Source: an uncultured delta proteobacterium | GTDB lineage: Bacteria > Desulfobacterota > Binatia > UBA9968 | Reading direction: 5' to 3' | Length of the DNA: 64,000 bases | NCBI GenBank assembly: GCA_963728565.1 | Contig: CAVSLC010000004.1 | Coordinates: forward strand, 64,001-128,000 | Shown: piece after piece, positions 1 to 64,000 of the stretch | Layout: each line of letters begins with the position of its first letter | How positions within the stretch are numbered: position 1 is the first letter of the stretch | Made by a program: the position numbers and the translations under genes | Notes under the pieces: model-generated | The model's database searches: none | Told to the model about the DNA's origin: nothing | Seen by the model: only the letters and a program-made list of their open reading frames with translations

Positions 1-2
1 AT

Positions 3-143
3 CCGCACGAAGTGAACAATGAATTCTGCAAACATGAAATCAGCGAGATGCTCGAAAACGAGGACATGACCGAGGCCGACAAGAAGGCGGTGCTCCATGA
101 AAATGCCCGCCGGTTTTACAGCCTTGGCACGCCGGCGCCATGA
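3..143 (+). CDS. 3' end of an amidohydrolase-family protein (partial, runs off window start)
   Basis: Frame 3 reads PHEVNNEFCKHEISEMLENEDMTEADKKAVLHENARRFYSLGTPAP*. The (DY)PH...KKAVLHENARRFY pattern is typical of amidohydrolase_2 C-termini. Confidence 0.7.
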   Translation, partial: PHEVNNEFCKHEISEMLENEDMTEADKKAVLHENARRFYSLGTPAP

Positions 144-840
144 AGCTCAGGCGCGCATCGGTTTGATCATTCCATCGAGCAATCGCCTGACCGAGCCACA
201 GTTTAACCGCTATGCGCCGCCGGGAGTGGACACCCATGTCACCCGGCTGCGCATGACCGGCAAGTTTCGCAAGCCGTTAGATGAGTTGAAGGCATCCCTG
301 GTCGCAGCGTCCGAGGCTCTTTCGGATGTGAAACCCGGCATCATCGTTTTCCACTGTACGGCAAACTCGATGGAGAATGGATTGGCGCACGAAGCCGCCA
401 TCGTTGAAATTATTGAACAGGCCAGCGGCTGTCCGACCCTCACCACCGCGCAAGCAATCACCCAAGCGTTCAACCACTTTGACATAAAAAAACTGGTGCT
501 GATCAGTCCCTATGTTCAAGCGACCAACCAACACGAAGTTCACTACTTGAATGAAGCCGGCTACACAGTCGTCCATGAGCTCGGTCTCGGACTCGAAACT
601 CAAGGTTATTCGGCAGTGACTCCCGAGGAGTGGAAAAGGATTGTCGGAGAAAATACCCGGGCAGATGCCGATGGCTACTTTCTCAGTTGCACGAACACGC
701 GGATGATCGAAGCCGTCCCCGATATTGAGCGGGAAATCGATAAACCGGTCGTCAGCAGCAACCAAGCAACTTTGTGGGCGTGCCTGAAGCGGCTAGGCAT
801 CGCCCATTCCGACAAGAAGCTGGGGCGTCTTTTCAATTAG
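140..840 (+). CDS. Maleate cis-trans isomerase / Asp-Glu racemase / arylmalonate decarboxylase family protein
   Basis: RIGLIIPSSN N-terminus, two catalytic-type cysteines (FHCTA, LSCTN), PVVSSNQA motif. The likely start is ATG 140, overlapping the upstream TGA; it needs one missing G near 150 to give MKLRARIG. The ORF track starts at 97. Confidence 0.85.
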
Positions 841-913
841 CTCCGCAGTTTCAGATCGGCTACCGCGTGCGCGCTCAGCGATTGCTTCGACTGCAAGCAC
901 CCGAAATGCATGT

Positions 914-3136
914 TTATAGTTTCGCCAGCTTTTCTTTTAACCCCGTGTGGCGCCGTTCCAAGCGAACGTTTTGAATCGCCATCGCCACAGCGCGGCGGTT
1001 GCCGACGAGTACCACTCTTTTCTTACCTCGAGTAACGGCAGTGTAAAGAATACTTCGATGGAGCATCATATAGTGGGACATGTGCAACGGGATGACCACC
1101 ACCGGGTATTCACTGCCCTGGCTCTTGTGAATCGATGTGGCATAGGCCAGGCTTATTTCATCCAGCTCATCGTCGTTGTACTCGATTGTCTTGTCGTAGA
1201 AATCGACCTGAACCTTTCCTTCCTTACGATCTATGCCGGTAATTCGGCCAAGGTCGCCGTTGTAAATACCTTTGTCATAGTTGTTGCGCAACTGCATGAC
1301 CTTGTCGTTGGCGCGAAGTAAGATTTCGCCGCGCTGAAGCGAATCGCCGATGGGATTGAGTAAACTCTGCATCTCGCGGTTCAGTTGGATAGTCCCGAGC
1401 ATGCCCCTGTGCATCGGCGTCAAGAGTTGGATAGCATGCGGCACCTCGTCGGCTGCGAGGTTCAACGTTCGCGGTAACTCCTCTTTAACCAGCTCCTTGA
1501 GCGATTGGAGAATTTCTTCTTCGGACTCGCGCGCCAGAAGAATGAAGTCTCGCTCCGAATTATCGCTCGGCGTCACTAACGACTGCCCCTGGAGAATACG
1601 ATGAGCGTTGGCGACGATCAGGCTATGCCGATCTTGCCGGAAGATGCGGCGCAACATGACCACCGGTATGATTCCAGAATCAATCAGATCGCGCAGCACG
1701 CTGCCCGGTCCCACTGACGGAAGCTGATCGACATCGCCGATGAGAACGAGATGACTATGGCGGTCGATGGCGCTAAGCAGATTATCCATGAGCGACAGAT
1801 CCACCATCGAGGCCTCATCGATGATCACCACGTCGGCCTCCAACGGCCGATCTTCGCTCCGTTGAAAGCCGCCTTCATGTGGATTGTATTCGAGCAGCCG
1901 GTGAATCGTCATCGCTTCTTCCCCGGCGCTTTCAGCCATGCGCTTGGCCGCTCGTCCGGTCGGCGCCGCGAGAACGAAGGAAAATTTCGCGCGCCGCAAA
2001 AGAGCCAATAATGAGTTGAGCAAAGTGGTTTTGCCGGTTCCGGGCCCGCCGGTGATGACCAAAACCTTTTGCTGCAGCGCTTGGCGCACCGCTTCTTGTT
2101 GTTCCTCTTCGAGAATCGCAAAGGATTGATCGATGAGTTCCAGATCGGTCAACCCTATCAACTCGCGTGGTTCGGTGGTGGAACCGGGGACGGACTTTCT
2201 TCCGCCGCCGAGCGTGACAGAAGGACTCGACAGTAGCCGGTGCAGCGCTTCAGCGACTCGCTGCTCGGCGCGATAGAGGTCGGCCAGATAGACATGCGCC
2301 CGCTCCTCGCTGGTAGTCTGTTCCAGGATCACATCGCCGCTTGCAGCCAGCTTTTCCATCGCATCCTCGATCACACCTTCGCCCACACGCAGCAGCGCCG
2401 CGGCATTCCTGATTAGAGCCGAGAAAAGCACGAAACAATGCCCCTGATCGACAAACTCTTTGAGGACATGAAGCACGCCCGCCTGCACACGAAGGGGGAA
2501 ATCACCGCTAATCCCGAGTCTCGCGGCGATGCGGTCTGCCAGGACAAAACCGACACCATAGATATCGCGCGCCAGCGCATAAGGATTGTCCTTGACCCGC
2601 CGGATGGTATCCAAGCCGTAGAACCGGTAGATTTTGAGCGCCAGTGCGGCGCCGATGCCGTGTCCTTGCAAGAACACCATGATGTCTTGCATTCCGCGCT
2701 GCGCCTCCCAGGCTTGCATAATCCCGCGCGCCCGCGCGGCGCCGATGCCTTCGACTTCAAGCACACGATGCGGCTCCTGGGAGAGAATCCTCAAAGTTTC
2801 CAATCCGAAGGCGTCGACCAAACGTCGCGCATAGGTCGGCCCGATGCCTTTGATCATGCCCGAGCCAAGGTATTTTTCGATGCCTTCCAAAGTTGCCGGA
2901 TCAACCTTTTCCCAATGATCGGCTTGAAATTGTTGGCCGTAGCGCGGGTGCGTTTTCCAGAAACCGAAAACTTTGATCTCCTCGCCTTCCGAAACGGGAT
3001 AGACTGCGCCGACTACGGTGACGCCCGGGGCATTTTCGACGTCCAGCCGCAAAACCGTATAGTTAGTGTCGGGATGATGGTAGGTTATCTTATGCACGGT
3101 GCCCTGCACCGTGATTTTCTCGGGCTGTTTTATCAC
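914..3136 (-). CDS. recD2: ATP-dependent RecD2-like SF1B DNA helicase
   Basis: N-terminal OB-like region (HPRYGQQF), HhH motifs (IKGIGP, VEGIG), Walker A GGPGTGKT, LAAPTGRAAKR, IIDEASM, GDVDQLPSVGPG, YATSIHKSQGSE, LYTAVTRGK. Confidence 0.95.
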   Translation of the reverse strand: MIKQPEKITVQGTVHKITYHHPDTNYTVLRLDVENAPGVTVVGAVYPVSEGEEIKVFGFWKTHPRYGQQFQADHWEKVDPATLEGIEKYLGSGMIKGIGPTYARRLVDAFGLETLRILSQEPHRVLEVEGIGAARARGIMQAWEAQRGMQDIMVFLQGHGIGAALALKIYRFYGLDTIRRVKDNPYALARDIYGVGFVLADRIAARLGISGDFPLRVQAGVLHVLKEFVDQGHCFVLFSALIRNAAALLRVGEGVIEDAMEKLAASGDVILEQTTSEERAHVYLADLYRAEQRVAEALHRLLSSPSVTLGGGRKSVPGSTTEPRELIGLTDLELIDQSFAILEEEQQEAVRQALQQKVLVITGGPGTGKTTLLNSLLALLRRAKFSFVLAAPTGRAAKRMAESAGEEAMTIHRLLEYNPHEGGFQRSEDRPLEADVVIIDEASMVDLSLMDNLLSAIDRHSHLVLIGDVDQLPSVGPGSVLRDLIDSGIIPVVMLRRIFRQDRHSLIVANAHRILQGQSLVTPSDNSERDFILLARESEEEILQSLKELVKEELPRTLNLAADEVPHAIQLLTPMHRGMLGTIQLNREMQSLLNPIGDSLQRGEILLRANDKVMQLRNNYDKGIYNGDLGRITGIDRKEGKVQVDFYDKTIEYNDDELDEISLAYATSIHKSQGSEYPVVVIPLHMSHYMMLHRSILYTAVTRGKKRVVLVGNRRAVAMAIQNVRLERRHTGLKEKLAKL

Positions 3137-3425
3137 GACGTCTTATTCCGGGCGTGTACGGATTGAATCATTCCCGCCCAAAAGCCTTAGCTCCGGAGCG
3201 GGCGTTGACCCCATTCGCCGAGTTGCGCCAACCTGTCGTGGCTCGAGTTTTGCTATAAATAACAAGCGCTTGCGTTTTCCCGAGCGGATGCTTACATTCG
3301 ACTCTAGCAGATATGCGCCGCCTCCCGCACCTGACCCATCCATTCCAGAACGTTGCCTCCCGGTGATACTCACGCCGAACGTGTTTTCCGTTGTCTTCGG
3401 ACTGAAGATACGGAGGAGAGAATTG

Positions 3426-4745
3426 ATGATCGTCGAAAATCTTTTTTTTGAAGCAGCCGTCATTTTTCTTTTAATTCTGGCCAACGGATTCTTCGCTGCT
3501 TCGGAAATCGCCATGATCGCAATCCGCAAAAGCCGGATCGATACAATGATCGAAAAGGGGGTCAAACGCGCTTTAATTATCGGCCGCCTCAAGAAAGATC
3601 CAGACCGATTTTTGGCCACGGTACAGATCGGGGTTACGATTGTCAGCTCGCTGGCCTCGGCCCTCGGCGGGGCTGCGGCGATCTCATTTGTTAAACCGGC
3701 TATTGAAGCGGCGGCGATTCCGGCCCTCGCCCCTTGGGCCGACGTGATCGCCATCGCAGTGGTAGTTATCCCGATCTCCTACCTTTCGCTGGTATTCGGC
3801 GAATTGGTGCCCAAATCGCTCGCGCTTCGCTTCTCTGAGCAGATCGCATGCATGGCTGCCCGCCCGATCGATCTTTTGTCGCGCCTTAGCTCATTTCTTG
3901 TAAAATTTCTGACCGGGTCCAGCAATGCGGTGCTTCGGTTGTTCGGCGGCTCCGAAGTCGAAGGCGCGAGTTTCATCAGCGTTGAGGAGGTGAAATCTCT
4001 CATTCGTGAAGGAGCGGCGAAAGGTATCTTCAACGAAACTGAGAAAGAGCTGATCCATGGTGTGTTTGAGCTGGCCGACACGCCAGTGAAAGCCGTCATG
4101 GTGCCGCGCACTGAAATTCACGCGCTCGAGATTCACTCCACCCCCAGCGAAGCCGCCGCGAGTTTCATCGAAAGCGGCTTCTCGCGCATCCCTATCTATG
4201 ACGGCGAGCTGGATCATGTGGTCGGGGTTCTTTATAACAAAGATTTCTTTAAGACTCTGCAACAAAAAACCGAGTTTCGGATAAAAGATCACCTGCACCC
4301 GGCATTTTTCGTCCCCAGCACGTTGCCCATAAGCGAGCTGCTCAAGCAGTTGCAACGGCGCCGACTTGCGATGGCGATGGTGGTCAACGAATTCGGCGAG
4401 GTCGAGGGATTGGCGACTCTTGAAGACCTGCTGGAGGAGATCGTCGGCGAAATCCGCGACGAGTATGATCGCGAAGAGCGCGGCCCGGTGGACCGGTTGC
4501 CTGACGGCTCGATGGTGATCCAGGGCTCGGCGCTGCTGAAGGATCTGAAAGCGGACTTCGACCTGCCGTTCGAGGAGTCACCCGATTATCATACGCTTGC
4601 CGGGTTCCTGCTAGCCAGACTAAAACGCATTCCCCGGGGCGGTGAATGGGTCGAAGAAAATGGTTACAAGCTCACTATCGTCGATATGGAAGGAAGGCGC
4701 ATCGTCAAGATAAAACTGGAGCAAAATCCGCACAAGCAACTTTGA
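3426..4745 (+). CDS. HlyC/CorC (CNNM/DUF21-CBS-CorC) family transporter
   Basis: ANGFFAASEIA, FLATVQIGVT, FGELVPKSLA, CBS pair (MVPRTEI, GFSRIPIY, TLEDLLEEIVGEIRDEYD), CorC C-terminal domain. Start moved to ATG 3426 behind GGAGGAG. Confidence 0.92.
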   Translation: MIVENLFFEAAVIFLLILANGFFAASEIAMIAIRKSRIDTMIEKGVKRALIIGRLKKDPDRFLATVQIGVTIVSSLASALGGAAAISFVKPAIEAAAIPALAPWADVIAIAVVVIPISYLSLVFGELVPKSLALRFSEQIACMAARPIDLLSRLSSFLVKFLTGSSNAVLRLFGGSEVEGASFISVEEVKSLIREGAAKGIFNETEKELIHGVFELADTPVKAVMVPRTEIHALEIHSTPSEAAASFIESGFSRIPIYDGELDHVVGVLYNKDFFKTLQQKTEFRIKDHLHPAFFVPSTLPISELLKQLQRRRLAMAMVVNEFGEVEGLATLEDLLEEIVGEIRDEYDREERGPVDRLPDGSMVIQGSALLKDLKADFDLPFEESPDYHTLAGFLLARLKRIPRGGEWVEENGYKLTIVDMEGRRIVKIKLEQNPHKQL

Positions 4746-4751
4746 AACTGG

Positions 4752-5165
4752 TTAGTAGCAACGGATTTCTATCTCGTTGCCGTCGGGATCGAGGAAGTAG
4801 ACGGATGTCGCTCTGCCACGGGCGCCCCAGCGCGATACCGGCCCTTCTCTGATAATGATTCTGTTATCTTTCAAGTAGTCGATAATTCCGGCGAAATCCT
4901 CTTTGCTGGTGACCATGCAAAAATGATTCAGATTGCCCGCTGGTTTTCCGTCACTCGGCCTACTCTGCCGTCCCTGAACTGGAAACAAATCGATGATGGT
5001 GTCGGCATTGATGCGCACGGACGGAAAGCCGGCCTTGCCGGTTCGGAATTCGTCGATACGTTCCGCTTTCAAGCCCATCACACCGGTGTAGAATTGCAGA
5101 GAGCGTTCGATATCACCGACGTTCAGCACGATATGGTCGAGCTCGCTAATTTTAAACCCGCTCAT
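4752..5165 (-). CDS. VOC/glyoxalase family protein
   Basis: LDHIVLNV..IERSLQFY, NHFC, SVYFLDPDGNEIE motifs; overlaps the hisC stop by 4 nt. Confidence 0.9.
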   Translation of the reverse strand: MSGFKISELDHIVLNVGDIERSLQFYTGVMGLKAERIDEFRTGKAGFPSVRINADTIIDLFPVQGRQSRPSDGKPAGNLNHFCMVTSKEDFAGIIDYLKDNRIIIREGPVSRWGARGRATSVYFLDPDGNEIEIRCY

Positions 5166-6256
5166 AATTTGCCTCCTCCGCTTCGTAACGGATTAACCGA
5201 ATCCTTCTGAATCGCTGCGATCTCGTGCAACAACATTTCGACATCTTCGGGAGTGCCGACAGTGATGCGCAAGCTGTCTCGCAGTTCCGGTGTATCAAAA
5301 TAGCGCACGTAAATCTTTCTTTCCCGTAACGCCTGGTAAAGCGCTTTTTGCTCCTGCCCTTTCCTTTGCGCCATTACAAAATTGGCCTGCGAAGGGTAGA
5401 CATAAAAACCCAGCTTGACCAATCCGTCGACCAGTTGGCGCCGGGTTTGCTGGATACGGCGAACATTCTGCTGCATCCAGGGAAGATCCTGCAATGCAGC
5501 CGTCGCGGCAACCAGGCTCAGCCGATTTAGATTGTAACTGTCTTTGACCTTCATCATACCGGCAATCAATTCGGCGGGGGCAAAAGCGAGACCGATACGC
5601 AGACCCGCGAGAGAAAAGGATTTCGAGAAAGTCCGCAGCACGATCAGATTGGGAATGCTCTGAATCAAACAAATAGCCGATGACCCAGGGTCTTCAGCGA
5701 AATCGATGTAAGCCTCGTCGACAACGAGAACTCCGAACACGGCCTGAGCTAGCCTCTCGATTTCGCTCAAGCTTACCAATGTTCCCGACGGCGAGTTGGG
5801 ATTACACAAAAAAGTGACGGCGGCATTCGCCAAGTGTAACTCCGGCGGAATTGAGAAATCGGCAGGAAAATTCTCGCACACCAGCTCGCCATCTTGAACC
5901 TTCACCAAAGTCTCATAAAGCGAATACGTGGGCACTGGGAATGCGACTCGATCGCCGCGACCGACAAAACAACGCAAGATAATTGACAGGATTTCATCCG
6001 AGCCATTCCCGGCCAGAATATTCTCAACGCGGACACCATAAACTTCTGCTGCAATGTTGCGCAGAGAATCGCTGAGCGGTTCCGGATAGAGCCTGAGCGA
6101 CTGGTTTGTCGCTTCACGTAATGCCGCGAGCACGCCTGGCGAGGGCGGGTAGGGGTTCTCGTTTGTGTTGAGCTTCGCAAGCTTTTCATCACCAGGTTGC
6201 TCGCCGGGAACATAGCCGGCCATCGATGCAATGTTGGAGCGAAAATAACGTGACAT
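5162..6256 (-). CDS. hisC: Histidinol-phosphate aminotransferase
   Basis: KLNTNENPYPPS, GNGSDE, CNPNSPSG, VDEAY, RTFSKSFSLAGLRIG (PLP lysine), LRITVG. Start set at MSRYFRS (6256). Confidence 0.93.
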   Translation of the reverse strand: MSRYFRSNIASMAGYVPGEQPGDEKLAKLNTNENPYPPSPGVLAALREATNQSLRLYPEPLSDSLRNIAAEVYGVRVENILAGNGSDEILSIILRCFVGRGDRVAFPVPTYSLYETLVKVQDGELVCENFPADFSIPPELHLANAAVTFLCNPNSPSGTLVSLSEIERLAQAVFGVLVVDEAYIDFAEDPGSSAICLIQSIPNLIVLRTFSKSFSLAGLRIGLAFAPAELIAGMMKVKDSYNLNRLSLVAATAALQDLPWMQQNVRRIQQTRRQLVDGLVKLGFYVYPSQANFVMAQRKGQEQKALYQALRERKIYVRYFDTPELRDSLRITVGTPEDVEMLLHEIAAIQKDSVNPLRSGGGKL

Positions 6257-6473
6257 GGTGCGGATTCTAGCTGTCGTCAAAACCCATTTCAAACCACAAT
6301 TAATTAACTGTTCCGAGGTAAGCGCCATCGAACGGCTCTTAGCTTGGTCTAAAGGTTTTGTCCAAATTTAATCGATTTTGTCCAGGAATAGCTCCGTTGT
6401 GCACGATTTCACACGATTCTGCGTAACCGCTGTTTATAAGCTCCTGGAAATTAAGCGATTTCGTTTTTGCTGA

Positions 6474-6489
6474 TGGCATGTTTTTGGCA
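6474..6489 (+). promoter_or_regulatory. Candidate sigma-54 (-24/-12) promoter for the coiled-coil/KaiC operon
   Basis: TGGCATGTTTTTGGCA has GG and GC at canonical spacing and is near consensus TGGCACG-N4-TTGC; it lies about 200 bp upstream of ORF 6682. Confidence 0.5.
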
Positions 6490-6681
6490 CTAGGCCGGCA
6501 GGTTCGTGCTGCTGCGAGAGCGCGCCGTGCTTCCGAAAGTCTGCCGAGATTTGCTCCGAGAAGTTTTCCTTAGGCAACAGTCACGGCCTTAATTGGGTGA
6601 GAATACGGAGGCATTCAGTGTTAACTCCGCCGCAGACGTTGATGGCGGTCGGACTAAGACGGCGAAGCGAATTCGGCAGCG

Positions 6682-7857
6682 TTGGAGGAAAGTATGCACA
6701 ATCGTAATCAGTGTGAGATTGATGAAGTGGCCGCCTTGCAACAAGCAATTGGAGCTAAGGAATTGCTCTTGCGTGAGCGCGAGGCTGCGTTCGAAGCTCT
6801 GGAACAAAGGTTGAACTCGACGATCGAACAGCTGAGCGCGAACCTGAATGAAAAACAAACTTTAATCGGTCAAAACGAGATCAAATCTCGACAAGCGAAA
6901 GCCGACATTAGTGAGATCGTCGAACAGAAGACCCGACTGGAAATGCTTCAAAAACAAACAGAACGATTGTTATCGGCTCAAGCCGAGCAGATCCGCGCCG
7001 GAGTTCGCGCTGAAATCCAATCTTTGGAGAGGCAGCTCATCGACAAGCACTCGGAGCTTCAAAAGTGCCAGGCCTGCGCCATGGACCTGCGACATCGATT
7101 AGCGGAGATGCAGTTGCTCAGTGAAACACGAGCCGTTCAGATCGAGGATCTTAAGGCAGAAACCGTTCGCCTTTCACTGGAAATTGACCGGCGCGAGCCG
7201 GTCAAGCTCGGAACCGCATCTGGCGGTGATCATGACTTCGGCCGCGGCCGAGAGCCCGAAGCTGCGTGCGGTGAGATTTCGGCCGCGCTCGACACAAGCA
7301 GCCACAATTCAGACAAAGCAGAAACATCGGCGTGGGATGAAATCACGACCCTGCGCCACGACGCGGAAGAAAAGAATCTTCTTCTCGCCAGTCGCAATGA
7401 AGAACTGATGCGGGTGAAAGCAGAGATGGACCTTCTTCAAGGCGAGCTAGGCGAACTCAAATCGGGCATCAAGCGCATTCAGGAATCGGCCGAGACTGAA
7501 AGCGCAGAGATGCGCAGCGAGTTTCAAGCCCAAGTGGCTTTTCTACAGGCGGAGCTGAGCCAAAGGGACTGGACGCTCCAAGAACGTGAAGCAGCGCAGA
7601 AAGTTCTTGAGCAAGGACTTCGCGCGAAGATCGGCCAATTGGAAGTTCAGCTCGAGCAGGTAAAAACTTCTACTGAAGGTCCAGCTCAGGAATTCGTTCT
7701 CGGTGTTAACTGGGAGTCAGAAGCGCGGTTGGATGATACCTGGAAGCTGCAAGAACGGCTTGACGGCAACGGCGCGGAAGTCGCGCAAACGTCCTCCAAC
7801 CAATCTGGCAAGTGGCGCAACTGCGGTCCGTGGAAAAGACGCTGGCGATCGCGATAA
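6682..7857 (+). CDS. Long coiled-coil protein of unknown function with basic/Trp C-terminal tail
   Basis: E/Q/L/K/R-rich heptad pattern in two blocks separated by a G/S/D linker; ends GKWRNCGPWKRRWRSR. Confidence 0.75.
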   Translation: MEESMHNRNQCEIDEVAALQQAIGAKELLLREREAAFEALEQRLNSTIEQLSANLNEKQTLIGQNEIKSRQAKADISEIVEQKTRLEMLQKQTERLLSAQAEQIRAGVRAEIQSLERQLIDKHSELQKCQACAMDLRHRLAEMQLLSETRAVQIEDLKAETVRLSLEIDRREPVKLGTASGGDHDFGRGREPEAACGEISAALDTSSHNSDKAETSAWDEITTLRHDAEEKNLLLASRNEELMRVKAEMDLLQGELGELKSGIKRIQESAETESAEMRSEFQAQVAFLQAELSQRDWTLQEREAAQKVLEQGLRAKIGQLEVQLEQVKTSTEGPAQEFVLGVNWESEARLDDTWKLQERLDGNGAEVAQTSSNQSGKWRNCGPWKRRWRSR

Positions 7858-7909
7858 GCGGCGCGCAACCTGCCTTAATCCGATAGATTTTACCTCTGGA
7901 AGGACAACC

Positions 7910-8632
7910 ATGATAAAGACCGAACGAGTGACAACCGGGATTACAGGATTGGATCAACTTCTTGAAGGTGGTTTTCCCAAGGGCCGTTCTGTTCTCGTTA
8001 CCGGCGAACCTGGAACCGGGAAGACGATCTTCGCGCTACAATTCCTGGTGGAAGGCCTGAGGCGTGGGGAAAAGGGCATCTACGTCGCGGCTGATGAAGG
8101 TCCGACGGACATCATAGAACAGGCCGCCTCACTGGGATGGGATCTAGAGAAATACATTGAGGCGAAGGAGCTGGCGATCCTCAACGCTGGAACTTATCTG
8201 AGCTCCTCATCCGCCGCAGGAAAAGAGCGGCAGATCGATATCCATAAAGCGATCGGTGATCTTGCCGGGTTCGTTAACCGCTTAGGAGCAAAACGGCTGG
8301 TGCTGGATCCGGCTGGACCGTTTGTTCTGCTGCGCGACACAACAACTCGCATCCAGGATCAGACCCGCCTGCTGATCAAGCTACTGCGAACTTCGATGCA
8401 GACAACCAATATTCTCACCTCTTACGGCGTGCCACGAACCGGCGAACGGACACTGCATGGAATCGAGGAATACCTCGTCGCCGGCGCGATTGTCCTGGAG
8501 ATCGTCTGGAGGGACGGTAAGTTGGGTCGGAGCATGGTGATCGAAAAGATGCGCTGCACCGACGTCAAGCCGGCGCAGCACACATTTGACATTAGCAAAG
8601 GTCAGGGGTTCGTCCTCGATCCTCTGCCCTAA
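7910..8632 (+). CDS. Single-domain KaiC/RAD55-like ATPase 1
   Basis: RVTTGITGLDQLLEGGFP, Walker A GEPGTGKT, LGWD, RLVLD, GIEEYL, EKMRCT. ATG 7910 follows GGAAGGA. Confidence 0.9.
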   Translation: MIKTERVTTGITGLDQLLEGGFPKGRSVLVTGEPGTGKTIFALQFLVEGLRRGEKGIYVAADEGPTDIIEQAASLGWDLEKYIEAKELAILNAGTYLSSSSAAGKERQIDIHKAIGDLAGFVNRLGAKRLVLDPAGPFVLLRDTTTRIQDQTRLLIKLLRTSMQTTNILTSYGVPRTGERTLHGIEEYLVAGAIVLEIVWRDGKLGRSMVIEKMRCTDVKPAQHTFDISKGQGFVLDPLP

Positions 8633-8656
8633 CGCATCGCGCAGGTGACAATCACA

Positions 8657-9445
8657 ATGAATCCCCAGCGTGTTTCCACCGGTGTATCCGGCTTAGATTC
8701 GCAGCTGATTGGCGGGTTCATCAAAGGCCGTTCCTATATTGTCCTCGGCGACGCTGGAACGGGTAAAACCACGGCCTGCCTGCAGTTCCTTCTTAGCGGT
8801 CTCAAGCAGGGGGAGAAGGGACTTTACATCACCGTCGATGAACGACCTGCGGAAATCATCGAGTCCGCGGCATCTCTGGGATGGGATTTTGAATCCTACA
8901 CTCGAGATAAAAGCCTGGTGATGCTCGATGCCTCGCCTTACTTCAGCGGGCGAGCCAGCGCCGCACAGGACAAGGGCGTGGATCTGCAGAAGATAGTTTC
9001 GGATCTCGCCGGGTATGCCAAAAGAATCGATGCCAATCGTCTTGTTATCGACTCGGTCACACCGTTGATTTTTTCGGACTCGCCGAGCCGAGTTCAGGAT
9101 CAGGCTCGTTCCTTCATTCACCTCGTGCATTCGCAATTGAGTACCACCAACCTATTTAGTGCCCAGCACTCTAGCCGGGCCCCCGATCCTAGTTTCGGGA
9201 TAGAGGAATTCCTAGTTTCCGGCGTCCTGCATCTGAAAACAATTCCGGTTGATAGCGGATTTGCTCGCAAGCTCACGATAAAAAAAATGCGCGGCACGCC
9301 GATCCAGCCCAGCGAGTACTGGTTTGCAATCATCGCGGGCGAAGGCATTGTTTTGACTGAAGAAGGCGAGCGGCCCGCGGCGGCGCAGGAATCGGGCGAC
9401 ACAACATTGCTGGAATACTTCGAGCCTCTCGCCAGATCAAAGTAA
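8657..9445 (+). CDS. Single-domain KaiC/RAD55-like ATPase 2
   Basis: RVSTGVSGLD..GG, Walker A GDAGTGKT, LGWD, RLVIDS, GIEEFL, KKMRGT. Confidence 0.9.
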   Translation: MNPQRVSTGVSGLDSQLIGGFIKGRSYIVLGDAGTGKTTACLQFLLSGLKQGEKGLYITVDERPAEIIESAASLGWDFESYTRDKSLVMLDASPYFSGRASAAQDKGVDLQKIVSDLAGYAKRIDANRLVIDSVTPLIFSDSPSRVQDQARSFIHLVHSQLSTTNLFSAQHSSRAPDPSFGIEEFLVSGVLHLKTIPVDSGFARKLTIKKMRGTPIQPSEYWFAIIAGEGIVLTEEGERPAAAQESGDTTLLEYFEPLARSK

Positions 9446-9566
9446 CCGGCTTTTTCAGATCCGCCTGGGGCGCTGGTTTTCATTTCTCTTCTCCTACACC
9501 GGCCTAAAACATCGCCGTAGCAGCTCCAACCCGTCCAGAGCAAGATCGCGGCGCCGGTCGTTTTTC

Positions 9567-9595
9567 TTGACACCCTCCTAAGTGATGATTAGCTT
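9567..9595 (+). promoter_or_regulatory. Sigma-70-type promoter of clpB
   Basis: TTGACA-17 bp-TAGCTT, followed by AGGAG and the clpB ATG at 9619. Confidence 0.65.
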
Positions 9596-9618
9596 TTGGG
9601 GGTCTAAAGGAGAAATAA

Positions 9619-12252
9619 ATGCGACTGGATAAATTAACCACAAAATCCCAGGAAGCTTTGCAACACGCTCAAGCGTTGGCTGAAAAGCGTAACCATCAGG
9701 CTATCGATGTCGAGCACTTGCTGTTTGCTTTACTGGGGCAGAAAGAGGGCGTAGTTCTCTCTTTGCTGCAAAAGCTATCCGTACCACTGAATACATTGAC
9801 CGAGCGACTGCAAAAGGCTCTCGATCGCCTGCCGCAAGTCACCGGCAGCGCTACCCAGACTTATATCACTCCGCGGCTTAAGAAAGTCATCGAAAGCGGT
9901 GAAAGCGAAGCTGAGGCGCTCAAAGACGAGTATGTGTCGACCGAGCACCTGTTGCTGGCGATGATTCAAGATTCGGGTGAAGCCGGAAAAATTCTTAAGG
10001 AGCTCGGCGCCACCCGCGAGAACATTCTAAATGGCCTGGTCGGTATTCGCGGCGGCCAGAGAATTACCGACCAAAATCCGGAAGAAAAATACCAAGCCTT
10101 GGAGAAGTACAGCCGCGACCTTACGGACCTGGCGCGCAAGGGCAAGTTGGATCCGGTAATTGGCCGGGACGACGAAATTCGCCGCGTCGTCCAGGTGCTT
10201 TCCAGGCGTACGAAAAATAATCCTGTGTTGATCGGAGAGCCGGGAGTCGGCAAGACTGCCATCGTTGAAGGTCTGGCCTTGCGCATCGTCAACGGCGATG
10301 TGCCCGAAGGACTGAAAGATAAGCGCCTGGTCGCCCTGGACTTGGGCGCGCTGGTCGCTGGAGCGAAGTACCGCGGCGAATTCGAGGACCGTCTCAAAGC
10401 GCTTCTCAAAGAAGTGACCGACGCTGCCGGTAGAATCATTCTGTTCATCGACGAGCTTCATACCTTGGTGGGCGCGGGCGCGGCCGAGGGGGCGATGGAC
10501 GCGTCGAACATGCTTAAGCCAGCCCTGGCGCGCGGCGAGCTCCGCTGCGTCGGCGCGACAACCTTGGATGAGTACCGCAAGCGGATCGAGAAGGATCCCG
10601 CTTTGGAGCGGCGCTTCCAACCGGTGTTCGTCGGCGAGCCTTCCTTGGAACATACCATTGCGATCTTGCGCGGCCTCAAAGAGCGATACGAAGTCCATCA
10701 TGGCGTGCGCATCACCGACGGCGCGATCATCGCTGCCGCGACGTTATCGCACCGGTACATCAGCGACCGCTTCTTGCCTGACAAAGCAATCGATTTGATC
10801 GATGAATCAGCCTCTCGACTACGCATCGAGATTGACAGCATGCCGGTTGAAATCGATGAAGTAGAGCGCAAGATTCTCCAGCTCGAGATCGAAAAGCAGG
10901 CGCTCAAACGCGAAGAGGACAAGGCTTCTAAAGAGCGACTGATGCAGCTCGAGCGCGAGATCCAAAATCTTAAGGAAACTTCCAACGGCCTCAAAGCGCA
11001 CTGGAACAACGAGAAGGAGTCGATCCAACGGATTCGATCGCTCAAGGAAAAGCTCGAAGCGACCAAGGTCGAGGAGCAGAAAGCGCAACGCGAAGGTGAT
11101 TTGAATCGGGCTGCAGAACTTCGCTACGGCACGCTCACCCAGCTCCAGAAGGAATTGGAACAAGCCAATCTGCAACTAGCTGAGCTGCAAAAAGATCAGA
11201 AGATGCTCAAGGAGGAAGTCGACGCCGAGGACGTTGCCGAGGTGGTCGCCAAGTGGACGGGTATCCCGGTTTCAAAGATGCTCGAGGGAGATATCCAGAA
11301 ACTTCTCAAAATGGAAGATCGTCTCAAGGCCAGAGTAGTTGGCCAGCCCGATGCAATTCACGCGGTGGCTAATGCGGTGCGCCGTGCCCGCGCCGGTCTG
11401 CAGGACGAGAACCGCCCCATCGGTTCGTTCATCTTCTTGGGACCTACCGGCGTCGGCAAAACCGAGCTGTGCCGGGCACTGGCGGAATTCTTGTTCGATG
11501 ACGAACAGGCGATGGTGCGTTTGGATATGTCCGAGTTTATGGAGAAGCACTCGGTCTCTCGTCTGATCGGCGCTCCTCCAGGCTACGTCGGGTATGAAGA
11601 GGGCGGATATCTTACCGAGGCGGTGCGCCGCCGGCCCTATTCAGTCGTGCTCTTCGATGAGATCGAAAAGGCGCATCCGGATGTCTTCAATGCGTTGCTG
11701 CAGATTTTAGAGGACGGCCGCATGACCGACGGGCAGGGAAGAACGGTTGATTTCAAGAATACCGTGATCATCATGACGTCGAACTTGGGCAGCCAGTATA
11801 TCCAAGATTTGGCGGACGGAAACCGGAAAGAAATGGAAGCGCGAGTCACCGCGGCTTTGCGTGACGCGTTCAAACCGGAATTTCTCAACCGAATCGACGA
11901 GATCATTATCTTCAACAGCCTCGGGCGCGAGGAGATCAAGTCCATCGTCGAGATCCAGCTCAAACGCTTGCGCCAAAACTTGGCCAACAGGAAAATGGCG
12001 CTGGAGATTAGCGATGAGGCCAAGGATTTGCTCGCCGAAAAGGGATACGATCCGGTTTATGGGGCGCGGCCGCTGAAGCGGACGATCCAGCGGTTGATTC
12101 AAGATCCCTTGGCGGTGAAGATTTTGGAAGGAGAATTTCAGGAAGGCGACAAAGTCAGGATCGATGCTGACGGAGACGCCCTGCTCTTCGAACACGGCGG
12201 CTCAAGCACGACTGAAGAGAGCGTGGCCGAAGCCGAGAGGACACTGCATTGA
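9619..12252 (+). CDS. clpB: ATP-dependent chaperone ClpB
   Basis: Clp N-domain, NBD1 ([14 protein letters not shown]), coiled-coil M-domain, NBD2 ([25 protein letters not shown]). Confidence 0.98.
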
Positions 12253-12428
12253 AGAGCGCCACAAAAAAAGCTCCGCCAAAGAAGATCCCGCCGGGGCTAG
12301 CACGGCTTCGCAAAGAAGTTCCTCCGCCAAGCAGAATCTTCGGCAGCAAAAAGATCGTTCAGCGGCAGCGTCGCAAAGCGGAACTTCGGCAGGAACTAAA
12401 AGCAAGCCTACCGAGCAGATCTTCTTAA
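12249..12428 (+). CDS. Small basic protein (59 aa), absent from the ORF track
   Basis: TTG start overlaps the clpB TGA (TTGA), with AGAGGA upstream. Translation: [59 protein letters not shown]. It ends 21 nt before the terminator. Confidence 0.55.
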
Positions 12429-12449
12429 CGCATCCGTCGCATTTTTCCT

Positions 12450-12487
12450 GAGAGGCAGTCCAACCGGACTGCCTCTCTTTTTGTTTT
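12450..12487 (+). terminator. Rho-independent terminator of the clpB unit
   Basis: GAGAGGCAGTCC-AACC-GGACTGCCTCTC forms a perfect 12-bp stem, followed by TTTTTGTTTT. Confidence 0.9.
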
Positions 12488-12630
12488 CCATCACTGCTGA
12501 AAAGCCGCGTGCTTTGTTGCGCCGGTGGGATTGTGTGCGGATACCGCGGGTGTGCGTCTCAGATCCGATTTGCTGCCTTCTTGAGTTTTGGGCGGTTGGC
12601 AATCAGACTTTCATCAGGGGTGATTAATGC

Positions 12631-14067
12631 ATGGCAGATTCAAACAGCTCCAACCAAACCCGGCGAGATCCACGCCCAGTGCTGCTTCTGGTCTGCACCG
12701 GATTGTTTATGGTCGCGATCAACGCGCGCGCCATGATCGTCTCGCTGCCAACCTTGACTGAAGTTTTTCAAACCAATCTGTCACTCATCCAGTGGGCTCT
12801 TTTAGTATACGACCTGGCCGTCATCGGCCTCGTGCTCACCCTGAGCCGGCTCGGAGATCTATTCGGCCGCAAATGGATGTACATCATCGGTTTGCTGCTC
12901 TTTACCTTCGGTTCGGCTCTGTGCGGCTTGATACAAAATCCGGCCCAATTGATCGCCTGCCGGATCGTCCAGGGAATCGGCGGCGCCATGATCATGGCTC
13001 ATGGACGCGCCATCGCCTCTATCGTTGTGCCGATTTCCCAAAGAGGCAAAGCACTGGGATTAACCTCCATGGCCTATCATGTCGGCTACATGACAGGTCC
13101 CACGTTGGGCGGCTTTATCATTGATACAATTGGCTGGCGTTGGATTTTCTACGTCAACATTCCAACCGGGCTGGCAGCCGCCTACTTCGCCCGGAAGATC
13201 CTCAGCGATCGAGCGGCCAGCGAAGAACGGGTGAAAGTCGATTATGCCGGAGCGGTGCTCCTGTTGATCACCAATACTTGTTTTGTCTATGCGATGAACC
13301 AGTTTCCGCACCTCGGCTCTACCAATCCCCTGGTAATATCCTTCGCTCTGCTTTCAACCGTAGCGCTCTTCTTCTTTATTCGAACCGAGCTGCGCGCGAA
13401 AACTCCGATTCTGGACTTGAGCCTTTTCCGCAATCGTCTATTCAGCGCCGCTAATTTAAGCCTACTTTTTATCACCGCAACCCAGTCCGCCATCGCTGTT
13501 TTGATGCCTTTCTATTTACAAAATCTAATGGGTTTCACGCCTACTCAAATGGGCTGGATCATCATCGCCAACTCAGTGGTCATCATCATGGTCGCGCCGA
13601 TCGCCGGCGGTCTTTCGGATCGCTTCGGTTCCCGGCTGCTTTGCAGCATCGGCGCAACCATCATCGTTATCGGCCAATTCTTGATCGCTTCTTTGGATCA
13701 GCGGTCCACGGTATTCCAGATGATTTTTCCCCAAGCCTTAACCGGCCTGGGTTGGGCAGTTTTCAATTCGCCGAATCAAAGCGCCATCCTGGGCACCGTG
13801 CCCAGGAATAAGGTCGGCGCGGCTTCGGGCATGACGGTGACCACCGCGCGCATCGGCGCCGTGATCGGCATAGCCTTGGCCGGGCTTTTGTTCACCAACG
13901 GACTGTACCGCGGCGGCATGCCTGCCGAACAGATCGAATCGCCGCAAAGCTGGGGAGCATCGCCTGCGATATTTCTCGACGCCTTTAGTCACGCCATTCA
14001 CGTCATCAATAGCTTTGCCACTCTGGCAATCGTCTTTTCCGCTATTCGCGGCGACAGCAAAGACTGA
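12631..14067 (+). CDS. MFS transporter, DHA2 (EmrB/QacA-like), paralog 1
   Basis: Motif A SRLGDLFGRK, RIVQGIGGA, GPTLGG, WRWIFYVNIP, about 14 TM segments. Confidence 0.93.
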   Translation: MADSNSSNQTRRDPRPVLLLVCTGLFMVAINARAMIVSLPTLTEVFQTNLSLIQWALLVYDLAVIGLVLTLSRLGDLFGRKWMYIIGLLLFTFGSALCGLIQNPAQLIACRIVQGIGGAMIMAHGRAIASIVVPISQRGKALGLTSMAYHVGYMTGPTLGGFIIDTIGWRWIFYVNIPTGLAAAYFARKILSDRAASEERVKVDYAGAVLLLITNTCFVYAMNQFPHLGSTNPLVISFALLSTVALFFFIRTELRAKTPILDLSLFRNRLFSAANLSLLFITATQSAIAVLMPFYLQNLMGFTPTQMGWIIIANSVVIIMVAPIAGGLSDRFGSRLLCSIGATIIVIGQFLIASLDQRSTVFQMIFPQALTGLGWAVFNSPNQSAILGTVPRNKVGAASGMTVTTARIGAVIGIALAGLLFTNGLYRGGMPAEQIESPQSWGASPAIFLDAFSHAIHVINSFATLAIVFSAIRGDSKD

Positions 14068-14169
14068 TACATTCGTGATTCTGTCAAAGCGCGACTGGGG
14101 GGCTGAGGCAACTGGTATGTGTAGTGATGAAGGAGGGAGCCTGGAGGAGCGAAGGCACAGAAACTAAAG

Positions 14170-14270
14170 TTTCGATGCGGTTTCCGGTACATGGCCCACA
14201 GCTAATCTCTCGATAGACCGGCCTCCAAGCACGCAGCTTGTAACCACTTGTAAGGCACGGACCCATTGCC
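14170..14270 (-). other. Possible IS110/IS1111-type non-coding end remnant or structured RNA
   Basis: Minus strand reads GGGTCCGTGCCTTACAAGTGGTTACAAGCTGCGTGCTTGGAGGCCG...TGGGCC...CCGCATCGAA. From memory this resembles regions downstream of IS110-family transposases; no transposase is nearby. Confidence 0.3.
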
Positions 14271-14333
14271 TTTGCTCCGGAGGGTTCGCTCCTTAATCGC
14301 GGTGTCGCTTGGACTGCGCAATCCGGGCTGAAG

Positions 14334-15764
14334 ATGCAACCCGACGATGCAAAAAAAAGCCGATGGACCCTGCGGCTGATTCTTCTGAATGTCTGCATCG
14401 GCCAAACCGTTGTCGGTCTCGATCAGCGCGCGATCACAGTTGCGCTGCCAACTTTGACTGACACTTTTCACACCGCATTCACCACGGTTCAATGGGTAGT
14501 GCTGGTCTATGATTTGATTCTCATCGGGCTGATCATCACCATGGGCCGGTTGGGAGATTTATTCGGCCGGCGCCGCTTCTATAGCGTCGGTTTTCTGATA
14601 TTTGTCGCCGCTTCCGCGCTCTGCGGCGTCTCCCAAACTGTGGGCCAGATGATCTTCTTCAGGGCGATTCAAGCCATCGGCGGATCGATGATCGCTGCCA
14701 ATGGCAGAGCCATCGTTTCAGTGGCGCTACCGCGCCAAGAACGGGGCCGCGCCTTGGGCCTTACATCGACGGCCTTTCATATCGGTTTTCTCACCGGGCC
14801 GGCGCTTGGCGGGTTCCTCATCGATACCATCGGCTGGCGTTGGATCTTTTATATCAATCTGCCGATTGCGCTATGGGGCGCCTATCTCGCCTGGAAAATC
14901 ATCCCGGAAACCAAAGCCGAAGGGAAAGTGTCGGTGGATATCCCCGGCGCAATACTGCTCCTCCTAACCAACGGGTTGTTCATTTACGCCATCGATCTGC
15001 TGCCGCGGCTCGGCTGGCGCCATCCGACGTTCGGCCTGACACTGCTGCTCTCCGCGGTTGCAATGGCGTTTCTCTTGTTTGCCGAAACCAAGGCCCGCAC
15101 GCCTATTCTGATTTTATCGATGTTCCGCAGTCGTCTGTTTAGCGCAGGCATTTTGAGTCTGTTCCTGATTACCTTAAGTCTGTCGGCAATCAACTTTCTT
15201 TTGCCCTTCTATTTGCAAAACCTGTTAGGCTATTCACCCTCTCAGATGGGCTGGATCATCATCGCCGATTCTCTGATCATCATGTTCATGGCGCCGATTG
15301 CCGGCACCTGGTCGGACCGGCTAGGGTCCCGCCTGCTCTGCACCATTGGCTGCGTCGTCGTCGTCATCGCGCAATTTTTCGTCGGCTCACTCGGCCTGGA
15401 GTCATCGTTACCGCGAATCATGCTTCCCCTGGCGCTCTGGGGAGTCGGCTGGGCGTTATTCAATGCCCCCAATCAGAGCGCCACCTTAGGAGCGGTGAGC
15501 CACGACAAACTCGGCGCCGCCGCCGGCATGATCGCGACCACGGCGCGCACCGGCAGCGCCATGGGTGTGGCGCTGGCCGCCACTCTTTTCAGCACCCTGT
15601 TATCGGCGGCAGGTTTAAGCCCGGAACAAACCCAGTCGCCGCAAAGCTGGAGCTCGATGCCGGAGTCCGTGATTGGCCCGTTCAACTACACGATTCATGT
15701 TATCAACGCCCTGACTTTACTGGCGGTGTTCTTCTCCGCGGTGAGAGGCAGCCGGCGCGACTGA
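14334..15764 (+). CDS. MFS transporter, DHA2 (EmrB/QacA-like), paralog 2
   Basis: GRLGDLFGRR, RAIQAIGG, WRWIFYINLP; colinear with paralog 1 (shared PFYLQNL.G..P.QMGWIII, SPQSW). Confidence 0.93.
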   Translation: MQPDDAKKSRWTLRLILLNVCIGQTVVGLDQRAITVALPTLTDTFHTAFTTVQWVVLVYDLILIGLIITMGRLGDLFGRRRFYSVGFLIFVAASALCGVSQTVGQMIFFRAIQAIGGSMIAANGRAIVSVALPRQERGRALGLTSTAFHIGFLTGPALGGFLIDTIGWRWIFYINLPIALWGAYLAWKIIPETKAEGKVSVDIPGAILLLLTNGLFIYAIDLLPRLGWRHPTFGLTLLLSAVAMAFLLFAETKARTPILILSMFRSRLFSAGILSLFLITLSLSAINFLLPFYLQNLLGYSPSQMGWIIIADSLIIMFMAPIAGTWSDRLGSRLLCTIGCVVVVIAQFFVGSLGLESSLPRIMLPLALWGVGWALFNAPNQSATLGAVSHDKLGAAAGMIATTARTGSAMGVALAATLFSTLLSAAGLSPEQTQSPQSWSSMPESVIGPFNYTIHVINALTLLAVFFSAVRGSRRD

Positions 15765-15806
15765 TTTTCGATTTCCGTTGCACGACGCTCGGCATATACT
15801 CGACTC

Positions 15807-16922
15807 ATGAGTTGGTTTCTCCACATCGACATGGATGCATTCTATGCGTCCGTGGAGCAGGCGCTGGATCCGAGTCTGAAAAACAAGCCGGTCATCGTCG
15901 GCGGCCGCGATGGCAGAGGCGTGGTGACGTCGGCGTCTTACGCGGCGCGAAAATTCGGCGTTCATTCGGCGATGCCGGGGTTTCAAGCCAACAAACTGTG
16001 CCCGCACGGGATATTTCTTCCCAATCGCCACCGGCTCTATGCCGAATATTCCCACAAGGTTTTTGCCATCCTGCGGCAATACTCGCCGGAGGTGCAGGCG
16101 ATCTCGATCGACGAAGGCGTCGTCGATCTTACCGGCACGGAGAAACTCCTCGGTCCGCCGTTGCAGACCGCCGATCGAATCATCCGGCGCATTGAGCAGG
16201 AGCTCGGCTTGCCGTCTTCAGGGGGAGTCTCCAGCCATCGGGTCGTCAGCAAAATCGCCGCGACTTTAGCCAAACCTCAGGGCCTCATTTTTGTTGACGG
16301 CGGAGAGGAGAAAAACTTTCTCGCGCCGCTACCGGTTGACATGGTTCCGGGCGTAGGTCCGAAGACACACAAGGAATTATCAGCGCGAGGCATCCGAACC
16401 ATCGGCGACTTGCTCGATTCCGAGCTGGGATCACGCCACCTCGATCTCGCCGAAGCAGACCATCGGCAGCGCCGGCACGAGCATTCAATCGGCAATGAGA
16501 CGACGTTCGGGCCGGTGAAAGATGTCGAGCAGCTGGAACGGATTCTTTGGCAGCTCGTCGAGGAGGTTGGCGGCAGGTTGCGCAGGGAAAATTATTACGC
16601 CCAATGCCTGATGGTCAAGATTCGCTACAGCGATTTTCACACCATCACCCGCTCTCGCACCTTGAGTTCCCCGACCTGCTTCGACCGGGAAATCTTCGAA
16701 GTCGTCAGGCAACTGCTGCAACAGCACCTTGCGCCGGATCGAGCCGTCCGGCTCCTGGGCGTCAGCGCCAGCGCGTTGCAATCTTCCGGCTGGCAGGAGT
16801 CTCTCCTGGATCGGGACAAGCGCAGCTCCTGGGACAAGCTCTACCAGGGCATCGATCATCTGCGCGATAAATACGGTGACGATGCCATCGGCGCCGCCGG
16901 GCCGCGTAAGCGCCGCGGTTGA
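15807..16922 (+). CDS. dinB: DNA polymerase IV (Y family)
   Basis: HIDMDAFYASVE, SYAARKFGVHSAMP, SIDE, KPQG, little-finger domain (KIRYSDF, VRLLGV). Confidence 0.95.
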   Translation: MSWFLHIDMDAFYASVEQALDPSLKNKPVIVGGRDGRGVVTSASYAARKFGVHSAMPGFQANKLCPHGIFLPNRHRLYAEYSHKVFAILRQYSPEVQAISIDEGVVDLTGTEKLLGPPLQTADRIIRRIEQELGLPSSGGVSSHRVVSKIAATLAKPQGLIFVDGGEEKNFLAPLPVDMVPGVGPKTHKELSARGIRTIGDLLDSELGSRHLDLAEADHRQRRHEHSIGNETTFGPVKDVEQLERILWQLVEEVGGRLRRENYYAQCLMVKIRYSDFHTITRSRTLSSPTCFDREIFEVVRQLLQQHLAPDRAVRLLGVSASALQSSGWQESLLDRDKRSSWDKLYQGIDHLRDKYGDDAIGAAGPRKRRG

Positions 16923-16964
16923 TTTCAACGACGAAGCTCCGTAGTCTCTTGTAGTCCTCAGTCC

Positions 16965-18008
16965 ATGCCCAATCGATCAATTCAAAATCATCCTTTCCTT
17001 GCCGCATGCCGCCGCGAAGCAGTTCCTCATACGCCCGTCTGGCTTATGCGTCAGGCCGGCCGCTATATGGAAGACTATCGCGCGCTGCGGGCGCAGTACG
17101 GTTTTCTCGAGCTTTGCAAAAGGCCCGATCTCGCAGCCGAGATTACCGTGGCACCCGTCGAGCGACTCAAGGTCGACGCGGCGATTCTTTTTGCCGACAT
17201 TTTGCTGATCCTCGAGCCCATGGGCGTGGGCCTGGAGTATTCGAAAGGCGATGGGCCGGTAATCCACCGGCCGGTGCGCAGCGGCAAAGATGTCGATGGC
17301 CTTGAAGACTTCGATCCCGAGAAGGAGCTTTCGTTCGTCTACGAAGCCGTGAAGCAAACCCGCGCGGCGCTGAACGATCGGGTGCCGCTGATCGGCTTTG
17401 CCGGCGCGCCTTTTACGCTCGCGTCATACTTAATCGAAGGAGGCGGTTCGCGTAACTACATACATGCAAAAAAATTGTACTACACGGCTCCGGATGTCTG
17501 GCAACGCCTGATGCAGCGCCTTTCGGAGCTGATCACCAAATATCTCAATTGTCAGATTGCCGCCGGGGCTCAGGCGGTGCAACTTTTCGACAGTTGGGCA
17601 GGTTGTCTGACGCCCGGCGATTACCAGCGTTTCGTTCTGCCGTATACCCGCACGGTCATTGCCGGGATTACCAAGGGTGTGCCTGTGATCAGTTTCAGCA
17701 CCGGCACGGCTGGACTGCTGAAGCACATTCGCGCCGCGGGCGGCGACGTGATCGGTCTCGATTGGCGCATCAACCTGGACGAAGGCTGGGCGACGGTCGG
17801 ACATGACGTCGCGGTGCAGGGTAATCTCGATCCCGTCGCCCTGTTTGCACCGCCTAAAGAAATCAGGCGCCATGTCGCCGACGTACTCGACCGCGCCGGC
17901 AATCGGCCAGGCCATATCTTCAACTTGGGGCATGGCGTGCTGCCTGAAACACCGGTCGATCACGTCGTCGCCATGGTCGAAGCGGTTCACGAGTTGAGCG
18001 CGCGGTAA
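16965..18008 (+). CDS. hemE: Uroporphyrinogen decarboxylase
   Basis: PVWLMRQAGRY, AAILFADIL, IGFAGAPFTLASY, QLFDSW, QGNLDP, HIFNLGHG. Confidence 0.97.
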   Translation: MPNRSIQNHPFLAACRREAVPHTPVWLMRQAGRYMEDYRALRAQYGFLELCKRPDLAAEITVAPVERLKVDAAILFADILLILEPMGVGLEYSKGDGPVIHRPVRSGKDVDGLEDFDPEKELSFVYEAVKQTRAALNDRVPLIGFAGAPFTLASYLIEGGGSRNYIHAKKLYYTAPDVWQRLMQRLSELITKYLNCQIAAGAQAVQLFDSWAGCLTPGDYQRFVLPYTRTVIAGITKGVPVISFSTGTAGLLKHIRAAGGDVIGLDWRINLDEGWATVGHDVAVQGNLDPVALFAPPKEIRRHVADVLDRAGNRPGHIFNLGHGVLPETPVDHVVAMVEAVHELSAR

Positions 18009-18016
18009 CTCCAGCC

Positions 18017-18952
18017 ATGGTGCTTCCCTATCAAGCTGTTCTCCTGATCGCCTTTGGCGGTCCAACTTCTCCTGGGGAGATTCGGCCGTTTCTGGCGCGC
18101 GTGACCCAAGGCATTGCGATCCCGCCGCAGCGTCTTGAAGAAGTCGCGCAGCATTACGAAGCGGTCGGCGGCAAATCGCCTTTGAATGAAATCACCGCGC
18201 GGCAAGCGCGCGCTGTCGAAGAGTTACTGCGCGAGCAAGGAATGGATTTGCCCGTGTACGTCGGCATGCGTAACGCCACTCCATTTCTGGTCGACACCCT
18301 CAGACAAATGGCCAGCGACGGCGTTCAGCGGGCACTGGGATTCATTCTTTCCTCTCACCACACCGAGGCGAGCTGGGACCGGTATCAAAAGAATGTCGCC
18401 GATGCCAGGTTGGAGATCGGCCGTGACGCGCCTGAGATCGACTACTGCGCCGGATGGCACGATCATCCGTTGTTTATCCAAACCTGGTGCGAGCTAATCA
18501 GAGAAGGCTTTGCCGGGATTGCGCTCGAGCAACATCCGGCAGCTCCTCTCGTTTTCACCGCCCACAGCGTGCCGGTCTCGATGGCTAACCAATCATCGTA
18601 CGTTGAACAGCTTGAGATCACTGCGCGCTGCGTCGCCGAAAAGATCGGCCATAACAACTGGTCCATCGCCTATCAGAGCCGCAGTGGCAAACCCGGCGAT
18701 GCCTGGCTCGAACCCGACATCAATCTGGCCATACGCGATCTCTCGGTTCAGGGCGCTACCGATGTCGTCATCGCTCCCATCGGCTTTGTTTGCGACCACG
18801 TCGAAGTTCTTTACGACCTCGATGTCGAAGCTAAGAAAACAGCGGCAGAGGCCGGCATCAGGCTACACCGCGCCAGTTGTCCAAATGATTACACAACCTT
18901 TATCCAAATGATCGCGGACGTGATTGTCGGATCAGTCCAGGCCTGCCACTAA
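18017..18952 (+). CDS. hemH: Ferrochelatase (resembles coproporphyrin ferrochelatase CpfC)
   Basis: LLIAFGGP, GGKSPL, FTAHSVP, YQSRSG..WLEPD, PIGFVCDHVEVLYDLD. Confidence 0.93.
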   Translation: MVLPYQAVLLIAFGGPTSPGEIRPFLARVTQGIAIPPQRLEEVAQHYEAVGGKSPLNEITARQARAVEELLREQGMDLPVYVGMRNATPFLVDTLRQMASDGVQRALGFILSSHHTEASWDRYQKNVADARLEIGRDAPEIDYCAGWHDHPLFIQTWCELIREGFAGIALEQHPAAPLVFTAHSVPVSMANQSSYVEQLEITARCVAEKIGHNNWSIAYQSRSGKPGDAWLEPDINLAIRDLSVQGATDVVIAPIGFVCDHVEVLYDLDVEAKKTAAEAGIRLHRASCPNDYTTFIQMIADVIVGSVQACH

Positions 18953-19024
18953 TTTGCAAAATTCAAAAAGATTGGGTCCTTCGTCCCGCCAGCGTGGAGA
19001 GAGGAAGGATAAGAGGCGCCGCTC

Positions 19025-20485
19025 ATGAGCCGTCGCATCGTCATCGTCGGCGGCGGCATCGCCGGATTGGCGGCGGCGCACCGCTTGCTGGAATTAAGAA
19101 ACGCCCAAGCATTAGACCTCGAGATCCTTCTGCTGGAGGCGTCCCATCGCCTCGGCGGCTGCATTGCGACAGAGCGAGTCGGCGATTTTCTCATCGAGGC
19201 CGGACCGGATTCGTTCATCTCTGAAAAACCCTGGGCGCTGCGCCTCTGTGAACGGCTCGGATTGGCGCCGCGTTTGCTGTCGACCCAGGCTGCGCATCAA
19301 AAGATTTATATCGTTCACAAAGGCAAGCTCGTGCCTCTGCCGGAAGGTTTTTTCTTGCTGGCGCCGACCCAACTGGCTCCCTTCCTTCGGACACCGCTGT
19401 TTTCTTGGCGCGGGAAACTGCGCATGGCGAGGGAGCTGCTGATCCCACGCGGCAACACCGACGTCGATGAAAGTCTCGGCGCGTTTGTCCGGCGTCGTTT
19501 TGGCAGCGAAGCCTTGGAGCGGGTCGCCCAGCCGCTGCTGGGCGGAATTTACGCCGCCGATCCCGACAAGCTCAGTCTCGTCGCCACCATGCCGCGCTTC
19601 AAAGAGATGGAAAAATCTCGACGCAGCATCATCTTGGCAATGTGGTCGGAACAGCGACGTCGTGCGCGCAAGCGCGAAAGCGGCAGCGGCGCGCGTTGGA
19701 GCCTATTCGTTACTCTTGCCGGCGGCATGCAGGAAGTCGTCGATGCGATCGCCCAACGTTTGCCGCAAGGAAGCGCGCGCCTAGATACCGCCGTAACAAA
19801 TATATTTCCCGGCGACGGCCAACAGAAATGCCGGATCGCAACCGGGACCGGCGAGATTGTCGAAGCCGACGGCATCATTCTGGCCACTCCCGCCCTTCAC
19901 ACCGCACAGATACTGGCTTCGGCCGCTCCTGAAGCAGCCAAGGAGTTGTCGAGCATCACTTACGCCTCCAGCGCGACCATAAGTCTGGTTTATCTTAATC
20001 GGGATTTTCCACGAATGCCGGACAGCTTCGGCTTCGTCGTGCCGGCGATTGAATCACGCAAGATCATGGCGTGCACCTTCAGCAGTTTGAAATATCCCGG
20101 CAGAGCCCCGGAAGGCCATGTGTTATTACGCGCCTTCGTCGGCGGCAGCCTGCAGACGGATCTTTTGGATGACAACGACACGACCCTGGAACGAAACGTC
20201 CGAGCCGAGATCGGCAGCCTGCTCGGCGTTGACGCCGAACCGCTGTTGGTCCGTCTCCAGCGCCATCGTAACTCTATGCCGCAATATCACCTCGGCCATC
20301 AAGCGAGGATTCAACGGATCGAAGCAGCCCTCGACAGCCATGCGGATCTCGCGCTGGCCGGCAGCGCCTACCACGGCGTCGGTATCTCCGATTGCGTGCG
20401 CAGCGGCGAACAGGCCGCGGAAAAGTTATTCCGACAGATAGTTAGGCCCGGCCGAGCCCAACTCGTTACCCCTGCCACGCGCTAA
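19025..20485 (+). CDS. hemY: HemY-type proto/coproporphyrinogen oxidase
   Basis: FAD motif IVGGGIAGL, EAGPDSF, PLLGGIYA, FSSLKYPGRAP, MPQYHLGH, GVGISDC. Confidence 0.93.
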   Translation: MSRRIVIVGGGIAGLAAAHRLLELRNAQALDLEILLLEASHRLGGCIATERVGDFLIEAGPDSFISEKPWALRLCERLGLAPRLLSTQAAHQKIYIVHKGKLVPLPEGFFLLAPTQLAPFLRTPLFSWRGKLRMARELLIPRGNTDVDESLGAFVRRRFGSEALERVAQPLLGGIYAADPDKLSLVATMPRFKEMEKSRRSIILAMWSEQRRRARKRESGSGARWSLFVTLAGGMQEVVDAIAQRLPQGSARLDTAVTNIFPGDGQQKCRIATGTGEIVEADGIILATPALHTAQILASAAPEAAKELSSITYASSATISLVYLNRDFPRMPDSFGFVVPAIESRKIMACTFSSLKYPGRAPEGHVLLRAFVGGSLQTDLLDDNDTTLERNVRAEIGSLLGVDAEPLLVRLQRHRNSMPQYHLGHQARIQRIEAALDSHADLALAGSAYHGVGISDCVRSGEQAAEKLFRQIVRPGRAQLVTPATR

Positions 20486-20697
20486 TCGGAATGGACCAAA
20501 CGAGCTAACCCCGGGGTGCATCCGGTGAGATTGACTACGACACGTTTCCTCAGCGCCAGACTTTCCTGCATGACGCGTAAGAAGCGTCGCTGTTTCTATC
20601 GGCTGGAGAAAACTTTCTCCTTGACGGTCGCCGGTGGCGCGCCTATGAATTACCTAACGAAGTATTTCCCTTTGGAACGTAGAGCAGCAGATCGCCC

Positions 20698-21546
20698 ATG
20701 ATAATCATCGATGCTCAGGTTCATATCTGGGCGCCCGAAACGCCGGCAAAACCCTATGCCAAAGGCGAGGCATCTGAGCCCCATCGTCCTATACCGCTCG
20801 GGCACGAAGAGCTCTTACGGGAGATGGACGGCGCTGGAGTGTATCGGTGCGTGCTCGTGCCGCCCACGTGGGAAGCGGATCGCAACGACACCTCGTTGGA
20901 GGCGGCGCGTTTACATCCCGACCGTTTTGCCGTCATGGGACGGCTTAAAATCAACGCGCCCGAAAGCCGCGCGTTAGTGGCGACATGGAAAGACCAGCCG
21001 CACATGCTCGGCATTAGAATGGTTTTCAATCGCGGACGCTCGCGAGAATGGCTGAACGACGGCACCGCAGATTGGTTTTGGCATGCCGCGGAACGCTACG
21101 AGATTCCGGTGATGGCCTTTGCGCCCGGCGCTGTAGCGAAACTCGCTGCCATCGCCGAAAGGCATCCAGGGTTGCGCATGATCATCGATCATATGGGATT
21201 GAGCACGGCGTTGCGCGGTAAGCCGTTGGATTCAGCCGTGGACGAAGTAATCAAGATGGCGCGGTTGCCCAATGTCGCGGTAAAAGTTTCTGCGCTGCCC
21301 TGTTATGTCGACGAAGCTTATCCGTTTCCGACTCTCCACCCGCTGATTCGGCGCCTTGTCGATGCCTTCGGCCCTCACCGCTGTTTTTGGGGCACAGACC
21401 TATCTCATTTACCCTGCTCTTATCGACAAGCAGTAACCCTGTTCACGGAAGAGCTCGGTTTCCTTTCGTCTGTAGACAAGGAATGGATCATGGGCCGCGG
21501 CATCGCCGACTGGCTCCACTGGCCGCTGGAGAGCGCTACAACGTGA
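20698..21546 (+). CDS. Amidohydrolase_2 family protein (lactonase-like)
   Basis: IIDAQVHIW, IIDHMG, VKVS, FWGTD, WIMGR. Confidence 0.88.
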   Translation: MIIIDAQVHIWAPETPAKPYAKGEASEPHRPIPLGHEELLREMDGAGVYRCVLVPPTWEADRNDTSLEAARLHPDRFAVMGRLKINAPESRALVATWKDQPHMLGIRMVFNRGRSREWLNDGTADWFWHAAERYEIPVMAFAPGAVAKLAAIAERHPGLRMIIDHMGLSTALRGKPLDSAVDEVIKMARLPNVAVKVSALPCYVDEAYPFPTLHPLIRRLVDAFGPHRCFWGTDLSHLPCSYRQAVTLFTEELGFLSSVDKEWIMGRGIADWLHWPLESATT

Positions 21547-21573
21547 ATGCGCCTCGCTACGTCGCCGTACGGT

Positions 21574-21960
21574 TTAATGTAAGGGTCCGAGGAAGATTTG
21601 GCTGATGAAATAGCTGCCTTGCTCGCTTTGCGCGATAGTGATGCCGGTCAAAGTAAAGTCCCCAGCTTTTTTTGCGGTGTCCGGGCTAGTGTGCCATCCC
21701 TCCACTGCCGTTCGCGCCAGATCTTCATGACCGATAGCGGCCGCGACATGTTCCGCGCCCGCTCGGAAAGAAAGTTTCTCGCCGATTTTTCTAACCCGAT
21801 CAGCAAAGCGTGCATGGGTAGGGCGCTGCGCCTACGAGCCATTCCAAACTGTGCTGTCTTGCTTGCACGCCGATATCCGCTGCAGCCGCAGCGGTTGCAA
21901 ACCCTGGGCGTGGCGAGATTCGTTCACTCCTTGATGGATGCTCTCGAGCAGCCTGATCGG
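21574..21960 (-). pseudogene. CAP (SCP/PR-1) domain pseudogene
   Basis: Minus-strand frame pieces: IHQGVNESRHAQGLQPLRL / ARQHS / HARFADRVRKIGEKLSFRAGAEHVAAAIGHEDLARTAVEGWHTSP / GDFTLTGITIAQSEQGSYFISQIF. This is the CAP pattern with several frameshifts and substitutions. Confidence 0.7.
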
Positions 21961-22047
21961 TCAGATCGAGCACGAGTAAATGCATTCGGATCGGGAAGAA
22001 CGCATCTGCGTCTTCCCGATCCGAATGCGTGAGAACCTAAAGCTTTT

Positions 22048-22554
22048 TTACTTAGTCTCGGGCTTGGCACCCTGTTGCCGCTGCTGCGGCTTCGAAGCCT
22101 CATCGCCCGTCAAGGTGACACCGAGCTTATCGGCGGTTTTCTTGTCCAGCACTCCGGTAACCGGTAAATTATTTTCTTTCTGAAACTCACGGAGTGCTTC
22201 CTGAGTCTTGGCATGCATACGGCCGCTGACTGCCCCCGGGTCTTTGCCCTTCGCCTTCAATGCTTCCTGTGCCTTCCTGATGTCGTCTGAGGAGATCACC
22301 ATCTCTCGCTGGCTGCCGGCATCCGGCGCCTCCATCCGTTCCGGTATGGTTCCACGCTGTCCCGGCAGCGGTTCCGTTGGCGGAAGCCCTGGCGCCGGTT
22401 GCCCCGGTATGGTCGGTTGGGTTTGCTGCGGCATGTCGGGCACCGGTTTTGGGACGGTGGGTCCAGGAATGCTTTGGGCGAACAGAACATGCGCGCCTAG
22501 GCCCATATTACCAGCTAAAAAAACCGCGGTTAGAATATGGTTTTGTCGTTTCAT
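22048..22554 (-). CDS. Secreted Pro-rich protein with PG_binding_1 peptidoglycan-binding domain
   Basis: Signal peptide, Pro/Gln-rich linker, IRKAQEALKAKG.DPG...G....T..ALREFQKENNLPVTGVLD. Confidence 0.88.
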   Translation of the reverse strand: MKRQNHILTAVFLAGNMGLGAHVLFAQSIPGPTVPKPVPDMPQQTQPTIPGQPAPGLPPTEPLPGQRGTIPERMEAPDAGSQREMVISSDDIRKAQEALKAKGKDPGAVSGRMHAKTQEALREFQKENNLPVTGVLDKKTADKLGVTLTGDEASKPQQRQQGAKPETK

Positions 22555-22592
22555 GGAGAGCCTCCTTATAACGATCTTGCTCCATTACGGCC

Positions 22593-22608
22593 CGCAAGCC
22601 GCATGCCA
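22593..22608 (-). promoter_or_regulatory. Sigma-54 (-24/-12) promoter
   Basis: Minus strand TGGCATGCGGCTTGCG, about 40 bp upstream of the ATG at 22554 and its GGAGG. Confidence 0.75.
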
Positions 22609-22786
22609 CGAAAAAGCCTCGGCAAAACTCGGGGAAGAGTCGAAAAAGGTGTCTAGAAGGAAGAATCTCAAAGCTCGGTGTATCGTATTTGAGAAGACAA
22701 CCTTGCGATGTCCGAGTAGAGCGGCGTTCTGCTCACGTGCCGGACCGCGGTATGTTTCTCCCGATATATACATTTAATCGCAGTGT

Positions 22787-25327
22787 TCAGCGCCACTCGT
22801 GCTTTGGATACCTGCGCCGCAACTCGTGCTTGAGTTTAGGATAGGTGTCACTCCAAAAATTCGACAGGTCGTCAGTGACCTGCACCGGACGATTACTTGG
22901 CGCGAGCACCTCGATCCGCAGGACAACACGCCCGCTGGCGATACGCAGCGCATTTTTAACGCTGTAGAGATCCTGAATGCGCGCCGCAATCGTCGGGGGC
23001 GCGTCGACGGAGTAGATCACTTTCACTGTCCGGCCTCCGGGTAACTGCATGCGCTCGGGTGCATACTCCTCGATCCACGCCTGTTGCCGCCGTGACAGCC
23101 ATGTTTTGATCATCGACAAGACCGGTCGATTTCGGATTTCGTTGTAGCTAAGCGCGCCGTGGCAGATGTGCTCGAAGATGGAAAGGCGGTCCATCTCTCT
23201 AATCGCCGGCAGTTCGAGTTCCGGCATCCATTCCCGTAATCGGTTGACGCGCAGGATCCACTGTTCAACCGATTCATCCCAGTTCTCGAGCCGACAGCGG
23301 CCGGCGGCAACTTCCCGCGCTAGAATCGCGGCCGCCTCATCACCGGGCGGTTTATCGGAAATCTTCTCTCGTAAAACCAGATCACGGAATCGGACTTCGT
23401 CGCGCGCGATAACGCGGCGCTGCGCCGGATCGTAGGAGACGTTGCGGCTTTCGGTGAACTCGTGAGGAAACAGTTCGCGCAACCACTCCTCCCTGATCGC
23501 GGTGGCCAGACTCAGCACGACATTCAACGTTCGATCCTTAGTGGCGCCGCTTTCCACCTCGCGCGCTTCCGACACGACAAAAAGTGGCGCTTGGACAGCA
23601 CTGTCGCGGGCCAAAACACCACGCCGGCCGTGGGTCAATTCGCAGCGTAGCGAGCCGGGACGGAGACGTTTGGCGAGGTGGTCAGAAAACCCAAGAAGCA
23701 CGCAACGCTGCACGGCTTCGTGCGCCACCGGCTTCTGGCGGATATCGAAACCTTCGGCCGCCGCGATGCTCAAGAACTGCTCGAAAAGCAGTCCGATCTG
23801 ACGCGCCGCTTGCGCGTCAATGCCCATGCCGCGGCAAAGCTCGTCGTCATAGCCGTTGCGCTGGGCGTACCTCCAGCAGCGCATCAGCGCCAGGAAGTCA
23901 GACTCGGTCTCATCATCGAACAGATCGCCGCGCCGGTCGTCTACCTGTTTGGCTTGGCGGCGCGTGAGTAGGTCACGCCCTTGCGTTAAGGCGGCGATCA
24001 ATGCCACCGGCCGCACGCAATCGTATTCTTGGGCGCCCAGCAGCATGCGGGCATAACGTGGGTGAATCGGAAACGAGATCATGCGCCGTCCGAGCGGAGT
24101 GATAACACCGGCGATGTCCTCGATCGCTCCCAAATCAACGAGCAACGTCTCGGCCCGTCTAAGCGCGCGCGGGTCGGGAGTTTCCAACCACTGAAATGTC
24201 ATCAAGTCGTTTACCCCGCTGGCTTTGAGAGTGAGGATCACCTCGGACAGATCCAGGCGTCTTACCTCCGGGAGTTCCTGAGCCGGGCGCGCGTTGTGCT
24301 CATGCGCAGTCCAGAGACGCAAACAGTGGCCAGGCGCAGTGCGTCCCGCGCGGCCCGCCCGCTGGTCGGCTGCGGCGCGGCTGATTTTTTCGATCAGCAA
24401 CGTGTTGATGCCGCGATATGGATCATAGCGGAGACCTCGAGCCAAACCGCTGTCGATCACCACGCGCACACCGTCTATGGTAAGCGACGTTTCCGCAACG
24501 TTAGTGGCAACGATGATCTTACGCCGGCCGTAACGCGCTATAGCGGCGTCCTGCTCGGCCGGCGGCAATTCACCGTGCAGCGGCAATATCAGAATTTGCG
24601 GCCCCAAAGCATTGCGCGCGGCTCGCACCGTACGCATGATCTCATATGCGCCCGGCATAAAAATTAGCGCATCCCCTTCGGGATGCGTCCGCAACAAGCC
24701 CTTGAGCTCTCTCACCGCGAGTTCCCAGACGGATGTTTCCCGCGCAGGTTTCTCCAGATAATCGATGGTCACCGGGTAAGTGCGGCCTTCGGACGACAAC
24801 AATGCGCAAGGATGGAGATAGTCCTGCACCGCGGCTACATCCAACGTCGCCGACATCACCAGAATGATGAGATCGGGTCGGGTCGTTGCCTGAACCTGCA
24901 GAGCGCGCGCCAGGGTGATGTCGCCGAAAAGGTGGCGTTCGTGAAATTCATCGAACACGACGGCGCTGACGCCTCTTAATTCGGGATCAGCCAACATCCG
25001 GCGCAGCAGGACGCCTTCGGTGAGGTAACAAATACGGGTCGCGGCAGAGGTCACGTTATCCAGGCGGATCTGGTAGCCCACTTGGTCGCCGAGTTTAACG
25101 CCGCGAGTTCGAGCGACCCAGGCGGCAAGCATACGCGTGGGCAACCGGCGCGGCTGCAACACCGCTACTTGGCCGTCCCGCAACAAGCCACTGTCGAGCA
25201 GCATCTGCGGCACTTGGGTTGACTTGCCTGATCCGGTCGGCGCGGTGAGAACCAAGCGCCTCCCTGTCTTCAGCGATTCGAGCAGTTGCTGCTCGATTTT
25301 AAAAATCGGTAAATCCGGCTTAGGCAT
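22787..25327 (-). CDS. hrpB: ATP-dependent helicase HrpB
   Basis: APTGSGKST, QPRR, DEFHER, MSAT, ATNVAETSLT, QRAGRAGR, C-terminal QVTDDLSNFW..YP..RRYPKHEW. Confidence 0.95.
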   Translation of the reverse strand: MPKPDLPIFKIEQQLLESLKTGRRLVLTAPTGSGKSTQVPQMLLDSGLLRDGQVAVLQPRRLPTRMLAAWVARTRGVKLGDQVGYQIRLDNVTSAATRICYLTEGVLLRRMLADPELRGVSAVVFDEFHERHLFGDITLARALQVQATTRPDLIILVMSATLDVAAVQDYLHPCALLSSEGRTYPVTIDYLEKPARETSVWELAVRELKGLLRTHPEGDALIFMPGAYEIMRTVRAARNALGPQILILPLHGELPPAEQDAAIARYGRRKIIVATNVAETSLTIDGVRVVIDSGLARGLRYDPYRGINTLLIEKISRAAADQRAGRAGRTAPGHCLRLWTAHEHNARPAQELPEVRRLDLSEVILTLKASGVNDLMTFQWLETPDPRALRRAETLLVDLGAIEDIAGVITPLGRRMISFPIHPRYARMLLGAQEYDCVRPVALIAALTQGRDLLTRRQAKQVDDRRGDLFDDETESDFLALMRCWRYAQRNGYDDELCRGMGIDAQAARQIGLLFEQFLSIAAAEGFDIRQKPVAHEAVQRCVLLGFSDHLAKRLRPGSLRCELTHGRRGVLARDSAVQAPLFVVSEAREVESGATKDRTLNVVLSLATAIREEWLRELFPHEFTESRNVSYDPAQRRVIARDEVRFRDLVLREKISDKPPGDEAAAILAREVAAGRCRLENWDESVEQWILRVNRLREWMPELELPAIREMDRLSIFEHICHGALSYNEIRNRPVLSMIKTWLSRRQQAWIEEYAPERMQLPGGRTVKVIYSVDAPPTIAARIQDLYSVKNALRIASGRVVLRIEVLAPSNRPVQVTDDLSNFWSDTYPKLKHELRRRYPKHEWR

Positions 25328-25410
25328 CGATGAAAGAATACCGAGAGCTTCGGTCGGCTGTTTGGAAGCGAATCAGCTGTGCGCTGTCTTGGAAATTTCC
25401 TGTAACGCCG

Positions 25411-26910
25411 CTAGACGGTGCTCTCGTCGTAGGTTGCCAGGCAACGATCGACCAATGCCTCCGCAGCCGTCCAATCAAAGGTGCGGAACTCGCGTCCCTG
25501 AATAGACGTGGGCTCGCCGGCGTAAAACATCTCATACTGCAGATGACGCGAGCCAAACTCCGAACCCACGGCGTCCCACAACAGCTTCAGCAGCTTCACC
25601 CGGTCGCGGCCGGCGGCTTTCGGCCAACGCACATAGCGGTCGATATCCACCGCCGACGATGCGGCGCGCAGCTCAGCTGCCGCTGCCGGCAACTGGATGA
25701 GGCTCCCGCCCATCAGTCCGCGGATCTGATTGAGCAACGCCGGATACATCGCCTGCTGTAACACCTGGCTGGCATAAAGCAGGGAATCCTTGGGGCGCAT
25801 GACACCAAACTGGTCCGGCTCCGCGGCCGCTTCGGCGCCAAGGATCATCCCTTCGATGAGTGAGACACGGGTAGCGAGGTCGCCGAGTTGCGCGATTACC
25901 TCGATATTGGCCGAACGGCCGCTCAGATCCATGCAGCGTTTGACCAGTCCCACCAGGAACTGCAGCTTTGCCCACGAGCGGATGTGTGACTGCGTGTTTC
26001 CCAGCACGTGCGCTGCGGTAACACTGAACTGACCCGCTGTAAGCTCGATGTTCTTATAGATGAACACGTCCTCCCACGGCACCAGAACATCATCGAAGAC
26101 GACCAGCGAATCGGTTTCGTCGAAACGGCTCGAGAGCGGGTAGTCGAATACGCTGTTAGCTCCGAGCGCATACGGCCGGCGCGGGTAGAGCTTCAGACCG
26201 GCCGCGCCATTCGGAACCACGCAGGAAATCGCGTAGTCTTCGTCGCCCGGCTTGAGCGGCAGGATCACCGTGAGCAGCACATAATCGGACATCACTGAGC
26301 CTGTGCCGAGCATCTGCGCACCACGGATGACGATGCCGTTGTCGCGCTCGGCAGCGGCGCCGGCGTAGAGGTACGGCTCGTGCTGCTGGTGCGCCGGTTT
26401 GGCGCGATCGACGGTGGGATGGACGATGACGTAGCTGACGTAGAGGTCCTCATCGGCGGCCTTTGCCGCGAAACGCGAGATATTGTCAGCGAATTGTTGG
26501 CCGCCCCGGGCGTAGAACTCAGGCGAGCCCGCGAACCCCGCAAAAAACGATGCAACATGATCGGGCGAGCGCCCGAGCAAGCCATAGCTTGCATCGGCCC
26601 AGAACTTAATCGCGTGCCGCCGCGTCGCCAGGTCGTCACGGCTGCGCGGCACCAGCCAGGACTTGTTGACAGGACGACCGTCGCGCGGCGACGGATAGCT
26701 CATCAGCTCGCGATTAGCAGGATCGGCAGCGAGATCGTAAAGGCCGGCGATGCTCCGGATCCCGGCGGCAAAGGCTGGATGGGTCGTCACGTCGGGCACT
26801 CGTTCGCCGTTCAACAGCACCGTGCGTCCGTCATGCAAGCCGCGCACATACTCCTCACCACGGCGAGTCACGTCTGGCTCCCTTGCCCGGGCTTGGTTGC
26901 TAAATCGCAC
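25411..26910 (-). CDS. HpaB-family (4-hydroxyphenylacetate 3-monooxygenase-like) flavin-dependent oxygenase component
   Basis: DVTTHPAF, GRSPDH, GIVIRGAQ, YPLSSRFDETD, FDDVLVPWE, GSEFGSRHLQYEMFYAG. The start may instead be the GTG at about 26871. Confidence 0.92.
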   Translation of the reverse strand: MRFSNQARAREPDVTRRGEEYVRGLHDGRTVLLNGERVPDVTTHPAFAAGIRSIAGLYDLAADPANRELMSYPSPRDGRPVNKSWLVPRSRDDLATRRHAIKFWADASYGLLGRSPDHVASFFAGFAGSPEFYARGGQQFADNISRFAAKAADEDLYVSYVIVHPTVDRAKPAHQQHEPYLYAGAAAERDNGIVIRGAQMLGTGSVMSDYVLLTVILPLKPGDEDYAISCVVPNGAAGLKLYPRRPYALGANSVFDYPLSSRFDETDSLVVFDDVLVPWEDVFIYKNIELTAGQFSVTAAHVLGNTQSHIRSWAKLQFLVGLVKRCMDLSGRSANIEVIAQLGDLATRVSLIEGMILGAEAAAEPDQFGVMRPKDSLLYASQVLQQAMYPALLNQIRGLMGGSLIQLPAAAAELRAASSAVDIDRYVRWPKAAGRDRVKLLKLLWDAVGSEFGSRHLQYEMFYAGEPTSIQGREFRTFDWTAAEALVDRCLATYDESTV

Positions 26911-27094
26911 GTTTTTCTGAAACCGTCGGTGTTCATCAACTTCCTGGCCATAATCAAATCATCCTATAGTTGCCGGCGCCGGGCTACTGCAACCTCGGAG
27001 CGCTGCCTGAAGAAAGTTGCTCATGATCGCTGCCGTCGTCGCTTGCGCGAAAATGGCGAGCGCAACGATGATTATCAGTCTTTTCAGCAGGCTT

Positions 27095-27595
27095 CTAGGA
27101 TTGCTTCCTGTGAGTTCTCTGCTCGAGAGAGCGGCGGGACAAATCTCGGCCCATGCGAAGCGCTGCCTCAACTCCTTGATAGTAGCCGGGAAGCTGAAGC
27201 AGTGTGCGGTAACCCATTCGACTATAAAAGATTTGCGCTTCTTCATTCCCCGCGCGCACTTCGAGATCAACCTTGAATATGCCCGCTACGACGGCGCATT
27301 CTTCCAGCCACTCCATCATTTGGCGCCCGATGCCGCTTCTCCTATAGGGCGGAGCCACAGCGAGAAGATCCAAGTGTGCGTCGTCATCGCCATAGCGCAT
27401 GATGGCAAAGCCGGCAATCTCTTCGTGCATAGATGCAACCAGTACGTTGACGTTGGCAGCGCGAATACTTGCTGTGATCCGCACCGGCGTCCAGCGCCAG
27501 TTGAGACCGTATTCGATCAAATCGCGGGAGAGATTGGCAATGCTGTCGGCGTCTGCCAAGCGCGCCAATCGCAAGGATAGCTCAGAGTGTATCAT
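27095..27595 (-). CDS. GNAT acetyltransferase, RimI-like
   Basis: LLAVAPPYRRSGIG, LEVRAGNEEAQIFY..GY, GYYQG.EAA..M. Confidence 0.88.
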   Translation of the reverse strand: MIHSELSLRLARLADADSIANLSRDLIEYGLNWRWTPVRITASIRAANVNVLVASMHEEIAGFAIMRYGDDDAHLDLLAVAPPYRRSGIGRQMMEWLEECAVVAGIFKVDLEVRAGNEEAQIFYSRMGYRTLLQLPGYYQGVEAALRMGRDLSRRSLEQRTHRKQS

Positions 27596-28060
27596 CGGGT
27601 GCCCGACCTAACGAACCGGATTTTCCCGCAAAGCTGGGGAGCAATCAAGTTCCAGTTCAATGATCTCGGCATGCTCACTGTGACCCATATTCCAATTGTA
27701 AAACACAGACTGGCCCGTGTCGTCTTTCGATGAACCAATCGTCTGACCGAAACCCGAAAAAGCAGGCGCCGCTTTCGGCGAGAGCGAAAATTGGCGACAT
27801 TCCTTACGCGCACCACGCTATAACGGGCTGAGGAAGCGAGGCGGGTTCCGGCTCTTGTTGCCGCAACTTCTATCATTGTAATTATCCTCGATACTACTAC
27901 ACCGGTTCATCGGGCATCACACGACTCACGTGTGACACAGATCGATCCGTGCCGCTAACTTTGATTGACAGGCTCCCGAGCTCATAGTACGTAACTGCCA
28001 TCCCTATGAGAACGCCTGGCGGATTTTGAATCGAGAACTTACTCTCTCAAGGATGCACCG

Positions 28061-29056
28061 ATGACCAAGATGACATCGACACTCAGGTATGGTGCCTGTC
28101 TCTTCGTGCTCGTATCGATAACCTCAGTGAGTCGCGGTGACGCGCAGCAAACTCCAAAATTGACGCCGATCAACTACGGGACCATCACCCTATCTGCATT
28201 GCACTGGCCCTATTTGATCGCAGAGCAGGAAGGCATGCTCCAAAAAGAAGGCTTGGAGATCAAGCGCGTTCTCGGCGGCACTACCACGGCCACCTCCCAG
28301 GCGCTGGTCGCGGGCTCCACGGATTTCGCGCAGATGAATTTGGTGCAGCTGCTCTCCGCTAATTCGGCGGGAGCCGATCTCGTCGCGGTAGCCGGTGATA
28401 CCCTGGTGCCCATTTATGCGCTGGTGGTGCATCCCTCGATCAAGAGTTATGCCGATTTAAAGGGAAAGCGATTAGCAGTCGCAGGCCCCACCGATCCTTT
28501 GAACTACATTATGGCGCGGATGCTCGCGGCCAACGGTCTCACGCCTGCCGACTATGAAATGCTCGGGCTGGGTGGAACTCCAACGCGCCTGGCGGCGGTG
28601 GAAAAAGGCGGCGTCGCCGGGGCATTGGTCAATCAGCCCTCGGATTTCAAAGCGATCGCCTCGGGAATGCGTTTGCTCGGCTACTCGTCGGATTATGTCG
28701 ACAACTTTCAATACACGGTAACCGGCATGCGCCGCGACTGGGCGCAAGCAAACAGGCCTTTGACCGTGCGCTTTCTTCGCGCTTTCGCGCGTGCCTGCGA
28801 GTTCTTCTATGAGCCAAAAAACAAGGAGGCCGTGCTGCGGGCGTTGATCGACAAGGCGAAAGCCGACCGTGATGATGCCGAAAAAACCTATAATCTTTTC
28901 GTTAAAACCAAAAAATCGATTCCGCAGGATGGAGCCGTGGATATCAAAGGCGCGCGCATCGTCGCCGAAAGCTGGAAGGAATTCGGTTTGCAAAAGCCGC
29001 CTCCGCCGGTCGACGGCGTAATCGATATGAGCTATCTGCAGGAAGCAAGGAAGTAG
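28061..29056 (+). CDS. ABC substrate-binding protein, NitT/TauT (SsuA/THI5-like)
   Basis: Signal peptide, IKSYADLKGKRLAV, RLAAVEKG, VRFLRA, IDMSYL. Confidence 0.9.
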   Translation: MTKMTSTLRYGACLFVLVSITSVSRGDAQQTPKLTPINYGTITLSALHWPYLIAEQEGMLQKEGLEIKRVLGGTTTATSQALVAGSTDFAQMNLVQLLSANSAGADLVAVAGDTLVPIYALVVHPSIKSYADLKGKRLAVAGPTDPLNYIMARMLAANGLTPADYEMLGLGGTPTRLAAVEKGGVAGALVNQPSDFKAIASGMRLLGYSSDYVDNFQYTVTGMRRDWAQANRPLTVRFLRAFARACEFFYEPKNKEAVLRALIDKAKADRDDAEKTYNLFVKTKKSIPQDGAVDIKGARIVAESWKEFGLQKPPPPVDGVIDMSYLQEARK

Positions 29057-29069
29057 GACCCGTTCAACA

Positions 29070-30227
29070 GTGAAAAACGATGAGCTCTCATACAACTTAG
29101 GCGACACCGTCGATCGCCTGATCTCGGTTCAATATTTCATGTCAGGCGGCGGCTCGGCCCTGACCCGCAAGCCGGTAACCGGCGTGCTCTACGAAGCCGC
29201 CCGCGAAAAGGCCGGCGCGCCGCTCTGTCATCTTGCGGCCAAAACGCTTGCGGACAATGTTCAGCGCGGCGACACCGTGCTGATCACCACTGGCCTGATT
29301 GCGCCGCCATACATGATCGCCGAAGGCGACGGCCCGATTGCTGCCGCGACGCTTGCGCGGGCTATCGACGTCGGTCTTGACGCGACTCCGATCATCGTTT
29401 GCGAAGCAGTCGTGGTGAAAGCCATGGAGGCTCTTTGCCAGGCCGCCGGCCTAATGCCAAGCGCTCCCGAGCTGGCGGTCGGAACGCCGAGAAAAGTCAT
29501 CGTTCTGCCGTTTCCTCTCGACGACGACTTGGGGCGGCGCGAGGCGATTCGACTTTTGGATCAGTTCAAACCGAAAGCCGTCGTGGCTATAGAAAAGTTA
29601 TCCAAGAATGTTAAAGGCATTTATCACAATGGCTTCGGCATCGACGTGTCGTCGGTACAAGCAAAAGTGGATTACCTTTTTGACTTCGCGCGCGACCGCG
29701 GCATACCTACGATAGGCGTCGGTGACGGCGGCAACGAAATCGGCACTGCCTGTATCGCCGACGCCGTCCGCAAAGTCGTGCCCACCGGCGCCAAATGCGG
29801 CTGTCCGTGCGAGTCCGGCATCGCCGCCGCGACTCACGCCGACTATTGCGTGTTCGGTTCCAAGTCGAACTATGGCGGCTTCGCCATCGAGGCCTGCCTG
29901 GCCGCGGGACTGGAGCGGCCCGAAATCTTTCACAGCGAAGTTGTCGCTCGGCGCGTACATGAGGCGGGCGCAACCATGGGTCTGGTGGATCCGTTCACCG
30001 GACTCGCGTTCGGTTGGGACGACTTTCCGGTGCACAAAAACGTCAATGAACTTGTCACTAATCTGATTCGCTACATGCTAGCCGTGCGCGTGGTGCCGCG
30101 CTGGTATAAAGATTCGATCATGGGACCGAGCCAGAAGTGGATCCATGAACGCTCGTTCGCCGAAGACTTGGTCTCGCGTTGGGCGAAATCCATCATTGAC
30201 TCGGAAAAAGAATTCTTCCCGAAGTAG
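29070..30227 (+). CDS. D-glutamate cyclase-like (DUF4392) protein
   Basis: VLITTG, EGDGP..AA.LARA, AIEK, TIGVGDGGNEIG, CGCPC, SNYG. Confidence 0.82.
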   Translation: MKNDELSYNLGDTVDRLISVQYFMSGGGSALTRKPVTGVLYEAAREKAGAPLCHLAAKTLADNVQRGDTVLITTGLIAPPYMIAEGDGPIAAATLARAIDVGLDATPIIVCEAVVVKAMEALCQAAGLMPSAPELAVGTPRKVIVLPFPLDDDLGRREAIRLLDQFKPKAVVAIEKLSKNVKGIYHNGFGIDVSSVQAKVDYLFDFARDRGIPTIGVGDGGNEIGTACIADAVRKVVPTGAKCGCPCESGIAAATHADYCVFGSKSNYGGFAIEACLAAGLERPEIFHSEVVARRVHEAGATMGLVDPFTGLAFGWDDFPVHKNVNELVTNLIRYMLAVRVVPRWYKDSIMGPSQKWIHERSFAEDLVSRWAKSIIDSEKEFFPK

Positions 30228-30230
30228 GTT

Positions 30231-31667
30231 ATGACGAAGATCACCGCCGATATCGTTTTTAAGAACGGCTGGGTCGTCACGCCTTCCGGTGTCATCGAGG
30301 GCGGCATTGCCGTCGCCGACGGAAAGATCGCCGCGGTCGGTAGCGATGCGTTTTTGCCGGATGCAGAGCAGATCATCGACTTGGGCGGCAAACATCTTCT
30401 TCCGGGAGTGATCGATCCCGAGTGTCACCTCGGCGGCCATCGCGACCTGGCCGCCGATTTTAAAAGCGAGACACGGGCCGCCGCCGCTACCGGCGTGACG
30501 ACCTGGGGTTTGCAGCTCGTAAGCCTGGCGATCACCGGCGGCGCCGATAAAGTGAAGGGGCCCTCCGATATTCCGAATTTCACGAAATCGATGCCAACTT
30601 TCTACGAGGCGGCGAAAACCGCGGCCATCGATTTCTTTCTGACGCCGATCATCAGTACTGACGAGCAGGTCAAAGAAATCCCCTATCTGGCGAACGAACA
30701 CGGCATCAGCTCCTTCAAGCTCCACTTGCAGATGCAGGGACCGTGGAAGTCCTCATGGCCGGCTTACTTTTTTGACGATGGCAGCATTTACTCGGTCTTT
30801 CAGGAGGTCGCCAAGCTCGGCGCGCCAGCGATCGCGCTGCTTCACTGCGAGAACTGGGAGATCGCCCAGGTGCTGCAGAAGCAGCTGATGGACGCCGGGC
30901 GCAGCGACATGGGCGCCTGGGATGATCGCTCGCCGGCTTTCACCGAGGTCGGTCACGCCCGGACCTACCTTTATTATGCCCGGATCGCCGGCTGTCCAAT
31001 TTACGTCGTGCACTGTACAACGACCGACACCGTCGCGGAAATCGAGAGAGCCAAAGCAGAAGGCTTGACGGTCTATAGCGAAATCGGCACCCACTATCTC
31101 GTGCTGCACAAGGACGCGTGGAAGATCAACGTGCCGCTGCGCGATCGCTCTACACACGAAAGTCTATGGAAGGCGCTCGCGTCCGGCGCCATCGATTGCA
31201 TCGGCAGCGATCACGTCGCGCACACCAGAACCCGCGAGTCCATGCAGACGGGCAACGTCTTTACCACCGTCAGCGGTTTTCCTTCACGGGTGGAAGGGAT
31301 GCTGCCGATGATGCTCAGCGAGGGCGTAAATAAGGATCGAATCTCAATCGAGCGCCTGGCCCAAGTCGCCAGTGAAAATCCAGCGCGCATCTTCGGCCTT
31401 TATCCGAAGAAAGGCGCGATCCTGCCGGGCGCCGATGCGGATCTTGTGGTCGTCGATTTGAAGCGGCGTGCAAAGATCACGAAGGAACTTCTTCACACGG
31501 TGACACCCTGGTCCATCTACGAAGGTTGGGATGTCACCGGCTGGCCGGTTATGACTATCGTCCGAGGTAACATTGTGATGGAATGGCCTGAGGGCGCTCC
31601 TCGCGCCAGGGTCACCGAAACTTCCACGGGCCAGTATCTCAAAAGGCAACTCAGCCGCACAATCTGA
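30231..31667 (+). CDS. Cyclic amidohydrolase (dihydroorotase/allantoinase/hydantoinase family)
   Basis: LPGVIDPECH, SFK (carboxy-Lys position), LHCEN, VVH, IGSDH, NPARIFGLYPKKG.I.PGADADLV. Confidence 0.9.
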   Translation: MTKITADIVFKNGWVVTPSGVIEGGIAVADGKIAAVGSDAFLPDAEQIIDLGGKHLLPGVIDPECHLGGHRDLAADFKSETRAAAATGVTTWGLQLVSLAITGGADKVKGPSDIPNFTKSMPTFYEAAKTAAIDFFLTPIISTDEQVKEIPYLANEHGISSFKLHLQMQGPWKSSWPAYFFDDGSIYSVFQEVAKLGAPAIALLHCENWEIAQVLQKQLMDAGRSDMGAWDDRSPAFTEVGHARTYLYYARIAGCPIYVVHCTTTDTVAEIERAKAEGLTVYSEIGTHYLVLHKDAWKINVPLRDRSTHESLWKALASGAIDCIGSDHVAHTRTRESMQTGNVFTTVSGFPSRVEGMLPMMLSEGVNKDRISIERLAQVASENPARIFGLYPKKGAILPGADADLVVVDLKRRAKITKELLHTVTPWSIYEGWDVTGWPVMTIVRGNIVMEWPEGAPRARVTETSTGQYLKRQLSRTI

Positions 31668-31710
31668 TCCTGGACTCTGCGAGATAGCCGTCGAGCGAAA
31701 TGTTTCTGTT

Positions 31711-31817
31711 CACCACGAAACGCATAAAGGACACGAAGAGCAAACAATCGAGCTAGAGCACGAACCTGGATGCAACATGTTTTATTTTTCTTCGCGCCCT
31801 TCGTGTCCTCCGTGGTG
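31711..31817. repeat. REP-like imperfect inverted repeat
   Basis: The left arm CACCACG...AGGACACGAAG (31711-31738) is complementary to the right arm CTTCGTGTCCT.CGTGGTG (31799-31817). Confidence 0.6.
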
Positions 31818-32082
31818 GTATACACCGGATAAAGTAGCAACAGCGTGAGACACTGCACTAGGTGAGAAAAAACCTCCGTCGGCAACCCTATCGAAAGACT
31901 AACGCGCTTTGATGCGGCTTTTAATCTGGTAATCTTCAGGCAGAGAATCTTGAATCATTGGAAATCGCTATCACTCCAGAGCATGCGCTGTCATTGTGGT
32001 CGTGATTACTCGAGCAAAAGCTGCTTGAATGATGTCCTTGTATCGACAGCGCATCAACATGCCCGTCATCTAAGATCATCCC

Positions 32083-33010
32083 ATGCCTCCAGTCATTTCC
32101 ATTTCGAACTTGACCAAGACCTACGCTTCCGGGTACCAGGCGCTGAAGGGTATCGACCTCGAGATCCGCAAGGGTGAAATCTTTGCTCTGTTGGGTCCCA
32201 ACGGCGCCGGCAAAACCACCGTGATCAGCATCATCTGCGGTATCGTGACCCCCACAGAGGGCATCGTTCTCGTGGACGGCCACGACATCGTGCGCGAATA
32301 CCGCGCGGCGCGGACAAAGATCGGCCTGGTGCCGCAGGAGCTGACCACCGACGCGTTCGAGTCGGTATGGGCGACCGTGAGCTTCAGCCGGGGTCTCTTC
32401 GGTCATGCGCCGAACCCGGCTTTTATTGAGCAGGTGCTGCGTGACTTATCTTTGTGGGAAAAGCGCGAAAACAAGATTATGACCTTGTCGGGCGGCATGA
32501 AACGCCGCGTGATGATCGCCAAGGCCCTGTCGCACGAGCCGGAGATTCTTTTCCTCGACGAGCCCACCGCGGGCGTAGACGTCGAGTTGCGCCGCGACAT
32601 GTGGGACGCTGGTGCGAAGCCTGCGGGAAAGCGGCGTCACCATCATCCTGACCACCCACTACATCGATGAGGCCGAGGAGATGGCCGACCGCATCGGGGT
32701 GATCAACAAAGGAGGACTGGTCGTGGTTGAAGACAAGGTCGAGCTGATGAAAAAACTCGGCAAGAAGCAGCTGACCCTGAGCCTCCTCGACCCTTTGCCA
32801 TCGCTTCCGCTGGAATTAAGCGAATGGCCGGTGGCGCTGAAGGACGGCGGGCGCGAGCTGGAATACACTTTCCACGGCAATGAAGAAAGCACTGGAATCC
32901 CGATTCTGCTAAAGCGGCTCGGCGATCTCGGCATCGGCTTCAAGGACCTGAACACGCGGCAGAGCTCGCTCGAGGACATCTTCGTCAGCCTGGTGAGCGA
33001 TCGCAAATGA
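32083..33010 (+). CDS. ABC-2 exporter ATP-binding protein (YadG-like), +1 frameshift near 32605
   Basis: [16 protein letters not shown] and LDEPT lie in ORF 32083; the H-loop ILTTHY lies in ORF 32612. An extra G in ATGTGGGACG joins the two. Confidence 0.9.
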
Positions 33011-33795
33011 GCACGGCAACAAAACCATCGAGATTCAACAGGCACGGTGTCTGGGCAATCTACAAGTTCGAAATGGCGCGTGCCTTGCGCACGTTGTTGC
33101 AAAGCGTAGTGACGCCGGTGATGACCACCTCGCTTTATTTCGTCGTCTTCGGCGCCGCCATCGGCTCGCGCATGACCGAAGTGAACGGCATCGCCTACGG
33201 CTCTTTCATCGTGCCGGGATTGATGATGCTGTCGCTGTTGACCCAGAGCATTTCCAATGCTTCGTTCGGCATCTATTTTCCGAAGTTTACCGGGACAGTT
33301 TATGAACTCTTGTCCGCCCCGGTCTCCTCTATGGAAATCGTCATCGCCTACGTTGGCGCCGCGGCGAGCAAATCCGTCGTTCTCGGCCTCATCATTCTGG
33401 CAACAGCCGCGCTGTTTGTGCCGATCACGATTCTTCACCCGGTGTGGATGATCGCCTTTTTAGTGCTGACCGCGGCGACCTTCAGTCTCTTCGGTTTCAT
33501 CATCGGTCTCTGGGCCAAAGGCTTCGAACAGTTGCAGTTCATCCCGATGCTGGTCGTAACGCCGCTGACCTTTCTCGGGGGCGCCTTCTATTCGATCGAC
33601 ATGCTGCCGCCGGCGTGGCGCACGGTTACATTGTTCAATCCCGTAGTTTATCTCATCAGCGGATTCCGCTGGAGCTTTTACGGCACCTCCGACGTGAGTG
33701 TCAGCGTGAGCCTGGCGATGACATCGGGATTCTTTGCGATCTGCCTGGCGGTGGTCGCATGGATCTTCAAGACCGGATACCGGCTGAAGAGCTGA
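33007..33795 (+). CDS. ABC-2 exporter permease (YadH-like)
   Basis: [37 protein letters not shown]. Confidence 0.92.
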
Positions 33796-33988
33796 CGGAA
33801 TTGAAACGCACTCGTCGCTCTCGAGCGATATTGTGCGACAAAAGCTTGCCGCATCGCTTAATCGAGGCAAATCACAATCTCCCCACCGCGGCAGATCACC
33901 GCACTCGAGTTGCCACCTTGTCACAAAAGAGCGTGAATGCGCACGCATTCGCCAAGCGATTCGCCCTAGCGCAGGATCCGGCCATTGA

Positions 33989-34004
33989 TGGCAAATGCCT
34001 TGCG
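33989..34004 (+). promoter_or_regulatory. Sigma-54 (-24/-12) promoter
   Basis: TGGCAAATGCCTTGCG with canonical spacing, 35 bp upstream of ATG 34039, which has a GGAGG RBS. Confidence 0.7.
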
Positions 34005-34038
34005 TCAGACACCACCCGATATCTGATCGGAGGAAATC

Positions 34039-34434
34039 ATGAAATCATTTTTGGTCGCTTTTCTCGTAATCTTCTTAGCCGCAGTATTCGAAGCTCCCGG
34101 CGTGCGCGGCAACGAATTCAAAGAACGAGAAGCAAAAATCAGCCAGTACAAGCAATGGCTCGATTCTCTCGGCTCTCACGGTTCCCAATATTGGATGCGT
34201 CTCGATGGCAAGCCGCGGCCTCATCGGTTATATTTGGGCGAAGGCTTCTATCGCGCCGACTTTAAAAGCCAAGAGCGTTTCGTCGATACGTTCTCAAATT
34301 ATCTTGCAGGACACCCGGAAAAATTCATGCTTATCGATCTCTTCGATGCGGCCAGCAACAAACCGGTAGGCGAGTATGGATTCGGCGGCTTCAAACTTTA
34401 CACAAAGCCTCTGCAGACCGCCGAGCGTCCTTAA
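34039..34434 (+). CDS. Secreted hypothetical protein
   Basis: GGAGG RBS, signal peptide MKSFLVAFLVIFLAAV, 131 aa; no family recognised. Confidence 0.75.
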   Translation: MKSFLVAFLVIFLAAVFEAPGVRGNEFKEREAKISQYKQWLDSLGSHGSQYWMRLDGKPRPHRLYLGEGFYRADFKSQERFVDTFSNYLAGHPEKFMLIDLFDAASNKPVGEYGFGGFKLYTKPLQTAERP

Positions 34435-34689
34435 GATTATTGCAACCGATAGCTCTATAATCTCCCGCCGACGCCGCTTCCGCTGATGTTGGCCAAGACT
34501 AACGGCGCGGAATCTGCTCGACCTCATGCAAGGTGTCGAGTAAACTTCGACCGCCCGCTGCTACTCGAAGGCGCGCGAGAATTGCTCCAAATCTGCAGCG
34601 AGTTTCGCCAAGTCTGGAGCTTGTAAATCTCCTTCCCGCCGGATAGTTGAGGTTCGTCTCAAGCGCCAATAGCCGGGCACTGGAGGAAG

Positions 34690-36561
34690 ATGATTTCCGC
34701 CGAACAAATTACCCAAGCCTTCGACAGCGCAACGCGGCAATTCCGCCAATCCGACGAGTATCAGGAGCTTGTCGCGGGACGTGCCAGCCCCGAGTCTGCC
34801 CGCGAGTTTTTGCGCAACGTTTTTCGCACCCACTTCCTCTCCTCGCATATCGTTGCCCTGTGCTTCGCATCATTGCCGTCGACGGCGGCCGAGATGTTGA
34901 GAGAAAATCTCCTGGAGGAAATGGGCCGCTCCGACGCCGGAAGGCCGCATTCGGCGCTGCTCCTGGAGCTGGCGCGCGGGGTCGGCTTTGACCAGAGCGA
35001 AATCGACGGGCTGATCGCCGATGCCCGCCGGCGCCTCGCGGTCTTCTGCGCCACTCATGTGCCGGCCTCAACCCTGCGCGAGCTTTGCCTGGCGGTGTTG
35101 CTCGAAACCATGAGCTTCGAGTTCATGCTGTCGCGCTGTTCGAGCGAGATCGCCGCTGCCCTGTCCAGCCGCTTCGGCTTTGCTAAACCGGCCCTGCACT
35201 GGTTTGCGCTCCATTCGGAGGTCGACGTGCGCCACGCCGAAGAGGGGGTGACCATAATCCAGGATTATCTCAGCTTTCACCAGGCACCCGACGATCTCTT
35301 CGAGCAAATCGCGAGTCTGACACTGGGCGATAACATTTTCGCTCGCCACTATTTTCCAGCCGGCTCGAAACAGCGGACCGGCACTCGATCGGTCCCGGCC
35401 AAGGCGCGGCGTATCGAAGCCCTGACCATTTACCGGCTGCGCATCCCGTTTCACCAAACCTTCCGCCATGCGCTGCACAGCCGCGAAGAGAGCGACGCGG
35501 TGATCGTTAAAGTCGTCGACAGCGACGGCCGCCGCGGTTTTGGCGAGAGCTTGCCTCGATCCTATGTCACCGGCGAGACAACCGAATCCATGATCGCGCG
35601 CATTCGCGAGCACCTGGCGCCTCGGGTGTTTTCGCAATCGTTGGCACCGGGCTGGGAAACTTTCGAGTATCTTCAATCCGTCGTGTCCGAATGGACGCGA
35701 CCCGAAGAGCGGCAAAGCAGCATTGCCGCCTGGAACGCCGCCTTTTGCGCCGTCGAGTTGGCATTGCTCGACTGGAGCCTGCGCGCCGATCACTGCGCCT
35801 TGGCCGACTTGCTGCCGCCGACGCGCTACGAAGTTGTCTACAGTGGCGTGATCTCGGCCGATGCACCCGACGACGCGGCCGCTCTCGCCAAGAGAATGGC
35901 CCGGATCGGCATACGCCAGATCAAAGTGAAGGTCGGCACCATTGATGACGCGGCGCGGCTCGAAGCGGTGCGTAAAGCCGTCGGTGTCGAGGTCGAATTG
36001 CGCGCCGACGCCAACGGCGCCTGGAGTGCCGACGAGGCGATCGAACAACTACAACGATTGGCGCGCTTCAAGTTGCAATCGATTGAACAGCCGGTGCGGG
36101 CCGATGATCTGGCAGGAATGAAACGAGCGCGTCAGGAGAGCGGCGTTGCAGTCATGGCCGATGAGTCGCTGGTCACGTTGGATCAGGCGCGCCTCTTGAT
36201 AGAACTCCGCGCTTGCGATTATTTTAACATCCGACTATCCAAGAACGGCGGCATCGGCGCCAGTTTAGCGATCGCCAGATTGGCGCAAGAAGCGGGGGTG
36301 AAAATTCAGGTGGGTGCGCAGGTCGGTGAGACCGGTATTTTGTCGGCCGCAGGGCGCACTTTGGCGGCGTATTTGCCGGCTCTGGCATTTGCCGAAGGCT
36401 CCTTCGGTACCTGGCTGCTCACCGAGGATGTCACATTCGAAAACGTCGCGTTTGGCTTGGGCGGGCGGGCGCCGCTTTTGCACACCCAAGGGCTCAGCGT
36501 CACGGTGAAGGAAGAGGTCCTGGAGCGTCTCGCCGCCGCGAAAATCGAGCTGCGCCGGTAA
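34690..36561 (+). CDS. Fusion of a heme-oxygenase-like diiron (PqqC/CADD-type HDO) domain and an enolase-superfamily (MLE/dipeptide epimerase-like) domain
   Basis: N-terminal domain: ENLLEEMG..PH, SFE, WFALHSEVDVRH. C-terminal domain: GFGESLPRSYVTGET, KVKVG, ADAN, IEQP, MADES, NIRLSKNGG, GAQVGET. One continuous 623-aa frame with GGAGG RBS. Confidence 0.85.
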   Translation: MISAEQITQAFDSATRQFRQSDEYQELVAGRASPESAREFLRNVFRTHFLSSHIVALCFASLPSTAAEMLRENLLEEMGRSDAGRPHSALLLELARGVGFDQSEIDGLIADARRRLAVFCATHVPASTLRELCLAVLLETMSFEFMLSRCSSEIAAALSSRFGFAKPALHWFALHSEVDVRHAEEGVTIIQDYLSFHQAPDDLFEQIASLTLGDNIFARHYFPAGSKQRTGTRSVPAKARRIEALTIYRLRIPFHQTFRHALHSREESDAVIVKVVDSDGRRGFGESLPRSYVTGETTESMIARIREHLAPRVFSQSLAPGWETFEYLQSVVSEWTRPEERQSSIAAWNAAFCAVELALLDWSLRADHCALADLLPPTRYEVVYSGVISADAPDDAAALAKRMARIGIRQIKVKVGTIDDAARLEAVRKAVGVEVELRADANGAWSADEAIEQLQRLARFKLQSIEQPVRADDLAGMKRARQESGVAVMADESLVTLDQARLLIELRACDYFNIRLSKNGGIGASLAIARLAQEAGVKIQVGAQVGETGILSAAGRTLAAYLPALAFAEGSFGTWLLTEDVTFENVAFGLGGRAPLLHTQGLSVTVKEEVLERLAAAKIELRR

Positions 36562-36567
36562 CCCTCT

Positions 36568-38255
36568 ATGCGACTGCTCGTCAAAGCCGCTATGTTCGTA
36601 ATCCGCCGCCAGTGGACACGCTGGCAAAAGCTCACATCCAAGCCCCAGGAAACTCAGGAGCGACTGCTTCTCGATATCATCGAGCGCAATCGCTCCACCC
36701 GCTTCGGCCGCGATCATGGCTTCAAATCGATCGGCTCTCTGCGCGATTATCGCAAGCAAGTGGCGATCGCCGATTACGAGCGTCTGCGTCCGTATGTCGA
36801 GCTCGTTAACAACGCGCGAGCGCGGCGCGCTGACCGCCGAGCCCATCGACATGTTCACGATGACCAGTGGCAGCTACGGGTGATCCCAAGCTGATCCCGG
36901 TAACGGCAAAAACACGAGAGAACCACCGGCAATTGACGCGGCTGTGGTATTACCGCGCGCTCGTAGACCATCCCGATCTCTTCAACGGCAAACTCGTTGG
37001 CGTCGTCAGCCCGGAAGTCGAAGGAGAAACAGCCGGCGGTATTCCATTCGGCGCCGCTTCGGGTTTGATTTACCGGAGCAGCCCGCGTTGGATACAAAAT
37101 GCTTACGCCGTGCCCTACGTGGTTTCCGAGATTAAAGACTTCGAGGCCAAATACTATCTGATCATGCGTCTTGCGCTGGAACAGGATATTTCGTTTTTCG
37201 CCACGCCCAATCCGAGTACGATTTTGAAGCTCGTCCAAAGCGCAAGTCAGAATAAGTACGACATCATCAAGGACATTCATGACGGCACTATCACATCGCG
37301 TTTCGACCTGCCGGCCCAAGTGCGTGCGTCGCTCGCGTCACGGTTGAGAAAAAACCTGCCGCGCGCGCGGCGACTGGAATCTTTAATCAAGCACGACGGA
37401 GCGCTCCGACCCAAAGAGTACTGGCCCCGGCTGCGACTTATCGGTTGCTGGAAGGGGGGCAGCGCCGGAGTGCGACTGAAGGAATTCGCCGGCTGGTTCG
37501 GCAAAACCACACCGGTACGCGATCTCGGTTACATGGCCAGTGAGGCGCAGATGACATTGCCGATATTCGACTCAGGGTCCGCTGGCATTCTCGCGATCGA
37601 TAAAAACTTTTACGAATTCATCCCCGAGTCCGAAATCAATGCGTCTGCGCCAACGATCTTGACATGTTCCGAGCTCGAGGAGGGAAATCTTTATTATATT
37701 ATTCTTACCACACCCGGCGGATTGTACCGCTACGACATCAACGACGTGATTCGCGTCGCTGGATTTTACAACCAAACGCCGCTCCTCGAATTCGTCCGTA
37801 AAGGCCGCGATGTCACCAGCATCACCGGCGAAAAGTTGCACGTCAACCAGTTAATCGGCGCCATGGCGCAGGCGCAAAGAGTTGCCGGCGTGGCGGTGCA
37901 ACATTTTCGCGCTTGCGCCCATGTGGAAAAGTCTCTTTACGTTCTCTCGGTGGAACTGGACGGCGCCATCCCAAGCCGCGAAAGCCTAGTGCAACTGCTG
38001 CATGAACTTGATGCCGGCTTGCGAGAACTCAATGTGGAATATGCGCAAAAACGCGACTCGCAGCGGCTCGGCTCGCCGATCCTTTGCGTGATGAAGCCCG
38101 GTTGGTTCGAGCGCAGAACCCAGATAATTCTCCAGCGCGGCGGGCGCGACACGCAATTTAAAGCGCAGCTTCTGTGCGCCACACCGGAAGACCCGGACGA
38201 GATAGAGTTCATCGTCCAAACCGCAGGCGCAGCGCCAGTAAAAAATCCAGATTGA
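36568..38255 (+). CDS. GH3 family acyl-acid-amido synthetase (two +1 frameshifts near 36815 and 36875)
   Basis: P.ETQERLL, T.FGRDHGF, DYERLRPY; reconstructed MFTMTSGSTGDPKLIP; GYMASE, FYEFIP, GLYRYDINDV, TGEKL, NVEY..KR. Confidence 0.88.
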
Positions 38256-38261
38256 CGCCGC

Positions 38262-38696
38262 ATGCACGGCCGCGCTCTGGCGATTCTGACTCTGCTTTTC
38301 GCGCTTCGCGTCTTGGGCCAAGCTCTGGTGGTATTTTTTTCGGTCGGCTGGCTGCCGCCCGCAGAGCAATGGTTCTCCGGTCTGATCCGCTATCCTATTC
38401 TTCTCGGCATCCAATTGGTTATGCTGGCCTTGATGTTCAAAATCGCAGTCGATATCTGGCGCGGTCGAAGCTTTTTCGCCAAGCCGAGACCTGGCTGTTC
38501 CCGATTCCTGGTCGCCTGCAGCATTTTGTACGCGGTCAGCATGGTGCTGCGCTACGCTTTAACGATGACGTACCGGCCCGAAATGCGCTGGTTCGGCGGC
38601 ACGATCCCGATTTTTTTCCACTTCGTCCTTGCCGCTTTCGTCTACACCTGGGGTAAATTTCATTCACAAAGGGACAAACTTGCAATCGCCCCATAA
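38262..38696 (+). CDS. Four-helix membrane protein of unknown function
   Basis: Four hydrophobic segments, with W.SGLI.YP and GG.IP..FH motifs; starts 6 bp after the GH3 stop. Confidence 0.75.
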   Translation: MHGRALAILTLLFALRVLGQALVVFFSVGWLPPAEQWFSGLIRYPILLGIQLVMLALMFKIAVDIWRGRSFFAKPRPGCSRFLVACSILYAVSMVLRYALTMTYRPEMRWFGGTIPIFFHFVLAAFVYTWGKFHSQRDKLAIAP

Positions 38697-38842
38697 CGGC
38701 AGTTCCACAATCGCACAGGACATGAATGTGACCGTGAGCTCCTTCTGTTTATTTCTATGATAGAACGATCTCTAACGATTTTGGCGCAACCCTCACAAAT
38801 CGAATTAGGGCGCTGACTGATCCGTGACGAGGTGAACTAATC

Positions 38843-39835
38843 ATGGCTGGCACTCCTATTTTCACCGGCGCACAAGCGATCACCCGCCTGCGCGAAACAG
38901 TGCACGGTAACGCCGCGAACTTTTACGCGATGTACTCGAGTGTCCTTGGCGGCATCGTCAACGATCCGGCACTCATGGTGCTGCCGCTCGATGATCACAT
39001 GGTGCACCGCGGTCACGGCGTCTTTGATACCGCTACACTGACGCACGGGATGCTTTATCAACTCGATCGACATTTGGATCGATTGATTCAATCGGCCCAG
39101 GGAGCGCGTATTCCGTTGCCGTTATGTCGCGAGGAACTGCGCCAGATCATTCTCGACACTGCTGCGGCAAGCCGCCAGCGCGATGGATCGGTTCGCTATT
39201 GGCTCTCCGCCGGCCCCGGCGGCTATGGCCTTGGTCCAGCAGAATGTGTTCGCAGTAGTTTTTACGTAATCGTGTTTAAACAGGAAGCTTATCCGGAAAG
39301 CTACTATCATGACGGAATCAAGCTCATAACCAGCAAAGTGCCGATCAAACCGCCGCTTTTTGCCCGCATCAAGTCGACCAATTATCTGCCTAACGTCCTG
39401 GTCCTCTTAGAAGCCAAAGACCAAGGCGCCGACAACGGAATTTTCATCGACGAGCGCGGCATGGTAGCGGAAAGCTCGAATATGAACGTAGCTTTCGTGA
39501 CGCGGGATCGGGTGTTCCGCCATCCGCCCTTTGAAGCGATTCTTTCGGGGATCACGATCCAGAGAGTTCTCGAGTTCGCTACCCTGCTCGTGCAGCAAGG
39601 GATACTGAATGCTATCGACCTCACCGCTATTTCGGTGCAGGAAGGACGCAAAGCGGCGGAAATGATGCTGATCGGCAGCTCGATTAGAGTCGCGCCCGTG
39701 GTCGTATGGGACGGGCAAATAATCGGCGACGGCAAACCCGGACCGATTGCCAAGAAGCTGCTGGAAAGGTGGAATGAAGACACTACCTCTGCGCAGGATC
39801 AGCTCATCATGGTGCCGTACGATCAAGTAAGTTAA
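38843..39835 (+). CDS. Class IV PLP enzyme, plant-type D-amino-acid transaminase / aminodeoxychorismate lyase-like
   Basis: AMYSSVLGGIVNDPALMVLPLDDHMVHRGHGVFDT, IKSTNYLPNV (PLP Lys), ESSNMN, ILSGIT, IGDGKPGP. Confidence 0.88.
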   Translation: MAGTPIFTGAQAITRLRETVHGNAANFYAMYSSVLGGIVNDPALMVLPLDDHMVHRGHGVFDTATLTHGMLYQLDRHLDRLIQSAQGARIPLPLCREELRQIILDTAAASRQRDGSVRYWLSAGPGGYGLGPAECVRSSFYVIVFKQEAYPESYYHDGIKLITSKVPIKPPLFARIKSTNYLPNVLVLLEAKDQGADNGIFIDERGMVAESSNMNVAFVTRDRVFRHPPFEAILSGITIQRVLEFATLLVQQGILNAIDLTAISVQEGRKAAEMMLIGSSIRVAPVVVWDGQIIGDGKPGPIAKKLLERWNEDTTSAQDQLIMVPYDQVS

Positions 39836-40113
39836 AGTGAACCTCGCCTGCTCGCGTTTTACCGTCAGACTACCATCCGAGTAATTTGGCTTCTTGGTTG
39901 GACGCGTGCTAGCCGATGTCATCGGTGCTTGCGCGCGAACCCTATGAACAACTGCGCATCGATGCGCCTGTGACCAATTTTAAGCGCCATCTGCTTGATC
40001 GTGGAGAAATAGAAATCTCCACCGCGGAGCTTACAGTCAGGCCCCACCAGGCGCGTTGATTTTGCGCCCGATGGGGCATGTGTCACTCGGCTACCATGAC
40101 CGAACCGCCTCAG

Positions 40114-41556
40114 TTATTCCCTGGTCGTTAGCCTGGACTGAATTTCAACCTGCTGTTGCTGCAGCGGAAGATTGGCAATCTCGCGCGCTGATCCCGTCAG
40201 CTCCAGGATGTGCAAGCCGGTATTGGCCCGGTCAACAATGTAAATCAGACCGCGATCGTCGACCTCAACATTGTTCGTTTGAATCGCGATCTTACCAGCG
40301 CGCGGGTCGGTATTCGCTGTTGTGGCCGGAACAAAGTACGCGATCTCCTTCGGCTGGAACGGATTGCGGATGTCGACGGCGCGAACCCCTGCGTTGAAGT
40401 AAGCGACGAATAGGATCCGCCCATAATAGATCGGCGTGAAGCTCTCATTCGAGGAGTGCGCGCCGAAGCGCCCGCCACGGCGGCAGAAGACGCCGTCGGG
40501 ATCCGGCACGTGGTAGCTCGAAACCACCTGAGGCGTGGACTCGATAGTGACATCGGCGAAGAAGACCATCTGATGGGATTCTCCGTTGCACTCGTTGGCC
40601 GTCGATTCGTTGACGATCGCTAGGATGTCGCGGGTGCCGCCCACATTGAAGGGCCCGAGATGAGGGATTCGCACGCCGAGTATCGGGAATGTGGTGTGCG
40701 CGCCCACCAGCGGCGACGTATCGAACTGTGCGATGACGGGGAAAGTAAGGTTCTCCGGCGTCGGCTCCGGGGGGCCGGTCAAGAGCTTCGTGCGGTCGGC
40801 GATCTGAACGGTCCCGTTTGAGCTGGTGCCGTGACCGAAATAAACCCGGTGCCCCGCGCTGATCGCGCCGTGCAAATCCGTCGGAACGTCGCCCGTCGAA
40901 CCCGGTTCTTGACCTACCAGACCGTAGTCACGGATGTGAACCGGCGACCTCGGATTACTCAAATCAAACACCTGGGTCATGCGGTCGGTGCGCCATCCAG
41001 GCACGCCCGAGACCAGGTACGCAATGCCGGTATCACACTCCCACCAGTTTTTATGTGTTCCCTCGAGTCCGGATACCACCGTGGTCCGGAGCACTGGCGA
41101 GCTTGGATTTCTGACATCATAAATTTGATGGGCTTCATTGCCGTGCGCCCTTAGCAGGAACACTCCCTCCACATCCGCAGAGGTGACGCCGGGCAAATCC
41201 GTGCCATTGCACACCCGCACCATCTGCGCGCCGCCCGCCTCACCCGCTCCGCTGGGACCCGGGATGTGATGGAGATAAACGGGATTACGGGGATCGGTGA
41301 CGTCGACAATAGATACGCCGTTGTTCTCCACAGCGTTGGTCAGCGGATTAAAGGCCGAGCCGCCGTGGTGCCCAATATAGGCGATCCATCGGCTGCCCTG
41401 CTGATGGATTATCGGCTGATAGGCGGAACGGGCTTGAAGAGTGTTGTGGCCCAGGAGCGCCATATTATTGGAATCGGATGGATGCTGCGCCTCCACATGC
41501 CCACTGCTCAAGCTCACTGATATGATCATAATTAGTAGGAGTATCAACTTTTTCAT
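40114..41556 (-). CDS. Secreted LVIVD-repeat beta-propeller protein
   Basis: Signal peptide; repeated D[VLI][TRS][DN]P units (IVDVTDP, IYDVRNP, VFDLSNP, AVDIRNP); YFNAGVR; NNVEVDDRGLIY. Confidence 0.82.
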   Translation of the reverse strand: MKKLILLLIMIISVSLSSGHVEAQHPSDSNNMALLGHNTLQARSAYQPIIHQQGSRWIAYIGHHGGSAFNPLTNAVENNGVSIVDVTDPRNPVYLHHIPGPSGAGEAGGAQMVRVCNGTDLPGVTSADVEGVFLLRAHGNEAHQIYDVRNPSSPVLRTTVVSGLEGTHKNWWECDTGIAYLVSGVPGWRTDRMTQVFDLSNPRSPVHIRDYGLVGQEPGSTGDVPTDLHGAISAGHRVYFGHGTSSNGTVQIADRTKLLTGPPEPTPENLTFPVIAQFDTSPLVGAHTTFPILGVRIPHLGPFNVGGTRDILAIVNESTANECNGESHQMVFFADVTIESTPQVVSSYHVPDPDGVFCRRGGRFGAHSSNESFTPIYYGRILFVAYFNAGVRAVDIRNPFQPKEIAYFVPATTANTDPRAGKIAIQTNNVEVDDRGLIYIVDRANTGLHILELTGSAREIANLPLQQQQVEIQSRLTTRE

Positions 41557-42187
41557 CGCTTTTTCCCTTCTCTTCTTGATGAAGGATCTTTATCTCGACT
41601 GAACATGTTCTCGCCGCAAAAACATTTTCCCCTGTCCCGCGCGCTTCTCAGGCCTTCACCAGAATTGCGTATGTCCATCTGTAATTGCACCGACAAAGAC
41701 AGGGATTTGCTGGCACATCACCGAGAGCATTTGTTACGTCTCCCGAAACATGCAGTGGTAAGATGAGAGTGTCGAGGAATTTAGTTGGCAGGCGTGAGCA
41801 TGTCCAATAGTTTCTTCTAATGACTGGGTATTGGTTTTCCTTATGGCGGAACCAGCTTCACATGAAACGAAAACAATGAGATCTCAAGAATGCCCCGGAC
41901 TTTGGTCTTGCTTCGGCTCTTCTCCGGAGTCTAACGCTCCCAAACGAAGCGCCTCCTTGATCACAAAGAGTGTTCGAGCACGAGCGCGATGCCTGCGCTC
42001 TGTAAAGCTTTCTGCCCATGCGTCCTCATAAGAGCAAAAGATCCACTCCCGAAATCAATCGGCCGAAGGAGTTTCCTTAACGAATCAAGCGCGGATGAAG
42101 AAATAGTTGAAGCTGTAGGGACCGCCTAGACATTTTCTCTCGCTTGGAGTAATCGGGGCTTAAGGTGAATGCGCAACGGGAGCGACG

Positions 42188-42424
42188 ATGAAGCAGTGGA
42201 CCATCATAATTTCTTTCATCGGTTTTTTTCTGTCTCGGCCGACCGCGATTTTTTCAGCGGAAACAGCACTGAAGATTGTCAACGTGGCGGTTCCGGCGTT
42301 TTCCCTGTCGCAGGCGCCGCGGTTTACCGCGCCTGATGCCGGCGCATTCAAAGAATCTGGCATGGAAGTTCGCTATGTCGTCACTCCTAGGCGGAACTCT
42401 CTAAACAGGAGGACAAAAAGATGA
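42188..42424 (+). pseudogene. N-terminal fragment of a NitT/TauT-type substrate-binding protein
   Basis: Signal peptide plus VNVAVPAFSLSQAP...AGAFKESGMEV, then the frame ends after 78 aa. Confidence 0.55.
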
Positions 42425-44259
42425 TTTGCACAGCTCAGTTTAGGAAACAAACCGCGATTCTCTGGAGTATCATTGCGCTGTTGCTGATTCCCGCCTTTAG
42501 CGAGGCGCGCATCATCAGCGTCCAGTTGAATCCCCCCAAGATCGCGTTTGGCGGCTACTCGTGGCCGGGTGTCGGGCAGTATGAGAAGATTACAGGCGTA
42601 GCTTATGCTGAGGTTGATCCCGCCGATCGCCGGAACGCAATCATCGTCGATATCGGGCTTGCCGAACCGCAGGCCGCTCCCGGGCAGCCAGGCAAGACTG
42701 CCAATGGGAAAGTCGCGTACTCTTTAAATTTCTATATTCTTAAACCGATCAACTTGAACCAGGTCGATCGGAAACTGAACGGCTACGGCAAGATGATGTA
42801 TGAGCCGCCCAACCGGGGCGGCAAGACGTGGACCGCCTTGGGCCGTGTCACCGGCGGCGGTGACGACCCGGCTACCATTACGGACCCGACGATCCTCGCG
42901 AACTCATTCCTGATGCCGCGCGGCTACACGATCGTCTGGAGTGGGTGGGAGCCATTGGTGCCCCTTGCCAACTTGGCCAGCGACCTGGACGCGTCGGTTG
43001 CGTTGCCGATTGCCAAAAATCTAAACGGCTCAACGATCACAGGTCCAGCCTACGAATATATCGTAACCTCGGGCAACTCATTCCAGTTAAGTTATCCGGC
43101 GGCCGACACGGCGGACAAAACCACAGCGGTACTGACCCATCGCGTTCATCTTGACGACGTCCCGCAGGTAGTTCCCGCGGCAAATTGGAATTACAACTCG
43201 GACGGCACCGCGATTAACCTAACCGGAGGATTCATCGCCAACGACATTTATGAGTTCTCGTACACGGCCAAGGATCCGACCGTGGCCGGTCTTGGCTTTG
43301 CGGCCGTGCGCGATTGGGTTTCCTGGCTGCGCTACGAGGCGCAGGATGACACCGGCACGCCCAACCCGTTGGCCAACTACATCACCCGGATATATACCGA
43401 AATATCCTCGCAACCTGGACGTTTGTTCAACGACTTCCGCAAGCTCGGCTTCAACGAAGACGACCGTGGCAGAATCGGCAGAAAGGTATTCGACGGCCAC
43501 ATGCAATGGATCGCGGCGGGCAGCGGCATCGGCATGAACTACCGGTTCTCGCAGTCCGGCCGCACCGAGCGCAATCGCCAGAACCACTTATACGCTGAAA
43601 ACCTTTTCCCGTTCGCCAATGTGAGGACGACCGATCCGTTCATGGGCATTACCGCTAGCCGCTATGACGCATGTCAGCTGACGAACACGTGCGCGTTGGG
43701 AGTTGAGATCTATTCGGCCAACGAGTACTGGGTCAAAACGGCTTCACTACTGCACACCCAGCCGGACGGGAGTGCCGACCTTCCTGATTCCCCGTACACG
43801 CGAAATTATTTCATATCCAGCATGCAACATGGCACAGGCAACGCAACGAACAGAGGGGTGTGCCAGCAGTTCGGCAACCCGCTGAATTCCGCGCCGGTGC
43901 AGCGTGCGTTGTTTCTCGCTTTGGATGCATGGGCCAACAACGGCACACCGCCGCCCTCAAGTAGGGTGCCCCGCCTCGACAACGGGACACTCGTGCTGCC
44001 GGCAGACGCCGGATTCCCCACCGATATACCAGATCCGTTCGGGGAAACGCCCAACGGCAAAGTAACTTACACGGGTCTGAAGACCAGTCGTTATCTGTTT
44101 AATTATGGGCCTGGCTTTTACGACACCAATAACCCGGCCACCTTCGGTATTCCGAGCATCTTTCCGCCCGTGATCACCCCGCCGCTTATGCCTCTTATGA
44201 CTGACGCAGCGGCGCCGATCATCTCGGTGAACGGTCCGGTTTATCCCACCTTCGACTGA
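42421..44259 (+). CDS. Secreted alpha/beta-hydrolase-domain (Abhydrolase_10-like) protein, probably 3'-truncated
   Basis: Signal peptide, VGQYEKI.G, YEPPNRG, GYTIVWSGW, GLGFAAVRD, SQPGR, GFNED, NEYW, PPPSSRVP. Ends abruptly at YPTFD. Confidence 0.75.
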   Translation: MICTAQFRKQTAILWSIIALLLIPAFSEARIISVQLNPPKIAFGGYSWPGVGQYEKITGVAYAEVDPADRRNAIIVDIGLAEPQAAPGQPGKTANGKVAYSLNFYILKPINLNQVDRKLNGYGKMMYEPPNRGGKTWTALGRVTGGGDDPATITDPTILANSFLMPRGYTIVWSGWEPLVPLANLASDLDASVALPIAKNLNGSTITGPAYEYIVTSGNSFQLSYPAADTADKTTAVLTHRVHLDDVPQVVPAANWNYNSDGTAINLTGGFIANDIYEFSYTAKDPTVAGLGFAAVRDWVSWLRYEAQDDTGTPNPLANYITRIYTEISSQPGRLFNDFRKLGFNEDDRGRIGRKVFDGHMQWIAAGSGIGMNYRFSQSGRTERNRQNHLYAENLFPFANVRTTDPFMGITASRYDACQLTNTCALGVEIYSANEYWVKTASLLHTQPDGSADLPDSPYTRNYFISSMQHGTGNATNRGVCQQFGNPLNSAPVQRALFLALDAWANNGTPPPSSRVPRLDNGTLVLPADAGFPTDIPDPFGETPNGKVTYTGLKTSRYLFNYGPGFYDTNNPATFGIPSIFPPVITPPLMPLMTDAAAPIISVNGPVYPTFD

Positions 44260-44398
44260 ATTGCGTATCGAGATGGAAAACCGCTTGATTAAGCTCTGTG
44301 CGCGTGCATTGAATTAGATATAGCTGTATTGAATCGGGAAATGTTGGTCGTGATGAGCAGGCAAAGATTGTTTGGGTAGATGCAAAAAGGAGGTTGCC

Positions 44399-44689
44399 AT
44401 GTCGATTGTCAGACTCATTTACGTAAGCGTAAAAGGTGATCAGGTTAAGGATGCGGTTAATCTTTGGAAAGAGCATTGCGCTCCGCTGATGATTAAACAG
44501 CCGGGGTGTCTGTCCGAAAAGCTCTTGGAATGTGTCGATGCACCAAATGAATTTATCTCCTACTCTGAATGGGATAGCCAGGAGAGCATCGACAAGTATC
44601 GAAATAGCGAAGCACACGCGGAGATTCAAAGACACTCACGGGGATTGCAAGGCGGTCAGGCTATCGTGAAGCGATATGCGGTGAAGTAA
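44399..44689 (+). CDS. Antibiotic biosynthesis monooxygenase (ABM) domain protein
   Basis: QPGC, SEW.S......Y..S..H pattern; AGGAGG RBS. Confidence 0.82.
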   Translation: MSIVRLIYVSVKGDQVKDAVNLWKEHCAPLMIKQPGCLSEKLLECVDAPNEFISYSEWDSQESIDKYRNSEAHAEIQRHSRGLQGGQAIVKRYAVK

Positions 44690-44767
44690 TCCACCACCCG
44701 GGAACTGCGGCGCGGAAGAACAGTTGATAAACGCGATGGATCTACCGTACTCGCGCAGGAGAACTTT

Positions 44768-45076
44768 ATGCCGAGATATATTCTTCTCAGCACGCTGACC
44801 CCCGAAGGGCGGCAAACAATGCACAAAAACCCCGATCGGTTGGAAGAGGTCAACAAGGAAGTGGATGCATTCGGTTGTAAGATCATAGCCCAATATGCGG
44901 TACTGGGTGGTTTTGATTTCGTCAGCATCGTCGAAGCGCCCGACAACGAGACGGTCGCTCATATGTCCGTGGATTTAGGTTCACGGGGAACGATTAGCAT
45001 TACTACGCTGCCGGCGATTCCTACTGCGGAGTTTATTGCGAAGCTGAAGGGGCCTAAGCAGATGGGGCATAAATGA
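44768..45076 (+). CDS. GYD domain protein
   Basis: MPRYILL..LT.EG, YAVLGGFDFV..VEAPDNE, TLPA. Confidence 0.85.
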   Translation: MPRYILLSTLTPEGRQTMHKNPDRLEEVNKEVDAFGCKIIAQYAVLGGFDFVSIVEAPDNETVAHMSVDLGSRGTISITTLPAIPTAEFIAKLKGPKQMGHK

Positions 45077-45249
45077 AAGGCTGACCGAATGCGAAACTGA
45101 ACAATACGATACTTCCGGGAGCTTTCGAGCATCTGCCGAATGCCGGAATCAACACGCCGGAGTTTCGCCATTTTGGCGGTTTCTAGATTGCCGCGGACGG
45201 CATAAGCCGGTTCGCAGTTACTGAATGGATTATTCGGGGAGGTCGGACA

Positions 45250-47697
45250 ATGAATAAAGTTACCCGGGTGGATACTCGGCGCGATACCGAAGCGATCGGA
45301 TGGGTAAAGGAACTGGGTGACACCGAGAGTTGGTTTCAAAGCCAGCGGTTCCGACAAATCACTCGCCTTCACACGGCCTACGAGGTAGTCGCGCTGCGCG
45401 GCAGTGCGCAGGAAGACTACACGATCGCCAGGCAGGCGGCCGATAAGATGTACGATTACCTGCAACGGTTGTTCAAAGCGAAAAAGCAGGAAATTACCTA
45501 TGGGCCTTTCTCATCCACTGGAGCGGTGCGCGCGGTCATGGAGGGCATCAAGATTCTCTATCTCGGCGGATGGTCCACCTCAGCCCGCGGTTCCGACTCG
45601 GAAGATCCTGGCGCCGACTTGGCGAACTATGCGCTCGACCGGGTTCCCAAGGAGGGAGCCGCATGGGTGCGCGCCTTGATGCACCAGGATGAAGTGCAGA
45701 GGTCCAATCGCATGAGAATGACCTCCGCGCAGCGTAAAAAGATCACCGCTATCGAGTTCAGTCCGCCGATGATCATTCCCGACGGCGACACCGGACATGG
45801 GGGCGAGCATCATGTTCGCAACCTAGTCAAGAAGTTTGTCGAGAACAAGATTGGCGCCATTCACATCGAGGATCAAAGACCGGGTTGCAAGGTTTGCGGC
45901 CATCAGGGGCAGAAGGTACTGGTCTCCACGACTGAAATTATTGCGCGGCTCAATACAGCAAGGCTGCAGTTCGACGTCTTGGGCGTTCCCGGCGTGATCG
46001 TTGCCCGGACAGATTCTAATGACGCAACCGCAATAGACAGCTTGGAAGACGAGCGCGATCATCCTTTTGTATTGGGCGCGACAAACGCGGAGATCGTTCC
46101 CTTTAAGAACGTCAGTCTGGCGGTCATCAAGAGATTTTACGATCGGGGTTTTAAAGAGATCAACGGACATTTACTGTACAGGATCTCCGACAAAGCCTAC
46201 CGAGACGCGCAGGAATGGCTAAGAAAGCAACATCTCGCTTCTCGAGTCGATGAAGCGATAGCGCGCGTCGATAAAGAGATCTCGTCGCTTAAAAAACTTC
46301 GGCAACAAGCCCGTCGCGAGGGCAAGGGCCGGAGAGATGCGCGTGAGCAGCTCGCGGCGCTTGAAGTGACGGCCAAGAGGGTCGCTGAAGAAACCCTCGA
46401 CCATGTATTGGCCGTGATCCGCGAGGCGTGGGCGCAGAAGGCAGACTTAAAGACCTATGGTGAGGCCGTCGCCGAGTTCATGGAAGCGCGGCTTGGCAGC
46501 CAGGGCAAGCCTCCCATGTCAGTCGAACGCTGGAGAAAATTTGCCGCCCAGGTGTCCTTCGGCGAAGCTCGTGAGCGGGCCAAGTCCATGAGTATCGAAG
46601 TCTTCTGGGATTGGGACTTGCCGAGAACGCCGGAAGGTTTTTATCCGATCACGGGGGGACGTGACATGGCAACCGCGAGGGGATTGGCTATGGCGCCATT
46701 CTGCGATTTGCTTTGGCGCGAAACGGCCAAGCCGGATTTGGAAGACGACAGGATGTGGGCCGACGCCATACACGAGGTATTCCCGGACAAGCTGTTGGCC
46801 TACAACTTGTCGCCGTCCTGGAACTGGGATGCCTGGGGTTTTACCGACGGCCAGATCCGGAGTTTTGCCGCCGAGCTGGGCAAAATGGGTTACGTTTTTA
46901 ATTTCATAACCTATGCGGGCCATCAAACCGAAGCCCTGATGAATGGGCGGCTGGCGCGGGCGCTGAAAGAAGAGGGAGTGCTCGGCTTCGTCCGGCTAAT
47001 CCAGCGCTCGCTCCGGCTCGCCAATGATCCAGCCCAATTCCCGCAGACATTCGTGGGTGGGCCGTGGGCGGATCGATTCCGGCGTGCAGCACGCGGGCCG
47101 TCGCTGACTACATCATCGATGGGTGGCAAATCGACCGAGGCTCAGCACAGAAAACCTGTCGAGGTGCCCACCAGCGTCCTGGAGCGATGGCTGCGCATGT
47201 GGACCGAACATTGGAGCAAGCAGGGTCTGTACAAAGGCGGCGAGCTCAGCGTCGAAGTTAAAGAACGCTGGGCCGGCTCCGAGGAAATGATGCTCAACGT
47301 TTTCGATGAGGCTCGCGACAAGATTGCTGAGATCATTTATCGCGTCGATAGAGACAGAGCCGGTCGAAAATTTCTCGCGGTGAAGGATCAGAATACCGTG
47401 AAGAAGTATCGCGCCCGCCGACTGATGACGTTAATGCATTTCTTTCTGCTTCATCGTTACAAAACAGATCTGGTGCATTACGTGACCCCGACCGACGATA
47501 ACCGGCTGTCAGTTAGCCGAATGATCCAGAACGGCGTTTTCCGCGCAGCGCGGACCGATGATCCGAACATTATCGCCCTTGGCGTAGATACCGCGCGGGC
47601 ACAAAAGATATTCGCCAACGATGATTCGCTGAAGCGTTTTATAACCAACGAGTTTAGGGCGTCCAGAGGCCAGACGCTTATCAGAGCCGTCGGTTGA
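45250..47697 (+). CDS. aceA: Isocitrate lyase, long ICL2 type with C-terminal GNAT-like domain
   Basis: YLGGW, DGDTGHGG, HIEDQ..KVCGH, ARTD, W.ET, LAYNLSPSWNW; C-terminal RLMTL.H..L.HRY...VHYVTPTDDN. Confidence 0.93.
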   Translation: MNKVTRVDTRRDTEAIGWVKELGDTESWFQSQRFRQITRLHTAYEVVALRGSAQEDYTIARQAADKMYDYLQRLFKAKKQEITYGPFSSTGAVRAVMEGIKILYLGGWSTSARGSDSEDPGADLANYALDRVPKEGAAWVRALMHQDEVQRSNRMRMTSAQRKKITAIEFSPPMIIPDGDTGHGGEHHVRNLVKKFVENKIGAIHIEDQRPGCKVCGHQGQKVLVSTTEIIARLNTARLQFDVLGVPGVIVARTDSNDATAIDSLEDERDHPFVLGATNAEIVPFKNVSLAVIKRFYDRGFKEINGHLLYRISDKAYRDAQEWLRKQHLASRVDEAIARVDKEISSLKKLRQQARREGKGRRDAREQLAALEVTAKRVAEETLDHVLAVIREAWAQKADLKTYGEAVAEFMEARLGSQGKPPMSVERWRKFAAQVSFGEARERAKSMSIEVFWDWDLPRTPEGFYPITGGRDMATARGLAMAPFCDLLWRETAKPDLEDDRMWADAIHEVFPDKLLAYNLSPSWNWDAWGFTDGQIRSFAAELGKMGYVFNFITYAGHQTEALMNGRLARALKEEGVLGFVRLIQRSLRLANDPAQFPQTFVGGPWADRFRRAARGPSLTTSSMGGKSTEAQHRKPVEVPTSVLERWLRMWTEHWSKQGLYKGGELSVEVKERWAGSEEMMLNVFDEARDKIAEIIYRVDRDRAGRKFLAVKDQNTVKKYRARRLMTLMHFFLLHRYKTDLVHYVTPTDDNRLSVSRMIQNGVFRAARTDDPNIIALGVDTARAQKIFANDDSLKRFITNEFRASRGQTLIRAVG

Positions 47698-47846
47698 ACC
47701 GAGGATGCTCAGGAAGGAAACGTAAACTGCGCCGATGTAGAAGATCTGGGAGGTCACTTCGACGGCCAGGCTGATTTCGAATGCTGAACCGCTAGGATCG
47801 AGATCCGCCCGGTATGATGACGCAGATAATTGCGAGGGGAGAAGCC

Positions 47847-50040
47847 ATGGCAAACTTCGTAACGATCGACGGACTTAAAGTTAACGAAGAATTGCACAGT
47901 TTGGTCCGGGATGAGATCGCCCCAGGCACGGGCGTCGATCCGCACGCGTTCTGGATTAGCTTGGGCCAGATTGTCAGGGATCTGGGCGCGACCAATCGCC
48001 AGCTTCTGGCCAAACGTAAAGTGCTGCAGAAGCAAATCGACGAATGGTGCCGCACAAGACGGGGCCAGCCATTCGATGTCGAGAAATACAGAGCATTTTT
48101 GTTCGAGATAGGCTATGTCGTTGCAGAAGGTGAAAACTTTCAGGTGACGACGACCAATGTCGATCGTGAGATCGCGGAAGTTTCGGGTCCACAGCTGGTC
48201 GTCCCGCTCGATAACGCCCGCTATGCGCTCAACGCGGCAAATGCTCGCTGGGGCAGTTTGTATGACGCCCTTTACGGCACGGATGTGATTTCCGAGTCGG
48301 ATGGCGCCGAAAAAGGCGAAGACTACAATCCGCGGCGTGGCGCCAAGGTGATCGCGCGAACGCAGGCCTTCTTGGATCAGGCTGTCGGCCTGGAGCGAGG
48401 AAAGTTCTCGGATGTCGTTGAATTCTCGATTCAAGAGTTGAAGGGTGAGACCCAGCTGATCGCCAAGCTGAAAGATGGCAGCGAAACAGGGCTAGCGGAC
48501 GGGCGCAAGTTTGCGGGTTTTGTAAAAAAAGGCGGCCATCTAACAAGCGTTCTACTCAAGAACAACCAGTTACACGTTGAAATTCAGATCGATCGTTACC
48601 ACCCCATCGGCAAATCCGATGCTGCCGGGGTCAAGGATGTGATTCTGGAAGCTGCCATTACCACGATACAAGACTGCGAAGATTCTGTTGCCGCGGTCGA
48701 CGCGGCGGAGAAGGCAAGAGTCTACCGCAACTGGAATGGCATTATGAAGGGCATGCTCGAAGCAACGTTCGAAAGAAGCGGTGGCGGGATAATCGTGCGA
48801 GCCCTGAATCCCGATAAGATTTTTACTGCGCCTAACGGAGAAAGCGCGACATTGCCGGGAAGAAGTCTATTGCTCGTGCGCAATGTCGGCACTTCACATG
48901 TACACCGATGCCGTAACCACCATCGACGGCGAGGAGATTCCCGAGGGATTCCTCGACGCCATGATGACTGCGCTGGCTGCCCTGCACGATCTCAAAGGCG
49001 ATTCGAAGTACATCAACAGCCGGACCGGCAGCGTGTATATCGTCAAGCCCAAATTGCACGGCCCTGAAGAGGTCGCCGCGACTATCGAACTATTCGCAAG
49101 GGTCGAGGCTGCTCTCAACCTCGAGCGCAACACGCTGAAGATCGGCATTATGGACGAGGAACGGCGCACGACGGTGAATTTGAAAGAGGCAATCCGCGGC
49201 GCGAGCGAGAGAGTTTTTTTCATCAACACCGGTTTTCTCGATCGTACCGGCGACGAAATTCACACCAGCATGGAATTGGGTCCTATGTTGCCGAAGATGG
49301 AAATCAAGAATCAGCCGTGGCTGGGTGCCTACGAAGACCGGAACGTCGATATCGGTATCGAGACCGGGCTTGTGGGAAAGGCGCAGATCGGCAAGGGTAT
49401 GTGGACCATGCCCGAAGAGATGCGCAAAATGGTCGAGACCAAAATGGCTCATCCTGAAGCTGGAGCAAACACCGCGTGGGTCCCTTCGCCGACGGCGGCA
49501 ACGCTTCACGCGCTCCATTACCATCAAATCGATGTCGCCAAGAAACAGTCCGAGCTCATTCGACGCGGCCGGGCGCGCATTGAGGATATTCTCACTCCCC
49601 CGCTTCTCGACCGAACGTTGACACCGGAGGAGATCCAGAAGGAATTAGACAACAACGCACAAGGTATTCTTGGGTACGTGGTCCGCTGGATCGATCAAGG
49701 AGTTGGGTGCTCGAAGGTTCCCGACATTGGCAACGTCGGCCTAATGGAAGACCGCGCGACCTTGCGGATATCGAGTCAACATATTGCCAACTGGCTGCAC
49801 CACGGTATCGTCGACCAACCGCAGGTAAGAAAAACCTTTGAGCGAATGGCGGTGGTGGTGGATCGGCAAAACAATCAGGACCCGAACTATCGAAAAATGG
49901 CGCCCGAGTTCGACAAAAGCATTGCCTTCCAGGCGGCGTTGGATCTCGTCTTCAAAGGAAGAGAGGCAGAAAACGGTTACACCGAACCGGTGCTTCACGC
50001 ACGACGACGCCAGGCAAAAACCGCAAGTCTCGGCGGTTAA
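47847..50040 (+). CDS. glcB: Malate synthase G (+1 frameshift near 48890)
   Basis: [40 protein letters not shown] / [43 protein letters not shown]. Confidence 0.95.
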
Positions 50041-50263
50041 AATGCTCCGCTTTGATTCGATGGCACATATGTTCGCACCGCCCGAGTTGATGAATTAAAA
50101 AACTCCATGGTCGCTCTTTCGGTTGACAAGGGGGACTGCCGTATATCTTTGGCACTGAGTAGTTCCGTTTTGGCGTATCGATTCAACACGCTCAATGCAT
50201 TCGGTCACTGAAGGTTGTTTAGTCGTGATTTTAGAACCGGGCATGTGCGCTAACGGGAAGTCA

Positions 50264-50876
50264 ATGGAGCAGCGGGCACCAGTTTCGTTCCGGCGCGGGG
50301 CCGTAGGAAAACTTCGAACCATCCTGTGCCAATTCATCCTTGCGGCTTCCCTGGCCGGGATTGGTTGTAACGAGCAGCCGACCTCCGCAACGACCTCTCT
50401 ACGCGAACCGGACGTGCGCTACGAACCCACCTCACCGGATGTGGTGCAGGTGATGTTTCGGTCTCGCCAACGTCAAAGCGGGTGAGGTGGTCTACGATTT
50501 AGGATGCGGTGATGGCCGGATCGTCATCACCGCAGTTCGAGAGTTCGGCGCGCGCGGCGTCTGCGTCGATATCGATCCGCAGCGCATCGCTGAAAGCAGG
50601 GAAAACGCCCGCGCGGCCGGCGTTACTGAAAACATCCGTTTTTTCACCCAGGACCTTTTTGAGACAGACGTGAGCGAGGCGTCGGTGGTCATGCTTTTCC
50701 TCTCGCCCGAGCTCAATCTAAAACTGCGGCCAAAACTGCTGCGCGAGCTCAACCCGGGCGCCCGCATCGTCTCGCATTGGCATGACATGGGCGACTGGAA
50801 GCCGCAAAAAGCCGTGCGCGTTCGAAGCGACGGCCGGGAGCGTTCCATTTACCTTTGGAACATCCCGCCACGCTAA
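50264..50876 (+). CDS. SAM-dependent methyltransferase with lipoprotein-like N-terminus (frameshift near 50460)
   Basis: LAGIGC lipobox, PDVRYEPT..DVV..M, then ANVKAGEVVYDLGCGDGRIV, NLKLRPKL, GARIVSH in another frame. Confidence 0.82.
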
Positions 50877-51003
50877 CAAATCGCGCGCTCAAGTGGCCAG
50901 CGCGGCGCACGCGCTGAAACGACGTTTAAGCGGACAGCGTTGTCGAAATAAGTAGCGGTCAGAATCTCGCAGGAGAATATCTCGGAGATCGCGGACTGCC
51001 CGC

Positions 51004-51837
51004 TCACGGCGCATCGCTCGGATCCCAGCAGGTTCGCAGATTTTCATCGAAGCTATCCAGCAGCCGCATGTCATCCCGGGAAATCTCGAAATCGAAAACA
51101 TCGGCGTTTTCGAGAATACGCCGGCGATTGGATGATTTGGGAATCACCACTAAGCCGTGCTGCAAGGCCCAACGGATGAGAATTTGCGCGGTCGATTTGG
51201 TTTCATATCTTTTGGCGATTGCGACAAGCTTGGGATCTTTCAGCCGCTCTCCATGAGTCAACGGGCTATAAGCTTCGACGACAATCCCTTTGGCCCGGCA
51301 GAAAGCCAATAAATCTTGCTGATACAAATAGGGGTGAAACTCCACCTGATTGACCGCGGGGACGGTTTCGCTCTCGGCAAGCAGCTCGCTCAAGTGCGCG
51401 ATGGTGAAATTGCTGACGCCGATGGAACGCGTCTTCCCCTTTTTCCGCAGCGCTTCGAGAGCGCGCCAGCTTTGCCGCCGCTGCCGCACCGGAAAATGGA
51501 TCAAGTACAAATCTACATAATCCATTTTGAGCTTGCGCAGGCTGGTGTCGAGCGCCCGTTCTGGATTACCGTGATCGCTGTTCCACAATTTAGTGGTGAG
51601 GAATATGCTTTGCCGGGGAATGCCGCTCATCCTGATGGCAGCGCCCACGCTCTCTTCATTGCCGTAGGCTGACGCGGTATCGATATGCCGGTACTTCGCT
51701 TCCAGCGCCGTAAGCACCGCGTCGGACGTCTTAGCCGGGCTAATCTGCCACACGCCTAATCCAAGCTGAGGGATCAGATTACCGTCATTGAGCTTTAACT
51801 TCGTTTCAATCGTAAGTTCCATAGAACTGACGCTCAA
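51004..51837 (-). CDS. Aldo/keto reductase (AKR5/DkgA-like)
   Basis: LGLGVW, HIDTASAYGNE, TTKLW, DLYLIH, IGVSNF, NQVEFHP, VIPKS. Confidence 0.95.
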   Translation of the reverse strand: MSVSSMELTIETKLKLNDGNLIPQLGLGVWQISPAKTSDAVLTALEAKYRHIDTASAYGNEESVGAAIRMSGIPRQSIFLTTKLWNSDHGNPERALDTSLRKLKMDYVDLYLIHFPVRQRRQSWRALEALRKKGKTRSIGVSNFTIAHLSELLAESETVPAVNQVEFHPYLYQQDLLAFCRAKGIVVEAYSPLTHGERLKDPKLVAIAKRYETKSTAQILIRWALQHGLVVIPKSSNRRRILENADVFDFEISRDDMRLLDSFDENLRTCWDPSDAP

Positions 51838-52039
51838 AAGAAAGTTTGCACGGCTGGCTGAGGCGATTCAAGAAACCAGCTATTTTTGCGCGCAATCAGG
51901 TTACGGATTTGGACGCCCCTTTGGTACGAATCATTTCCGTGGAAGTGATTTCTAACCCTCGCTCACCGCTCCAGTCCTTGCTGATCACCCTAATGATCAT
52001 TTGTTATCTCAGTATGAGTCCTTCCTTACGAGAACAGCG

Positions 52040-53674
52040 CTATGGCTTGAAGCCGACCACGAGGTGGGCCCGATGGGACTCGGGAAAAGGCTCTCCATCG
52101 CACTTGAGGGTGACGATGTACGTGCCCGCCGTCGGGATGGATTCGGGTGAGATAATCGCCTTAAGCTCGTCTTTGGACACGAAGCTCGTCGGTAGAGGCT
52201 CGCCGTTGAGCATGACTTGGTGGAATGGCCACATCCCGCCCGCACCACGCACCTTCATTACCGTCGGACCCGATCCCTCGGTGAGAAAAAGCGGCGCGAT
52301 CTCGAGATCCAGCGGCAAACTCTGAAACGAATAGAATGACGGAATCGGATTCTTGTATCTCTTAAATCCGATATCGATCAGCTTTCCGTCCATGATTACC
52401 ATCTTGACGTTCTGCGTCATCCAGATATCTCGCAGCGGATCCCCCTCGACGATGGACAGGTCTGCGACCTTGCCGGGCTCGACACTGCCGTAGTCATTGT
52501 CCTTGCCGAAAGTTCTCGCGACGTTAAGGGTGGCAGCCTGGATCGCTGTCATCGGCGGCACACCCGCTTCGACGTCCATCACCAGGGCCTGATGCATCAA
52601 TAAAGCTGCCATGCCGCGAGGCGGGTCCGAGCCTTCTTTCAGGATACCGCCGGCCTGGACGAAACGGCGGATGAACTCATTGGCTTTGTCATAACCGATC
52701 CTGGCGCGCTCGCGCTGCTCGGGCGTATAACGCTTGAGCAACTTGTCATAGGAGTTATCAGTCACCGCTCGGACTGCGGCGGGAAGGTCGGCTTCGGGGT
52801 CGTTCAAGATTTGATTTTCTCTTTCCCTGAAACGATGCCGCGCTCGGCGACAGCGGTCGCAGCCATTTGGCAATCGTCGGCGTCCATGCGACCTGATGCT
52901 GCACCATCGCGCCGATCACCTCGTCGAAATTCTCGGTCTGATAATAAGCGCCGGCAAGCTCCTGATCGATGACGCCGCCGAGCCGATCCTCAGCCAGCTT
53001 GCGCCTGGCCGGCGCATAAGGGATGGAGCTGTAACCCACGGACCAGATGTGCTCGATGGCGTCGACCCCTGCATCGCAGTAGCCGACCACGTCCCAACTA
53101 TGGGCGGCAACCGCCATGCCCAGCCGGTGAGCCTCCTGGACAGCGACTTTCACCAGATCGAGAGAAAGAAATTCATTGACCTTGAGGATATCGCACCCTA
53201 TTTCTTTTTTGCGCTGCACCGCGCGGCGCACTTCATCCGCCGTCGTGACGATGATGTTGTCACGAAAGGTTCTCGATCCGAAGGCATCGTGCCCGGTGCC
53301 AACGCCACCGATTGCCCGGCCCGACATCCAGATTCGCGGGCCGCGAATTTTTCCTAGATCGGTGCCCTGCTTTTGAGCGAGAGTCCATGGCCCATCCTGG
53401 TAAAGCTCGATATTGGCGCACGTGGTAATGCCGAGATGGAGGTAGAGCTCTCCGTGGAAATCCTCCAGATGGCCGTGACCATCGATGAAGCCCGGCAGAA
53501 CGGTTTTGCCGTTGACGTCGATCACCTGGGCGCCCGCCGGAACAGCGAGTTCGCCGCTCCGCCTACCGCGGTGAACTTTCTTCCCTGAATAATGATCATC
53601 GAATTGTCGATAGGCGGCCGACCGGTGCCATCGATCAATTTCCCACCCTGCACAACGAGTATTTCCTCTGCCAT
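52040..53674 (-). CDS. Amidohydrolase with C-terminal Ig-like extension (frameshifts near 52840 and 53570)
   Basis: MAEEILVVQGGKLIDGTGRPP, LPGFIDGHGH, IEH, GSD, AIQAATLN, GSVEPGKVADL...GDP spread over three frames. Confidence 0.85.
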
Positions 53675-54088
53675 CTCTTTCCCTCCAAAATCCTGCTTAA
53701 CAGGCCTTTACAAACCGGTTCTTTGCCGACGAACGCGCAGCTCAGTACACGTTCTTCCATTCGTCGTAAACTGAATCTCTAAGGACAACTATTGATGAAC
53801 CGCTTTACTGTCAATGCAAATCTATAAACATTTGCGGCAGGAATGTAACGAGCAAATTGGCGCTAATCAATTTAATCCGCAGCGGACAAGTCGAAACGGC
53901 GGCGCACAAGCGTCAAAGAAGCAACCATCGACTGCACGGAACCGAAGCGTTGCAGGTTCGACATCCAATTCCGAGTCGTACCGACCCGCTTGCGCGCTGC
54001 TGCAATCCGCATTAAAAGAGCCCACGGCGACGGAGCCGGCGTCTGAGCGCCGGCTGTATCAAGCCAGACTCGAAGGAGGTTACGTACG

Positions 54089-54532
54089 ATGAAGCTTTAC
54101 GTCCGTTTTTACGCGATTGCGCTGCTGTTGTTTCCACCAATTGCCGTATTCGCAATCGACGAAAACCCCGCCGTGAAAGTTACCCAGCTTTTTAAGACAA
54201 CCAGCGGCTGGGACGGCAAACCAATCGTTTATCCGGAAGGAGAGGCGGAGGTGACGGCGCTGCTCGTCGAGATTGCACCGGGAGAAAGCACCGGTTGGCA
54301 CCAGCATCCTGTGCCATCATTCGCCTTCCTGCTCGAAGGAACGCTGGAAATTACTCTCACTGATGGCCGGGCCAGACGCATGGAGCCCGGAGATGCTTTG
54401 TCTGAAGTGACCGGCACGATGCACATTGGCCGAGCGCTAAGCAAAACTCCCGTGAAAATCGTCGTCTTTTATGCCGGCTCAGTTGGCAAGGCATTGACAG
54501 TCAATCAGCCAAGCGAAAACACGCCTCAATGA
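54089..54532 (+). CDS. Secreted cupin-domain protein
   Basis: Signal peptide, IAPGESTGWHQHP, EV...H.G, VVFYAG. Confidence 0.88.
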   Translation: MKLYVRFYAIALLLFPPIAVFAIDENPAVKVTQLFKTTSGWDGKPIVYPEGEAEVTALLVEIAPGESTGWHQHPVPSFAFLLEGTLEITLTDGRARRMEPGDALSEVTGTMHIGRALSKTPVKIVVFYAGSVGKALTVNQPSENTPQ

Positions 54533-54667
54533 TCCCCATGAGCAGCGCTTCTTAATTCAGCTCCGCAGCTTCAAGATCAGATCGCCGGATGTAGCTGCTG
54601 CTCGAAACGATTGGTGCAGCGGCCTTCCCGGAAAAAAATTTGAAAAAATTTCCGTGATTGAATCGAG

Positions 54668-54693
54668 AAATTATCCACAGCTGTGGATAATTT
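54668..54693. promoter_or_regulatory. Inverted pair of perfect DnaA boxes in a 26-bp palindrome
   Basis: AAATTATCCACAGCTGTGGATAATTT contains TTATCCACA (54671-54679) and TGTGGATAA (54682-54690). Confidence 0.75.
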
Positions 54694-54800
54694 TAGTTTT
54701 CCAGCGGCAACCTATCGTTAAGAAGAACATCCACAGAAATATGAACAGAGGCAGTTCGAGCAGGCAGCGAAAAAATTCGTGACTCGCGCGAATTTCTGGC

Positions 54801-54830
54801 TTGACAACCTCGCGTCTAAAAATTTACAGT
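54801..54830 (+). promoter_or_regulatory. Candidate sigma-70 promoter for the ExeA-like gene
   Basis: TTGACA-18 bp-TACAGT. Confidence 0.45.
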
Positions 54831-54964
54831 CGCGCCTCATCGCGCCACTATTAGCCACAGAGTTCTATTAATTGCCAAGTCTTTCTTGTTCGTCTTTCGG
54901 TTCCGACGAACGTAGAAAACGAAAGTTGTTGAACACAGACCGCGTTCATGAGGAGAGTACTTAG

Positions 54965-56243
54965 ATGAGCGAACTTCCCGGGCCCCCAGAACACAAAGCA
55001 ATGCTCCACAGCCATTTTGGTTTTCGCGAAATGCCGTTCGGGGTAACGCCCGATCCGCGTTTTTTTTATGGCCACCCGCTTTATCTCGAAGGCTTGGCCG
55101 CGCTGGTTCATGGAATCGAAGCAAAAAAAGGTTTCATGCTCGTCACCGGAGAAGTGGGAACGGGAAAAACGATTCTGCTGCGCAAGCTAATGCGCCATCT
55201 CGACGGACGGGTCCAATTCGTTTTTGTCTCCAACAGCCACTTGACGTCGTATGGGCTTACTGAGTTGATTGTGCAGAATCTGGCGATCAGCAGCAAAGAA
55301 AAAAGTCGCTTGGAGATGCTTCAGGATCTAAATAACTATCTCATCCAGCAGCTGAGATCCGGTCGCACGATCGCTTTGCTGGTCGATGAAGCGCAAAAGC
55401 TTAGTGATGAAGCGCTCGAAGGGTTGTGCGATCTATCCAACCTGGAAACCGACGAGGAGAAATTGCTGCAGATCGTGCTCGTCGGACAACCGGAAGTCGC
55501 GATTAAATTGAACAAGCCATCGCTGCGCCGCATCAAACAGAGAATCACTCTGCACCACCGTCTCTATTCGTTGCAGACGCCCGCTGAAGTGGATAATTAC
55601 ATTCGCCATCGCCTCGAGATCGTCGGCTACCAGGGCCCTGAGATCTTCACCAGGGAAGCGGTTGAGGCGATTTGGCAGTATTCCGGCGGAACGCCCCGGT
55701 TGATCAATATCCTTTGCGATAACACACTCGCAATCGCTTGTTTGGCGGCCAGGAAGAAAGTCTCTGCTTACATGATCATGAAGGCCGCGGGTGGGCTGCT
55801 GTTGGAGCCTGGCTTGGAAGCGTCAAGAGTTTCCGCCGATGGCGGATTTCTCAGGATGAAAACCGCCGCGGCGCGGACCGGCCCACGGCACTCTGAAACA
55901 AACGGCAGCGAGATCACCGTCAAAAATCGAGCTCCAGCGCCGCGCGATCCCGCTGCGTGATTCGGACCGCGTTAAACTTTCCCGGATCGCCACCAAAGGA
56001 CCCGCCGTTTCGCTGCAGTTTTTTGATCGCATGACCCGCGCAGCGACGGAAGCGATGGGGCCGATGGCCAATCGCATCGTCGTGGATCAGATTTCCGCGC
56101 TCGGCGAATCCCGCCAAGCATTTCCCCAGGGAAAGCTCGCCGAGCTCATATTGCGCGTCAGCGTAGAGATTCTGAACGAGAGCATGCGAGACAACTTCCA
56201 GAGGACCATGGTGCGAGAAATCGCCAGTCTCCAAACCATGTGA
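54965..56243 (+). CDS. ExeA/GspA-type AAA ATPase with C-terminal helical domain (probable frameshift near 55940)
   Basis: FGFREMPFGVTPDP.FFY, TGEVGTGKT, VDEAQ, LQIVLVGQPE, SGGTPRLINILCDN. The frame of ORF 56031-56243 stays open back past the 55960 stop. Confidence 0.8.
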
Positions 56244-56353
56244 AATTTATTTCGAAGTAACGGATGCATGGACAATCGGCGCATCGCAGCGCCGCGACGT
56301 CGCGCAGTCGGTGCCAACTTACATTGATTAATTTTCACGGAAGGAAAAATTAA

Positions 56354-56650
56354 ATGTCAGAGAATCCTAAAAAGTCAGAAGAGCCGTTCGATCATCTGGT
56401 GCGCGCGCTACAGGAAGGCGAAGCCTGGAGGATCAGTCAATGCATTCAAGACATCGACCACAGGCTTCTGGATTGTCGAAAGTCGTTGGAGGAATATAGC
56501 CGTCTCCGCTCAACTCTCCGCACTATCAACAATAAGCTTTCACGGCTAGGCGCCGAGCCGTTGAAGGTTGCTGACGAGTTAGCGACCCAAGATTTAAATG
56601 AGATCATCAAGAGCCGCATCGATCATTTTAAGTCCAGCGGTAAGATTTAA
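56354..56650 (+). CDS. Small alpha-helical hypothetical protein
   Basis: 98-aa ORF with GGAAGG RBS and amphipathic helical pattern. Confidence 0.7.
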   Translation: MSENPKKSEEPFDHLVRALQEGEAWRISQCIQDIDHRLLDCRKSLEEYSRLRSTLRTINNKLSRLGAEPLKVADELATQDLNEIIKSRIDHFKSSGKI

Positions 56651-56751
56651 GTTCTGGCAGGCCACGTAGGAATCGTGCATCCTTTCCGATTGACGATCAA
56701 ATCAGGCGGAGAAATTAGCATCGAACTTCTAAACGGACCAGACGCCGCCAA

Positions 56752-57516
56752 TTAGATAATCCGCGCCACTCGTTTTCCCTGCATAATTTCGGTGTCGTGG
56801 TTGGGAAAAGCCAGATCAGGCCGGGCCGCCGTGCTCAGGGCCCGTTCAAGCGCCACGACCGTATCAGCCAGATTGTAATACCAACCGACCGGAACGTGAT
56901 CACGAATATTTTTCAGTGTATAAGCGATATCGCCACAGAGCACCGCCCTACCGGCTGCTGTGTCGAGCGCTACCATCTGCGATCCTGGCGTATGGCCGCC
57001 GGCTTTGAGCAGCTCCAATCCAGGATAAAGCTCCACATCGCCTTCGATCAGTTCGATGCGATCTTCCTGTTGTAGCCTCTCCAGCGCGGGACGCACTTTT
57101 GGGCGAATCTGCTTGGCAAAAATTTCGTGACGCATGAGCGGCCCCGTCCAAAATTCCAGTTCGGCACGCTGGATGATGAATTTAGCATTGGGAAAATAAT
57201 CCAAACCGGTGAAATGGTCTTGGTGAAAATGGGTCACGACAACAGTCTCTATCTCGTCGGCTTTTATCCCAAGCTGCGCCAGCAACGCCGGCGGTTCAAT
57301 GAAATTTTTTCCTTGAGACCATTCCGGCGCGACGTAATCAGGATGATATCCGGTATCTACGGCCACAGGGCCTTGGGGACCCTCGACCAACCAGAAAATA
57401 TAAGCAACCGGTTTATCCCGTTCGAGATCACTGCGCATGCACGGCATAATTCCCGCACGCCACCAGTTTTCACTCATCCCGACCATCAACGCATGAATTG
57501 AATGATTCGATGTCAT
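56752..57516 (-). CDS. Metallo-beta-lactamase fold, N-acyl-homoserine lactonase-like
   Basis: VDTG, THFHQDH, GHTPGSQ, LCGD, PNHD. Confidence 0.88.
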   Translation of the reverse strand: MTSNHSIHALMVGMSENWWRAGIMPCMRSDLERDKPVAYIFWLVEGPQGPVAVDTGYHPDYVAPEWSQGKNFIEPPALLAQLGIKADEIETVVVTHFHQDHFTGLDYFPNAKFIIQRAELEFWTGPLMRHEIFAKQIRPKVRPALERLQQEDRIELIEGDVELYPGLELLKAGGHTPGSQMVALDTAAGRAVLCGDIAYTLKNIRDHVPVGWYYNLADTVVALERALSTAARPDLAFPNHDTEIMQGKRVARII

Positions 57517-57719
57517 AAGAAGTCCTTGATCTCTGGCAAAGCCAGTTGGCGCCAACATCACCTACTTGGGGCTAGGCTTCAGCTCACCCTGCCCATACAT
57601 TGTGTCTGAATTTGCTTGTTGCAACAGGTTTCTCTATCACGCTTCCGGATTTGCCGTAACAGCCACAAACCCGCGAACCCGAAGACATCCAGCCGCGGTT
57701 CGCCGCCAAAAAAAACCGC

Positions 57720-57905
57720 TTACGGTAGTACAACGGAACCGATCAAGTGGATGATGCTCATTGCCCGCCATGATATCCGTCGCGCACACGAGCGTTGTCA
57801 ATCATCACTTCGCCATCGATGCTGCTGATCTGAAGCGCGCCGGCTGACGGTTTTCGCGCTGCTCAAGTTAATGACTTCACGGCGGTAACACGGCCGGGTA
57901 CCACC
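57720..57905 (-). pseudogene. Fasciclin (FAS1) domain remnant
   Basis: Frame pieces VVPGRVTA / EVINLSSAKTV / LQISSIDGEVMIDNARV / TDIMAGN / IIHLIGSVVLP* follow the FAS1 C-terminal pattern, with several frameshifts. Confidence 0.7.
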
Positions 57906-58266
57906 TGCCCCGGCTCGAGCACAGGGGTTTCAAACACCGGATTGGAGCGAGCGCTTTTTGATCTTGGGTGATTGAACTTCTCAACGCGACGCTGGGGTAA
58001 GCCTCCAACTACAATCTTCGATCTGCAACCGGCCAATAGCTTCCGGCGGAATCATCTCGAACTTAGCTAGCCAACGGAATCTGGGCAGCAAAAAGTTGCA
58101 GGAAGGCTGATCGGCCCCGCGGTGATTGACACAGGCGCCGCAAATGAGTATTACACGCCGCAGGAATGGCGAGCTGAGGCTCTTAGGGCCAGTCGATTCC
58201 GGAAGCGAGACACTTCTTAACGGAGGCTGAGTTCGATTGTTTCGAAGAAGCGCAGCGGATTACTTC

Positions 58267-58950
58267 ATGCGAAGATTGTTTTTGTTCTATCTTGTATTCG
58301 GCGCCCTTTTACCGCCCGCTAACGCGGTTTGGGCCCAAACCTCGGTTTCGGCGCTGCCAGCCGGCGTGGCATCGTTTGAAGAGAATATCGCCGCCTTCGC
58401 GGCGGCGGACCGGGAGCAAGCCCCGCCGACAGGGGGAATTCTATTCGTCGGCAGTTCATCGATTAGACTGTGGAGCGATCTCGAAAAGCAATTTGGGCCG
58501 TCCATCGTCAAGCGCGCTGTGGGCGGCTCCAGGATGTCCGATTGCGCGCGGTACCTAGATCGATTGGTGTTTCCTTACAAGCCGCGCCAGGTAGTGGTTT
58601 ACGCCGGCGATAACGATTTGGCCGAAGGGATCGCGCCGGAGGACATCCTGCTCAGCTTCCAGAAGTTTGTCGACGGGGTACAGAGAGAGCTCCCAGCCAC
58701 GAGGATTTCCTATATTTCAATCAAGCCAAGTCCGGCCCGAGCCCGGCTCATTCCCAAGATCCGGGAGACTAACCATTTGATCGAAAAATACACCTCAGAA
58801 AATCAGAAGCTCGACTTCATCGAGGTGTTCACGGCAATGCTCGATGCCGATGGACGTCCGCGCGCCGATCTCTTTCGCGCCGATGCGCTGCACCTGAACG
58901 AAGCCGGTTACACTCTATGGAGAAAGATCATCGCGCAGCATGTGCGGTGA
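58267..58950 (+). CDS. Secreted SGNH/GDSL hydrolase
   Basis: Signal peptide, LFVGSSSIRLW, YAGDND, ISIKPSP.R, DALHLN..GY. Confidence 0.92.
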   Translation: MRRLFLFYLVFGALLPPANAVWAQTSVSALPAGVASFEENIAAFAAADREQAPPTGGILFVGSSSIRLWSDLEKQFGPSIVKRAVGGSRMSDCARYLDRLVFPYKPRQVVVYAGDNDLAEGIAPEDILLSFQKFVDGVQRELPATRISYISIKPSPARARLIPKIRETNHLIEKYTSENQKLDFIEVFTAMLDADGRPRADLFRADALHLNEAGYTLWRKIIAQHVR

Positions 58951-59060
58951 GCCCGACGGATTCATCCTTTCCCACGGCTCTCGTCGCTCTCGGACTGAAA
59001 CTCGCGTAAAGGTCTGTCACGGCGAACGATCCCGAGCCACCAGACATACGAGTTCTCTTT

Positions 59061-59858
59061 TCACGTTCGGACCGCTTTAGCGGCGCTGGCTGTGAGATGC
59101 AGGCAGTTCCGGAGTTCTTCGCTGGTCAGCGGTTCCTTGAACATTTCATTGCGCATGTACACTCGTTGAAGGCTCACTGCACGCACGGCGTCTTTCATCC
59201 GCACGAGATCCTGTTTGCTCTGGACCATCCGGGCCGCTTGGCTTGCCGCCTCCTTGTAATGGTTCTTTTCATCCTGATAAATCACTTCCATCGCACGGGC
59301 GATCATTCTTTCGAGTCGGCCACCCTTGAGCTTTTTCCCCTCGCGAAACATCCGGGCGCCGCCCCCTTCTGTAACGAGCACCGCGGCTTTATCCACCGGG
59401 GAGCCCGAACTTACGAAAGCTCTACGTATATCACCGAGCCTTCTTTCCTGGGGCAGCTGAAAAGTATCCGACGCTGAAACCGGATGGCCCAGCAGATATT
59501 CGAGAACGTCGGCCATGAGCACATAGTGATTGAACTCTTGCGTGAGCTGTTCGAGAAGCGAGTGGTACCGGTGCCGGTCGATGGTTTTGTCGATATCGGG
59601 AAACTTTGCCGCCAGATCGTTCAGCTCCTTCTGCAGCCCCGTGAAATAACCGTCCACCGGATGCAGCTCCTTCCAGAGCTGCGCCTTGAGCCAGAAAATG
59701 TGATCCTCGTGCGCCGGCCGCTTTTTGAAAAATCGCCGGACGATCGTAGCCTCAGCTTCCCAGTAGGGTAGCGCGGTCGCGATCAGACTTTGTGCGATGT
59801 CTCTTATGTCTCGCTCTCTTGGCAGGCGGTCGATGGGCGTCTCACGTATTGCAGTCAT
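59061..59858 (-). CDS. Ferritin-like diiron-type helical protein of unknown function
   Basis: KE, QEFNH, TEGGG and DEKNH give two ExxH motifs in a helical context. Confidence 0.65.
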   Translation of the reverse strand: MTAIRETPIDRLPRERDIRDIAQSLIATALPYWEAEATIVRRFFKKRPAHEDHIFWLKAQLWKELHPVDGYFTGLQKELNDLAAKFPDIDKTIDRHRYHSLLEQLTQEFNHYVLMADVLEYLLGHPVSASDTFQLPQERRLGDIRRAFVSSGSPVDKAAVLVTEGGGARMFREGKKLKGGRLERMIARAMEVIYQDEKNHYKEAASQAARMVQSKQDLVRMKDAVRAVSLQRVYMRNEMFKEPLTSEELRNCLHLTASAAKAVRT

Positions 59859-60058
59859 GGAAATTTGGCGTTCTCTCCAAGCTCAAACTTCTAATTTTAA
59901 ATATCGACGCCGGAGATCGACCTGGCTGCCAATCGGATAGCCGCCGTTCTGCGGAAGCTTGCTTCCCGGCCGGCAACCTGATCGCTGCCACCCTAGTCTG
60001 TCGATCCCGCTCCGGCTCGAAAACACACAGAGCGCAGAACCGGGCGCGGCGCATCGGA

Positions 60059-61021
60059 TCAACGAGTACTTCTTCCGACGGCATTGATGAAGCTGTAGTC
60101 AATCATCTCGTTCGCAGAGATCTTCGCCTTCAGTCTGCCGGTCTCAATCTCCTGTTCGACGGTGGCCAGGATACCTGCGTCGAGAATGTGGCCATCGAGC
60201 GGAAACGAATCGCGGTACTCATCGTATCCAGCGCCAGCCTCGGCGGCATCCAGCCCGACATACTTTCTGAGCGCTCGAATCCCGTCGTCGCGATTCTCGC
60301 GCGTATGCTTCACGCCGCGTTGATAAGCGCGTAAGAACTTGGCGGTCTGCTCTTTTTCCTTGGTAAGCCAGCCCTCGCGCGCGATGAAACCGACGTTGGT
60401 CCAGTTGGGATAGAGATCCTTCAAGTCGAAGAGCTTATTCATGCCGACCGACTTGGCGCGTTCGGTGACCGGGAACCATAGTATGGTTGCATCGACGATA
60501 CCGCTGGCCAATGTGGTGAAGCGCGCCGGGGTGGCGCCGATCTGCAACATCGTGACATCTTTGGGATCGACGCCCGCCTGGCGCAGCGCCGAACGGGTGA
60601 GAAATTCAGAGAGCGAGCCGAAACGGCTGATCGCGAACTTTTTCCCTTTGCTGTCCTTCAGCGATTTCATTTTGGGGCTTCCATAGATTTGAAACGGCAT
60701 CACATTGGAGATCGCCCAGAAATTCTTGATGTCCAGTCCACCGGCTCGGGCGAGCACGGTCTCCGGCACGCCTCCCGCCATGATCTGCACGTCGCCGCCA
60801 ATGACTGCCTGGAGATTGGTAGCGCCGGCATTAAACATCACCACCAGAACATCCAGGCCTTCGTCCTTGAAAAAGCCTCTGTCCTGAGTGATGTAGATCG
60901 GCAGGAACGCAACGTTCACCGTCGATACTCCGACAACGATGCGGCCGTCGGCTTGTGGAAGCTTGACGCTGCTCAGCGCAACCAGAAGCGATAAAGCAAC
61001 CCATATGACTCGCCAAATCAT
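60059..61021 (-). CDS. ABC substrate-binding protein, NitT/TauT type
   Basis: Signal peptide, GFFKDEGLDV, KGKKFAISRFGS, IGATPARF, MIDYSF. Confidence 0.9.
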   Translation of the reverse strand: MIWRVIWVALSLLVALSSVKLPQADGRIVVGVSTVNVAFLPIYITQDRGFFKDEGLDVLVVMFNAGATNLQAVIGGDVQIMAGGVPETVLARAGGLDIKNFWAISNVMPFQIYGSPKMKSLKDSKGKKFAISRFGSLSEFLTRSALRQAGVDPKDVTMLQIGATPARFTTLASGIVDATILWFPVTERAKSVGMNKLFDLKDLYPNWTNVGFIAREGWLTKEKEQTAKFLRAYQRGVKHTRENRDDGIRALRKYVGLDAAEAGAGYDEYRDSFPLDGHILDAGILATVEQEIETGRLKAKISANEMIDYSFINAVGRSTR

Positions 61022-61175
61022 CGGCTTTCCCTCCGCCTGCGCACCGTAGGTTAGTCATGGAGACCCGTCAAAAGCCACCGGCGAGGTTCCGGAGAAACCT
61101 CGGTCAGCAATGTCTTGAGTGGATGCGGGTAGACGTCTGGCTAAAGCGGCCTTAATGCTAGGATGCGAGTTCCGC

Positions 61176-61394
61176 TTACCTCTTCAACGGTACCAGGAGC
61201 AAGACTGCGCCAATCACTATTGCTCCCACGCCGGCCCAAGCGGGAATCTTGACCGTTTCCTTATCCTTCACCTGAAGCTCGAGCGGCCCGATCTTGGCTT
61301 CATGAGTTTCTTTTGTGAAGCTGAAACTGCCATAGGCCAGCCCGAGAACGCCGGCCACGATCAAAACCACTCCAATTATTTTGACTGCGTTCAT
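61176..61394 (-). CDS. Small two-TM membrane protein (DUF3185-like)
   Basis: MNAVKIIGVVLIVAGVLGLAYG...KIGPLE...IPAWAGVGAIVIG; AGGAGG RBS. Confidence 0.82.
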   Translation of the reverse strand: MNAVKIIGVVLIVAGVLGLAYGSFSFTKETHEAKIGPLELQVKDKETVKIPAWAGVGAIVIGAVLLLVPLKR

Positions 61395-61709
61395 CTCATC
61401 CCCTCCTAAAACGATCTGGTGTATCGTTGTTGGCGATGCGTGCGATTCTTCTATTCGAATCTGCGGAGATTTGTCAACATCACCGATTACCGGTCTCGAT
61501 TGGCCGGCTGGCACACGGCTGCCAACTTTTCAAAACACCAGTTCCTCATCCCATACCTAGGGAAGCGGTTCCCGAGTTCCCTCCACTACAGAACCGAGAG
61601 ATTATTTGACGGGCGGGCAAATGCTGGACATGAACCGACATCAGATTATAGGCTGACCACGTAGGCGAATGCATAATTAGAGCACGATTTAACGTAGCGG
61701 GATGATTTA

Positions 61710-63002
61710 ATGAGCCGGATTCTCATGCGATATCTTTTTTGCATCTTCGCGATTCTCGTCTGTCTTCTACCGCAATCAGTCGACGCGCAGGCAACACTGC
61801 TCCGTATTGTCATCTCCAAGACGGACACGCCACAGCTTTGGGACGGGGCGATTGCTGACTTCGAGCAGCAAAATCCCGGCGTTAAAGTCGTCAAGGAGAT
61901 CGCGCCAAATTCTTCGACCCAATTCCATGATCTGCTCACCCAGAAATTGAAAAATCGCGATACTCGCCTGGACGTGTTCTTCATGGATGTCATCTGGCCC
62001 AGCGAGTTCGCATCGGCCGGCTGGACATTGCCGCTGGATCGTTTCCTCTCGGCCGCGGAGCAGGGCAAATTCCTTGAGGCGCCGATAGCGGCCAATCGCT
62101 ATCGCGGAGAGATCTTCGGGGTGCCGCTTTTCATCGATGCCGGATTGCTCTATTACCGCAAAGATCTTCTCGAGAAGCATCGGATGGCGCCGCCGCGCCA
62201 CTGGCCCGAACTTGTGGAGCAAGCTAAAACCATCCTTGCTGCGGAGCGCGATCCGCACCTGGTCGGGTATTCGGGCCAGTTCAAACAATACGAAGGGCTG
62301 GTCTGCAACATGATGGAATTCATCCTCGGCAACGGCGGCGCTTTATGGGATGAACAGCGCTTGGTGAGCGCCGTGCAACAAGAACGCGCCAAGCAGGCGG
62401 TCCGGTTCGTGCGCGATCATATCATCGGCGAGATCTCGTCACGCGGCGTGCTGGCCTACGAAGAGCCGGAATCGGTTGCGCTATTTGCCCAGGGACGGGC
62501 AATTTTTCACCGCAATTGGCCGTATGCATGGCGGGTCGCCAACGATCCTGAACAATCGAGAGTGATAGGTAAAGTGGGTATGATGCCATTACCGGCTTTT
62601 CCTGGTGGCAAGGGTGCTTCAACCCTCGGTGGCTGGCAAATGGGTATCAGCCGATTTTCGAAAATACCCGAAGTTGCTTGGCGCTTTGTTGCGTTCATGA
62701 CCAGTCGCCAGATGCAAAAGCGGATCGCCTTGTCCACCGGCCGGGCGCCAACCCGAAAAGCGCTCTATACGGATCCCGAGCTGCTGGCCCAGGTTCCATG
62801 GCTCGAACCGATGCTGGAAACCTTCAAGCAAGCGGTGCCGCGGCCGAGGACGCCGGTCTACGCGCCGCTTTCGAATATTCTGCAACGTTACTTTAGCGCT
62901 GCCTTAGTCTTGCCCGGCAGCAAGATCGACCAACGGTCGGCATTGGCGGCGCGCGACATGGATCGCGTGCTCGATCTATTGCGCGAAGCCGCGGTTCCAT
63001 GA
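61710..63002 (+). CDS. Carbohydrate ABC transporter substrate-binding protein (trehalose/maltose-like)
   Basis: MDVIW..EFA, GLLYYRKDLL, QYEGLVC, F.RNWPYAW, TLGGWQ, PRP.TP.Y. Confidence 0.92.
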   Translation: MSRILMRYLFCIFAILVCLLPQSVDAQATLLRIVISKTDTPQLWDGAIADFEQQNPGVKVVKEIAPNSSTQFHDLLTQKLKNRDTRLDVFFMDVIWPSEFASAGWTLPLDRFLSAAEQGKFLEAPIAANRYRGEIFGVPLFIDAGLLYYRKDLLEKHRMAPPRHWPELVEQAKTILAAERDPHLVGYSGQFKQYEGLVCNMMEFILGNGGALWDEQRLVSAVQQERAKQAVRFVRDHIIGEISSRGVLAYEEPESVALFAQGRAIFHRNWPYAWRVANDPEQSRVIGKVGMMPLPAFPGGKGASTLGGWQMGISRFSKIPEVAWRFVAFMTSRQMQKRIALSTGRAPTRKALYTDPELLAQVPWLEPMLETFKQAVPRPRTPVYAPLSNILQRYFSAALVLPGSKIDQRSALAARDMDRVLDLLREAAVP

Positions 63003-63886
63003 AAAGCTCGCACCGATTGGCCCTGCTGTTTATCGTCCCCAGCCTGGTCTTCGTCTCTGTCTTTACTCTCTATCCGATCGTTGAATCCTTCCGCCTGAGT
63101 TTTTATCGGATGATCCTGACCCTGCCCTGGCTCGGCCAAAAAATGGTCGGCTGGGAGAATTACCTCGATCTCTGGACCGACCCGGTCGCATGGCAAGCAT
63201 TGCGAACGACGCTCATATTCGTCGCGATCACAGTTCCATCGGAGTTGTTGCTCGGCCTCGGCATGGCGCTGGTGATGAACGAGGCGTTTCGCGGTCGCGG
63301 AGTGTTGCGCGCGGTCGTGCTCATTCCCTGGGCTATTCCCACCGTGGTCTCTTCACAAATGTGGCGCTTCATTTTCAATGACCGGTACGGTCTGTTTAAC
63401 TTCGTTCTGTTCGGCGGCGATACCGCGCGATACTTTGCGCCGCTGGCGGATCCTCGATTCGCGATGCTGGCAATCATGGCGGCGGAGATCTGGAAAACCG
63501 CACCGTTTGCGGCATTGATTATTCTGGCCGGGCTACAAACTATTTCCGACGAAGTTTACGAAGCCGCAAGCATCGACGGCGCCACTTCCTGGCAGAAATT
63601 CTATCACGTTACTTTGCCGCTGCTCTGGCCGGCGCTGTTGTTGGCCTTGCTTTTCCGCACCATCGACGCCCTGCGCGTCTTTGATCTGGTTTTCGTCATG
63701 ACTCAGGGCGGCCCGGCCGATGCCACTAACGTACTGCAGTTCTACGGCTATAAGAAAACTTTTGCCGAAGGCATGATCGGTTATGGTTCGACCATCGCGG
63801 TGACGGTTTTTATGATCTCGCTGATTTTGGCCCTGGCCTATTTGCGCGCGCTCAAATCAGAGCGGCTCCAGGGGGCGGCGCGATGA
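62999..63886 (+). CDS. Carbohydrate ABC transporter permease (MalF-like)
   Basis: VGWENY, LIPWAIP, WKTAPF, EAA motif YEAASIDGA, TQGGP. Confidence 0.93.
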   Translation: MKSSHRLALLFIVPSLVFVSVFTLYPIVESFRLSFYRMILTLPWLGQKMVGWENYLDLWTDPVAWQALRTTLIFVAITVPSELLLGLGMALVMNEAFRGRGVLRAVVLIPWAIPTVVSSQMWRFIFNDRYGLFNFVLFGGDTARYFAPLADPRFAMLAIMAAEIWKTAPFAALIILAGLQTISDEVYEAASIDGATSWQKFYHVTLPLLWPALLLALLFRTIDALRVFDLVFVMTQGGPADATNVLQFYGYKKTFAEGMIGYGSTIAVTVFMISLILALAYLRALKSERLQGAAR

Positions 63887-64000
63887 AACGATCTTTGGCG
63901 CTGGCACTGTCTGCTCCGGTCATTGCCCTCTACTGCTTGCTTCCGTTCCTCTGGTTTGTTCTCACCTCGCTTAAGACTCCCGCCGAACTGGCGGCCATCC
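63883..64000 (+). CDS. Second carbohydrate ABC permease (MalG-like), partial
   Basis: ATGA overlap with the upstream stop; MKRSLALALSAPVIALYCLLPFLWFVLTSLKTP. Confidence 0.85.
   Translation, partial: MKRSLALALSAPVIALYCLLPFLWFVLTSLKTPAELAAI

Follow-up and report, generated by a model that had tools for sequence, protein, structure and literature searches.

Organization of the Locus

The window, that is, the whole stretch of DNA analyzed here, comprises 64,000 nucleotides from an uncultured delta proteobacterium of the class Binatia. At positions 34690–38696 of its forward strand lies a three-gene cassette which is real, conserved, and unstudied, and which belongs to uncultured soil bacteria. 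The first gene (34690–36561, 623 aa) encodes a fusion protein. Its N-terminal part (34690–35394, aa 1–235), identified by Pfam, an AlphaFold model, and fold matches, is a domain of the heme-oxygenase-like diiron oxidase (HDO) type, while the C-terminal part (35395–36561, aa 236–623 plus the stop codon) is an MR/MLE-type domain of the enolase superfamily. The second gene (36568–38255) encodes a GH3 acyl-acid amido synthetase and is spread over three frames, with open reading frame (ORF) pieces at 36568–36894 and 36867–38255. The third (38262–38696) is an ORF for a membrane protein of 144 aa with four predicted helices and no known family.

The intergenic gaps, 36562–36567 and 38256–38261, are 6 bp each. 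The co-directional arrangement with such gaps had been proposed in the initial annotation, together with the HDO, enolase, and GH3 domain calls; the ORF coordinates bear out the former, and all three calls proved correct by Pfam. A gap of 6 bp between fusion and GH3 genes was also found in two other genomes (G005, locus L019; G028, locus L022) and in the Dehalococcoidia locus L072. An ORF at 38174–38656, which overlaps the membrane protein gene in another frame, was rejected as spurious; it is the frame starting at 38262 that is conserved, at 35–59% identity, in distant loci.

A neighboring gene on the same strand (38843–39835) encodes a class IV (branched-chain/D-amino-acid type) aminotransferase (Aminotran_4, 158 bits) which scores below every NCBIfam cut-off. 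Of 23 Binatia loci, only 4 have it next to the module, all of them in close relatives from the genus of the window, and its membership in the cassette is doubtful.

Domain Composition of the Encoded Proteins

Residues 38–203 of the fusion protein match Haem_oxygenas_2 (PF14518) with 60.6 bits against a cut-off of 28.9. The AlphaFold model of this domain (pLDDT 91.9), Foldseek, and Pfam agree on a heme-oxygenase-like helical fold. The top PDB folds were CADD (1rcw), HrmI, UndA, FlcD, RohS, and BesC, with a Foldseek probability of 1.00 and, for the best, TM of 0.66–0.76. CADD is the closest fold (E 3.7e-6, TM 0.68–0.76) and also the top sequence match (E 1.8e-4). However, the domain is only 14–18% identical to any of these known HDOs (16–18% to CADD in the structural alignment), and the NCBIfam model of CADD-type p-aminobenzoate synthases (TIGR04305) gave 25 bits against a cut-off of 200.

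Residues E76/E77, H87, E139/E144, H175, D179, and H182 are invariant in 14 fusion proteins, and E77, H87, E139/E144, H175, D179, and H182 recur in most of 39 HDO-family members. Their Glu/His spacing is that expected of a diiron site, and the sequence is predicted to supply the three-His/three-carboxylate ligand set on the core helices; the putative assignment of residues to ligands follows HDO motifs. The domain is a putative O2-dependent diiron (or Fe/Mn) catalyst. HDOs are a young enzyme family whose characterized clades tended to show distinct chemistry, with substrates that are mostly free amino acids or small acids. The family described here is small and separate (108 representatives at E ≤ 1e-3 among 1.84 billion) and, in contrast to the known HDOs, is fused or adjacent to an enolase-type enzyme and GH3. 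Two standalone HDOs (P0144 and P0152) used as queries gave no related loci among the genome contigs.

The enolase part of the fusion protein exceeds the Pfam cut-offs for both of its domains (MR_MLE_N, 28.5 bits versus 22; MR_MLE_C, 163.8 versus 29.4). The MLE subgroup is defined by a capping and a barrel domain, D/E/D metal ligands, and the catalytic lysines KxK plus K, and all of these are present. K412, K414, D440, E466, and D491 are invariant in the 14 fusion proteins and K518 is nearly so, and they align with the KxK, D, E, D, and K positions of the L-Ala-D/L-Glu epimerase 1jpm, the best PDB sequence match (E 3.8e-39). Other top matches are the dipeptide epimerase 3jva and 2p88, of the N-succinyl-amino-acid racemase type. 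These MLE epimerases (1jpm/1tkk, 3jva, 2p88) have the two-domain fold, the catalytic lysines, and the D/E/D ligands in common with the fusion protein, and they themselves act on N-acylated amino acids whose carboxylate is free. A compound of this kind is both the substrate type of the epimerases and the product type of GH3 enzymes.

Nevertheless, E-values to the fusion protein are only about 1e-39 to 1e-36, and all isofunctional MLE-subgroup families of NCBIfam remain below their curated cut-offs: muconate cycloisomerase (133.5/335), DgcA (114.1/400), OSBS (109.2/200.65), and L-Ala-D/L-Glu epimerase (99.6/500). Dipeptide epimerases of the AEE type hold the free N-terminal amine of the substrate with an acidic DxD motif that follows the last strand of the barrel. 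The alignments to 1jpm and 3jva end near chain residue 308–312, before the region of this motif, while 2p88 aligns over its full length. The enolase part also differs from these epimerases in being fused to an oxygenase, and no published description of such a fusion was found.

The GH3 N-terminal (59.6 and 121.2 bits), middle (GH3_M, 80.3 bits), and C-terminal (GH3_C, 57.5 bits) domains all exceed the Pfam cut-off of 23.6 and are distributed over both ORF pieces. An intact ortholog of 561 aa lies in G005 (L019:10164–11849), and its best PDB matches are plant GH3s (about E 1e-30). The cassette copy is the single GH3 gene of this genome. Bacterial GH3s are numerous, and the only characterized one that we found is OlsH, which uses ATP to form N-acyl ornithine from a free fatty acid (PMC12493201). 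Judged by the OlsH equivalog model (NF052613; cut-off 620), under which the intact ortholog scores 117 bits and the two pieces in the window 42.3 and 61.7, the cassette GH3 is not an OlsH ortholog.

The membrane protein matched no family of Pfam or NCBIfam. Its model (pLDDT 83.7) has four long helices and one short; the best Foldseek match has E 2.6, VIA-align reached only generic helical bundles (Z ≤ 7.2, below a meaningful level for such folds), and the protein atlas search gave unnamed clusters only. As the model has no informative structural match, the role in export or anchoring suggested in the initial annotation stays a guess.

Conservation of the Cassette across Lineages

The GH3 gene lies directly downstream of the fusion gene in all seven relatives examined. 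The pair was found in 20/20 assessable Binatia loci (20/23 overall; in the three others the contig ends within the fusion gene or at most 331 nt past it) and in all ten Dehalococcoidia loci, where the fusion protein is 44–46% and GH3 48–50% identical. A homolog of the membrane protein follows GH3 in 17 of 19 assessable Binatia loci and was not detected in the Dehalococcoidia loci. In L079 and L083 it lies upstream, of the HDO gene in the former and of a FA_hydroxylase gene in the latter.

Among 30 metagenome loci, six have the unfused order HDO, enolase, GH3. The enolase gene adjoins GH3 in 21 of the 30, upstream in 20 and downstream of a GH3 fragment in one (L104). In one lineage (5 loci, 80–100% alike) a gene for a membrane diiron enzyme of the FA_hydroxylase family takes the place of the HDO gene upstream of enolase and GH3, which suggests an equivalent oxidative step. 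Another protein, P0198 (510 aa), matches the HDO domain at residues 16–200 and carries GH3 Pfam domains at residues 166–469; by its domain matches it is a Rosetta-stone HDO–GH3 fusion, and it was counted for the cassette. A 928-aa ORF in L078, which looked like an enolase–GH3 fusion, was rejected, since its only matches are to GH3 domains and the enolase is read in a different frame.

Trees of enolase and GH3 contain matching groups, with the fused forms as sisters in each, a pattern read as co-inheritance. Because the arrangement recurs across phyla, it is well beyond chance. The initial annotation had named absence of the genes together from other genomes as grounds for giving up the operon, and they do co-occur, in Binatia, in Dehalococcoidia, and in metagenome loci. 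In at least two phyla, fusion, gene order, and tree comparison tie a small and distinct clade of HDOs to GH3 and an enolase-type enzyme.

Frameshifts in the GH3 Gene

The GH3 indels suspected earlier are present in the deposited sequence. Mapped against G005, a 93.7%-identical relative, they are two 1-nt insertions at about 36815 and 36875, which carry the reading from frame 1 to 2 and then to 3. It can be asked whether the gene is truly frameshifted in this strain and the cassette dead or decaying. In favor of this, the two insertions do not compensate each other, and the sequencing-run contigs used for comparison come from samples other than the source; none covers 36815, and the best run holds 0.46 of the window's words. 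On the opposite side, one such contig (98% alike) is without the second insertion (base 36873).

Several observations speak against decay. The 20 codons between the insertions read cleanly in frame 2 without a stop and encode the conserved TSGS motif; the nucleotide-binding motif TSGS...GDPK, which spans the second break, is intact in G005. GH3 is in frame in all seven relatives examined, and its dN/dS of 0.17 equals that of its neighbors, the fusion (0.17) and the membrane protein (0.17), as under purifying selection. Unrelated genes of this genome are broken likewise (an ABC ATPase at 32606, a gene at 27017–27063, and aas, which is in three pieces), and the long-contig genome G005 is broken in still other genes, a sign of indel errors in assemblies of this kind. 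Decay of the cassette in this strain is therefore quite unlikely in our estimation. From these sequence comparisons, the two frameshifts are most likely assembly errors, and the GH3 gene is probably alive.

A further 1-nt difference, at 33812–33815, was rejected as a coding frameshift: it sits just past the ABC-2 membrane gene, where the window has the longer open frame. RNA-library contigs (X18) match parts of the fusion gene at 90–99% likeness and are no sign of transcription in this strain.

Genomic Neighborhood

In most Binatia the module is flanked by aas and bioB, both of them curated housekeeping equivalogs which remain together where the module is absent, as in this genome, where they are adjacent without it; they were rejected as cassette members, and their neighborhood may be only an insertion site. 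The Dehalococcoidia flanks are unrelated housekeeping genes (ZnuA, PNPase, dapB). In other loci lipid genes are frequent neighbors; in different lineages they include an aas–lplT fusion, LPG_synthase_TM, PAP2, and an alpha/beta-hydrolase with patatin. Unlike the OlsH/OlsI pathway, whose operon includes the alpha/beta-hydrolase O-acyltransferase OlsI, the window has by Pfam no alpha/beta-hydrolase between 34690 and 39835; an Abhydrolase_10 gene at 42421–44259 is not conserved with the module, and the metagenome locus L097 has an alpha/beta-hydrolase upstream.

Other neighbors point to D-amino-acid or peptide metabolism. An M19 dipeptidase gene lies upstream in L084, L085, and L100, and its last codons open L088; an Amidase_2-LysM gene lies upstream in L091; pgeF is near the module in most Binatia loci; and the window itself contains the class IV aminotransferase and a D-glutamate-cyclase-like gene. 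In L089 and L091 a gene of the carboxyl-methyltransferase family follows GH3.

Proposed Function of the Cassette

Starting from the established gene order, domain identities, conserved catalytic residues, synteny across phyla, and purifying selection, we infer all substrates and reactions of the scheme below, and we lean, by a little, toward a cassette for a tailored, probably lipid-like N-acyl amino acid, with the GH3 frameshifts most likely assembly errors. GH3 would activate a free carboxylic acid (most likely a fatty acid) by adenylation and couple it to an amino acid in the manner of OlsH. The enolase-type domain may then abstract the alpha-proton from the amino-acid moiety of the conjugate, leading to L-to-D epimerization or, once this moiety is hydroxylated, to beta-elimination. 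The fused diiron HDO domain would oxidize the same molecule with O2 by hydroxylation, desaturation, or oxidative decarboxylation, and the four-helix membrane protein would be accessory. The initial annotation had the free acid oxidized or isomerized first and conjugated afterwards. Amide conjugation is kept in the present scheme as a probable step, but the order is reversed: ligation first with tailoring after is likelier, because the solved enolase relatives act on N-acylated amino acids or dipeptides. Counted against this reading were the GH3 score far below the OlsH cut-off, the closest HDO fold, CADD, which is a p-aminobenzoate synthase and not a lipid enzyme, the housekeeping flanks in Binatia and Dehalococcoidia, and the D-amino-acid and peptide neighbors.

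Would the same reactions serve a non-lipid acid? An aromatic or short acid could be joined to an amino acid, then epimerized and oxidized, giving a small soluble conjugate which is signal, siderophore-like, or antibiotic-like. The plant GH3s matched by the ortholog (jasmonate, auxin, benzoates), the preference of known HDOs for free amino acids or small acids, the carboxyl-methyltransferase-family gene of L089 and L091, and the absence of lipid neighbors from Dehalococcoidia loci are consistent with this, but lipid-related neighbors occur in several lineages, a fatty-acid-hydroxylase-family enzyme replaces HDO in one, and the membrane protein accompanies the module in Binatia and two metagenome loci. 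OlsH, the only bacterial GH3 found characterized, uses fatty acids (PMC12493201). A soluble product is a minority reading to which we give about one chance in a handful.

The dipeptide epimerases among the top PDB matches and the D-amino-acid and peptide neighbors described above raise another question, whether the cassette acts on peptides containing D-amino acids, for example in recycling or editing of those of the cell wall; the enolase domain would then be a genuine dipeptide epimerase, and GH3 would ligate an acid resembling an amino acid. This is improbable: the dipeptide-epimerase alignments stop short where 2p88 continues, epimerase equivalogs are far below cut-off (e.g., 99.6 versus 500), recycling has no need for an ATP-spending ligase or an oxygenase, and each such neighbor is confined to one lineage. 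Far less probable still is a folate-related route in which the HDO domain is a CADD-like p-aminobenzoate synthase and GH3 joins pABA to glutamate. The domain has CADD as its best match in both sequence and fold, and GH3.12, a "4-substituted benzoates-glutamate ligase" of plants, is among the PDB matches of GH3; however, the low CADD identity and NCBIfam score argue against it, the enolase domain would be left without a role, and in one lineage HDO is replaced by the membrane fatty-acid-hydroxylase-family enzyme.

Within the preferred scheme of a tailored N-acyl amino acid, a bolder version, which we put forward as a long shot, makes the fusion a two-step machine on the head group of the GH3-made conjugate. 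In this version the diiron part would add a hydroxyl group (or remove the carboxylate oxidatively), and the enolase part would take the alpha-proton so as to eliminate water (or set the D-configuration), yielding an N-acyl dehydro- or D-amino acid.

Relation to Known Systems

The nearest described system is the OlsH/OlsI ornithine-lipid pathway of Singulisphaera acidiphila (Rivera-Najera et al. 2025, PMC12493201). It begins with a GH3-like, ATP-dependent N-acylation of an amino acid with free fatty acid, and tailoring or acylating genes lie beside its GH3, like in the cassette. However, the partner of OlsH there is the alpha/beta-hydrolase OlsI, whereas the partner here is the HDO–enolase fusion, and our GH3 remains far below the OlsH model (117 bits, cut-off 620). 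In the lineage with a FA_hydroxylase-family gene, this gene occupies the exact position of HDO; such diiron hydroxylases, of the OlsE type and others, are membrane-bound and unrelated to HDO in fold, and none is encoded in the window. No paper on the combination of HDO, enolase, and GH3 was found in the literature, in line with the earlier remark that no described pathway has it.

The cassette is a defined three-enzyme system in uncultured Binatia and Dehalococcoidia. If the two-step machine were true, uncultured soil and subsurface bacteria, which are widespread, would make a membrane lipid or signal of a class not yet described, and the type of reaction would be new to both enzyme superfamilies. 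Should a tailored N-acyl amino acid prove to be the product, the cassette would represent a new route, and probably a new structure, in the bacterial amino-lipid or signal chemistry of abundant uncultured soil lineages.

Gene content of the cassette

The genome that contains the window (4.5 Mb in 28 contigs, rated 80.6% complete) carries a compact cassette on the forward strand. Its first gene (34690-36561, +) encodes a 623 aa fusion protein, in which Pfam identifies Haem_oxygenas_2 (aa 38-203), corresponding to a heme-oxygenase-like diiron oxidase (HDO) domain, together with the enolase superfamily domains MR_MLE_N and MR_MLE_C. Two ORFs with Pfam GH3 matches (36568-36894 and 36867-38255, both +) overlap in different frames. 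Since GH3 N (model positions 5-66 and 89-301), GH3_M and GH3_C are divided between them, these ORFs are judged to be pieces of one GH3 gene; the genome has no GH3 copy other than that of the cassette. The last gene (38262-38696, +) is a 144 aa ORF for a membrane protein with four transmembrane segments (4-TM), which matched no Pfam or NCBIfam family. Both 6-bp gaps between cassette genes reported in the initial annotation were confirmed from the ORF coordinates.

The structural model of the HDO domain (pLDDT 91.9) had its best fold match in CADD (E 3.7e-6, TM 0.68-0.76), followed by HrmI, UndA, FlcD, RohS and BesC. The fold is alike in all six, but identity is 14-18%; the best sequence matches were CADD (1.8e-4) and BesC (0.016). 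Residues E76/E77, H87, E139/E144, H175, D179 and H182 are invariant in 14 fusions and occur in most of 39 family members, with a few divergent standalone forms lacking them.

The best PDB matches of the enolase part were L-Ala-D/L-Glu epimerase 1jpm (3.8e-39), dipeptide epimerase 3jva (1.2e-38) and 2p88 (1.4e-35), an entry of the N-succinyl-Arg/Lys racemase type; among these, only 2p88 aligned to the C-terminus. The catalytic positions KxK, D, E, D and K of 1jpm align with the enolase part and are conserved. All curated NCBIfam families scored far under their cut-offs, and the enolase part is a new subfamily of the muconate-lactonizing-enzyme (MLE) subgroup. The intact ortholog of the GH3 protein matches plant GH3s at about 1e-30. 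With the model of OlsH, the GH3 of the Singulisphaera acidiphila ornithine-lipid pathway, it reaches 117 bits where the cut-off is 620, indicating that this GH3 is not an OlsH ortholog. The 4-TM protein was modelled (pLDDT 83.7) as four long helices with conserved R, Q, W, Y and H positions, and structure searches with this model gave no informative match.

Frameshifts in the GH3 gene

Compared with G005, a relative from the same genus (93.7% DNA identity), the GH3 gene of the window has two extra bases, one near 36815 and one near 36875, which shift the reading frame from 1 to 2 and then to 3. Are these breaks real? The 20 codons between them contain no stop in frame 2 and, joined to the beginning of the frame-3 piece, encode the conserved nucleotide-binding motif TSGS..GDPK, which is unbroken in the 561 aa GH3 of G005. 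In all seven fusion-bearing relatives the GH3 parts are in frame, with a spacing of 300 or 303 nt; in the window it is 302 nt. The dN/dS values against G005 were 0.17 each for the fusion, the large GH3 piece and the membrane gene, and against G006 they were 0.13, 0.16 and 0.25, respectively. Among contigs of three DNA runs from other samples, whose coverage did not include 36815, a contig of run X2 that is 98% alike lacks base 36873.

Other genes of this genome are broken in a similar way. The ABC ATPase gene at 32083-33010 (+) has a single-base insertion near 32606, which looks like another assembly indel and leaves an open frame of 198 aa versus 311 in G005, where the 308 aa ORF is intact. 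Three 1-nt indels relative to G005 (net +1) lie at 27017-27063, where the open frame is 325 versus 525 aa. The aas/lplT fusion gene on another contig (G000:C28:127794-132324) is split into three pieces and contains internal stops (loci L054, L055, L057 and L062). In G005, likewise a long-contig assembly, the broken genes are different ones. Together, the in-frame relatives, the encoded motif, the similarly broken genes, the dN/dS values and the X2 contig make assembly error much the likelier cause of the GH3 frameshifts, though this is not proven. Several long-contig Binatia MAGs (loci L035, L036 and L040-L043) also show the fusion, GH3 or aas as 2-4 ORF pieces, and the data suggest that frame-breaking indels are frequent in such assemblies.

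Distribution in Binatia and flanking genes

Close homologs of the 623 aa fusion came almost exclusively from MAGs labelled 'Candidatus Binatia' or 'delta proteobacterium'. Of 60 related genomes, 7 encode a full-length fusion (G014, G028 and five members of the window's genus), and one more has a partial match where its contig ends; G012 and G018, both unpublished and with paralog-level matches only, are counted in this tally. At E<=1e-100 the fusion was not found in any of 300 further genomes from across the phylum, and these counts together indicate a patchy distribution.

The gene grouping proposed in the initial annotation does recur in other genomes, with GH3 next to the fusion in 20 of 23 Binatia and 10 of 10 Dehalococcoidia loci. 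In these 20 Binatia loci GH3 follows directly, and the remaining three contigs stop within the fusion gene or at most 331 nt past its end. The membrane gene comes after GH3 in 17 of the 20; it is absent there from L021 and L028, and L026 ends inside GH3.

Most Binatia loci have the module between two housekeeping genes, an aas/lplT fusion gene (1130 aa, MFS-acyltransferase-AMP-ligase, acyl-[ACP]-phospholipid O-acyltransferase; 1391 bits, cut-off 1221) and bioB (401 bits, cut-off 225). On contig 28 of the window's genome, aas lies directly upstream of an intact bioB without the module between them. This arrangement indicates that the three-gene module is the mobile unit and that its link to aas is weak.

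Downstream in the window, a LVIVD-repeat protein gene (40114-41556, -) and an Abhydrolase_10-domain protein gene (42421-44259, +) are not kept with the module in other loci. At 29070-31667 (+), a D-glutamate-cyclase-like gene (GLUCM-like_C) lies 3 bp from a hydantoinase/dihydropyrimidinase-like amidohydrolase gene (264 bits, under the cut-off of 393), and an ABC-2 exporter follows. The pair, conserved only in the window's genus, may represent a cyclic-amide or D-amino-acid pathway.

Dehalococcoidia and metagenome forms

A search of 1.84 billion proteins with the HDO domain alone recovered only 108 representatives at E<=1e-3. Its clade includes standalone proteins of about 225-240 aa, a 619 aa fusion, and two further fusions from metagenomes, HDO-GH3 (P0198, 510 aa, whose N-terminus matches the HDO domain and whose remaining part carries GH3 domains) and enoyl-CoA-hydratase-HDO (P0190, 572 aa). 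The 619 aa fusion belongs to Dehalococcoidia, and the GH3 that follows it is 48-50% identical to that of the window clade; the gap was 6 bp in the one locus inspected for spacing. No 4-TM homolog was detected in the Dehalococcoidia loci, and the module is flanked there by unrelated housekeeping genes.

A metagenome scan seeded with P0198 gave 30 GH3 loci. In 21 of these, GH3 has an enolase gene next to it with 35-52% identity to the enolase domain of the window; the gene lies upstream in 20 loci and, in L104, downstream of a GH3 fragment. Three of the nine loci without an adjoining enolase begin inside GH3; in the other six, GH3 is 32-42% identical, five being the most distant of the set. Distant GH3s of this kind in L099 and L103 are followed by a HAD hydrolase, to which L103 adds a nitroreductase-thioesterase fusion, and this looks like a separate GH3 cassette.

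Six of the 30 loci have an unfused HDO gene ahead of the enolase gene; L091 seems to be identical to L092, and L089 resembles both closely. In one lineage (L083, L084, L085, L088 and L100; 80-100% alike) the HDO is replaced by a gene for an FA_hydroxylase-family (PF04116) membrane protein. Upstream of it lies an M19 dipeptidase gene in L084, L085 and L100, whose last codons open L088, and a 4-TM homolog in L083.

For phylogenetic comparison, midpoint-rooted FastTree trees of enolase parts and GH3s were built from 26 of 63 module-bearing or P0198-seeded loci (23 Binatia, 10 Dehalococcoidia, 30 metagenome) plus six partnerless GH3s, and groups were read from topology. The same groups appeared in both trees, each of which placed Binatia fusions as sister to Dehalococcoidia fusions. 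The partnerless GH3s fell outside the enolase-paired groups, except L093, which pairs with L097.

Proposed chemistry and novelty

What reaction could such a cassette perform? A GH3 enzyme first activates a carboxylic acid by adenylation and then transfers it to an amino acid. The GH3 step would thus give an N-acyl amino acid whose alpha-carboxylate is free, and compounds of this class are the substrates of the nearest relatives of the enolase domain. This likeness and the tight enolase-GH3 coupling suggest that the enolase domain works on the alpha-carbon of the GH3 product, where the outcome could be epimerisation, or beta-elimination following hydroxylation. In most lineages a soluble HDO takes the oxidase position; in one, the membrane fatty-acid-hydroxylase-family enzyme does. 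This replacement points to a hydrophobic conjugate that is hydroxylated or desaturated in an O2-dependent reaction. In L089 (3827-4723) and L091 (9117-10028), both with unfused HDO, enolase and GH3, a leucine-carboxyl-methyltransferase-family gene follows GH3, with PutA next; this enzyme may methylate the free carboxylate of the conjugate.

Lipid-related neighbours that recur across lineages are aas/lplT, LPG_synthase_TM, PAP2 and an alpha/beta-hydrolase with a patatin-like phospholipase. Neighbours of D-amino-acid or peptide type are the M19 dipeptidase, an Amidase_2-LysM protein, pgeF, a class IV aminotransferase and the D-glutamate-cyclase-like gene. An N-acyl-D-amino acid product would be consistent with either set, and neither is proof of it.

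The substrates of OlsH are ornithine and free fatty acids (PMC12493201), and the literature searched, as far as its text was available, yielded no other characterised bacterial GH3. The accessible portion of a 2026 review (PMC12971839) names GH3 for OlsH only and makes no mention of racemase, enolase or epimerase. Full-text searches, with about 1.7 million PMC articles beyond their reach, returned no paper combining HDO with enolase or with GH3; similar searches found none on HDO sequence networks with fusions or on 'enolase superfamily' together with GH3, and the papers listed for 'Binatia' with 'biosynthetic gene cluster' were unrelated.

The cassette is real, conserved and undescribed. It most likely makes an N-acyl amino acid by a new variation on the GH3-dependent route, with the chemistry predicted here, and its oxygenase-enolase fusion is an unprecedented putative tailoring enzyme.

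Follow-up and report, generated by a model that had tools for sequence, protein, structure and literature searches.

A fused HDO-enolase gene

The window, by which we mean the whole 64,000-nucleotide stretch analysed here, carries on its forward strand a 623-aa ORF (34690..36561) in which a heme-oxygenase-like diiron (HDO) domain is joined in frame to an enolase domain of the MLE subgroup. This locus raises the question of whether the fusion is genuine and, if so, which reaction the two domains might carry out together. Pfam assigned residues 38-203 of the ORF to Haem_oxygenas_2 (PF14518, E 2.3e-16, score above cut-off), residues 253-375 to MR_MLE_N and residues 396-610 to MR_MLE_C (E 6.2e-48). 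The listed homologs were full-length in 120/120 cases, with sizes of 619-640 aa, and all carried both PF14518 and PF13378. The HDO part was matched in 22 of 30 genome loci, mostly labelled as Binatia or delta proteobacterium. The residues between the two domains (Table 1) display the lowest conservation of the whole alignment of fused homologs (alignment A2: 10 sequences, 44-96% identity), and the confidence of the structural model also reaches its minimum there, with a pLDDT of about 60 for residues 231-240.

In short-read contigs from four public runs (X1, X2, X4 and X6), the interval 35200-36682 was free of reported indels. The whole linker is spanned with more than 31 letters on either side by contigs of X4 (35242-35497) and X6 (35200-36482), and it is covered by contigs of X1 and X2 with a shorter flank on one side. 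We conclude that the HDO-enolase fusion put forward in the original prediction is genuine and conserved: the ORF is in frame, the listed homologs are full-length, and the linker, which had been singled out for a read check, is crossed in frame and without indels by contigs of all four runs. Furthermore, homologs exist in both fused and split forms, rather than always as two genes with a stop or an indel at the linker. A promoter and terminator scan of 34300-40200 returned counts no different from those of shuffled sequence.

Table 1. Domains, candidate active-site residues and downstream genes, in window coordinates.
Feature	Coordinates	Strand	Basis
HDO (heme-oxygenase-like diiron) domain, residues 1-223	34690..35358	+	Pfam PF14518, AF2 model, Foldseek
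E76/E77, candidate ligands	34915-34920	+	invariant in 10/10 fused homologs
H87, candidate ligand	34948-34950	+	invariant in 10/10 fused homologs
E144, candidate ligand	35119-35121	+	invariant in 10/10 fused homologs
H175, candidate ligand	35212-35214	+	invariant in 10/10 fused homologs
D179, candidate ligand	35224-35226	+	invariant in 10/10 fused homologs
H182, candidate ligand	35233-35235	+	invariant in 10/10 fused homologs
Inter-domain linker AGSKQRTGTRSVPAKA, residues 224-239	35359..35406	+	poor conservation in alignment A2
MLE-subgroup enolase domain, residues 240-623 and stop	35407..36561	+	Pfam, PDB alignments, Foldseek
KxK (K412/K414)	35923-35931	+	invariant in 10/10 fused homologs; aligns with 1jpm, 3jva, 2p88
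D440, metal ligand	36007-36009	+	invariant in 10/10; aligns with 1jpm, 3jva, 2p88
E466, metal ligand	36085-36087	+	invariant in 10/10; aligns with 1jpm, 3jva, 2p88
D491, metal ligand	36160-36162	+	invariant in 10/10; aligns with 1jpm, 3jva, 2p88
Arg515, at the strand-6 Lys position	36232-36234	+	invariant in 10/10 fused homologs
GH3 acyl-acid amido synthetase gene	36568..38255	+	Pfam GH3, GH3_M, GH3_C across both pieces
144-aa predicted 4-TM membrane protein	38262..38696	+	no Pfam family; 7 nt past GH3
Class IV aminotransferase (BCAT/D-amino-acid transaminase-like)	38843..39835	+	Pfam PF01063

The N-terminal domain has an HDO fold and is not a CADD ortholog

The N-terminal domain modelled alone with AF2 reached a pLDDT of 93.5. 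Its best Foldseek matches were CADD, HrmI, UndA, FlcD, RohS and BesC, CADD being first and the top 10 all HDO or heme-oxygenase-like, which bears out the fold that had been claimed for it. As read from the alignment, the candidate ligands would place three histidines and three or more carboxylates on the HDO core helices. Another ligand-type residue of this domain, E139, is invariant in the same 10/10 homologs, and in split forms the ligand residues are invariant or nearly so; in some distant HDO relatives, ligand residues are missing. With 108 clusters found at E<=1e-3 in a set of 1.84 billion representatives, the subfamily is a small one; the clusters of standalone HDOs carry only the automatic label 'PqqC'. 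In a single metagenomic protein (P0187), an HDO of the same type is fused to a crotonase domain.

Since CADD is the top match by both sequence and fold, the HDO domain might be a CADD-like self-sacrificing or cofactor-forming protein of pABA/folate synthesis, with the aminotransferase encoded downstream, which matches PabC models below threshold, as its aminodeoxychorismate-lyase-like partner. We regard this as very improbable. The domain scores only 25 bits with TIGR04305 (CADD-type pABA synthase), whose cut-off is 200; its Foldseek alignments with CADD have TM scores of 0.68-0.76 at 16-18% structural-alignment identity, and the HMMER alignment between the two spans residues 72-194 only. The sacrificial tyrosine of CADD is Tyr27 (PMC9522330). 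The N-terminal helices of the window domain seem to hold no conserved tyrosine: Y24, the sole Tyr within residues 1-60, is F or I in two homologs. Additionally, conservation in the neighbourhood extends to an enolase and a GH3 enzyme and not to folate genes, and the aminotransferase lies near 4 of 22 fused-type genome loci and 0 of 80 split loci. The score, the low identity and the unconserved Y24 agree with the original prediction in setting this domain apart from CADD.

The aminotransferase, for which every NCBIfam match fell under the cut-off, was for its part rejected as a core member of the gene cassette described below and is a lineage-specific neighbour.

Arginine occupies the strand-6 lysine position of the enolase domain

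The top Foldseek matches of the enolase domain were 2p88, 3q45 and 1jpm, and its NCBIfam equivalog scores were all far under the cut-offs. Two of the features that define the MLE subgroup are present, namely the strand-2 KxK and, on strands 3-5, the metal ligands D/E/D; the third, a lysine at the end of strand 6, is not, and Arg515 stands in its place. HMMER indeed aligned the query 'dyfnirlsknggi' over 'dlinikLmkaggi' of 1jpm (L-Ala-D/L-Glu epimerase), putting Arg at the strand-6 Lys. The KxK, the ligands and the substituted lysine had all been predicted, and each is found in the PDB alignments and throughout the fused homologs. With a profile of split-form enolases, the strand-6 column was Lys in the five best solved structures (5/5). 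In a tree built by a quick method, the Arg-type enolases form one group apart from the Lys-type with a branch support of 100.

Arginine can serve as a general base in some enzymes, so epimerisation has to be weighed. The enolase could still be an epimerase or racemase of N-acyl amino acids or dipeptides, with Arg515 or K518 as second base and an independent HDO fused to it by chance. Epimerases and racemases head its matches in both sequence and fold, the other catalytic residues are all retained, and K518, three residues past R515, is Lys in all members, fused and split. We nonetheless find this reading distinctly unlikely, as Arg is fixed across the clade (10/10 fused forms and 50/50 split-form enolases long enough to include strand 6), Lys is kept in the solved relatives mentioned above and in 10/10 enolases that lack GH3 linkage, and coupled steps are favoured by the strict pairing with an oxygenase as well as by the interface predicted between HDO and enolase (see below). 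Chemistry with a single base would fit the family-wide arginine.

A conserved cassette with a GH3 ligase

The original prediction did not include the gene context, that is, conserved GH3 ligase and membrane-protein partners. The GH3 gene starts 7 nt past the fusion gene and was found directly downstream in 18/18 fused loci with at least 1 kb of downstream sequence, followed by the 4-TM membrane protein in 16 of the 17 fused loci with flank. Split loci were found by a metagenome scan with a 5-row alignment. Wherever such a locus contained both HDO and enolase, these were separate adjacent ORFs (69/69). The enolase followed the HDO in 64 of 66 split loci with flank, and GH3 came next in 44/45. 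Of 32 split loci with flank, 18 have the 4-TM membrane protein and 14 do not. The exceptions were L090 and L106, which have an HDO and flank and no enolase, GH3 directly following the HDO in L106, and L093, which has a truncated enolase and no GH3. We conclude that the window protein represents, in fused form, a cassette of HDO, Arg-type enolase and GH3 ligase genes, behind which a gene for a 4-TM membrane protein often lies. The trio of HDO, enolase and GH3 is recurrent in many uncultured bacteria; the host of the window is a soil bacterium.

The linkage to GH3 extends beyond these loci. In another phylum (301 genomes), GH3 was located within 1.5 kb of five of the seven Arg-type enolases, at 2.8 kb from a sixth, the last one being truncated by a contig end, and near 0/10 Lys-type enolases. 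In that phylum the place of the HDO beside the Arg-type enolase and GH3 is sometimes taken by another oxygenase, either a membrane FA_hydroxylase (L136) or a fusion of a membrane domain with FA_hydroxylase (L138), an arrangement in favour of coupling between oxygenation and the enolase step. The 144-aa membrane protein of the window shares 35% identity (E 3e-14) with the N-terminal part of an FA_hydroxylase protein adjoining an Arg-enolase/GH3 pair; its matches in the ESM Atlas were unnamed hypothetical clusters only.

In this assembly, GH3 is read in three frames owing to two extra bases, at about 36816/36817 and at 36875, and alignment to three other loci (L001, L003 and L006) shows two 1-nt insertions in the window copy. 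Runs X2 and X6 were informative at these sites, X1 and X4 having little or no cover there. The letter at 36875 is absent from every covering contig of X2 and X6; at 36816/36817, one letter is absent in both X6 contigs and in one X2 contig at each place. If the insertions are real, the cassette of this strain is broken.

Predicted association of HDO and enolase

For a split HDO/enolase pair, the predicted complex had an ipSAE of 0.70, against 0.00 for the best of three controls. Of 157 solved complexes, 116 attain that mark, as do 2 of 215 mismatched pairs; these counts are approximate here because our own alignments were used. The runs shared at least 95% of contacts and the partners had a pLDDT of at least 87. 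The predicted interface takes in the C-terminal helices of the HDO and the N-terminal strand of the enolase, which agrees with the shortness of the linker in fused proteins. From the conserved adjacency, the fusion and this modelled complex, we infer that intermediates could be channelled between the HDO and enolase sites.

A proposed reaction sequence

The GH3 and membrane-protein partners recast the function of the fusion as acyl-amino-acid conjugate chemistry. We propose a bifunctional enzyme acting with GH3, and probably also with the small membrane protein, on an acyl-amino-acid conjugate that is edited after its synthesis; substrates, order of steps and chemistry are read from homology and context, and we see the proposal as evenly balanced between right and wrong. 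At the expense of ATP, GH3 would first couple an amino acid to a carboxylic acid that is probably a fatty acid. The HDO domain would then bind two metal ions, activate O2 and oxidise the conjugate, the favoured outcome being a hydroxyl group on, or close to, the beta-carbon of the amino-acid moiety. The oxidised intermediate would pass between active sites within the fusion, or elsewhere within a two-protein complex. The enolase domain would hold the free alpha-carboxylate via Mg2+ (D440/E466/D491), the strand-2 lysine K414 would take the alpha-proton, and Arg515, not serving as a second base, would stabilise the enediolate or the leaving group. In place of epimerisation, the reaction would be an elimination or an isomerisation; loss of water to give a dehydro-amino-acid conjugate is one example. 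The scheme builds on the nearest solved relatives of the enolase domain, which act on N-acyl amino acids or dipeptides.

The acid could instead be edited before ligation: an UndA-like HDO would hydroxylate C3 of a free fatty acid, the Arg-type enolase would dehydrate the product to a 2-enoic acid or isomerise it, and GH3 would ligate last. The order oxygenase-enolase-GH3 is identical in the fused, split and FA_hydroxylase versions, the HDO being replaceable by membrane FA_hydroxylases. The fold matches include UndA, a fatty-acid HDO solved with beta-hydroxydodecanoate; OlsH accepts free fatty acids (PMC12493201); and P0187 links this HDO type to the crotonase domain, an enolate-forming (de)hydratase fold. 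However, gene order is weak as evidence, P0187 is one metagenomic protein, and the compounds bound by the closest characterised relatives of the enolase are N-acyl amino acids or dipeptides rather than plain fatty acids, so that we hold the acid-first order to be doubtful.

A bolder form of the conjugate-editing proposal, put forward tentatively as an improbable one, is a CoA- and ACP-independent desaturation of a lipid-like amino-acid conjugate, in which diiron hydroxylation would be followed by a coupled single-base (Lys/Arg) dehydratase to yield dehydro- or enoyl-type N-acyl amino acids. If this were true, the products would be bacterial lipids of a new class, with a membrane or signalling role, and the Arg-type enolases a new functional subgroup of their superfamily with obligatory GH3 pairing, for which a soluble HDO and a membrane His-box hydroxylase would be interchangeable as the oxygenase.

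Comparison with characterised systems

The MLE-subgroup epimerases and racemases, such as B. subtilis YkfB (1jpm) and B. cereus N-succinyl Arg/Lys racemase (2p88), share with the window enolase the fold (TM 0.88-0.92 on target, about 27-28% identity), the KxK, the D/E/D Mg ligands and the 'DES' of the third ligand; they differ in having Lys at strand 6, whereas the window clade has Arg, a fused or adjacent oxygenase and linkage to GH3. The HDO enzymes CADD, UndA, HrmI, RohS, FlcD and BesC have in common with the window domain the seven-helix fold and the E..H, E, HxxxDxxH motif, at 14-18% identity; the window domain is distinguished by its fusion to an enolase.

Three systems offer partial parallels. 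In SznF (PMC7848743), an HDO and a second catalytic domain acting on the HDO product likewise form one protein; the partner is a cupin there and an enolase barrel here, and the N-oxygenase-specific features that could be checked were not found in the window HDO. OlsH of Singulisphaera acidiphila is a GH3 enzyme that uses free fatty acid and ATP to form N-acyl ornithine, and the OlsH/OlsI ornithine-lipid pathway (PMC12493201) resembles the window in placing a bacterial GH3 in an operon with tailoring enzymes, there an alpha/beta-hydrolase and a methyltransferase, here an HDO and an enolase. The window GH3 scores 61.7 bits with the OlsH equivalog model NF052613, whose cut-off is 620. Finally, the HDO MboA of the mangotoxin cluster is encoded alongside amide-forming ligases and oxidises the C-terminal residue of an amide-ligase product (PMC13185094). 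The ligase is ATP-grasp there and GH3 here, MboA has no enolase partner, and its dedicated flavin/Fe2S2 reductase has no counterpart in the window cassette.

Our search of openly accessible literature found no work joining heme-oxygenase-like diiron proteins with the enolase superfamily or GH3, no mention of mandelate racemase among the related papers listed, and nothing on an HDO-enolase architecture among mentions of PF14518. Members of the window HDO subfamily were absent from the literature searched, and an HDO mini-review of 2026 (PMC13108848) makes no mention of fusion, enolase or racemase.

Both the HDOs and the enolase superfamily serve as models for the evolution of new chemistry on one scaffold, and their physical joining suggests a two-step reaction specific enough to be tested. 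A whole enolase clade, now misannotated as muconate cycloisomerase or Ala-Glu epimerase, is marked by the Lys-to-Arg change, and function should not be transferred to it from those families. The linkage to GH3 adds to recent evidence for N-acyl amino acid synthesis by bacterial GH3 enzymes and suggests lipid-like metabolites yet unknown in uncultured bacteria that are abundant in soil. Being a single polypeptide, the fusion lends itself to expression and to spectroscopic and structural work.

Domain architecture and catalytic residues of the fusion protein

The original prediction described the fusion protein as a heme-oxygenase-like diiron (HDO) domain with a complete ligand set, joined to an MLE-subgroup enolase with KxK, D/E/D and an Arg at the second catalytic Lys position, and this proved right in every detail, since residue conservation and structure alignments agree. 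Across ten fused homologs sharing 44-96% identity, E76, E77, H87, E139, E144, H175, D179 and H182 of the HDO part and K412, K414, D440, E466, D491, R515 and K518 of the enolase part are invariant. In HMMER alignments to solved structures, R515 falls exactly on the strand-6 Lys of 1jpm, 3jva and 2p88, and a profile of 26 enolases from split loci (HDO and enolase as separate adjacent genes) gave the same placement of Arg against Lys with the 5 best structures. The gene is preceded by GGAGG a few bases 5' of its ATG. A full-length AlphaFold2 model (42-row alignment) was confident, with a mean pLDDT of 89.6 and a pTM of 0.85, the linker being its sole weak stretch. The enolase part superposed on N-succinyl Arg/Lys racemase 2p88, dipeptide epimerases and N-acylamino-acid racemases (TM ~0.9 on target). 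Modelled alone (pLDDT 93.5), the N-domain matched the HDOs CADD, HrmI, UndA, FlcD, RohS and BesC first and PqqC/TenA proteins next, which supports the predicted HDO fold.

Features of the window; domain positions are residues of the fusion protein
Feature	Position	Strand	Remark
PF14336 gene and amidohydrolase	29070-31667		D-glutamate cyclase-like; amidohydrolase 4 nt later
ABC transporter ATPase	32083-33010		two overlapping ORFs, different frames
131-aa protein	34039-34434		just 5' of fusion gene; no Pfam or NCBIfam family
Fusion ORF	34690-36561	+	623 residues
PF14518 'iron-containing redox enzyme' domain	residues 38-203		Pfam
MR/MLE enolase-superfamily fold, both halves	residues 253-375 and 396-610		Pfam; after PF14518
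GH3 amido synthetase	36568-38255	+	start 7 nt past fusion-gene stop
144-aa membrane protein	38262-38696	+	7 nt past GH3 gene
Class IV aminotransferase	38843-39835	+	

Authenticity and distribution of the fusion

Across 35200-36682, contigs from four independent sequencing runs on soil or sediment show zero reported indels, those from two runs bridging the whole linker in frame and with long flanks. At least 120 database homologs (73-96% identity, 619-640 aa) were found, with both domains in all matches listed. From these homologs and the contigs crossing the linker we conclude that the fusion is genuine, as had been proposed. The HDO part was matched by 22 loci of species-representative genomes, 20 of which match almost the entire fusion protein; the genomes are MAGs, most of them carrying the label Binatia or 'delta proteobacterium'; a second fused lineage, the five-member cluster P0135, shares 44% identity. 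Among 251 sampled genomes of the host class only seven carry this HDO, five of them (all in the window's family) inside open frames of 628-679 aa and two, from other families, in a split cassette with Arg-enolase and GH3. The distribution in the class is patchy, as for an accessory trait. In a quick maximum-likelihood tree, 61 Arg-group enolase rows separated from 6 Lys-type rows with support 100 and the 15 fused rows formed one clade (SH-aLRT 97). The quick HDO tree placed four standalone proteins inside a clade of 16 fused ones, a nesting that takes two or more fusion or fission events to explain.

With 108 clusters at E<=1e-3 out of 1.84 billion representatives, the HDO subfamily is a small one, and most of its members are standalone proteins of ~230 aa. 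Its most distant standalone members (P0168, P0171, P0179, P0185 and P0193) are without His87 and/or HxxxDxxH and probably do not bind metal, judging from their alignment. Two single metagenomic clusters display other architectures: P0187 is a fusion of an enoyl-CoA hydratase (crotonase) domain with this HDO type, and P0195 combines the initial two thirds of the HDO with the final two thirds of a GH3, which may reflect a deletion or a chimera. The window's genome holds two further weak HDO-like matches, at C18:73871-74374 (E 1e-7) and C13:162153-162776 (E 5e-5).

A conserved HDO, Arg-enolase and GH3 cassette

Where flanks sufficed, GH3 came next in 18/18 fused loci and the membrane protein thereafter in 16/17; the aminotransferase lay close to the cassette in no more than 4 of 22. 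Scanning metagenomes with five standalone HDO members yielded 80 split loci, in which HDO and enolase were separate ORFs in 69/69 and the enolase gene followed the HDO in 64 of the 66 with at least 300 nt downstream (exceptions L090 and L106). All 50 enolases reaching strand 6 carry the motif FN[VIL]R[VIL]SKCGG, with Arg. GH3 follows in 44/45 (exception L093) and the membrane protein occurs in 18 of the 32 with flank. The recurring gene order in fused and split loci therefore identifies the window protein as the fused form of a widespread HDO/Arg-enolase/GH3 cassette, with or without the membrane protein. No recurrent further enzyme was found around the 80 metagenomic loci; their commonest neighbours were a divergent sigma-54 activator (15 loci) and a GntR regulator (9 loci), one representative of each being checked by Pfam. 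Databases label these proteins automatically as 'muconate cycloisomerase', 'L-Ala-D/L-Glu epimerase' or 'PqqC', and a literature search found no paper linking HDOs to enolase-superfamily or GH3 proteins. In L061, a low-GC split cassette, GH3 is followed by a leucine-carboxyl-methyltransferase-family gene (PF04072, 10579-11490), which hints at a product with a free carboxylate left open to methylation.

Complex prediction for the split HDO/enolase pair of L061, using 26-row alignments, gave an ipSAE of 0.70 (runs 0.60, 0.73 and 0.70) and 0.00 for all three controls. Among solved complexes 116 of 157 scored this high, as did 2 of 215 mismatched pairs, counts that apply only roughly here because custom alignments went into the L061 prediction. 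The runs shared at least 95% of contacts, with partner pLDDT of at least 87. As no HDO-enolase complex is known to us to have been solved, the score is unlikely to stem from memorised structures; it is support for, rather than proof of, binding between the two proteins. The predicted interface joins the HDO C-terminal helices to the enolase N-terminal strand, a placement that the short linker of the fused protein would also demand.

Association of the Arg-type enolase with GH3 and an interchangeable oxygenase

In L022, a locus of a Thermoanaerobaculia MAG, a standalone Arg-type enolase is clustered with GH3 without an HDO, together with a putative ATP-grasp-like ORF, aminotransferase, SDR and alpha/beta-hydrolase (names read from ORFs). 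Surveying 301 genomes of this phylum returned 20 enolase hits. Seven are Arg-type, with GH3 within 1.5 kb in five, 2.8 kb off in one and a contig end cutting the last; ten are Lys-type, none with GH3 nearby. The other three have another motif or none, and one of these, L116, also adjoins GH3. The order in L136 is FA_hydroxylase, enolase, GH3, and in L138 a 452-aa protein (3267-4625) lies directly upstream of Arg-type enolase and GH3. Over its first ~140 residues this protein is a homolog of the window's 144-aa membrane protein (35% identity, E 3e-14), and an FA_hydroxylase domain makes up the remainder; this fusion suggests that the small membrane protein is part of the oxygenase step. Other loci, cut with the same wider flanks, contain alpha/beta-hydrolase/DUF362, protein kinases or a sigma-54 activator. 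GH3 is thus the regular partner of the Arg-type enolase, and the oxygenase beside them can be exchanged.

Possible chemistry of the cassette

GH3 enzymes activate a carboxylic acid by adenylation and transfer it to an amino acid, and HDOs employ O2 and a dimetal centre to carry out hydroxylation, desaturation, N-oxygenation or C-C cleavage. Enolase-superfamily members remove the alpha proton of a carboxylate that is bound to Mg, for which MLE-subgroup racemases and epimerases require a pair of Lys, one on either face. Given that Arg is fixed in place of the strand-6 Lys, single-base chemistry, an elimination or isomerisation, on a substrate prepared by the oxygenase is the most economical interpretation. 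That a coupled oxygenase and one-base enolase operate within a GH3 conjugate pathway has even or slightly better chances. The GH3 and HDO steps have precedents: the bacterial GH3 OlsH couples free fatty acids to ornithine in this way (PMC12493201), and MboA shows that HDOs can act on ligase products (PMC13185094). We tentatively propose an order, at well under even chances, in which GH3 ligation would come first, the amino-acid part would then be oxidised and the enolase would catalyze an elimination. The main rival, in which the free acid would be oxidised and dehydrated before ligation, is rather unlikely. Less likely still is a retained epimerase function, to which the superposition on racemases and epimerases points and against which R515 speaks. 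A CADD-like role, CADD being one of several HDOs matched by the N-domain, also ranks below the free-acid route and is highly improbable.

State of the cassette and flanking genes in the window

The window's GH3 gene carries two single-base insertions (36810-36880) relative to L001, L003 and L006, which spread it over three frames. At 36816/36817 one letter is absent in both contigs of sequencing run X6 and in one X2 contig at each place, and at 36875 it is absent in every X2 and X6 contig covering that position, these contigs representing related strains and not necessarily the window's own. The ABC transporter ATPase is in one frame in L001, L006 and L021 and is likely a second frameshift within 5 kb. 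The genome is a 4.53-Mb, 28-contig MAG, 80.6% complete. The frame breaks could mark a strain-specific pseudogene; assembly error is probably likelier, given the related-strain contigs, the broken ATPase nearby and the low completeness for 28 contigs. The 131-aa protein has a hydrophobic N-terminus, signal-peptide-like by eye, and is kept only in the closest relatives L001, L002, L006 and L021. L001, L006 and L021 keep the PF14336 gene/amidohydrolase pair upstream as well, and the pair may constitute a separate small pathway.
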